This document shows, in pieces, positions 1 to 32,000 of a stretch of 32,000 nt of DNA. The stretch lies in NCBI RefSeq assembly GCF_000018785.1, contig NC_010163.1:30001-62000 (forward strand). The letters are read 5' to 3'. The notes beneath the pieces are model-generated. The model did not search any database and was not told where the DNA came from. It was given only the letters and a program-made list of their open reading frames with translations. Position numbers and translations under genes: made by a program. Source of the stretch: Acholeplasma laidlawii PG-8A. GTDB taxonomy: Bacteria; Bacillota_I; Bacilli_A; Acholeplasmatales; Acholeplasmataceae. Numbering within the stretch: position 1 is the stretch's first letter; the number at the start of each line of letters is the position of its first letter.

Positions 1-1
1 T

Positions 2-841
2 GTTCGTTTTAACCCGATGAAACTACACGTGAACTTTGCTATGAATTTTAGAGATCATAGAAAAATTGTAGTTATAGATAATAGAGTAGCCTTTACTGGT
101 GGATTTAATATAGGAGATGAATATACAAATAAGAAAAAAGTATTTGGTCACTGGAATGATGCTGGTATCATGATTGAAGGTGAAGCTGTTTGGAGTATGA
201 CAATGCTCTTTTTAGAAAACTGGTCGTTTTCTAAAAAAGATGATACAACTGATTTTTCAAAATATAACATCAAATATCCACCAATTATAAATGATGCAAT
301 CTATATTCCGTTTGGAGATATCCCGGTAGATAATAATCTAACAGCTAAAAATATATATCTACACTTAATTAATGATGCACAGCAGACAATTTATATTACT
401 GCACCGTACTTAATTTTAGATAATGAAATCGCAACCGCACTTAAACTAGCCGCTCAAAGTGGTGTCGATGTACACATCATTATGCCAAGTATACCGGATA
501 AGAGATTTGTATATATGGTGTCAAAATCATATGCGGAAGAACTTGTTCATAGCGGAGTTAAAATTTATAGATATAAACCAGGGTTTATCCACTCTAAGAT
601 GATTATTTGTGATAAAGAAGCAGCGATGATTGGATCAAGTAATTTAGACTTTAGAAGCTTATACATGCACTTAGAAAACAACTTATGGTTGAATGATATA
701 AAAACTATTTCTAATATGGTTAATTATTATGAATACACACTCAAAGAAAGTGAACGTATTACAATCAAAGACTTCACTAAGAGAAATATTATCTATAGAG
801 TAGTACAGGCAGTATTAAAGGGTTTCTCGCCATTATTATAA
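2..841 (+). CDS. cls: Cardiolipin synthase / phospholipase D family, C-terminal part (5' end lies outside the window)
   Basis: The frame is open from position 2, with no stop before the first Met at 17. Two HKD motifs are present: HRKIVVIDNRVAFTGGFN and HSKMIICDKEAAMIGSSN. Stop TAA at 839-841. Confidence 0.85.
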   Translation, partial: VRFNPMKLHVNFAMNFRDHRKIVVIDNRVAFTGGFNIGDEYTNKKKVFGHWNDAGIMIEGEAVWSMTMLFLENWSFSKKDDTTDFSKYNIKYPPIINDAIYIPFGDIPVDNNLTAKNIYLHLINDAQQTIYITAPYLILDNEIATALKLAAQSGVDVHIIMPSIPDKRFVYMVSKSYAEELVHSGVKIYRYKPGFIHSKMIICDKEAAMIGSSNLDFRSLYMHLENNLWLNDIKTISNMVNYYEYTLKESERITIKDFTKRNIIYRVVQAVLKGFSPLL

Positions 842-895
842 AATGAATATATTAAGCTATTATAAAGAAATAACCTTATACGAGGGGATTTAAGA

Positions 896-1135
896 ATGGG
901 AAAAGATTACAAATTTATTAAAAACGGAATAAAGGTTGCACAAATACGTGCTATAGGCTCAGTGATTTTGGGATTAATGGTATTATTTGGTGGAATATAT
1001 ATTGTTAATTTGTATGAGACAGAAGATGAAAAAATAACGGTAATTATTGCTACAATTGCACTGTTTTTCTTGTTTATTATTGCTTTCTACTCAAACATAA
1101 GGGCAATCAAAAAGTATAAAAGTTTTTTAGAATAG
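896..1135 (+). CDS. Small hypothetical membrane protein (79 aa, two predicted TM helices)
   Basis: GAGGGG lies 8 nt upstream of the ATG. Two hydrophobic stretches (IGSVILGLMVLFGGIYIV and VIIATIALFFLFIIAFY). A hairpin terminator follows. No family recognised. Confidence 0.55.
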   Translation: MGKDYKFIKNGIKVAQIRAIGSVILGLMVLFGGIYIVNLYETEDEKITVIIATIALFFLFIIAFYSNIRAIKKYKSFLE

Positions 1136-1156
1136 AAGACAAACAAATAATAAAAT

Positions 1157-1190
1157 AACGGTTTGATACCTAAGCATCAAACCGTTTTTA
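1157..1190. terminator. Bidirectional rho-independent terminator between convergent genes
   Basis: AACGGTTTGAT (1157-1167), 8-nt loop, ATCAAACCGTT (1176-1186). The stem is followed by TTTT and preceded by an A-run. Confidence 0.8.
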
Positions 1191-2165
1191 CTATTTATTA
1201 CTATGTATTTTTTCATTTCTTGGCATATTTGTAATACGACTTACTTCATCAATTTCATTGAATTGTTCAATGTAACCTACTACATGCGGTTCTAATTTGT
1301 TTTTTTCAATAACACTTAGTGATATACCGTGGTGAGCTGTCATATGTTGAAGCACAGTTTCTATAATATCTCTTGGGATTATATCTTTTGGTTTGTTTTT
1401 AACTTCATCGAAGAATCGTAATGCATAGATACTAGAAATTGTTTCATGACCTTTGTAGTGTCCATTGTACTTAGCTTGAGATTTACCAAGATCATGTAAT
1501 GCGGAAACAATGTGCATAACTGGATCATGTGAATTTTTAATACACATATCGATATGTGTGTCAATATCTTCTAAATGATAAGGAGTTTCATGATTCTCGT
1601 TTAAACGTTCAAACTCTGGCATATATGCAGCGGAAATGTATCTTCTAACAGTCTCATAGATTCCATCTTTTAAAGCACTATTAATAAAGTCATTATATTC
1701 CGTATTGGAATTTAAGAATGTAGACTGACTAATAATCTTATAGTTATCACAATCTACTCCAACTCTAGGTGGTGCCATAAATTTATACATGTGCTCAATA
1801 ATATGAAAAGGTACTACCTTTTCAAAAGAACGCTTCTCATTTTGATATTTTGCAAACATAAGTGGTTCTAGGACCATATGAATTTCTACAGTATATCCAC
1901 GTGCCTTGAATTTTTCATAAAGCGATGTACGAAGGGCTCTTGAAATATTGGTTGCATCAAAAATTAAGGAGTCATCATAAGAAAAGACACGATCGTGTAA
2001 TAAATTAAACACCGTCTCATCATCTTTTTGGCTATGGTGCTTTCTTAAAGTACCAAATAGCTCTAAACGAATCATATCTGATGAAAAATGCATGTATTCA
2101 AGTTTTTTTGCATAAGTAGATTTTCCAGAACCTGGAACACCTACTAAAATAATTGCTTTTTTCAT
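1191..2165 (-). CDS. Two-domain protein: N-terminal P-loop polynucleotide-kinase-like domain fused to a C-terminal HD phosphoesterase domain (candidate RNA/DNA end-healing enzyme)
   Basis: Start moved to the ATG at 2165, which has GGAGG 6 nt upstream on the minus strand (cctcc at 2171-2175). Walker A VGVPGSGKST. Pnk-like SSDMIR and FDATNISRALR motifs. The C-terminal half carries PYHLEDIDTH ... ALHDLGK ... YKGHE, as in the HD domain of CCA-adding enzymes. Confidence 0.7.
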   Translation of the reverse strand: MKKAIILVGVPGSGKSTYAKKLEYMHFSSDMIRLELFGTLRKHHSQKDDETVFNLLHDRVFSYDDSLIFDATNISRALRTSLYEKFKARGYTVEIHMVLEPLMFAKYQNEKRSFEKVVPFHIIEHMYKFMAPPRVGVDCDNYKIISQSTFLNSNTEYNDFINSALKDGIYETVRRYISAAYMPEFERLNENHETPYHLEDIDTHIDMCIKNSHDPVMHIVSALHDLGKSQAKYNGHYKGHETISSIYALRFFDEVKNKPKDIIPRDIIETVLQHMTAHHGISLSVIEKNKLEPHVVGYIEQFNEIDEVSRITNMPRNEKIHSNK

Positions 2166-2363
2166 GAAACCTCCGAATAAACATATATGAATATATGATA
2201 CCATAATCATAAAATAATTTCTCTTAAATATCACACATTCTAATAGCGCACCAGAGGAAGCGTTTTCATTTATAACATTCCAAGCAAAATGCTTTTGAAG
2301 GTTATAAAATGATAGTAAGAATACATGATTCATATGTAAACATTAATTAGGAGGAATGAAATC

Positions 2364-4634
2364 ATGGCTCAATCATGGAAAGGTTTTAAATCTGGTAACT
2401 GGGAAAAAGCAGTCGATGTTGCAGATTTCATAAAACAAAACTATTCAGAGTATACAGGAGACGGCACTTTTTTAGAAGGTGCAGTAGAAAGTTCTTTATC
2501 ATTAAATGAATCTTTTAAAGATTTATTGAAACTTGAAAAAGAAAAAGGTGGCGTAATTGATTTAGATACAAAGGTTGCATCTACAATCATTAGCCATGCG
2601 CCAGGGTATATCGATAAAGATATCGAAAAAATTGTTGGTTTACAAACTGATGCACCATTAAAACGTGGATTCTTTCCTGAAGGTGGAATTAACGTTGCTG
2701 TAAAATCCGTTGAAGCTTATGGTTATAAAGTAGAACAAGAAACAATTGATATTTATACAAACGTTAGAAAAACACATAACCAAGGTGTATTTGATGCATA
2801 TACTAAAGAAATTAGAAACGCTAGAAGTTCTCATATCATTACTGGTTTACCAGACGGATATGGTAGAGGACGTATTATTGGAGATTATAGAAGAGTACCT
2901 CTTTATGGTGTAGACGCTTTAATCAAAGATAAATATGCACAACAAGAAGAATTAACATTCCCAATGTCTGAGCACAAAATCCGTTTAAGAGAAGAATTAT
3001 CTGATCAAATTAAATCATTAAATGAATTAATTCAATTAGGAGATATGTACGGATTTGACTTAAGAAGACCTGCAAGTGACTCAAAAGAAGCGATTCAATG
3101 GTTATACTTAGCTTATTTAGCAGCTGTTAAAGAACAAAACGGTGCGGCAATGAGTTTAGGTAGAGTCGATGCATTCTTAGATATCTATATCGAAAGAGAC
3201 TTAAAAGCTGCAAAATATAGCGAATTAGAAATTCAAGAATTTATTGACCATTTCGTCATGAAATTAAGAATGGTACGTTTTGCTAGAACTCCAGAATATA
3301 ACCAATTATTTACAGGAGATCCAACATGGGTTACTGCTGTATTAGGTGGTATGTCAAATGATGGTAGATCACTTGTTACAAAAACAGCATTCAGATTATT
3401 ACAAACTTTATATAACCTAGGTACATCAGCAGAACCAAACCTGACTGTTTTATGGAGCAACAACCTTCCAGAAGGATTTAAAAACTTCACTGCGAAGGTA
3501 AGTATTGATACTTCAAGTATTCAATATGAAAATGATGATACAATTAGACCACTACATGGCGATGACTATGGTATCGCATGTTGCGTGTCACCAATGGCTA
3601 TTGGTAAAGAAATGCAATTCTTTGGTGCACGTGCAAACATCGCTAAAGCATTATTATATGCATTAAATGGTGGACGTGACGAAGTAAGTGGCAAACAAGT
3701 ATTTGAAAAATCTAAGATGGAAGTTTTAAAAACTGATGTATTAGATTATGATGTTGTGATGTCACGTTATGAAAAAACATTAGAAGAATTAGCTGAAGTT
3801 TATGTGAATGCTTTAAACATTATTCACTACATGCATGATAAATATGCATATGAAAAACTAGAAATGGCTTTACATGATCGTGATGTTAAGAGATTATTTG
3901 CAACTGGTATTGCAGGATTAAGCGTTGTTGCTGACTCATTATCAGCAATCAAATATGCAAAAGTACACCCAATCTATGATGAAACATCAGGATTAATTAC
4001 TGACTTTGAAACTGTTGGTGAATTCCCATGTTATGGTAATGATGATGATAGAGTTGATGATATTGCTGTAGATGTATTACGTAAATTCATGAGCTATATT
4101 AGAAAGAACCCAACATACAGAGAATCACATCCAACAATGAGTGTTTTAACGATTACATCTAACGTTGTATACGGTAAAAACACAGGTAATACACCAGATG
4201 GTCGTCGTTATGGTGAACCATTTGCTCCAGGTGCTAACCCAATGCACGGTAGAGATAAATCAGGTGCATTAAAATCATTAATGTCTGTTGCTAAATTACC
4301 ATATGAAGATGCAGAAGACGGTATTTCAAATACATTTACAATTATTCCAAAAGCATTAGGTCATTCGATAAGTGCTGAAGGTTCTATTGTTCACCTTGTA
4401 GATGATGTACAAGTAAATAACCTTGTATCCTTATTAGATGGATACTTCACATCTGGTGGATATCATTTAAACGTTAACGTGTTTAACAGAGAAACATTAA
4501 AAGCAGCTTATGACAACCCAGAATTATATCCAAACCTTACAATTAGAGTATCAGGTTATGCTGTAAACTTCTCAAATCTAACGAATGAACAAAAATTAGA
4601 AGTTATGAAGCGTACATTCCATGAAGGATTCTAA
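2364..4634 (+). CDS. pflB: Pyruvate formate-lyase (formate C-acetyltransferase)
   Basis: 756 aa. Glycyl-radical motif RVSGYAVNF near the C-terminus and catalytic Cys pair [15 protein letters not shown] lies upstream of the ATG. Confidence 0.97.
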
Positions 4635-5382
4635 TCTACTAGAAGTAGTAGGTAATGTACACTCAATAGAAACATTTGGTGCCTTTGATGGACCAGGACT
4701 TAGATATGTATTATTCTTACAAGGTTGTCCTTTAAGATGTAAATTCTGTCATAACAGAGACACTTGGGGCACAGAAGATAATAAGTTAATGACCGTAGAA
4801 GAGATATTAAACGACTATAATAAATATAGAGCATTCTATAAAAAAGGTGGTTTAACAGTATCAGGTGGCGAAGCTACCTTACAAATCGGGTTTTTAACTG
4901 CATTATTCAAAGAAGCTAAAAATAGAAATATACATACGTGTTTAGATACATCAGCAGGTACATTTAGTGAAGCAAGATTACCTGAGTTTGAAGAACTTCT
5001 CAAATACACAGATCTTGTGTTACTAGATATTAAACATATTGATGATGAACGTCACAAATGGTTAACCGGTGCAAGCAATAAAAACATATTAAAGTTTGCA
5101 AGACTGTTAAGTGATAAAAAAATACCTACGATATTAAGACATATACTCTTACCACAAATTAACTCGCAAGATGTTTACTTAGAAAGACTAAGAACATTCA
5201 TTGACTCTTTAGATAACTTTATTGGTATTGACATTCTTCCTTATCATACTAAAGGTATTATGAAGTGGGATAACATGGGTATTGAATATGAACTTAAAGA
5301 TACACCAGAACCTACTAAAGAAGAGGTTTTAAGAGCAGAGCATATACTTAAAGACGACTATAAGTATATGAAACTAAATTAG
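4621..5382 (+). CDS. pflA: Pyruvate formate-lyase activating enzyme (radical SAM)
   Basis: [10 protein letters not shown] (CxxxCxxC) and N-terminal [20 protein letters not shown]. Overlaps the pflB stop by 14 nt. No clear SD, but this is the only Met upstream of the conserved N-terminus. Confidence 0.93.
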
Positions 5383-5395
5383 TTCCTAATTAAGG

Positions 5396-5437
5396 GATAA
5401 CATAGCATCTTAAACAGATGATATGTTATCTCTTTTA
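5396..5437 (+). terminator. Rho-independent terminator after pflA
   Basis: GATAACATAGCATC (5396-5409), 7-nt loop, GATGATATGTTATC (5417-5430). One mismatch in the stem, followed by TCTTTT. Confidence 0.75.
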
Positions 5438-5534
5438 CTTTATATGTTGTTTTCTAATATAACCTCTAAGGAAATTGAATGTGGAAAAACTTAATACCTT
5501 TTAGTGTATAATGGATATAGATTGGAGTGATTTT

Positions 5535-6230
5535 ATGTCTCATACACACAAAGATCATGACCATACATGCTTGGTCACGGTACCTATATTTAATCATCTA
5601 GAATTAGATGAACTAACAAAGATCACAGAACTTATCAAATCTAAATCATTTGATAAAGGTGAACTTATTTTTAGTTATGGTGAAAAATCAGACACCTTAT
5701 ATATTGTAAGAAGTGGACAAATTAAAATGTACTACTTATCTGAAAATGCTAAAGAACATATTTTAAGAATGTTATTTCCAGGAGACTTTATAGGTGAGTT
5801 AAGTATTTTCTTAGATGAAAAAAACAATGCTTATGCAGAAGCAATAACTCCAGTTGAAGTATGCATGATAAAAAAAGAAGACATCTCAAAGCTTATGGAG
5901 ATATATCCTAAAATTGGTCTTAAAATTATTGGTGAATTAACCCAGAGATTAAAGAAATCAGAAAAACAAGCAAGTTGGATTGCTACAGAACAAGTAGAAA
6001 AAAGAATCCTGTTATATATGCTTGAACTGTATGATTCAAATGAGCCATTAAAGCCAATTGAACTTCCAATGACTAAAAAAGATTTAGCATCCTTTCTAGG
6101 TACTACACCAGAAACTTTAAGTAGAAAACTAGCTTACTTAGAAGATTTAGGTATGATACATCAATTAAGTAATAAACAAATTAAAATTGTTAAAATGGAT
6201 TTACTATTAGAATTTTTAAATCAAATGTAA
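5535..6230 (+). CDS. Crp/Fnr-family transcriptional regulator, Flp-like (two Cys, His-rich N-terminus)
   Basis: cNMP-binding fold (FSYGEKSDTLYIVRSGQIKMY ... GDFIGELS) and C-terminal HTH (TKKDLASFLGTTPETLSRKLAYLEDLGMI). Start chosen at 5535 because GGAG sits 8 nt upstream. The ORF-track start at 5511 has no SD and overlaps a TATAAT hexamer at 5507-5512. Confidence 0.85.
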   Translation: MSHTHKDHDHTCLVTVPIFNHLELDELTKITELIKSKSFDKGELIFSYGEKSDTLYIVRSGQIKMYYLSENAKEHILRMLFPGDFIGELSIFLDEKNNAYAEAITPVEVCMIKKEDISKLMEIYPKIGLKIIGELTQRLKKSEKQASWIATEQVEKRILLYMLELYDSNEPLKPIELPMTKKDLASFLGTTPETLSRKLAYLEDLGMIHQLSNKQIKIVKMDLLLEFLNQM

Positions 6231-6231
6231 T

Positions 6232-6263
6232 AAAAACATAAGAACTAAAATTCTTATGTTTTT
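6232..6263 (+). terminator. Rho-independent terminator after the Crp/Fnr gene
   Basis: AAAACATAAGAA (6233-6244), loop CTAAAA, TTCTTATGTTTT (6251-6262). Confidence 0.75.
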
Positions 6264-6291
6264 ATGTATGAATTAAGTTAAGGAAGATATC

Positions 6292-6990
6292 ATGACAATT
6301 ATTTTTGCCCCTACAAAACTATTTAACCCACAGGCCCAAACCACAGAAAATAAAACAATGTTTGAAACAGTTACTATGTCCATTGTAGAAGAAATTCAAA
6401 AGATAGATAAAGCTAATTATAAAAAGCACTTTAATTTAAGTGATAACTTAGTGGATACTGTATATAATTACTATCATAATTTTGAATCAAATAATAGATT
6501 CACTGCATTTGATTATTATTTAGGTGAATCATTTAAGGCATTTAACTTTAATCAACTAGATGATATAAAGCGTACATATCTAAACGATAATGTGTATATT
6601 ATTGATGCATTATATGGTGTTATAAAGCCGTTAGATGGTATTAAACCATATAGGATGGACTTCACACTAAAACAATCTAAATCGGTTTGGCGAGATTTGA
6701 TTAATAATTATTTTTCAAGTAAAGGTGCTAAACAGATACTAAGTCTGGCCTCAAAAGAGTTTAGTGCATTAATTGATAAATCAAAGTTTGAGTTATATGA
6801 AGTATCTTTTATAGACTGCAAAGAAGATGTTTGTAAGAAGATCAGTGTGTTTAATAAACAGATGAGAGGTAAGTTATTGAGATATATTGTTGATCATGAA
6901 ATCAATGATATTTCTGGTTTACCAAAGATCATTTTAGGATATCACTTAACGGTTGTGGATAAAGAAATAAACTATATTAAAAGTGTTTAA
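6292..6990 (+). CDS. yaaA: YaaA-like peroxide stress protein (UPF0246/DUF328)
   Basis: N-terminal IIFAPTK and the family-typical ALYGVIKPLDGIKPYRMDF motif. 232 aa. Confidence 0.75.
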   Translation: MTIIFAPTKLFNPQAQTTENKTMFETVTMSIVEEIQKIDKANYKKHFNLSDNLVDTVYNYYHNFESNNRFTAFDYYLGESFKAFNFNQLDDIKRTYLNDNVYIIDALYGVIKPLDGIKPYRMDFTLKQSKSVWRDLINNYFSSKGAKQILSLASKEFSALIDKSKFELYEVSFIDCKEDVCKKISVFNKQMRGKLLRYIVDHEINDISGLPKIILGYHLTVVDKEINYIKSV

Positions 6991-7033
6991 TAATACTAAA
7001 AGGTTATTTTACAAAAATTACACTCGTAAATTT

Positions 7034-7046
7034 TGTATAATATACA
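7034..7046. promoter_or_regulatory. 13-bp palindrome TGTATA-A-TATACA overlapping the TATAAT hexamer in front of fhs
   Basis: TGTATAATATACA pairs perfectly 6+1+6 and contains TATAAT at 7036-7041. An upstream imperfect inverted repeat (ACAAAAATTA-N6-TAAATTTTGT, 7011-7036) abuts it. Confidence 0.3.
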
Positions 7047-7085
7047 TATATGTTCTATTGAAATAAAATAAACGAGGTTGATTGC

Positions 7086-8669
7086 ATGAATACATATAAT
7101 TACCTAATTGATGAATTACATATCTTAGATGATGAAATCATATCCTATGGTAAGGATAAGTTTAAAATAGAGTTAAGTTTACAAGAAAGATTAAAGGATA
7201 AAGCACCTGGTAAACTTATTCTTGTAACATCGATTAACCCTACATCTAGTGGTGAAGGTAAAACAACACTTTCCATTGGTTTAGCCCAAGGGTTTAAGAA
7301 AAATGGTAAAGATGTTATGTTAGCACTTAGAGAACCATCCATGGGTCCTGTTTTTGGTATGAAGGGTGGTGCTACTGGTGGAGGTGTTTCTATTTTAGAA
7401 CCTTCATTAGATATCGACCTTCACTTTAATGGTGACATACATGCACTCACATCAGCGAATAATCTTTTATCAGCAATCATTGATAATCATATGTACTTTG
7501 GTAATGAATTAAATATTAAAGATGTTTACTGGCAACGCGCACTAGATGTTAATGATCGTAGCTTAAGAGAAGTTAAGACAAAAGCTAGAGATGATAAATT
7601 TACCATTACAGCAGCAAGTGAAATGATGGCGATTTTGGCACTAGCAAGGGATTTTAAAGACTTAAAAGAAAGATTAAATAATATCTTAATAGGTACCGAT
7701 AAAGATGGAAAAGATTTATTTGTAAGTGACTTAAAGTGTGCGGATAGTTTAGCATTACTACTAAAGGATGCTATTAAGCCAAATTTAGTATTTGCTAAAG
7801 AAATGGTACCAGCACTTGTTCATGCTGGACCATTTGCAAATATAGCACATGGATGTAATAGCGTTATAGCAACAAATACTGCTTTAAAGTTAGCTGATTA
7901 TGTCATCACAGAAGCTGGTTTTGGTGCAGATTTAGGTATGGAAAAGTTTTTACATATTAAGCAACCACATTTATACACAAAGGCTAGTGTAGTGGTTGTA
8001 GTTGCAACTATTAAAGCGCTTAAACTACATGGTGGTGTTACAGAATCTAATTTAGATGAACCTAATATTGAGGCACTTTCTAAGGGATTAGAAAACATTG
8101 AAAAACACTTAGAAAATATTAAACTGTTTGGTTTAAACAGTGTTGTAGCACTTAATAAGTTTGATACTGATTCAGAAGAGGAATTACAATTCTTAAAAAA
8201 CTGGGCAAGAATCAATCACCTAAATTATGGTATTTCAGAAGGGTATAGTAAGGGTGGTGAAGGTACCAAAGACTTAGCTAAGTTAGTTGAAAAAGTGGCA
8301 TACGAACCATCTAAATTTAAGAGAATTTATTCTAATGAAGAAAATCATGAATATAAGATCAGAAAAATAGCGGAAAATATTTATGGGGCAAAGGATGTGA
8401 TTTTCTCTCAACAAGCAAAGAAGAAACTAAACCAATATAAACATTTAGAAATTCCTATTTGCATTGCTAAAACACCACTTTCTTTATCTGGAGATCCTAA
8501 ATTAAAGGGTAGACCAAGAGATTTTGTTTTAGAGATTAGCGACATTAAAGTGTCTTTAGGTGCGAACCTTTTAGTAGTGCTTACAAAAGGGATTAATACG
8601 ATGCCTGGTTTAAATAATCGTCCACGGGCACTGGATTTTAAGTTGGATGATAAAGGAGAACTTATATAA
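7086..8669 (+). CDS. fhs: Formate--tetrahydrofolate ligase
   Basis: 527 aa. Nucleotide-binding motif INPTSSGEGKTT and family-wide similarity along the full length. GAGG lies upstream of the ATG. Confidence 0.95.
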   Translation: MNTYNYLIDELHILDDEIISYGKDKFKIELSLQERLKDKAPGKLILVTSINPTSSGEGKTTLSIGLAQGFKKNGKDVMLALREPSMGPVFGMKGGATGGGVSILEPSLDIDLHFNGDIHALTSANNLLSAIIDNHMYFGNELNIKDVYWQRALDVNDRSLREVKTKARDDKFTITAASEMMAILALARDFKDLKERLNNILIGTDKDGKDLFVSDLKCADSLALLLKDAIKPNLVFAKEMVPALVHAGPFANIAHGCNSVIATNTALKLADYVITEAGFGADLGMEKFLHIKQPHLYTKASVVVVVATIKALKLHGGVTESNLDEPNIEALSKGLENIEKHLENIKLFGLNSVVALNKFDTDSEEELQFLKNWARINHLNYGISEGYSKGGEGTKDLAKLVEKVAYEPSKFKRIYSNEENHEYKIRKIAENIYGAKDVIFSQQAKKKLNQYKHLEIPICIAKTPLSLSGDPKLKGRPRDFVLEISDIKVSLGANLLVVLTKGINTMPGLNNRPRALDFKLDDKGELI

Positions 8670-9502
8670 TGTTATTAGATGGAAGAAAAACAGCAGATAT
8701 ACTTAATGAAGCACTTCGTGTTAAAGTTCAATATTTAACTAAAAAGCCTAAATTAGAAATCATTTTAATTGGTAATGACGAGGCAAGCAAAAGTTATGTT
8801 AAAGGAAAGCTTAATACGGCCTCTAATTTAGGTATGGAAGTTCATATAAATTATCTAGATGAAGCAATTGATCAATTAAGTGTAGAAGCTTTAATACAAA
8901 AGTTAAACACAGATAAAGGTGTTCATGGTATATTACTTCAATTACCTATTCCTAAACACTTGGATTCAGATTATCTTATATCTTTAATAGATTATAAAAA
9001 AGATGTTGATGGATTTCATACAATGAATCAAGGTTTACTATTTCAAAAAAAGGACGGTATTAGACCTGCTACACCGCTAGGTATAATGATGTTACTAGAT
9101 TTTTATAACATTCCAATTGAAGGTAAACATGTGGTTATTATTGGTAGAAGTCAAATCGTTGGTGCACCACTATCCAAAATGTTTTTAGATCGTAATGCGA
9201 CAGTAACGATTACACACTCTAAAACTAAAAATCTTCCATCCATCACCAAACAAGCAGATATACTGGTAGCTGCAATTGGTAAACCTAAATTTGTTACTAA
9301 AGATATGGTCAAAGTAGGTGCTGTTGTCGTTGATGTTGGGATTAACCGAGTAGATAAAAAATTAGTAGGAGACGTCGACTTTGAACATGTAGAGCCGATT
9401 GCTTCATATATTACACCTGTACCTAAAGGTGTTGGTCCCATGACAATTTGTGCACTGGCACATAATTTATATGCCCTGTATCTTAAACAGGAGAAAGAAT
9501 AG
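8669..9502 (+). CDS. folD: Bifunctional methylenetetrahydrofolate dehydrogenase / methenyl-THF cyclohydrolase
   Basis: Motifs ASKSYVKGK, GILLQLPIPKHL, VVIIGRSQIVGAPL and PVPKGVGPMT. AAAGGAG lies 10 nt upstream. The ATG overlaps the fhs stop by 1 nt. Confidence 0.95.
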   Translation: MLLDGRKTADILNEALRVKVQYLTKKPKLEIILIGNDEASKSYVKGKLNTASNLGMEVHINYLDEAIDQLSVEALIQKLNTDKGVHGILLQLPIPKHLDSDYLISLIDYKKDVDGFHTMNQGLLFQKKDGIRPATPLGIMMLLDFYNIPIEGKHVVIIGRSQIVGAPLSKMFLDRNATVTITHSKTKNLPSITKQADILVAAIGKPKFVTKDMVKVGAVVVDVGINRVDKKLVGDVDFEHVEPIASYITPVPKGVGPMTICALAHNLYALYLKQEKE

Positions 9503-9504
9503 AT

Positions 9505-10626
9505 ATGAAAATATTACTAAAAGTTGTTAAATGGACACTTATTACAGTTTTAAGTTTTATCTTAGTGCTTGCTGTACTTAATATCGTACCATTTAGTTTA
9601 TCTAAAGCTAAAAACGAAAACCACTTTAGAAAAACCACAGATTATCCTATGGTCATTCCTCATGGTGGAGCTAAACTATTAGCACCAGAAAACACCATAT
9701 GGGCATATGATATGTTAATTAATGAATTTCAAGCAGATGTCTTAGAAATAGACTTAGCACTAACAAAAGATAATATCTTAATTGCACATCACGATCTTGA
9801 TTTAGAGTTTTCTAGTGAGTCTGATATGAATGGTACACTGATAAGAACCCATAACTACCAAGATATCTTAGCTGAATATGAGAGTGATAATTACTATTTA
9901 GCTAGAAGATTTACGTACCCTAGTGATTATGCATATGATCCTGTTAAAGGTATCAAACCATTTGAAAATGAAACAGATGAAGCTATACTATCTAAATTAG
10001 TACCTGCTAAGTTATAAGATATCTTCACAAATGTTGGTGATGATGTATTATACATATTAGAAATAAAAGATTCACCAACATCTGAAGGTTATGATCATGA
10101 GATTCATGACTTTGTATTAGCTTCTCAAATACTAATTGATTTAGTTAACTTATATAATTTAGAATCACATGTAGTCCTAGCATCATTTTCAGATGATGTC
10201 ACAACTTACTTTAAAGACAATGCACCAGATATTTTAGTAAATGCTGGCACATCAGAAGTTACAATGTTTGCAGTATATAGTGCATTCTTTATCGATTTCT
10301 TTTGGACAGTTAAATCAGAGGTGTTAATCCTTCCGACACCATCATCTATGTCTATTACAGGATCAACAGCAAACCTTTTAGATATGCTACCTGGTTTTAT
10401 TAGAAATAATATTGCAATTAAGGGTGATGATGATATCTACCGTGCAAACCTTATGGGTAAAGAAATTATTAATGATGCACATAGAAAAAATATGGCTGTC
10501 TTATACTGGACAGTAAACTCTAAAGAAGAGATGAGACTCCTAATTAAAAACGGTGCAGATGGTATCATTACAGATAGACCTGATTTATTAATTGAGGTCA
10601 TTAATGAATTAGAAGCAGAAGCGTAA
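9505..10626 (+). pseudogene. Membrane-anchored glycerophosphodiester phosphodiesterase (GDPD family) interrupted by a single in-frame TAA at 10015-10017
   Basis: ORFs 9505-10017 and 10264-10626 share one frame, and my translation of 10018-10263 in that frame has no stop. N-terminal TM helix, PHGGAKLLAPENT, LEIDLALTKDNILIAHHD, and C-terminal DGIITDRPDLL. The stop sits in VPAKL*DIF, where GDPD proteins usually have a PTLEE-type motif. Confidence 0.8.
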
Positions 10627-10662
10627 AAATTTTAAAATAATTGCATATAATTTTTAAAATAG

Positions 10663-10696
10663 GCCATAATCATTTGATAGATTATGGCTTTTATTT
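10663..10696 (+). terminator. Rho-independent terminator after the GDPD gene
   Basis: GCCATAATC (10663-10671), 8-nt loop, GATTATGGC (10680-10688), then TTTTATTT. Confidence 0.75.
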
Positions 10697-10770
10697 ATAG
10701 TAAACCACCAAATTTAATCTAAAAATAAGAAATAAACCAGCAATTTAATAAGTAACACAACACGAAAATG

Positions 10771-10784
10771 CGAAAACGTTTACG
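10771..10784. promoter_or_regulatory. LacI-family-type operator candidate, distal copy (CGAAAACGTTTACG)
   Basis: CG-centred near-palindrome (12/14). It shares the core AAACGTTTACGT with the copy at 10904-10917. Confidence 0.5.
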
Positions 10785-10868
10785 TAAGAAAAATTACGTT
10801 AACGCCTTACTAAAGCGAATCACATAATTTTTGAAAATAAAACGCTTACATTCAGGTAAAAAAATTGC

Positions 10869-10896
10869 TTGAATTAAAAAAGTGACATGATAAAAT
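10869..10896 (+). promoter_or_regulatory. Sigma-70-type promoter of the LacI/ABC/GH94 operon
   Basis: TTGAAT (10869-10874), 16-nt spacer, TAAAAT (10891-10896) with an extended -10 TG at 10888-10889. Confidence 0.55.
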
Positions 10897-10903
10897 ATAG
10901 TTG

Positions 10904-10917
10904 CGCAAACGTTTACG
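10904..10917. promoter_or_regulatory. LacI-family-type operator candidate, proximal copy (CGCAAACGTTTACG)
   Basis: CG-centred near-palindrome (12/14) starting 8 nt downstream of the -10 hexamer, around the expected transcription start and 20 nt upstream of the regulator ATG. Confidence 0.55.
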
Positions 10918-10936
10918 TCGATAGGGGATTGATAAT

Positions 10937-11956
10937 ATGGTGAAGTTAAAGGATATTGCTGATGTGGCTGGTGTAAGTATTGGTACAGTGAGTAAAGCCT
11001 TAAGCAATAGTCATGAAATCAGTATTAAAGTCACAAAGAAAATACATAAGATTGCCAGAGAAATGGGATATATCGCAAACTCTCAAGCTAGGAGTTTAAA
11101 AACAAATAGATCCTATAATATCGGTGTTGTATATATTGATAAATCTAAAGCAGGTTTAAAGCATGAGTATTTTTCAACTATGCTAAGTAGTATACAAGAA
11201 ACCTTACGTATCAAAGGATATGACTTTACCTTCATCTCTAATTTGGTTGGTACAACAAAGCATACCTTATTAAGTCATGCACGCTACCGAAGATGTGATG
11301 GTGTCATTATTGCTACTGCAGACTATGATGATCCTGAAATTCATCAACTTATGGCATCAGACATGAAGGTTGTTACAATTGATCATGATTTTCCAAATAG
11401 AACAGCTATCATGTCGGATAATAATATTGGTTTAGGAAAGATTGTGGATTATATATATAAATTAGGTCACACCAAAATTGCATTTATACATGGTGAAATG
11501 ACCCAAGTTACGAAAGATAGATTAGAATCTTTTAAAACAGCATGTCAAAGACTAAATATCGATATACCACAAGCATATATTAAACAAGCAGATTATCATT
11601 TACCAAAACAAAGTGGTATAGCAACCAGGGAATTACTTAGTTTAGATGAAAAACCAACATGTATCATATATCCTGATGATTACTCATTTATGGGCGGGAT
11701 GACTGAAATAGAAAAACATGGATTAAGCATACCGAATGATATTTCAGTTGTTGGATATGACGGGATTTATCTATCTAGAATACTTAGACCAACGCTAACA
11801 ACTTATGTTCAAAATAGCGAAGAGATTGGTAAACAAGCAGCATTAAAGCTTATCAATCATATAGAAAATCCCAAAGAGTTTATTTCTGAAAGAATAACAA
11901 TTACTGGAAAACTTCAAAAGGGTCATACAGTTAAAGATATTAAAAACACTTTTTAA
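10937..11956 (+). CDS. LacI/GalR-family transcriptional regulator
   Basis: N-terminal HTH VKLKDIADVAGVSIGTVSKALSN followed by a periplasmic-binding-protein-like sugar-binding fold. 339 aa. Confidence 0.92.
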   Translation: MVKLKDIADVAGVSIGTVSKALSNSHEISIKVTKKIHKIAREMGYIANSQARSLKTNRSYNIGVVYIDKSKAGLKHEYFSTMLSSIQETLRIKGYDFTFISNLVGTTKHTLLSHARYRRCDGVIIATADYDDPEIHQLMASDMKVVTIDHDFPNRTAIMSDNNIGLGKIVDYIYKLGHTKIAFIHGEMTQVTKDRLESFKTACQRLNIDIPQAYIKQADYHLPKQSGIATRELLSLDEKPTCIIYPDDYSFMGGMTEIEKHGLSIPNDISVVGYDGIYLSRILRPTLTTYVQNSEEIGKQAALKLINHIENPKEFISERITITGKLQKGHTVKDIKNTF

Positions 11957-11985
11957 AATTTAAAATATAGAAAAGGGGTACTAAA

Positions 11986-13377
11986 ATGTTTAAAAAGTTA
12001 TTTGTAGGGTTACTTGTATTACTTGCAGCTATTGGGTTAGTTGCTTGTGACAATGGATCAGGTGGTGTAGAGGCAAAAGAAGAAGGTTCTACACTAGTTA
12101 TTCGAGTTTGGAACGATGAGTTTATCGGTCGTTTCAGAAATTTCTATCCAGGCTTTGTTAAGACAAACTCTGATGGAACAGATCTCTTAGATGATGGAAC
12201 AATCGTCAAATGGATACAAGTTGCAAATGATAACAACGCGTATCAAATCGCATTAGATGCTGCACTGGCAAACCAAAATTCAGCAGCAGCTAATGATAAA
12301 GTGGATATCTTCTTAATTGAAGCGGATTACGCTACAAAATATGCAAACGATCGTTATGCATTAGATATTCATGGTGATTTAAAAATTAAAGAATCAGTTG
12401 TTGCAGATATGTATCAATATACTAAGGATATCGTTACAGATGATAAGGGTATATTAAGAGCAGTATCATGGCAAGCAACACCAGGCTTATTTGCTTATAG
12501 AGCAGATATTGCAAGAGAAGTACTAGGTACTGACGTACCAGCAGAAGTACAAGCTAAAATTGATACTTGGGCTAAATTTGACACAGTTGCAGCACAAATG
12601 AAAGCTAAGAGTTATAGTATGTTATCTGGTTATGATGATGCATTTAGAGCATATTCAAATAATACATCGGCTAAATGGGTCAATGATAAAAATGAAGTAG
12701 TCGTAGACCAACAAATCTTAAACTGGATTAAACAAACTAAAAACTATTCAACAAATGGATATAACAATGGTAATGGACTATGGAGTGATGGATGGCAAAG
12801 TGACCAAGGATCAACAGGCAATGTATTTGGATTCTTTTACTCAACATGGGGTATTAACTTTACGCTATTAGGTAACTCACTAGATGATGCTGATGCACCT
12901 AAAGAAGTAGGTAATGGATTATTTGGTGAGTACCGTGTTGTTCAAGGTCCTGCAAGTTACTATTGGGGTGGTACTTGGATAGTGGGTGCTAAAGGTACAG
13001 ACAATCCAACACTTGTTAAAGACATTATGATCAAGATGACTGCAAACCCAGCAATTGCAGAATCTATTACAAGAGAAGTTGAAGACTACACAAACAATAA
13101 AACAGCTATGACTAAAATAGCAAACGATGCAACATATGGTTCAGCATTCTTAGGTGGACAAAACCATATCGCTTTATTTACGTCAGCTGCCCAAAAAATC
13201 GATATGAGTAATGCATCACCTTATGACCAAGGGTTAAATGAAGGTATTCAAACTGCAATGAAAGACTACTTTGCAGGCACATCAACATTTGATCAAGCAT
13301 GGACAAGATTTAAAGAAATCGTTGGTGAAAAATATCCAGAATTAAAATTCCCAACAACACCGGCAGAACCAAAATAA
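11986..13377 (+). CDS. Sugar ABC transporter substrate-binding lipoprotein
   Basis: Signal peptide with lipobox LVAC followed by a Gly/Ser linker. 463 aa, with family-1 solute-binding-protein-like composition. AAGGGG SD. Confidence 0.8.
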   Translation: MFKKLFVGLLVLLAAIGLVACDNGSGGVEAKEEGSTLVIRVWNDEFIGRFRNFYPGFVKTNSDGTDLLDDGTIVKWIQVANDNNAYQIALDAALANQNSAAANDKVDIFLIEADYATKYANDRYALDIHGDLKIKESVVADMYQYTKDIVTDDKGILRAVSWQATPGLFAYRADIAREVLGTDVPAEVQAKIDTWAKFDTVAAQMKAKSYSMLSGYDDAFRAYSNNTSAKWVNDKNEVVVDQQILNWIKQTKNYSTNGYNNGNGLWSDGWQSDQGSTGNVFGFFYSTWGINFTLLGNSLDDADAPKEVGNGLFGEYRVVQGPASYYWGGTWIVGAKGTDNPTLVKDIMIKMTANPAIAESITREVEDYTNNKTAMTKIANDATYGSAFLGGQNHIALFTSAAQKIDMSNASPYDQGLNEGIQTAMKDYFAGTSTFDQAWTRFKEIVGEKYPELKFPTTPAEPK

Positions 13378-13393
13378 TTAATATACATTAAAT

Positions 13394-13430
13394 TTGATGA
13401 GGGAATTACCTTCCCTCATCAAGTCTTTTT
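13394..13430 (+). terminator. Intra-operon hairpin (partial terminator/attenuator) after the binding-protein gene
   Basis: TTGATGAGGGAA (13394-13405), loop TTACC, TTCCCTCATCAA (13411-13422), then GTCTTTTT. Confidence 0.6.
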
Positions 13431-13496
13431 GAATCAATAACTTTTAAAATTATGTAAACTTATTTTTAAATATAAGTACATGAAGGGGTATAATTT

Positions 13497-14456
13497 ATGT
13501 CTAAAAAGCGAAATAAAATTAATTACAACAAATGGGGATATTATTTTGTAGCACCTTTTATCATTGTATATTTGGTCTTTTCTCTGATCCCGCTATTATC
13601 AACGTTTTACTATAGTTTCTTTGAATATTACTATGCACAAGGTGGGTTTATAAAGATAGGACCAAATTTCATAGGCTTTGAAAATTATGTAACATTGTTT
13701 AGCCAAGGTGTCTTCATAAAATATCTGGGTAATACAATTGTTTTATGGTTGATGGGTTTTATACCCCAAGTTATTGTTTCATTACTGATGGCATTATGGT
13801 TTACATCCTTTAGACTTAAACTAAAAGGTACGGCATTTTTTAAAACAGTCATGTATCTTCCAAACCTAGTGATGGCAGCAGCCTTTTCCATGTTATTTGT
13901 TCAACTATTTTCAAATACAGGTGGGTTAACAACATTACTAATTGAATTAAACATTATCCCCGAAACATTTAGTTTCGTTGATAATGTTTGGCCAACAAGA
14001 GCGCTAATAGCACTGATGAACTTCTTGATGTGGTTTGGTAATACAACGATATTACTCATGGCAGGTATTATGGGTATTGATGATTCTTTAATTGAATCTG
14101 CCAGTGTAGATGGTGCAAATAGTAGACAAGTATTTACTAAGATTACACTACCACTTTTAAAACCTATATTATTATTTGTTTTAGTTACTTCTTTAGTTGG
14201 TGGTATTCAAATGTTTGATATACCATTTGTCTTTACAAGAGGGACTGGTGGTCCACAAGGATCATCACAGACTGTTATGATGTACATTAGTGGCTTACTA
14301 AGAACAAGTAAGCAATATGATATGGCAGGTACTGCTTCTGTTATATTATTTATTCTTACAACGATTATTAGCTTATTATTCTTCTTTATCATGAATAAAG
14401 ATGAAATTAAAGAATACCGTGAAGAGAAGAGAATAAGAAAGGAGATGAAAAGATGA
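13497..14456 (+). CDS. Sugar ABC transporter permease (MalF/UgpA-like)
   Basis: Six hydrophobic segments. EAA-loop motif IESASVDGANSRQVFTKITLPLLKP. Confidence 0.9.
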   Translation: MSKKRNKINYNKWGYYFVAPFIIVYLVFSLIPLLSTFYYSFFEYYYAQGGFIKIGPNFIGFENYVTLFSQGVFIKYLGNTIVLWLMGFIPQVIVSLLMALWFTSFRLKLKGTAFFKTVMYLPNLVMAAAFSMLFVQLFSNTGGLTTLLIELNIIPETFSFVDNVWPTRALIALMNFLMWFGNTTILLMAGIMGIDDSLIESASVDGANSRQVFTKITLPLLKPILLFVLVTSLVGGIQMFDIPFVFTRGTGGPQGSSQTVMMYISGLLRTSKQYDMAGTASVILFILTTIISLLFFFIMNKDEIKEYREEKRIRKEMKR

Positions 14457-15331
14457 ACAAATCATTTAATTTAAAAAAGATGCGTTTTGTTGATAAGCTC
14501 CCTTTATATTTTCTTAAATTCTTTATCTACTTTATTTTAGGTGTGTTTGCATTTGTAATTATCTTCTTATTCTATACATTGTTTGTAAATGCATCAAGAC
14601 CACACATTGATATTTCTAAGGGGTTTTCAATATTTCCGGGTTCATTTTTTATTAGAAACTTAAATAAAATCCTAACTCAAGAAAACCTATTTGTTATAGA
14701 AGGTATTAGAAATAGTTTCTTTATAGCCTTTGTATCTGGGATACTTACAACATACTTTAGTGCATTAACAGCTTATGCAATACATCTATATAAATTTAAA
14801 GGAAATAGATTTATCCATCTAGCGATATTAGCGGTTATGATGATTCCATCACAAATCGCCGGTATCGGGTTAGTAACGATATTATATAGTATAGGATTTG
14901 TAAATAATTACTGGGTAATCATCATACCCGCAATTGCATCACCAGCGACATTCTTTTTCATGAAACAATACATTCAAAGTGTATTACCTTATGAGATTAT
15001 TGAAGCTGCACGTGTTGATGGATCAAGTGAATTTAGAACGTTTAATCAAATTGTACTTCCAATTATTAAACCAGCTTTATCCGTTCAATTTATCTTTGCT
15101 TTTGTAGCAAGTTGGAACAACTTATTCATACCATCTTTAATTATTCAAGATGGTAATAAAAGAACGTTGCCAATTATAATTGCTCAACTGGGTGTATCTG
15201 ATCCGAAAAACTTTGATCAAGGTGCTCGATTTATGCTTATGTTTCTAGCAATTATTCCAACAGTGATCATATATCTGATTTTTTCTAAATATATTATAAA
15301 AGGTACTACAGCAGGTAGTGTGAAAGGTTAA
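14453..15331 (+). CDS. Sugar ABC transporter permease (MalG/UgpE-like)
   Basis: ATGA overlap with the preceding permease gene. EAA-loop motif IEAARVDGSSEFRTFNQIVLPIIKP. Confidence 0.9.
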   Translation: MNKSFNLKKMRFVDKLPLYFLKFFIYFILGVFAFVIIFLFYTLFVNASRPHIDISKGFSIFPGSFFIRNLNKILTQENLFVIEGIRNSFFIAFVSGILTTYFSALTAYAIHLYKFKGNRFIHLAILAVMMIPSQIAGIGLVTILYSIGFVNNYWVIIIPAIASPATFFFMKQYIQSVLPYEIIEAARVDGSSEFRTFNQIVLPIIKPALSVQFIFAFVASWNNLFIPSLIIQDGNKRTLPIIIAQLGVSDPKNFDQGARFMLMFLAIIPTVIIYLIFSKYIIKGTTAGSVKG

Positions 15332-15346
15332 TAAAGGACAATACTT

Positions 15347-17767
15347 ATGAAATATGGCTATTTTGATGATTTAAATAAAGAATACGTGATAACAACACCT
15401 TACACACCCTATCCTTGGATAAACTATCTAGGTAGTGATGACTATTTTGTTTTAATGTCAAATACTTCTGGTGGTTATAGTTTTTATAAAGATGCAAGAG
15501 ATAGAAGAATTACTAGATATCGCTACAATAATGTCCCTGTAGATAATGAAGGTAAATACTTCTTTATAAAAGATAAAGAAAGTATCTGGAATATTGGTGT
15601 TAAACCGACTAAAACACCATTAGACAGTTATGAAGTTAGACATGGTATGGGATACACCAAGTTTAATTCTAAAAAAGATGGACTTGTTGCTAAACAACTA
15701 TCGTTTGTACCAAAAAACTTTAATGGTGAAATCCATAAAATCACTTTAGAAAATACAACAAATGAAACAAAACATATAGAACTTATATCTTATGTTGAAT
15801 GGGCATTATGGAATGCCTTAGACGATCAAACAAATTTCCAGCGTAATTTATCGATTGGTGAAGTAGAAGTAGATGGGTCTACGATATATCACAAAACTGA
15901 ATATAGAGAACGTAGAAACCATTATGCATTTTTTCATGTGAATCACGATCTTAGTGGATTTGATACAGATAGAGAACAATTTTTAGGTCTATATAATGAT
16001 GTATCTAGTCCTGAAGTTGTAAGAGAAGGTAAACCTAAAAATAGTATAGCTGATGGATGGTCACCTATTGGTTCACACTTTATAAGCGTTGAACTCAAAG
16101 CACATGAACATAAAGACTTTATATTCATGATTGGTTATGTTGAAAGTGATAAATTTGATAAATTTGAAAGTCACAAAGTTATCAACAAAAAATTAGCAAA
16201 AGAAATGATCGATAAATATAAAAACGTAGACCAAGTAATGGCTTCATTTAGAGATTTAAACACATTCTGGCATAACACGCTTTCAAATTATCAAATCAAG
16301 TCTAATGATGATAAGTTAAACCGTATGGTCAATATTTGGAATCAATACCAAACCATGACAACCTTTAATTTAAGTCGTAGTGCATCCTATTTTGAATCTG
16401 GTGTAGGAAGGGGTATGGGTTTTAGAGACTCTAACCAAGACTTACTAGGATTTATGCATATGGATAGTGTTAAGACACGTCAAAGATTAATAGATTTAGC
16501 ATCAACACTACTCTATGATGGTGGTGCATACCATCAGTATTCACCACTTACTAAAAAGGGAAATGCTGATTTAGGTTCAGGTTTTAATGATGATCCAAAT
16601 TGGTTTATATTAGCATGTGTACAGTACATTAAAGAGTCTGGTGATTTTACAATCCTTGATGAAGTCATCATGTATGAATCAAATCCAAATTTAAAAGGAA
16701 GCATGTTAGAACACTTAGAAAAAGCATTTTATAAAACGGCACTTAATCTTGGGCCGCATGGTCTACCATTAATTGGTAGAGCTGATTGGAATGACTGTCT
16801 TAATTTAAACTGTTTTTCAGACGAACCAGGAGAGTCTTTCCAAACAGTTCAAAATAAGGGTGATGGTAAAACTGCAGAAAGTATCTTTATAGCGGGACTC
16901 TTTGTATATGTAGGTAAAAAATACAGTGAACTGCTAGATAGAATAAATGATCATCATAACAAACAAAAAGTAGATGCACTCGTACAAAAAATGACACATC
17001 AAGTTGAAAAACATGGTTTCGATGGTAATTGGTTTTTAAGAGCATATGATGCTTATGGTCATAAAGTGGGTTCACACACAAACGATGAAGGAAAGATATT
17101 CATCGAGCCTCAAGGTATATGTGTCATGGCAGGTATTGGTCTTCAAAACGGTATGGCCAAAAAAGCTTTAGATCATGCTAAAACCATGTTAGATACACCA
17201 TATGGTATGGTTCTAAACTATCCAGCCTATTCCACATACCGTTTAGAATTGGGTGAGATTTCAAGTTATCCTGAAGGCTATAAAGAAAATGGTGGAATTT
17301 TCTGCCACAATAATCCTTGGATTGCATGTGCAGAGGCAGTAGTTGGCAATGGTAATCGTGCATTTGAAGTGTATAAAAAAATCGCACCTGCATATATTGA
17401 GGATATCTCTGATATCCACAAGACAGAACCGTATGTCTACTCACAAATGATTGCAGGTAAAGAAGCTAAAAGACATGGTGAGGCTAAAAACTCATGGCTC
17501 ACTGGAACCTCTGCTTGGAACTTTGTAGCAATTAGTCAATATATTTTAGGTATTCAACCAGAATTTGATGGTTTAAGTATCAAACCTGTATTACCTGATC
17601 ATCTAAATGAACTAGAAATTACTAGAAAGTTTAGACAAAACACATATATTATTAAAGTTATAAGAACTGGTAAGCAAATGATTGAATATAAGGGTAGAAT
17701 CTATAAAGATCACATGATACCTTACGTGGTTTCAAACCAAATAGAACATATTACAGTACACATATAA
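15347..17767 (+). CDS. GH94 beta-disaccharide phosphorylase (cellobiose/chitobiose/laminaribiose phosphorylase family)
   Basis: 806 aa. N-terminus MKYGYFDDLNKEYVITTPYTPYPWINYLG is characteristic of GH94 phosphorylases. Catalytic region GRADWNDCLNL. Substrate cannot be assigned by eye. Confidence 0.9.
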   Translation: MKYGYFDDLNKEYVITTPYTPYPWINYLGSDDYFVLMSNTSGGYSFYKDARDRRITRYRYNNVPVDNEGKYFFIKDKESIWNIGVKPTKTPLDSYEVRHGMGYTKFNSKKDGLVAKQLSFVPKNFNGEIHKITLENTTNETKHIELISYVEWALWNALDDQTNFQRNLSIGEVEVDGSTIYHKTEYRERRNHYAFFHVNHDLSGFDTDREQFLGLYNDVSSPEVVREGKPKNSIADGWSPIGSHFISVELKAHEHKDFIFMIGYVESDKFDKFESHKVINKKLAKEMIDKYKNVDQVMASFRDLNTFWHNTLSNYQIKSNDDKLNRMVNIWNQYQTMTTFNLSRSASYFESGVGRGMGFRDSNQDLLGFMHMDSVKTRQRLIDLASTLLYDGGAYHQYSPLTKKGNADLGSGFNDDPNWFILACVQYIKESGDFTILDEVIMYESNPNLKGSMLEHLEKAFYKTALNLGPHGLPLIGRADWNDCLNLNCFSDEPGESFQTVQNKGDGKTAESIFIAGLFVYVGKKYSELLDRINDHHNKQKVDALVQKMTHQVEKHGFDGNWFLRAYDAYGHKVGSHTNDEGKIFIEPQGICVMAGIGLQNGMAKKALDHAKTMLDTPYGMVLNYPAYSTYRLELGEISSYPEGYKENGGIFCHNNPWIACAEAVVGNGNRAFEVYKKIAPAYIEDISDIHKTEPYVYSQMIAGKEAKRHGEAKNSWLTGTSAWNFVAISQYILGIQPEFDGLSIKPVLPDHLNELEITRKFRQNTYIIKVIRTGKQMIEYKGRIYKDHMIPYVVSNQIEHITVHI

Positions 17768-17810
17768 TTTTTTTCATCTTCCTCCTTATATAGGTGTGGT
17801 AAACCTATTA

Positions 17811-17845
17811 AAAAAATATGGATATCATGGCATCCATATTTTTTT
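17811..17845. terminator. Bidirectional rho-independent terminator between the GH94 gene and ohr
   Basis: AAAAAATATGGAT (17811-17823), 8-nt loop, ATCCATATTTTTT (17832-17844). The A-run and T-run make it functional in both directions. Confidence 0.8.
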
Positions 17846-17862
17846 ATTGTTATGTATAATTC

Positions 17863-18285
17863 TTATGCTTGATAAGGAACAATTGTTAAAGTAACACCTG
17901 GTTTATCACCAATTAACTTGGATACAGGACATAATCTATGTGCGTAATCAATAATCTCTTTAGTAGTTACAGGATCTAAGTCTTCAATTGCTGCAGTAGC
18001 ATCCAAAGTAAAACTATATCTTTCAATTGGGTGTAACCATAGTTTAACCTTCACATCCACTCTAGAACGGTTTGTTAACTTTTTAGAACGGATTACAGAA
18101 ATAATAGCTGCATTTAAACAAGTTGCCCATGCAGCACCAATAAGTTGCTCAGGATTTGTATGTTCAGTGTCCGCTTTTAATACAGAAGCAAGACCAAAAG
18201 CATGTCCGTTATCTGCTGTTGCAAATCCCTTAGTACCTTCCATATTAGTTATAACAGTTTCATATATTTGTTTTAAATCATCCAT
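17863..18285 (-). CDS. ohr: OsmC/Ohr-family organic hydroperoxide resistance protein
   Basis: Motifs TNPEQLIGAAWATCLNAA and HRLCPVSK (the two family cysteines). Start moved to the ATG at 18285 (MDDLKQIY), which has AAAGGA upstream, giving the family-typical 140 aa. The upstream 27 codons in the ORF track lack an SD. Confidence 0.85.
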   Translation of the reverse strand: MDDLKQIYETVITNMEGTKGFATADNGHAFGLASVLKADTEHTNPEQLIGAAWATCLNAAIISVIRSKKLTNRSRVDVKVKLWLHPIERYSFTLDATAAIEDLDPVTTKEIIDYAHRLCPVSKLIGDKPGVTLTIVPYQA

Positions 18286-18424
18286 AAAAACACATCCTTT
18301 CATATCTATTATATAGATACCTGTGAAAAAATCATAATTTACGCTATTTACATAGGTGTTTTCCACTAATATTGTGGTTTTTCACATTTAGAATAAAACT
18401 TTTGATATCTTAGTGTCTAATTCA

Positions 18425-18453
18425 TTGATAACGTTATATCGTTAAGATATAAT
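18425..18453 (+). promoter_or_regulatory. Consensus sigma-70 promoter for the first amidase lipoprotein gene
   Basis: TTGATA (18425-18430), exactly 17-nt spacer, TATAAT (18448-18453). Confidence 0.7.
18426..18439. promoter_or_regulatory. cre/LacI-type operator overlapping the -35 and spacer (TGATAACGTTATAT)
   Basis: Contains the perfect 10-bp CG-centred palindrome ATAACGTTAT. It matches the cre consensus TGWAANCGNTNWCA except at the last two positions. Confidence 0.5.
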
Positions 18454-18460
18454 CAATATG

Positions 18461-18474
18461 TGAAAGCGTTATCA
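18461..18474. promoter_or_regulatory. cre/LacI-type operator just downstream of the predicted transcription start (TGAAAGCGTTATCA)
   Basis: Matches the cre consensus TGWAANCGNTNWCA at every position. It lies between the -10 hexamer and the AGGAGG SD (18480-18485). Confidence 0.6.
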
Positions 18475-18491
18475 ATATTAGGAGGAATTCA

Positions 18492-21095
18492 ATGACAAAA
18501 CTATTTTCTTACCCTATGAAAAAATTAGTTGTCTTAACAGTGCTTATAGCTACATTATTTACACTTATAGCTTGTATAAATGAAAATGAACATACGAATG
18601 ATACAGATGTTACTATTACATTTGAAACAAATGATACAGTGACTAAAGGATCAGTAATAATCAAATCGGGAACCTTATTAAGTGAAACAGATCTATCTAT
18701 TCATGATAGAGAGCATTTCACTTTTAATGGTTGGTATATAGATGAGGCATTAACTCAACCTTTTGACCCATTAGAAGAAATAAAAGAATCTATAAAATTA
18801 TACGCTAAATGGACAGAAGATGAAGTGCCTACTTATCGTTATGAACTTCTATTCAACGGTGGTAACTACTGGTATGAAAACAGAGAACAAATGGTAGATG
18901 ATTTTATAAGTGATTATAATACATTTAGTGATAATACATATACCCTTGAAACTTTACCGATGGATAAAGACAGTTTATTAGATATTGCTGAATTTATGTA
19001 TGAAGAAACCTATAGAACAAAGTGGTTATGGTTAACAAGATATTTAAGATTAGTCGGATCAGATACTAATAAATCCTCTATGAGTGCATTATTAGCTCAA
19101 TCTAGTTTAGATAAGTTCTTGGCACAAAACGAGAAAAATAGAAAAGCTGTATCTTATGAAATTAGAGCGTTTATCAAAGGGGCACAGTTTACAGATGATG
19201 CAACATTAAGTTCATCAGATTATACAGACACAGAACTTAAAACAGGATTTTGGCCATTCATAGTCGGATCTCAACAAGCCATATTTGAAGATGCAAAACA
19301 CGAGGTGATATTACCAACCACCTTATACAAAGAAGGCTTTGTGTTCTATGGTTGGTATTTAACTGAAAACTTTTATGGTGAACCAGTAACTAAAATTAAT
19401 GGTTCAGCAACTTTATTTGCAAGATTTGATGGTGAAAATCCAATTGATTCCGTCATTATTGAAAACGAAGTAGAATATATGGAAAAAGGCACAGAGTTAG
19501 CACTGGATATAACAATTCTTCCACTAGATGCAACCTATACTGATTTAAGATTTGAAATTAGAGAGCAATCTGTAGCATCGATAAGTGCTGATGGTGTTAT
19601 TACAGCACTTAATGAAGGAGAATTTACATTATATATCATGGCTGAAAATGGTAGATTATTAAAGGTTCTTGACATGACAGTTTATCCAAAAGATGATATT
19701 AACTTAACCTTTAATGAAGGTTTTAACGGTTACTTAAAAGTGGATGAACAATTTGAAATTGAAGTTACTGGTGTAGGTAGAGATGCATCAAGTAACCACT
19801 ATACATTTAGTGTTGTTGATGACAGTGTGATTCAAATGTCTGAATCGGGTGTATTTAATGCACTTAAAGTAGGTTCTACAGAAATTAATATCTTAAACTT
19901 AGATACAGTTGTAATGACATATACTGCAATTGTTCAAGATGACTTATCTACATCGAGAGTTGATCAGTTACTTGAGTTATTAAGAGATGGACATAATGCT
20001 GTAGCTACACCATTTACTTTAGTAACCAGATATGAAACAACCAATGAATGGCGTGATCCTAGACATGAAAGTGTCAACACCTATTTATTTGATGATTTAG
20101 TGATTGATAAAGATAGTTATCCAATGCCAGACGGCTTAAAAAACAGTGGTGCTAGACCTTCAACAGAATTTATCTTATTACATGATACAGCAAATCTTCA
20201 TATTGGATTAATGGCACACGGTGCATTTTTCCAAAGTGCTGCAAATGCAGTATCTATTCACTATATTACAGGGGACTATGGTGTACTACAAAGTCTAGCT
20301 GAAGATAGAATTGGATGGCATGCTGGTGATGGTACTGGTACAAGTTTTCAGTGGTATAAGACGGGTGTCATGGCAACCAATAATGAAAAACCATTTATTG
20401 ATATTTCAGAAGATGGATTCTTCACCTTTAACGGTGAAAAATCAGTAGTTGAAGCACCAAGAGGTTTAAATGGTGAAATTCTTACTAGAGATTACTTTAC
20501 ATATCTAGGACCAACTTGGGATATATTTGATGGTGAGTATGTCATCGGTAGAACATACCTTGCAACTAACCAACAAAAACGTGGCGTGATTGCATCCTTT
20601 GGTGGAAATAGAAACTCAGTGGGTATTGAAATGAGTATTAATGTCGATGGCGATATTGTCGATACAGTACAAAGAACAGCAAAACTTGTTGCATACCTAT
20701 TAGAAAAATATGACTTACCAAATCATAGAGTTATTTCACATAATACAACAGATGGTAAGGGAGATCCTTACACATTACACAATACAGTCTATAAAGGCAC
20801 TTGGTACTTTGATAGATTTATGGAACACGTCGAAATCGAGCGTGAGATCTTAGTGAATTATAGCGATGCTAAAATTACACTCACATCAGATTCAGATTTA
20901 GTATCAAGCACAGGTAGAATTACAAGATTCCCTGATGTAACAACTGAAGTTAAATATACAATAACAGTTGAAATTGATGGTGTTTCAAAATCAATCGATC
21001 TAGTAAGTGTTGTTCCAGGTATGAGTACATGGAATCAATACCATGGCTTCTTTACACCAACACAAGCATGGGCTAAAGCAGACTATAGAAATTAA
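18492..21095 (+). CDS. Large surface lipoprotein (867 aa): Listeria-Bacteroides repeats, two Ig-like (Big_2-type) domains, split Amidase_2 (N-acetylmuramoyl-L-alanine amidase) domain, C-terminal Ig-like tail
   Basis: - Lipobox LIAC (Cys28).
- Flg_new-type repeat FTFNGWYIDE ... LYAKW.
- Big_2-like IDSVIIENEVEYMEKGTEL ... ALNEGEFTLYIMA.
- Amidase_2 motifs: EFILLHDTA (His564, nt 20181-20183), SIHYITGDYGVLQS ... IGWHAGDG, NSVGIEMS, VISHNTTDGKGDP (His750, Lys756, Asp758).
- AGGAGG SD. Confidence 0.8.
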   Translation: MTKLFSYPMKKLVVLTVLIATLFTLIACINENEHTNDTDVTITFETNDTVTKGSVIIKSGTLLSETDLSIHDREHFTFNGWYIDEALTQPFDPLEEIKESIKLYAKWTEDEVPTYRYELLFNGGNYWYENREQMVDDFISDYNTFSDNTYTLETLPMDKDSLLDIAEFMYEETYRTKWLWLTRYLRLVGSDTNKSSMSALLAQSSLDKFLAQNEKNRKAVSYEIRAFIKGAQFTDDATLSSSDYTDTELKTGFWPFIVGSQQAIFEDAKHEVILPTTLYKEGFVFYGWYLTENFYGEPVTKINGSATLFARFDGENPIDSVIIENEVEYMEKGTELALDITILPLDATYTDLRFEIREQSVASISADGVITALNEGEFTLYIMAENGRLLKVLDMTVYPKDDINLTFNEGFNGYLKVDEQFEIEVTGVGRDASSNHYTFSVVDDSVIQMSESGVFNALKVGSTEINILNLDTVVMTYTAIVQDDLSTSRVDQLLELLRDGHNAVATPFTLVTRYETTNEWRDPRHESVNTYLFDDLVIDKDSYPMPDGLKNSGARPSTEFILLHDTANLHIGLMAHGAFFQSAANAVSIHYITGDYGVLQSLAEDRIGWHAGDGTGTSFQWYKTGVMATNNEKPFIDISEDGFFTFNGEKSVVEAPRGLNGEILTRDYFTYLGPTWDIFDGEYVIGRTYLATNQQKRGVIASFGGNRNSVGIEMSINVDGDIVDTVQRTAKLVAYLLEKYDLPNHRVISHNTTDGKGDPYTLHNTVYKGTWYFDRFMEHVEIEREILVNYSDAKITLTSDSDLVSSTGRITRFPDVTTEVKYTITVEIDGVSKSIDLVSVVPGMSTWNQYHGFFTPTQAWAKADYRN

Positions 21096-21107
21096 TAATG
21101 CAAAAAG

Positions 21108-21148
21108 ATAAGAGAACTTTATAAAAACAAAACATAAAGTTCTCTTAT
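21108..21148 (+). terminator. Perfect 15-bp hairpin between the two paralogous lipoprotein genes (terminator or processing/attenuation element; no T-tract)
   Basis: ATAAGAGAACTTTAT (21108-21122), 11-nt loop, ATAAAGTTCTCTTAT (21134-21148). It is followed by GTATAT rather than a U-run. Confidence 0.45.
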
Positions 21149-21199
21149 GTATATAAAGGGATAAAAAAATATGAGAAAAATAAGGGGAATAAGAGAACT

Positions 21200-24100
21200 A
21201 TGAATATCATCAAATATCCAAAAATAGTAACGAGTATTTTGATGGTTTTAAGTATGTTTATACTCGTATCATGTACAAATAATCAAGAGAATATAATTTT
21301 AAGTTTATCCACATATGAAGAAGCGTTAGAAGTTGGACAAACACTTCAAATAAACCATGAACTTAAAACAGGTGATAAAATCATTAATGACACCATAAAC
21401 TGGGAAAGCACGAATGAAGGTGTAGCAACCATTCAAACAGGTTTAGTGCGTGCTATAAGTGAAGGTACTACAACAATTAAAGCTACCTACAAAACGCTAA
21501 GTCAAAGTGTTGTAATTACAGTTACAAAAAAATCTGAAACTTCCTATACCGTGTCGTTTAATACAGATGGTGGAACCGTTATAGAACCGGTAAATGTTTT
21601 AGAAGATTCGATTATAACTAGACCAGCGAATCCTACTAAAGAAGGACACTCATTTAGTAACTGGTATATAGATGAAGAGTTTTTAGAAGCGTTTGACTTT
21701 AATGATGTCATCACAAGTGATTTAGTGTTATATGCTAAGTTTATACCTAATCAATATAGAATAACTTTCACTACAAATCATACGACTTTAAAAGAGGATA
21801 TTTTAATCCATCACGGGAATACTTTAAATGAAGAACAACTCACTCTAGAAGCTAATGACAAGGCAGTGTCTGGTTGGTATTTAGATAGTGAATTAAAGAA
21901 CGCTTTTAATTTAGAAACTGTTATCACAAATGATTTAACACTTTATGCTAAGTGGGATGTAAAAAAAATAAGTATATCCTTTATAACAAATGATGAAACT
22001 ATCACGAAACCCGCTATTCAAATGAACTATGGTACTCAAATGAGTGCTGCTCAATTAAATATCGGCAGTAAGCCGTTTCACGACTTTGATGGCTGGTATT
22101 TAGATAGTGATTATAGCGAGGCTTTTGTAAGAACGATACCCTTAACTACATCACTTACTTTATATGCTAAGTGGGTAGAACATGAAAAGACTTATTATAC
22201 TGTAAACCACTTAATTAAAACATCATCTACAACAAGTGAAGTACATCAAACTTACCAAGTACAAGATGTCTATGTCGGCCAAGTTGTTCGAATTGATGCA
22301 CTCAATATACCAGATATGTATGCTGATAATTTAGTAGTAGAGGCGACCATAGAAAAAGATGGTCAAACCATAATTAATCTATATTATGGTCCAAAGGGTT
22401 ATACATATGAACTCGACTTCAACGGTGGTAATACAAGATATAGTAATAGAGAAGCTATGGTTGAAGATTGGATTAAAGACTATAATAGTTTCGCTGGAAA
22501 AACATATACATTAGAAACCCTACCAATGGGTTCTTGGGAACTTGGTAATATCCATAGTTTTATGTATAGTCCAGTATACCGAAATAAATGGTTATGGATT
22601 GCAGACTATTTAAAAGTGGTTGGATCAGCAACCAATAAAGGACCTGTAGGATTACTTATTACAACACCTACGCTTCAACAATTTGATGCCGTTAGTGATA
22701 ACAATAAATACGCGGTAAGTTATGAAGTTAGAGGCTTCATTAAAGGTGAAAAGTTTACTGCAAATGCAAGTTGGCAGTCTTCTGATTATGGAATTAATGA
22801 TTTAAAGCACGGCTTTTGGCCATATCTAGAAAAGGCAGAACAAAAGATTATAACGAATGGACAATTTGATGTAACACTGCCTACAAATGTGTATTATCCG
22901 TATCATGAATTTATTGGTTGGTATGATAATGAAGCACTTGAAGGAGAGTCTATCACGGTGATTAATGGACCAACCAAGGTATATGCTAAATTTGAAGAAA
23001 TTAATCCGGTTACGCTATTAGAAATAGATAACCCGATTGAAGAGATGGAAAAATTAACACAGTATCAATTAAATGTCACGATCTTACCTGAGGATGCCTA
23101 CAATAAAACATTGGTATATAGTTCCTCAGATGTGCGTATTGCAACAATTAGTTCAAGTGGTTTAATAGAAGCACACAATGAAGGTGAAGTTGTCATAAAA
23201 GTAACTTCTCAAAATGGTAAGGTCTCATTAGAATTTAATTTAAAGATATATCCCAAAGATGATATCATGCTTCAATTTGATGAAACATTTAATGGTTACA
23301 TTACAGTTGGAGATAGTTTTAATATGGAAGCTATTGGTGTTGGCCGTATGGCTACAAGTGAGCACTATAACTATGACATACTTGATACAAACGTACTTAC
23401 AATGTCTGAACCTGGGTTATTTCATGCGGTGTCAGAAGGTACAACTCAAATTGATATATATAACTTAGATACGCTTCAATATAGTTATAAAGTCATCATT
23501 CATCCTAAGTTTTCAACTTCTAGAATTGATCAATTACTAGAAATACTTGCAAACGGACATAATCCTGTTGCAACAGGTGTAAACTTCATTCCATACTACA
23601 CAGCAAGTGAAGAATGGTCTGATCCAAGACATGAAAGTGTAAATAGCTATTTATTTGATGATTTTGTAGTAGATAGAACGGGCTATAGAGTACCAGATGG
23701 CTTAAAGGATAGTGGAACACGTCCTTCTACGGAATTTATTCTCATGCATGATACAGCAAACTTAAATGGTGGGCTCGTTGCACACGGAAACTTCTTTATG
23801 AAGACTGATAACAACGTATCCATTCACTATATTACAGGTGACTACGGAATTATTCAAAGTTTAAGTGATGATAGAATAGGTTGGCATGGAGGGGATCGTA
23901 ACTTACCATTTGAGTGGTTAAAAACCGGTGTGATGGCAACATCAAATGAAGCGCCTTACATTGATATAGCTCCAAACGGGTTTTACACATTTAATGGTAT
24001 ACAAACACTTATCATGGCACCAAAACATACCAATGGTAGCATGTTAGATCGTTCATACTTCACATATCTTGGACCAACTTGGGATATATTTGAGGGTGAA

Positions 24101-24661
24101 TATGTCATGGGAACAACCTACTTTACTACAAGTCAACAAAGTAGAGGGGTGATTGCTACTAGAGGCGGAAATAGACACTCAGTGGGTATTGAAATGTCTG
24201 TCAACAAAGATGGTGATATTATGGATACAGTGCAAAGAACTGCTAAACTTGTTGCTAACTTACTAGAACAATATGACCTAGACAATAGCCGCGTGATTCT
24301 TCATAATACAACAGATGGTAAGGGCGATCCTTATACATTTAACAATACGATTTATAAAGGTAGTTGGTATTTCGATCGTTTTATGGAGTTCGTTTCGATT
24401 GAACGTACGATATTAAAAGACTTTTCTGATGCTAAAATTACCTTAACATCAAACTCACCTTTAGTATCAAAAACAGGACGCATTCTTCACCTACCTGATA
24501 TGACAACAGAAGTAACTTATACAATCACTGTTGAACTAGATGGTGAAACAAAATCTATAGAACTTGTAACAGTAGTTCCAGGTATAAATACTTGGAGTCA
24601 AAACTATGGTTTCTTTAAACCGTTCCAAGCTTATTCAAAATCAGATTATAGACAATCCTAA
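21200..24661 (+). CDS. Large surface lipoprotein (1153 aa), paralog of 18492-21095 with an extra N-terminal Big_2 domain and three extra Listeria-Bacteroides repeats
   Basis: - Lipobox LVSC (Cys25).
- Big_2-like INWESTNEGVATIQTGLVRAISEGTTTIKA.
- Three repeats ending LYAKF or LYAKW.
- From aa 403 (nt 22406) onward it is collinear with aa 116-867 of the upstream protein.
- Amidase_2 motifs: EFILMHDTA (His850, nt 23747-23749), SIHYITGDYGIIQS ... IGWHGGD, HSVGIEMS, VILHNTTDGKGDP. Confidence 0.8.
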   Translation: MNIIKYPKIVTSILMVLSMFILVSCTNNQENIILSLSTYEEALEVGQTLQINHELKTGDKIINDTINWESTNEGVATIQTGLVRAISEGTTTIKATYKTLSQSVVITVTKKSETSYTVSFNTDGGTVIEPVNVLEDSIITRPANPTKEGHSFSNWYIDEEFLEAFDFNDVITSDLVLYAKFIPNQYRITFTTNHTTLKEDILIHHGNTLNEEQLTLEANDKAVSGWYLDSELKNAFNLETVITNDLTLYAKWDVKKISISFITNDETITKPAIQMNYGTQMSAAQLNIGSKPFHDFDGWYLDSDYSEAFVRTIPLTTSLTLYAKWVEHEKTYYTVNHLIKTSSTTSEVHQTYQVQDVYVGQVVRIDALNIPDMYADNLVVEATIEKDGQTIINLYYGPKGYTYELDFNGGNTRYSNREAMVEDWIKDYNSFAGKTYTLETLPMGSWELGNIHSFMYSPVYRNKWLWIADYLKVVGSATNKGPVGLLITTPTLQQFDAVSDNNKYAVSYEVRGFIKGEKFTANASWQSSDYGINDLKHGFWPYLEKAEQKIITNGQFDVTLPTNVYYPYHEFIGWYDNEALEGESITVINGPTKVYAKFEEINPVTLLEIDNPIEEMEKLTQYQLNVTILPEDAYNKTLVYSSSDVRIATISSSGLIEAHNEGEVVIKVTSQNGKVSLEFNLKIYPKDDIMLQFDETFNGYITVGDSFNMEAIGVGRMATSEHYNYDILDTNVLTMSEPGLFHAVSEGTTQIDIYNLDTLQYSYKVIIHPKFSTSRIDQLLEILANGHNPVATGVNFIPYYTASEEWSDPRHESVNSYLFDDFVVDRTGYRVPDGLKDSGTRPSTEFILMHDTANLNGGLVAHGNFFMKTDNNVSIHYITGDYGIIQSLSDDRIGWHGGDRNLPFEWLKTGVMATSNEAPYIDIAPNGFYTFNGIQTLIMAPKHTNGSMLDRSYFTYLGPTWDIFEGEYVMGTTYFTTSQQSRGVIATRGGNRHSVGIEMSVNKDGDIMDTVQRTAKLVANLLEQYDLDNSRVILHNTTDGKGDPYTFNNTIYKGSWYFDRFMEFVSIERTILKDFSDAKITLTSNSPLVSKTGRILHLPDMTTEVTYTITVELDGETKSIELVTVVPGINTWSQNYGFFKPFQAYSKSDYRQS

Positions 24662-24673
24662 CGAAACTACATG

Positions 24674-24709
24674 ACACCCCAAGTTTGAGATTAAACTTGG
24701 GGTGTTTTA
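24674..24709 (+). terminator. Rho-independent terminator after the second lipoprotein gene
   Basis: ACACCCCAAGTTT (24674-24686), loop GAGATT, AAACTTGGGGTGT (24693-24705), then TTT. Confidence 0.85.
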
Positions 24710-24727
24710 CTTAATTAAAAATATATA

Positions 24728-24757
24728 TTGAAATAAGACTCGTATATTTGATATAAT
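24728..24757 (+). promoter_or_regulatory. Sigma-70 promoter upstream of ppa-yebC
   Basis: TTGAAA (24728-24733), 18-nt spacer, extended -10 TGaTATAAT (24749-24757). A second candidate, TAGAAA-17-TGaTACAAT, ends at 24802. Confidence 0.5.
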
Positions 24758-24834
24758 AAAACACCGCAAAAGATAGAAAAATACCTAATTTAGTGATACA
24801 ATGTATATGCTAATAGAGGAAAAAGGTGAATATT

Positions 24835-25377
24835 ATGAATATATGGCATGACATAAATCCATCCCGCATAACACCGGAGCGTTTTATTGTTTGTATTGAG
24901 ATTACTAAAGGTAGTAAAAAGAAGTACGAACTAGATAAAGAAACAGGGATGATTATTTTAGATAGAGTATTATACACATCAGCACATTATCCAGCGAACT
25001 ACGGATTTATTCCTAGAACATATGCTGGTGACAATGACCCACTTGATGTATTAGTACTATGTCAAGAAGACATTGAGCCAATGTCTTTAGTAGAAGTGTA
25101 TCCAATTGGTGTCATTAAAATGATTGATAGTGATGAAGTAGATGAGAAAATTATTGCAATTCCTTATGGGGATCCATCTATGACACAGTATAAAGATTTA
25201 AAGGGGTTACCACATCATTTGCTTTCTGAGATTTCTCACTTTTTTGAAGTGTATAAATCCCTAGAAGGAAAGAAAACATACATTCTTGACATTGAGTCAA
25301 GAGATGAGGCAATTAAAGTTGTATCTGAGGCTATGGTCTCATACGACAAAGTATTTACAAATAAGAAAGAGAAGTAA
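24835..25377 (+). CDS. ppa: Inorganic pyrophosphatase, family I
   Basis: Signature GDNDPLDVLVL. The N-terminus MNIWHDI is typical. ATG 24835 has AAAGGTGA 5 nt upstream and is preferred over the GTG at 24826 in the ORF track. Confidence 0.92.
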   Translation: MNIWHDINPSRITPERFIVCIEITKGSKKKYELDKETGMIILDRVLYTSAHYPANYGFIPRTYAGDNDPLDVLVLCQEDIEPMSLVEVYPIGVIKMIDSDEVDEKIIAIPYGDPSMTQYKDLKGLPHHLLSEISHFFEVYKSLEGKKTYILDIESRDEAIKVVSEAMVSYDKVFTNKKEK

Positions 25378-25382
25378 ACATT

Positions 25383-26102
25383 ATGGGTAGAGCATTCGAA
25401 GTAAGAAAAGCATCAATGGCAAAAACTGCCGCAGCAAAATCAAAAGTATATTCAAGATATGGTAGAGAAATCTACATGGCAGCTAAAGCAGGAACACCAG
25501 ATCCTGAGACAAACCAAGCTCTTAAAAGAGTTATTGAACGTGCAAAGAAGGAACAAGTCACAGCTGATATTATTAAACGTAATATTGATAAAGCTAAAGG
25601 TGGCAGTGATGAAAACTATGCAGAAATCAGATATGAAGGTTTTGGTCCAGAAGGTAGCTTAATTATTATTGAGTGTTTAACTGATAATACAAATAGAACC
25701 ATTTCAGATGTACGAAAACTATTTAACAAGGCATATGGAAAACTAGGTGTATCCGGTTCTGTGTTACACCAATTTGACCATAAAGCAGTATTTGAAGTTG
25801 AAGCACCTGAAAATAAATTATTAGAAATCTTATTAGAAAACGATGTTGATATTACTGACTATGAAGCAGAAGAAGGTGTAGTTACAATCTATGCTGAACC
25901 TACTGAGTACGGTAAAATAGCTGACGTTTTAAAGGATAACAACCTAGAGAGTAAGGAAGAAGCAATTATGTTTATTCCGATGCAAACCATGGAAATTAAA
26001 GATCCAGAAGAACAAGCTAAATTTGATCGCTTGATTGAAGGATTAAATGAACTGGATGATGTCAAAGATGTTTTCCATAACGTTATAAGTTCTGGAGAGT
26101 AA
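25383..26102 (+). CDS. yebC: YebC/PmpR-family DNA-binding regulator
   Basis: 239 aa. N-terminus MGRAFEVRKASMAKTAAAKSKVYSRYGREI and PDPETNQALKRVIERAKKEQV are typical of the family. Confidence 0.92.
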   Translation: MGRAFEVRKASMAKTAAAKSKVYSRYGREIYMAAKAGTPDPETNQALKRVIERAKKEQVTADIIKRNIDKAKGGSDENYAEIRYEGFGPEGSLIIIECLTDNTNRTISDVRKLFNKAYGKLGVSGSVLHQFDHKAVFEVEAPENKLLEILLENDVDITDYEAEEGVVTIYAEPTEYGKIADVLKDNNLESKEEAIMFIPMQTMEIKDPEEQAKFDRLIEGLNELDDVKDVFHNVISSGE

Positions 26103-26129
26103 TTTATAATACTTTTATAAAAAAACTTT

Positions 26130-26175
26130 GAGGTATATCACTTGATTAATCGGTGTGATATACCTCGTTTTTTTT
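26130..26175 (+). terminator. Rho-independent terminator after yebC
   Basis: GAGGTATATCAC (26130-26141), 13-nt loop, GTGATATACCTC (26155-26166), then G and T8. Confidence 0.85.
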
Positions 26176-26261
26176 ATTTATTAGTGGTTTTATAAATTGA
26201 TAGTAAGTTTAATCGCTACATGTTTATTCTGATAATTATAATCTGTTAATATTGCTAATAT

Positions 26262-26564
26262 ATGAGCACTATGAAAAATAAAAATATGTTTGATATAAGT
26301 GACTTTGTTGGTGTCGAAACAATTCAAGTAGTCAAACATAATTTAATAAATAGATTTAAATTAAGAAGAAAAGAATCTAGAATGACTCAAAGACTTTTAA
26401 GTCAAATGTCTGGTGTTAGCTATGCATCAGTTAGGCGATTTGAGACTTCAGGAGATATTTCTTTTGCCTCACTTCTAAAGCTAAGTGAAGCACTTGGATT
26501 GCTTTTGGAATTTAATCAGCTATTTAGTAGACCTATAATTAAGGATATTCGGAGGGGAAAATGA
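26262..26564 (+). CDS. XRE-family helix-turn-helix protein, HipB-like antitoxin
   Basis: HTH MTQRLLSQMSGVSYASVRRFETSGDISFASLLKLSEALG. The stop overlaps (ATGA) the start of a HipA-N-terminal-like ORF. The start codon is uncertain because none of the candidate Mets has an SD. Confidence 0.7.
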   Translation: MSTMKNKNMFDISDFVGVETIQVVKHNLINRFKLRRKESRMTQRLLSQMSGVSYASVRRFETSGDISFASLLKLSEALGLLLEFNQLFSRPIIKDIRRGK

Positions 26565-26692
26565 AAATCGATATAAAGCGACTTACGGTAACCTATAACA
26601 ATAAAGTTGTTGGTTATCTGGAAGATATAGGTGAAGGTGAAATTGCTTTTCAATATGACGTTTGGTGGAAACAATCAGGTTCTTTACAGTAA
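26561..26692 (+). pseudogene. Truncated hipA-like toxin gene (only 43 N-terminal codons remain)
   Basis: GGAGGGG SD 3 nt upstream. MKIDIKRLTVTYNNKVVGYLEDIGEGEIAFQYDVWWKQSGSLQ* resembles the HipA N-terminal coupling domain (xLxVxxNGxxVGxLxxxxxGxxxFxYDxxW). Full-length HipA kinases are roughly ten times longer. No kinase-domain remnant was seen downstream in any frame. Confidence 0.6.
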
Positions 26693-26926
26693 CATATATT
26701 GTAAATATTCTAGTGATTCATTTGATTAATATGAATTTAGAGAATAGATTTCATGTTGTTTTTAATTTACTTAAAAATAATATATATCTTTATATAACAC
26801 CACTCATATTATCTTTACTAACACTTATGGGCAGTTACATACAGATAGTCACTAGACTTAGCAGAAAACAAATCATTGCTGAATTTGACTAGTTCTGGAT
26901 TTAATAAATTCAATGTTAAAGAAATC

Positions 26927-26967
26927 AAAAGGATATTGATTGTTTTAAAGACTATCAATATCCTTTT
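26927..26967 (+). terminator. Rho-independent terminator at the end of the hipBA-remnant region
   Basis: AAAAGGATATTGAT (26927-26940), 13-nt loop, ATCAATATCCTTTT (26954-26967). Confidence 0.65.
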
Positions 26968-26996
26968 AATTTATAGATAAAATACGACAAAAATGT

Positions 26997-27010
26997 TGTA
27001 AGCGTTATCA
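26997..27010. promoter_or_regulatory. cre/LacI-type box TGTAAGCGTTATCA in the long gap upstream of glyA
   Basis: Matches TGWAANCGNTNWCA at all positions. It shares GCGTTATCA with the box at 18461-18474. It lies about 160 nt upstream of the glyA ATG. Confidence 0.45.
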
Positions 27011-27105
27011 ATTATAGGTTTATTTGCAATTAGATTATTTAATCTATAAAATATATGCATTGATTTACTTTACGCATTTTTTGTTATGTCCAAATCACCA
27101 TTGCA

Positions 27106-27127
27106 ATGTATAAATATATTTATACAT
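27106..27127. promoter_or_regulatory. Perfect 22-bp palindrome immediately upstream of the glyA -10 region (operator candidate)
   Basis: ATGTATAAATA|TATTTATACAT, with all 11 pairs checked base by base. It abuts the extended -10 TGgTAAAAT (27127-27135). Confidence 0.4.
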
Positions 27128-27169
27128 GGTAAAATATAATGAAAAGATATTTTGCGGTGAGGTATAACT

Positions 27170-28399
27170 ATGACATTAAAAGACTATGATCTTGAATTAT
27201 TTAACGCGATTCAAAGAGAAGATAACAGACAAAAAGAACACATCGAATTAATTGCGTCCGAAAACTTTGTTTCTGATGCAGTGTTAGAGGCACAAGGTTC
27301 AATTTTAACCAACAAATATGCAGAAGGCTATCCAAATAAAAGATATTATGGAGGTTGCGAATTTGTTGATCAAGTAGAGATACTAGCTCAAGATAGGTTA
27401 AAACAAATCTTTAATGCGAAGTTTGTAAATGTACAGCCTCATTCGGGTTCACAGGCTAATGCTGCTGTTTATCAGGCACTACTTAGTCCCGGAGACAGGG
27501 TTTTAGGAATGGATTTAAATGCGGGTGGTCACTTAACTCATGGTTATAAATTATCATTTTCTGGACATTATTATGAAGCACATGCCTATGGTGTAAGTAG
27601 GTTTGATGAAAGAATTGATTATGAAGAAGTACTGAAAATTGCAATTGAAGTTAAACCTAAAATGATTATTGCAGGTGCGAGTGCATATCCAAGAGTCATT
27701 GATTTTAAAAAGTTTAGAGAAATTGCAGATACAGTTGGTGCATACTTGTTTGTAGATATGGCACATATTGCAGGACTAGTTGCTTGTGGATTACATCCAT
27801 CACCACTACCTTATGCAGATGTTGTCACGTCTACTACACATAAAACCTTAAGAGGTCCACGTGGTGGTATTATACTTACAAATGATGCAAGTATTGCTAA
27901 AAAAATAGATCGTGCAGTATTTCCTGGCCAACAAGGTGGTCCATTAATGCACATTATTGCTGCAAAGGCGGTTGCATTTAAAGAAGCACTAGACCCTAAC
28001 TTTAAGGTATATCAAACACAAGTGATTAAAAATGCTAAAGCCTTAAGTGATACATTCAAATCACTTGGATATAAATTAATTTCAGATGGTACAGATAATC
28101 ATTTAATCTTAGTAGATGTTAAATCAAAATTAGGTATTACAGGAAGAGATGCTGAGGATGCGCTATATAAAGCAAATATCACAATCAATAAAAACCAGTT
28201 ACCGTTTGATCAAGAAAAACCGATGTTAACCTCAGGTATAAGATTAGGAACACCTGCGATGACAACTAAGGGTTTTAAAGAAAATGAGTTTATTAAAGTA
28301 GCACAACTTATTGATGAAGTGTTATCGAATATAAACAATGAAGAAGTTATCAATAAAGTTAAAAAAGAAGTACTAAAACTAATGAAAGATGTTAAATGA
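27170..28399 (+). CDS. glyA: Serine hydroxymethyltransferase
   Basis: 409 aa. PLP-lysine motif [12 protein letters not shown]. Typical N-terminus with [17 protein letters not shown]. Confidence 0.97.
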
Positions 28400-28415
28400 A
28401 AAGGAGTGATTTTCT

Positions 28416-29714
28416 TTGATCACAAGAACAAGATATATACCTGATGGTAAAGATGTTTTAAAGAAACTACCATTAATCCATCACTTAGAAGCACCATATT
28501 TATACTATCCAATTACAAACCAAAGATGCCCGGAAGGTGAAACTTGCGTCGTTTTTGGTCAATTTGTTAAAGTTGGTGAGGTTATTGGTACAAGAAAGGG
28601 TGCTTTCTTTGAGCAACCAATTCACTCAACAGTTAGTGGTGAAGTTGTCGGGCATGAAATGAAGTTTGATGCTTCAGGAAAACGTGTAAACTGTATGATT
28701 GTTAAAAACGACTTCAAATATGAATTACATGAGTCTGTTAAAACAAGAACTGATGAAGAAATAGACAAACTTACTAAAGAAGATTACGTAAATATTACTA
28801 AAGAAGCGGGTTTAGTTGGTCTAGGTGGTTCAGGATTCCCAACATATATTAAACTAAACACTAAAAATAAAATAGACATTATCTTAGCAAACGGTGTGGA
28901 GTGTGAGCCTAAATTAATTTCAGACTATGAAGTTATGATGGAAAGCCCGGATGAACTTATTAGAGGTTTAATCTATGCAATGAAAGCTGTTGGTGCACCA
29001 AAAGGTGTAATTGCAGTTAAGAAAAGATATGTGGAATTAGTAGAAAGAATCCGTTTTTCTCTAAACTCATATACTGAATATGACATCAAAGTTGTACCAG
29101 TTGGTAACCACTATCCACAAGGTTGGGAGTTAGAAGCAATTGAAGCGGCTACAGGTATTAAGGTACCTCAATTTAAACTTCCAGCGGATTACGGTATTAT
29201 TCCATTTAACGTTTCTACCTTACAATCTATTTATCATGCAGTGAAGTTTAACTTACCTGTACTAGAAAGATACTTTGTATTATCAGGTGATGGTGTTGTA
29301 AACAAATCATTTAAAGCTAGAATTGGTACTCCAATTCAAAGTTTAATTCAACTTGCTGGTGGTTATGTAGATAAGGCAGTGCCTAAAACATTAATCATGG
29401 GTGGGCCAATGATGGGTAGTAACGTAACAAATGATGATATTGTTACAACACACACAGCAACATCATTAATTGTTCAAAACTCACTTTTATTAAACGAAGA
29501 TCCTTGTATCCACTGTGCAAGCTGTGTATACTCTTGCCCAGTACAAATACAACCGGTTCAAATTATGAATGCTGTGAAAGCAAACGATAAAGATTTCTTA
29601 AAAGCTTTATCAGTTAATAAATGTATTGAATGTGGATTATGTTCATTTGTATGTCCATCTAAGATTCATTTAACAGATTACATGCGTGAAGGTAAACGCA
29701 TCTTAAGAGGTTAA
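28416..29714 (+). CDS. rnfC: Rnf electron-transport complex subunit C
   Basis: TTG start with AAGGAG 9 nt upstream. GLVGLGGSGFPT nucleotide/FMN-binding motif. Two 4Fe-4S motifs, CIHCASCVYSCP and CIECGLCSFVCP. It starts 16 nt after the glyA stop. Confidence 0.9.
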   Translation: MITRTRYIPDGKDVLKKLPLIHHLEAPYLYYPITNQRCPEGETCVVFGQFVKVGEVIGTRKGAFFEQPIHSTVSGEVVGHEMKFDASGKRVNCMIVKNDFKYELHESVKTRTDEEIDKLTKEDYVNITKEAGLVGLGGSGFPTYIKLNTKNKIDIILANGVECEPKLISDYEVMMESPDELIRGLIYAMKAVGAPKGVIAVKKRYVELVERIRFSLNSYTEYDIKVVPVGNHYPQGWELEAIEAATGIKVPQFKLPADYGIIPFNVSTLQSIYHAVKFNLPVLERYFVLSGDGVVNKSFKARIGTPIQSLIQLAGGYVDKAVPKTLIMGGPMMGSNVTNDDIVTTHTATSLIVQNSLLLNEDPCIHCASCVYSCPVQIQPVQIMNAVKANDKDFLKALSVNKCIECGLCSFVCPSKIHLTDYMREGKRILRG

Positions 29715-29716
29715 TT

Positions 29717-30787
29717 ATGCAAAATATATCTATTTTAAGCCAAACATCACCGTATATACGTAAAGAAACTTCTACAAAACGTATGATGTTTGATGTGTTA
29801 ATTGCACTAACGCCTGTAGTATTCTTTTCAATCTACAGATTTGGATTAGATGCATTAGCAAGAATATTAGTGAGTTTAATTATCTTTGTTGGTGTGGAAG
29901 CTCTATATTTTTTAAGTGTTACGCGTGTAGATGGTTATAACTTCAAAGATAAAATTAAAAATAAGTTTAAAAAATACAGTATAAATAACTTTAGTGCTCC
30001 TGCAGTATCTGCAGTCATCTATGCGATGTTATTACCAAACCAACTACATCTTTATGTGGTTGTTATGGGGGCTTTATTTGGTGCTGCAATCGGCAAAATG
30101 ATTTTTGGTGGTTTAGGGATGAATATCTTTAACCCTGCAGCAGCTGGCCGTGTATTTATTGCACTAGCATTTACAACATTCTTCACAGGTTCTTATGGGT
30201 TTATTGATGCTGCAGCAGGTGCTACAGCATTATCTACAAGTTTTCCTGAAGTATTAAATAGTTATTCACTAATCGATTTACTCGTTGGTAATATTCCGGG
30301 TTCTATGGGTGAAATCAATTCCCTTGCTATTTTATTTGGTCTTGCTTATCTATTAATTAGAAAAAGTGCAGATTATAGACCTGTTTTATCAGGACTATTA
30401 ATCTTTACAGCACTTGCTACAGTTGCAGGATTCATACTACACCCAACATTAGTATTTGAATATGTGATATTCCAATTATTATCTGGTGGTTTATTATTTG
30501 GTCTAACCTTTATGATTACAGACCCTGCGACATCACCAATCACAAGACCAGGTCGTTGGTGGTTTGGTTTAATTGTTGGTTCATTAGTATTCTTTATTAG
30601 AAGTTTTGGTAGTCTTCCAGAAGGTGTGGCGTTTGCTTTATTATTTGGTAACTTAATGGTACCTTTACTAGATTACCCAATGTGGGCAAACAACAGATTT
30701 ACAAAGAAATTCTATATTAGCTTTAGTTTAGTATTTGTGGCTTTAGTAGCACTTACCTTCGTGATTTTAGGAGGTTACGCGATATGA
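29717..30787 (+). CDS. rnfD: Rnf electron-transport complex subunit D
   Basis: Polytopic membrane protein carrying the NqrB/RnfD motif GGLLFGLTFMITDPATSP (FMN-attachment region). Confidence 0.9.
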   Translation: MQNISILSQTSPYIRKETSTKRMMFDVLIALTPVVFFSIYRFGLDALARILVSLIIFVGVEALYFLSVTRVDGYNFKDKIKNKFKKYSINNFSAPAVSAVIYAMLLPNQLHLYVVVMGALFGAAIGKMIFGGLGMNIFNPAAAGRVFIALAFTTFFTGSYGFIDAAAGATALSTSFPEVLNSYSLIDLLVGNIPGSMGEINSLAILFGLAYLLIRKSADYRPVLSGLLIFTALATVAGFILHPTLVFEYVIFQLLSGGLLFGLTFMITDPATSPITRPGRWWFGLIVGSLVFFIRSFGSLPEGVAFALLFGNLMVPLLDYPMWANNRFTKKFYISFSLVFVALVALTFVILGGYAI

Positions 30788-31725
30788 CAAAAGCAGTTAA
30801 AAGCATCATTACATTAGCGGTTGTAGCTATTTTAGGTATTGGACTATCAATTGGTACGCACTTCATCTTTAATCCAATTAAAGAAGAACGTGCTAAACAA
30901 GAAACTCTATCTATATTAGATGATTACTTTACAGGTGTTACAGACTTTGAAGCAAACAAGCTCGAAGTAATTGAAGGCGTTGAGATTTTAAGATCTGTTC
31001 GCGTTTATAAAAATGAAGATCCACTAGGTTATCTATATGAGGCAAATATTACAAATGATTTTGGTAATATGAAAGTTCGTTTAAGTGTGGATGTTAAAGA
31101 TGTTATTCAATCCATTGAGTTCTTAGAACTTAACCAAACAATGTACTTACCACAAACAACAAAAATGCTTGAAACATATGTATTAAGCAAGTTAAGTACA
31201 GATATTTTTGATGGTGCTGCTGGTGCAACATCCATCTCAAAAAATGATCTATCACACTTAATGAGTATGGTAGGATTACATCATGATAGAACAGATAAAT
31301 TTGAAATCCAAGCACCTTATAAAGATTTCTATGGTGATGACTACGTGATTTCAAATACAGAAGAACTATCCAACTCTGGTGCGACTATCAAGGTTGAAAC
31401 GATTGAAGGTTTAGGTGTAGTTTATACAATTACTAAATCAGGTATTTATCAAACAGATAGTACTCAAGAAAAATCAATTACACTTGTTCTTGCATTAAAT
31501 AATGATAATAAAATTATTGGTGTACTTTTACCAGCTGAGTTATATAACCACACTAAGGGTGGATTTATGACAAGTGCAATGGAATTTGCACAAAGTTTTA
31601 AAGATATGTCACTACTTGATGTAACAGATGGCAATGCTGGTGCAACAGGTGATGTTGTAGCACATAATTCAAGAACCTTAATCGAAGATATGGTGTTAAT
31701 TGTTCAGGGGGTACATATCTCATGA
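30784..31725 (+). CDS. rnfG: RnfG-like membrane-anchored protein with two tandem FMN-binding (FMN_bind) modules
   Basis: AGGAGG SD and ATGA overlap with rnfD. N-terminal TM helix. Two copies of the flavinylation motif: DGAAGATS (Thr149, nt 31228-31230) and DGNAGATG (Thr288, nt 31645-31647). Each follows a GY/GV-xY ... I-x-L-x-L/V ... D-x-x-I core. 313 aa, whereas I recall single-domain RnfG at about 200 aa. Confidence 0.75.
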   Translation: MTKAVKSIITLAVVAILGIGLSIGTHFIFNPIKEERAKQETLSILDDYFTGVTDFEANKLEVIEGVEILRSVRVYKNEDPLGYLYEANITNDFGNMKVRLSVDVKDVIQSIEFLELNQTMYLPQTTKMLETYVLSKLSTDIFDGAAGATSISKNDLSHLMSMVGLHHDRTDKFEIQAPYKDFYGDDYVISNTEELSNSGATIKVETIEGLGVVYTITKSGIYQTDSTQEKSITLVLALNNDNKIIGVLLPAELYNHTKGGFMTSAMEFAQSFKDMSLLDVTDGNAGATGDVVAHNSRTLIEDMVLIVQGVHIS

Positions 31726-32000
31726 AAAAAGAAAATTTAATTTTAGTATTAATGTTTGGTCTAATGTTGCTTATTAGTGTTATTGCATTAAGTTTTGATT
31801 ATCTATTCCCAACATCAGTTGTGGATAAGATGTTTAATCAAAATGTTAATGTTGTGAATGTCAAACCAGTCATTGATGCTGAGTTTAATGAAATATTAGA
31901 ACAAGCAGAAGTTACTACATTAGATGGTAAAAAAATTGCTGATCTATATACAGTCAGAGTTGATCATACATACTTCTATTTAGAATTATATGTAGGTATT
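31722..32000 (+). CDS. Membrane-anchored protein, 5' part only (runs off the window); possibly another FMN_bind/RnfG-like module
   Basis: Not in the supplied ORF track. The ATG at 31722 overlaps the rnfG stop (ATGA). My translation is MKKENLILVLMFGLMLLISVIALSFDYLFPTS ... DLYTVRVDHTYFYLELYVGI, with no stop through position 32000. TM helix at the N-terminus. The LYTVRV ... LELYVGI segment resembles the start of the FMN_bind core seen twice in rnfG. Confidence 0.55.
   Translation, partial: MKKENLILVLMFGLMLLISVIALSFDYLFPTSVVDKMFNQNVNVVNVKPVIDAEFNEILEQAEVTTLDGKKIADLYTVRVDHTYFYLELYVGI

Follow-up and report, generated by a model that had tools for sequence, protein, structure and literature searches.

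Paralogous lipoproteins of Acholeplasma laidlawii with an intact Amidase_2 catalytic set, putatively directed at the peptidoglycan of other bacteria

The two genes and their flanking signals

The window analyzed here, a 32,000-nt stretch of Acholeplasma laidlawii PG-8A, contains two adjacent open reading frames on the + strand, which were confirmed at exactly the lengths given in an earlier note on this DNA (867 and 1153 aa). Their products are exact matches to ABX80683.1 (gene 1) and ABX80684.1 (gene 2) of A. laidlawii PG-8A, and TGA is used as a stop codon, which bears out the host that had been proposed. The corresponding locus tags are probably ACL_RS00215 and ACL_RS00220. Gene 1 already carries the name N-acetylmuramoyl-L-alanine amidase in GenBank, and a fragment of it is called ‘peptidoglycan recognition protein family protein’ by automatic NCBI annotation. 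Gene 2 is named either N-acetylmuramoyl-L-alanine amidase or, by NCBI, ‘InlB B-repeat-containing protein’. No published study of either gene was found in the searchable literature, and one proteome data set of vesicles and cells contained neither product.

18425–18453, + strand: promoter-like site of gene 1, TTGATA, 17-nt spacer, TATAAT (consensus match only)
18426–18439, no strand assigned: LacI-type operator-like palindrome TGATAACGTTATAT, overlapping the -35 hexamer (read from the sequence; putative function)
18461–18474, no strand assigned: cre-like operator TGAAAGCGTTATCA (consensus TGWNANCGNTNWCA)
18492–21095, + strand: gene 1, lipoprotein N-acetylmuramoyl-L-alanine amidase (ORF, translation, Pfam, exact-sequence match)
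21110–21146, + strand: AT-rich hairpin in the spacer between the genes, AAGAGAACTTTAT, 11-nt loop, ATAAAGTTCTCTT (read from the sequence)
21200–24661, + strand: gene 2, paralogous lipoprotein amidase (ORF, Pfam, BLASTP, exact match)
24674–24712, + strand: strong intrinsic terminator, 13-bp GC-rich stem followed by TTTTACTT (terminator scan; sequence)

The promoter-like site matches the consensus at 11 of 12 positions and is the best-scoring one between 17700 and 25000; a ribosome-binding site, AGGAGG, is present at 18480–18485. The palindrome core, TAACGTTA, occurs only twice in the window, and the TGWNANCGNTNWCA consensus likewise has only two matches in the 32 kb. The cre-like operator comes right after the -10 hexamer, 31 nt before the gene 1 start codon. 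An identical site occupies this position in A. laidlawii strain 8195, as does one with a single base change in the Acholeplasma sp. locus L004. The cre-type element suggested earlier is confirmed as a consensus match and is conserved in two related loci, but it is not a match to the CcpA motif that was predicted for this species (Fisunov et al. 2016). The spacer hairpin is not followed by a T-run, was not called by the terminator scan, and may serve either as a weak terminator or for processing. The terminator at 24674–24712 closes the gene 1–gene 2 unit, and in strain 8195 this hairpin comes immediately after the single gene.

A functional link to the neighboring oligosaccharide-uptake operon, which had also been suggested, was not upheld, as the operon is not a conserved partner. 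Between it and gene 1 lies an OsmC gene on the opposite strand; the operon also has an operator of its own at 10904 and is absent from the orthologous locus in the Acholeplasma MAGs L003 and L004. No conserved neighbor genes for peptidoglycan catabolism or peptide uptake were found.

Domain architecture and active site

Both proteins start with a basic n-region and a hydrophobic h-region followed by a lipobox (LVSC with Cys25 in gene 2), confirming the proposed lipoprotein signal peptides. Profile searches placed all three expected Pfam domains above their cut-offs in both proteins: Amidase_2 with 54.5 bits in gene 1 and 47.4 in gene 2 (cut-off 26), Flg_new with 53 and 134 bits (cut-off 27), and Big_2 with 28 and 85 bits (cut-off 22.8). 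The layout of gene 1 is as follows.

18492–18575, + strand: signal peptide with lipobox L-I-A-C, Cys28 (translation; lipobox common to most full-length family members)
18612–18809, + strand: Flg_new (InlB B-repeat) domain, aa 41–106 (PF09479, 53.2 bits against a cut-off of 27)
18834–19436, + strand: variant Flg_new unit, aa 115–315, with a helical-bundle insertion of roughly 130–150 aa (AF2 model)
19437–19937, + strand: Ig-like region, aa 316–482 (PF02368; collinear with gene 2)
19938–21092, + strand: catalytic module, aa 483–867 (AF2 model, Foldseek, phmmer)
20181–20765, + strand: catalytic-residue span (alignment to PlyG/PlyL, conservation)
20343–20600, + strand: 86-aa β-rich insertion, aa 618–703, inside the Amidase_2 core (break in the XlyA alignment)
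20181–20183, 20628–20630, 20739–20741, 20757–20759 and 20763–20765, + strand: codons of His564, Glu713, His750, Lys756 and Asp758

The variant Flg_new unit opens a 750-aa core common to both proteins. Its helices were modeled with pLDDT values of 85–95, and it matched InlB in the PDB in its strand parts only; for the helical bundle there was no PDB match. This unit is also repeated at least four times in P0010, which has no Amidase_2 match. The Ig-like region of gene 1 is read as two Ig-like (Big_2-type) domains, with a PF02368 stretch at aa 319–386; gene 2 has two such stretches. In gene 2, the lipobox is followed by Big_2, three Flg_new repeats and then the shared core (aa 401–1153). The catalytic module consists of an N-terminal extension (helix and β-hairpins), the Amidase_2 core and a C-terminal Ig-like β domain.

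The C-terminal 388 aa were modeled with confidence (AF2 pLDDT 92.7, pTM 0.93). In this model the core superposes on the XlyA and PlyL endolysins (TM 0.88–0.89). XlyA (3hmb/3rdr) was matched by Foldseek with an E-value of 1e-10, a target-normalized TM of 0.88–0.89 and an rmsd of 2.2–2.3 Å, and it is also the closest solved relative by sequence, with a clean two-block alignment (phmmer E 2e-11). Other fold matches were PlyL, PlyG, AmiA/AmiE, AmpD and LytA. The XlyA alignment is broken exactly at the 86-aa insertion: XlyA is contiguous at residue 87, while query residues 139–224 are unmatched. The insertion is flanked by WHAGDGTGT and GGNRNSVGIEMS and is conserved in 81 aligned relatives. Situated in a loop beside the substrate groove, it could alter or block the usual specificity.

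The motifs LHDTAN, GIEMS and (S/L)HNTTDGKGDP were found in both proteins and align with the active-site residues of PlyG and XlyA, as expected from the hallmarks noted earlier. His564, Glu713, His750, Lys756 and Asp758 of gene 1 correspond to His29, Glu90, His129, Lys135 and Cys137 of the PlyG chain 2l47 (positions that equal those of PlyL by alignment numbering) and to their XlyA counterparts; the gene 2 equivalents are His850, Glu998, His1035, Lys1041 and Asp1043. The alignment thus shows an intact catalytic set with Asp instead of Cys as third zinc ligand, again as had been claimed. Glu713, His750 and Lys756 are present in all 81 aligned relatives and His564 in all 79 non-gap rows, and these four residues are also invariant in 18 family sequences. 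At position 758, 10 of the 81 sequences have Asp and 71 have Cys, the change from Cys to Asp being specific to the Acholeplasma clade. One earlier assignment was shifted: Tyr591, from ‘HYI’, lines up with Phe in the ‘WHF’ of XlyA. We take the equivalent of T7 lysozyme Tyr46 (‘GYHF’) to be Ile589 in gene 1 and Trp in XlyA. The active endolysins of the XlyA/PlyL group do not conserve this Tyr, so the shift is not counted against activity. The amidase domain is apparently a working one.

XlyA (Bacillus subtilis PBSX prophage) and the Bacillus prophage and phage endolysins PlyL and PlyG are the best match in both sequence and fold and share the His, Glu, His, Lys set. Their solved catalytic chains comprise only ~155–165 aa, whereas the module described here resides in chromosomal lipoproteins of 867–2626 aa, has Asp in place of Cys in the Acholeplasma clade, and differs by three additional features: the 86-aa core insertion, the N-terminal extension and the C-terminal Ig-like domain. 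Endolysins of this type gain access to the wall from within the cell and have wall-binding domains, whereas the Acholeplasma host has no wall to lyse. AmpD and AmiD have the same fold (the AmpD structures 2y2b, 2y2c and 2y28 were among the matches), and the third zinc ligand of AmpD is Asp, as in the Acholeplasma clade. They also resemble the role proposed below in processing peptidoglycan fragments rather than the cell's own sacculus. AmpD is, however, a small cytoplasmic recycling enzyme of walled bacteria, unlike the present proteins with signal peptides and large extracellular stalks, and its sequence similarity to them is much weaker than that of XlyA. Staphylococcal Atl AmiA/AmiE and the pneumococcal autolysin LytA are surface enzymes of the Amidase_2 fold with repeat modules (fold match E 1e-5 to 1e-4), but are held by cell-wall or choline-binding repeats and remodel their own wall, in contrast to a lipid anchor, Flg_new and Big_2 repeats and a producer without a wall. 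The N-terminal halves are built of the same modules as the InlB B-repeat (Flg_new, TIGR02543) and Big_2 proteins of Bacillota, except that one repeat has a helical-bundle insertion and the proteins end in an enzyme. No characterized member with the same architecture was found in the PDB or the searchable literature, in line with the earlier note. The kind of amidase is already known; what is new is the variant with insertion, extension and Ig-like domain.

Duplication, selection and distribution

BLASTP aligned residues 115–866 of gene 1 with residues 401–1151 of gene 2 (429 of 752 identical, 57%, with a single 1-residue gap), corresponding to nucleotides of about 18834–21089 and 22400–24652. 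This agrees with the earlier reading of collinearity over some 750 aa with a little over half of the residues shared, the coordinates of which differ by 3–9 nt. When codon-aligned, the two sequences share 64% of their nucleotides, with no identical run longer than 23 nt, indicating that the duplication is indeed old and has seen no recent gene conversion. A third paralog of 2025 aa is encoded elsewhere in A. laidlawii, giving three in total.

For the amidase halves and the insertion, dN/dS was about 0.02–0.15, and 0.02–0.05 between A. laidlawii strains; the two closest comparisons gave their lowest values in the catalytic parts. Across species, conservation is highest in the C-terminal half of the amidase core (93–94% identity). 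Such strong purifying selection indicates that genes 1 and 2 are not relics. The claim that both copies are maintained stands as far as selection on each is concerned, but not for their presence in every genome: strain 8195, in which gene 2 is dispensable, and three other Acholeplasma species lack it at the orthologous locus, and one sequenced strain has a split gene 1.

About 207 clusters at 50% identity carry the module, nearly all from uncultured organisms. In a GTDB scan, A. laidlawii was the sole named species with the family, the other hits being environmental MAGs; some of these have bioreactor-type isolate names. Most full-length members have a lipobox. The complete module, with insertion, extension and Ig-like domain, was absent from the viral contigs scanned, where Amidase_2 matches covered the core alone and were too short to hold the insertion. 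Since the matches in viral contigs and viral structure models are confined to the generic amidase core, the proteins are not prophage endolysins. One contig carrying the family encodes a germination protease, which implies a spore-former, so the family is not confined to wall-less hosts and would then have begun as an ordinary wall enzyme. In three independent contigs, shorter relatives are divergent neighbors of comEA and comEC, two competence genes.

Proposed function and alternative readings

The reading we prefer, with a probability of roughly 55%, is that both proteins are lipid-anchored, outward-facing zinc amidases that hydrolyze foreign peptidoglycan for scavenging or lysis; we infer surface exposure, enzymatic activity, substrate and physiological purpose alike. 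The stalk of Flg_new and Ig-like modules would hold the catalytic module, an XlyA/PlyL-type core with its inserted β-subdomain, N-terminal extension and Ig-like domain, off the membrane. Zinc would be bound by His564, His750 and Asp758, with Glu713 and Lys756 catalyzing cleavage of the lactyl-L-Ala amide bond of peptidoglycan. Mollicutes, Acholeplasma included, have been described as lacking a cell wall, so the substrate would have to be foreign: sacculi, wall fragments and muropeptides of dead or neighboring bacteria. Cutting these may provide stem peptides for uptake, and opened sacculi may make cell contents accessible. The LacI/CcpA-type promoter operators probably couple gene 1 expression to carbon status. 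Acholeplasma was the first assimilator of 13C-labeled dead E. coli biomass in RNA stable-isotope probing (PMC4628116), and A. laidlawii regulons have been annotated with ‘catabolism of cell wall components’ and ‘metabolism of murein’ (PMC5138195).

The same chemistry could serve a different purpose if the surface amidases, possibly on released vesicles as well, lysed live Gram-positive neighbors on contact, either killing competitors or releasing DNA and cytoplasm. The intact catalytic apparatus and long adhesin-like stalk would suit such a role, the comEA/comEC neighbors of the shorter relatives recall competence-linked lysins, and the authors of the isotope study propose that nucleic-acid precursors of dead cells are taken up by Acholeplasma. 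We nevertheless consider it rather unlikely: genes 1 and 2 are not beside com genes, no immunity- or toxin-type neighbors were seen, and a cre-like carbon-status operator fits nutrition better than warfare. Moreover, an amidase working alone from outside usually kills intact cells only poorly, and the outer membrane protects Gram-negative bacteria. It appears improbable that the proteins are mainly peptidoglycan-binding adhesins akin to peptidoglycan-recognition proteins, which would anchor Acholeplasma to other bacteria or wall debris and have slow or only secondary catalysis. In recognition proteins without catalysis, a zinc ligand or the catalytic residues have typically been lost, and here His, Glu, His and Lys are invariant in the aligned relatives and the third ligand is always Cys or Asp. 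This outweighs the NCBI recognition-protein name of the gene 1 fragment, the multi-domain Ig-like and InlB-repeat build typical of adhesins, and an inserted subdomain that could enlarge the binding surface.

We also give little credence to a retargeting of the Acholeplasma-clade amidase, by the insertion and the Cys-to-Asp change, to some other compound with an amide linkage, for example part of its own surface polymers or a host or environmental glycopeptide. A host without murein, an insertion in a groove-lining loop, a ligand swap restricted to the Acholeplasma clade and the lack of a conserved peptidoglycan-catabolic neighbor would all be compatible with it. The insertion is, however, shared with Cys-type relatives, including those of probable walled hosts, and hence predates wall loss; Asp is a normal zinc ligand in AmpD-type peptidoglycan amidases, and we know of no member of the Amidase_2 fold with a non-muramoyl substrate. 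That the genes are former autolysins of a walled ancestor, decaying or kept for a structural surface role, is very improbable. Walled Bacillota are the probable source of the family, some strains and species lack gene 2, and one strain has a split gene 1, but the selection data disfavor a relic, as do the invariant catalytic residues and the three diverged paralogs of an old duplication. If the preferred reading, hydrolysis of foreign peptidoglycan, is true, the amidases of the wall-less A. laidlawii act on the cell walls of other bacteria.

The gene pair and its control region

To follow up the proposal that the window holds tandem paralogous lipoprotein amidases, we analyzed the two genes, their relatives and their surroundings. 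Both proteins matched A. laidlawii PG-8A entries exactly. The G+C content was ~32%, and TGA served as a stop codon in 4 of the 20 ORFs examined, in agreement with genetic code 11. Published papers describe both A. laidlawii and the Mollicutes as having no cell wall.

Features of the gene pair (positions within the window)
18425-18453: promoter-like site of gene 1
18461: cre-like sequence
18492-21095, + strand: gene 1, 867 aa (ABX80683.1)
18834-19436: Flg_new-like unit of gene 1
21110-21146: AT-rich 13-bp hairpin in the spacer between the genes
21108-21118 and 21189-21199: direct repeat in the same spacer
21200-24661, + strand: gene 2, 1153 aa (ABX80684.1)

The adjacent ORFs, their collinearity and their lipoprotein signals were all recovered as the earlier note had described them. 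BLASTP aligned residues 115-866 of gene 1 with residues 401-1151 of gene 2, a collinear stretch of ~750 aa with 57% identity (429/752) and one single-residue gap. The codon-aligned DNA was 64% identical with a longest identical run of 23 nt, indicating that the duplication is old, and it contained no sign of recent gene conversion between the two genes. Both N-termini consist of a basic n-region, a hydrophobic h-region and a lipobox of the form [LVI][ASTVI][GAS]C, which reads LIAC (Cys28) in gene 1 and LVSC (Cys25) in gene 2; acylation is predicted from these signals, and lipoboxes were found in most complete family members. One vesicle/cell proteome data set held no entry for either protein, and no amidase entry at all.

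The promoter-like site of gene 1 was the best of the region, with 11 of 12 consensus matches, and two LacI-type palindromes flank its hexamers. One of these palindromes is the cre-like sequence TGAAAGCGTTATCA, which fits the general consensus TGWNANCGNTNWCA and is found again at -31 in A. laidlawii strain 8195 and in an Acholeplasma MAG (L004), but it fits neither the stricter 15-nt pattern WTGNAANCGNWNNCW nor TTGTAAGNNCTTACAA, the motif predicted for the A. laidlawii CcpA homologue (ACL_RS05870; Fisunov et al. 2016). The cre-type element proposed earlier is thus a candidate operator, a conserved match to the general consensus but not a site of the kind predicted for this species. The sole other match to the cre consensus in the window was at 26996-27010, upstream of the serine hydroxymethyltransferase gene (27170). 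In the spacer between the two genes, the second copy of the direct repeat ATAAGAGAACT abuts the start codon of gene 2.

An Amidase_2 module with an inserted subdomain

Profile searches placed Amidase_2, Flg_new and Big_2 above their gathering thresholds in both proteins, in line with the domain content suggested before. Amidase_2 (PF01510) scored 54.5 bits in gene 1 and 47.4 bits in gene 2 against a gathering cut-off of 26; in gene 2, an insertion stretches the match to 200 residues, compared with the 131 positions of the profile. The closest solved sequence was the amidase domain of the Bacillus endolysin XlyA (E 2e-11), and this alignment broke off precisely between WHAGDGTGT and GGNRNSVGIEMS, where 86 residues of the query had no counterpart. 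The last 388 residues were modelled with AF2 from an 81-sequence alignment, and the model formed one compact module (pLDDT 92.7, pTM 0.93). Using Foldseek, the core of this predicted model was superposed on XlyA and on PlyL, another Bacillus endolysin, with a target-normalised TM of 0.87-0.89 and an rmsd of 2.2-2.4 Å; PlyG, AmiA/AmiE, AmpD and LytA followed in the list. The module thus has the α/β amidase fold. No PDB counterpart was found by Foldseek for the N-terminal extension (helix plus β-hairpins) or for the 86-aa β-rich insertion, and the C-terminal β domain gave only short Ig-like PDB matches.

The residues His564, Glu713, His750, Lys756 and Asp758 align with His29, Glu90, His129, Lys135 and Cys137 of PlyG/PlyL. 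Glu713, His750 and Lys756 were invariant in 81 of 81 relatives, and His564 occurred in each of the 79 rows without a gap at its position; the 18 close family members showed no variation at any of the four. The third zinc-ligand position was Cys in 71 of the 81 and Asp in 10, the Asp forms representing the Acholeplasma clade. His564, His750 and Asp758 are the predicted zinc ligands, in a His/His/Cys-or-Asp arrangement, and Glu713 and Lys756 are predicted to be catalytic from their alignment with PlyL Glu90 and Lys135; the PDB entry 2ar3 is the E90A mutant of PlyL. The earlier assignment of the active-site Tyr to the motif HYI was shifted, as Tyr591 aligns with the Phe of 'WHF' in XlyA. Two positions before it, gene 1 has Ile589, and XlyA and most relatives have Trp. 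The Ile589 position is presumably that of Tyr46 in T7 lysozyme, a protein that gave no match in the sequence search of solved structures. The active XlyA/PlyL enzymes do not conserve the residue at this Tyr46-equivalent position.

The catalytic module is the last of four parts of the shared 750-aa core, after a Flg_new-like unit, an Ig-like region, which we read as two Big_2-type domains, and a helix-bearing linker. The N-terminus of gene 2 adds one Big_2 domain and three Flg_new repeats. A helical bundle of ~130-150 aa, modelled with confidence, splits the Flg_new-like unit, and no Pfam or PDB match was found for this bundle. The helix-bearing unit occurs in at least four copies in Flg_new proteins of the P0010 type (~1480 aa), which carry no Amidase_2 match, and it was therefore read as a structural or binding module. 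A second enzyme in this helical domain was also considered and found no support, given the lack of Pfam and PDB matches and its repetition in amidase-less proteins.

Distribution, neighbourhood and evolution of the family

The phyletic survey that the earlier note had proposed revealed a narrow family. Proteins sharing the 750-aa core formed nine clusters at 90% identity in a set of 5.8 billion, and 16 loci were found in 185,579 species genomes, with two weaker partial matches; the genome scan used two peptide patterns only, and absence from a genome is not proof. No match was obtained in other cultured Acholeplasma species by this two-pattern scan of 185,579 species genomes. The named hosts were A. 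laidlawii, Acholeplasma sp., Acholeplasmataceae/Acholeplasmatales MAGs, one 'Haloplasmataceae' MAG, and 'Bacilli'/'Bacillota' MAGs, some of the latter with bioreactor-type isolate names. A third A. laidlawii paralog of 2025 aa was located in strain 8195 (locus L005, 4197-10274; about 564.7-570.8 kb), downstream of glgA and glgC. It comprises five Big_2 domains and the 750-aa C-terminal core with 51% identity. Relatives reach lengths of 2187-2626 aa, and tandem pairs or triples recur in three loci (L013, L104 and L105).

The catalytic module with its insertion was detected in 106 clusters in one search, and in 207 representatives (E ≤ 1e-30) among 1.84 billion 50%-identity clusters. Its carriers are mostly 600-3300 aa long with the module at the C-terminus, and also include ~360-aa forms lacking an N-terminal hydrophobic stretch. 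Their sources are nearly all uncultured organisms whose names say little, either 'Bacilli bacterium' or 'Clostridia bacterium' or contradictory ones, with a single protein assigned to both Prevotella sp. and Staphylococcus sp. One carrier contig (L103) holds a germination protease gene (gpr), so some hosts are probably walled spore-formers, which argues that the module subfamily is not specific to wall-less lineages. Some environmental 'Tenericutes' have been reported to keep mraY and murG. We take the module to have begun as an ordinary wall enzyme of Bacillota that was then retained and expanded in Acholeplasma.

Relatives of ~360 or 630-650 aa were observed on three independent metagenomic contigs (L019 9372-11089, L103 9381-11077 and L105 7337-11956), divergent from comEA-comEC and before recD2, and a link to competence is possible. 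The germination protease on L103 is of the Peptidase_A25 type and implies a spore-forming, walled host for that contig.

An origin as a prophage endolysin was rejected, since the gene pair is flanked by housekeeping genes (OsmC, ppa, yebC and glyA) rather than lying in a phage lysis cassette. Matches in IMG/VR were short, generic Amidase_2 proteins, too short to hold the insertion, and BFVD viral structure models reached a query-normalised TM of 0.40 or less, covering the generic core only. The functional link to the neighbouring LacI-ABC-GH94 oligosaccharide operon that had been suggested did not hold, as the operon is absent at the orthologous loci of two other Acholeplasma MAGs (L003 and L004). 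It was likewise dismissed as a conserved partner: a divergent OsmC gene intervenes, and the operon has its own operator at 10904, CGCAAACGTTTACG, published for the regulator ACL_RS00185 (PMC5138195, supplementary Table 4) and situated just upstream of the LacI gene. Counting in fives from ACL_RS00185, gene 1 would be ~ACL_RS00215 and gene 2 ~ACL_RS00220. The LacI-SBP-permease-permease-GH94 phosphorylase operon (10904-17767) is an insertion relative to L003 and L004, where the GDPD gene abuts OsmC. In PG-8A, the glycerophosphodiester phosphodiesterase gene (9505-10626) has a single in-frame TAA at codon 171 (10015-10017) and is otherwise collinear with the intact L003 orthologue (79% identity over 372 aa); it represents either a pseudogene or a sequencing error.

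No peptidoglycan-catabolic gene was consistently adjacent at any family locus examined, and the loci outside the window revealed no conserved neighbour of any kind. The third paralog is flanked by glgA, glgC and a helicase, and the giant relatives by macro-domain, tyrS and pepF genes. At locus L015 (12819-18446), the neighbours of a 1278-aa member are genes of lysine fermentation (β-keto acid cleavage enzyme, lysine 2,3-aminomutase and D-lysine 5,6-aminomutase). At L013 (569-10247), three family genes stand in tandem (307, 918 and 1126 aa), and the gene immediately upstream of them encodes a 590-aa MurQ/GKRP-like SIS-domain protein. With 99.8 bits, this protein stayed below the NCBIfam MurQ cut-off of 168, and it belongs to a widespread, highly conserved 590-aa family, so the adjacency was treated as uninformative and may be due to chance; none of the 120 matches listed for that family was from A. 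laidlawii.

At this locus, A. laidlawii 8195 and three further Acholeplasma species lack gene 2 and carry one gene-1 orthologue, with OsmC and ppa on its two sides. In strain 8195 (L001, 10560-10800), this orthologue is followed directly by the terminator hairpin that comes after gene 2 in PG-8A (window region 21096-24661). In a neighbour-joining tree, gene 2 branched outside the entire clade of gene-1 orthologues, and the third paralog grouped with the giant proteins. Gene 2 is accordingly an old paralog that is variably present. The annotation of one A. laidlawii strain divides gene 1 into two adjoining pieces, P0029 (334 aa, TRX99427.1) and P0005 (485 aa, TRX99428.1), one with an InlB repeat and the other named 'peptidoglycan recognition protein', which suggests that gene 1 is disrupted in that strain. 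Between species, the C-terminal half of the amidase core was best conserved (93-94% identical).

Selection at the locus
PG-8A versus strain 8195: dN/dS about 0-0.11 across regions; 0.02-0.05 in the amidase halves and the insertion
Gene 1 versus the nearest other species: dN/dS 0.08-0.16, with dS partly saturated

The old duplication proposed in the earlier note is thus borne out and is under purifying selection, but the maintenance of both copies is not general, as gene 2 varies between strains and gene 1 is split once.

A possible role in a wall-less host

The analysis established the family, the fold, the catalytic residues, the lipoboxes, the selection and the host, and the role is inferred from there. 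The best-supported reading is that genes 1 and 2 encode lipid-anchored, outward-facing amidases that would cut stem peptides from foreign peptidoglycan. The released peptides would feed a nutritionally dependent wall-less cell, and the action of the amidases would open up dead cells. Independent context fits this reading. When dead E. coli biomass was followed by RNA stable-isotope probing, Acholeplasma was the first to assimilate it (PMC4628116), and among the A. laidlawii regulons that came out of promoter mapping are some with the annotations 'catabolism of cell wall components' and 'metabolism of murein' (PMC5138195). That a wall-less bacterium has three diverged putative wall-cutting enzymes, probably at its surface, under strong purifying selection would imply that it lives off the walls of other bacteria.

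Such enzymes might instead serve the active killing of neighbouring bacteria, they might have a mainly adhesive role, or they might act on a substrate other than murein. They might also be an evolutionary relic, a reading opposed by the strongly purifying selection (dN/dS), which argues against decay. Starting from the amidase reading, we hypothesize more tentatively, at a probability of roughly three in ten, that the insertion-bearing amidase on its Ig/InlB-repeat stalks is the front end of an unrecognised feeding strategy of free-living, wall-less Acholeplasmatales. The amidases (three paralogs of 867-2025 aa, with relatives of up to 2626 aa) would dismantle the sacculi of other bacteria, and the cells would live on the freed peptides and cell contents. 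The inserted subdomain of 86 aa would act in substrate recognition, as a new element suited to insoluble, cross-linked murein. Such a strategy, if true, would explain why Acholeplasma was the first consumer of necromass in the isotope probing.

The kind of enzyme is not new, and the basic annotation is already public in GenBank; depending on the source, gene 1 is named 'N-acetylmuramoyl-L-alanine amidase' and gene 2 likewise or 'InlB B-repeat-containing protein'. What is new is a distinct, uncharacterised Amidase_2 subfamily architecture with three diverged copies in a murein-less organism; no paper or solved structure for it was found in the PDB or in the literature, including searches with the inferred locus tags. 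A. laidlawii can be cultured, genetic tools are available for strain 8195, and natural variants exist that lack gene 2 or have a split gene 1. The conserved inserted subdomain could also serve as a new enzybiotic scaffold. If confirmed, the proposed role would define a so far uncharacterised subfamily of Amidase_2 with ~207 clusters at the 50% identity level, provide a molecular basis for the rapid uptake of dead bacterial biomass observed for free-living Acholeplasma, and place a wall-less organism alongside the peptidoglycan degraders already known from the necromass turnover of sludge, manure and digesters.
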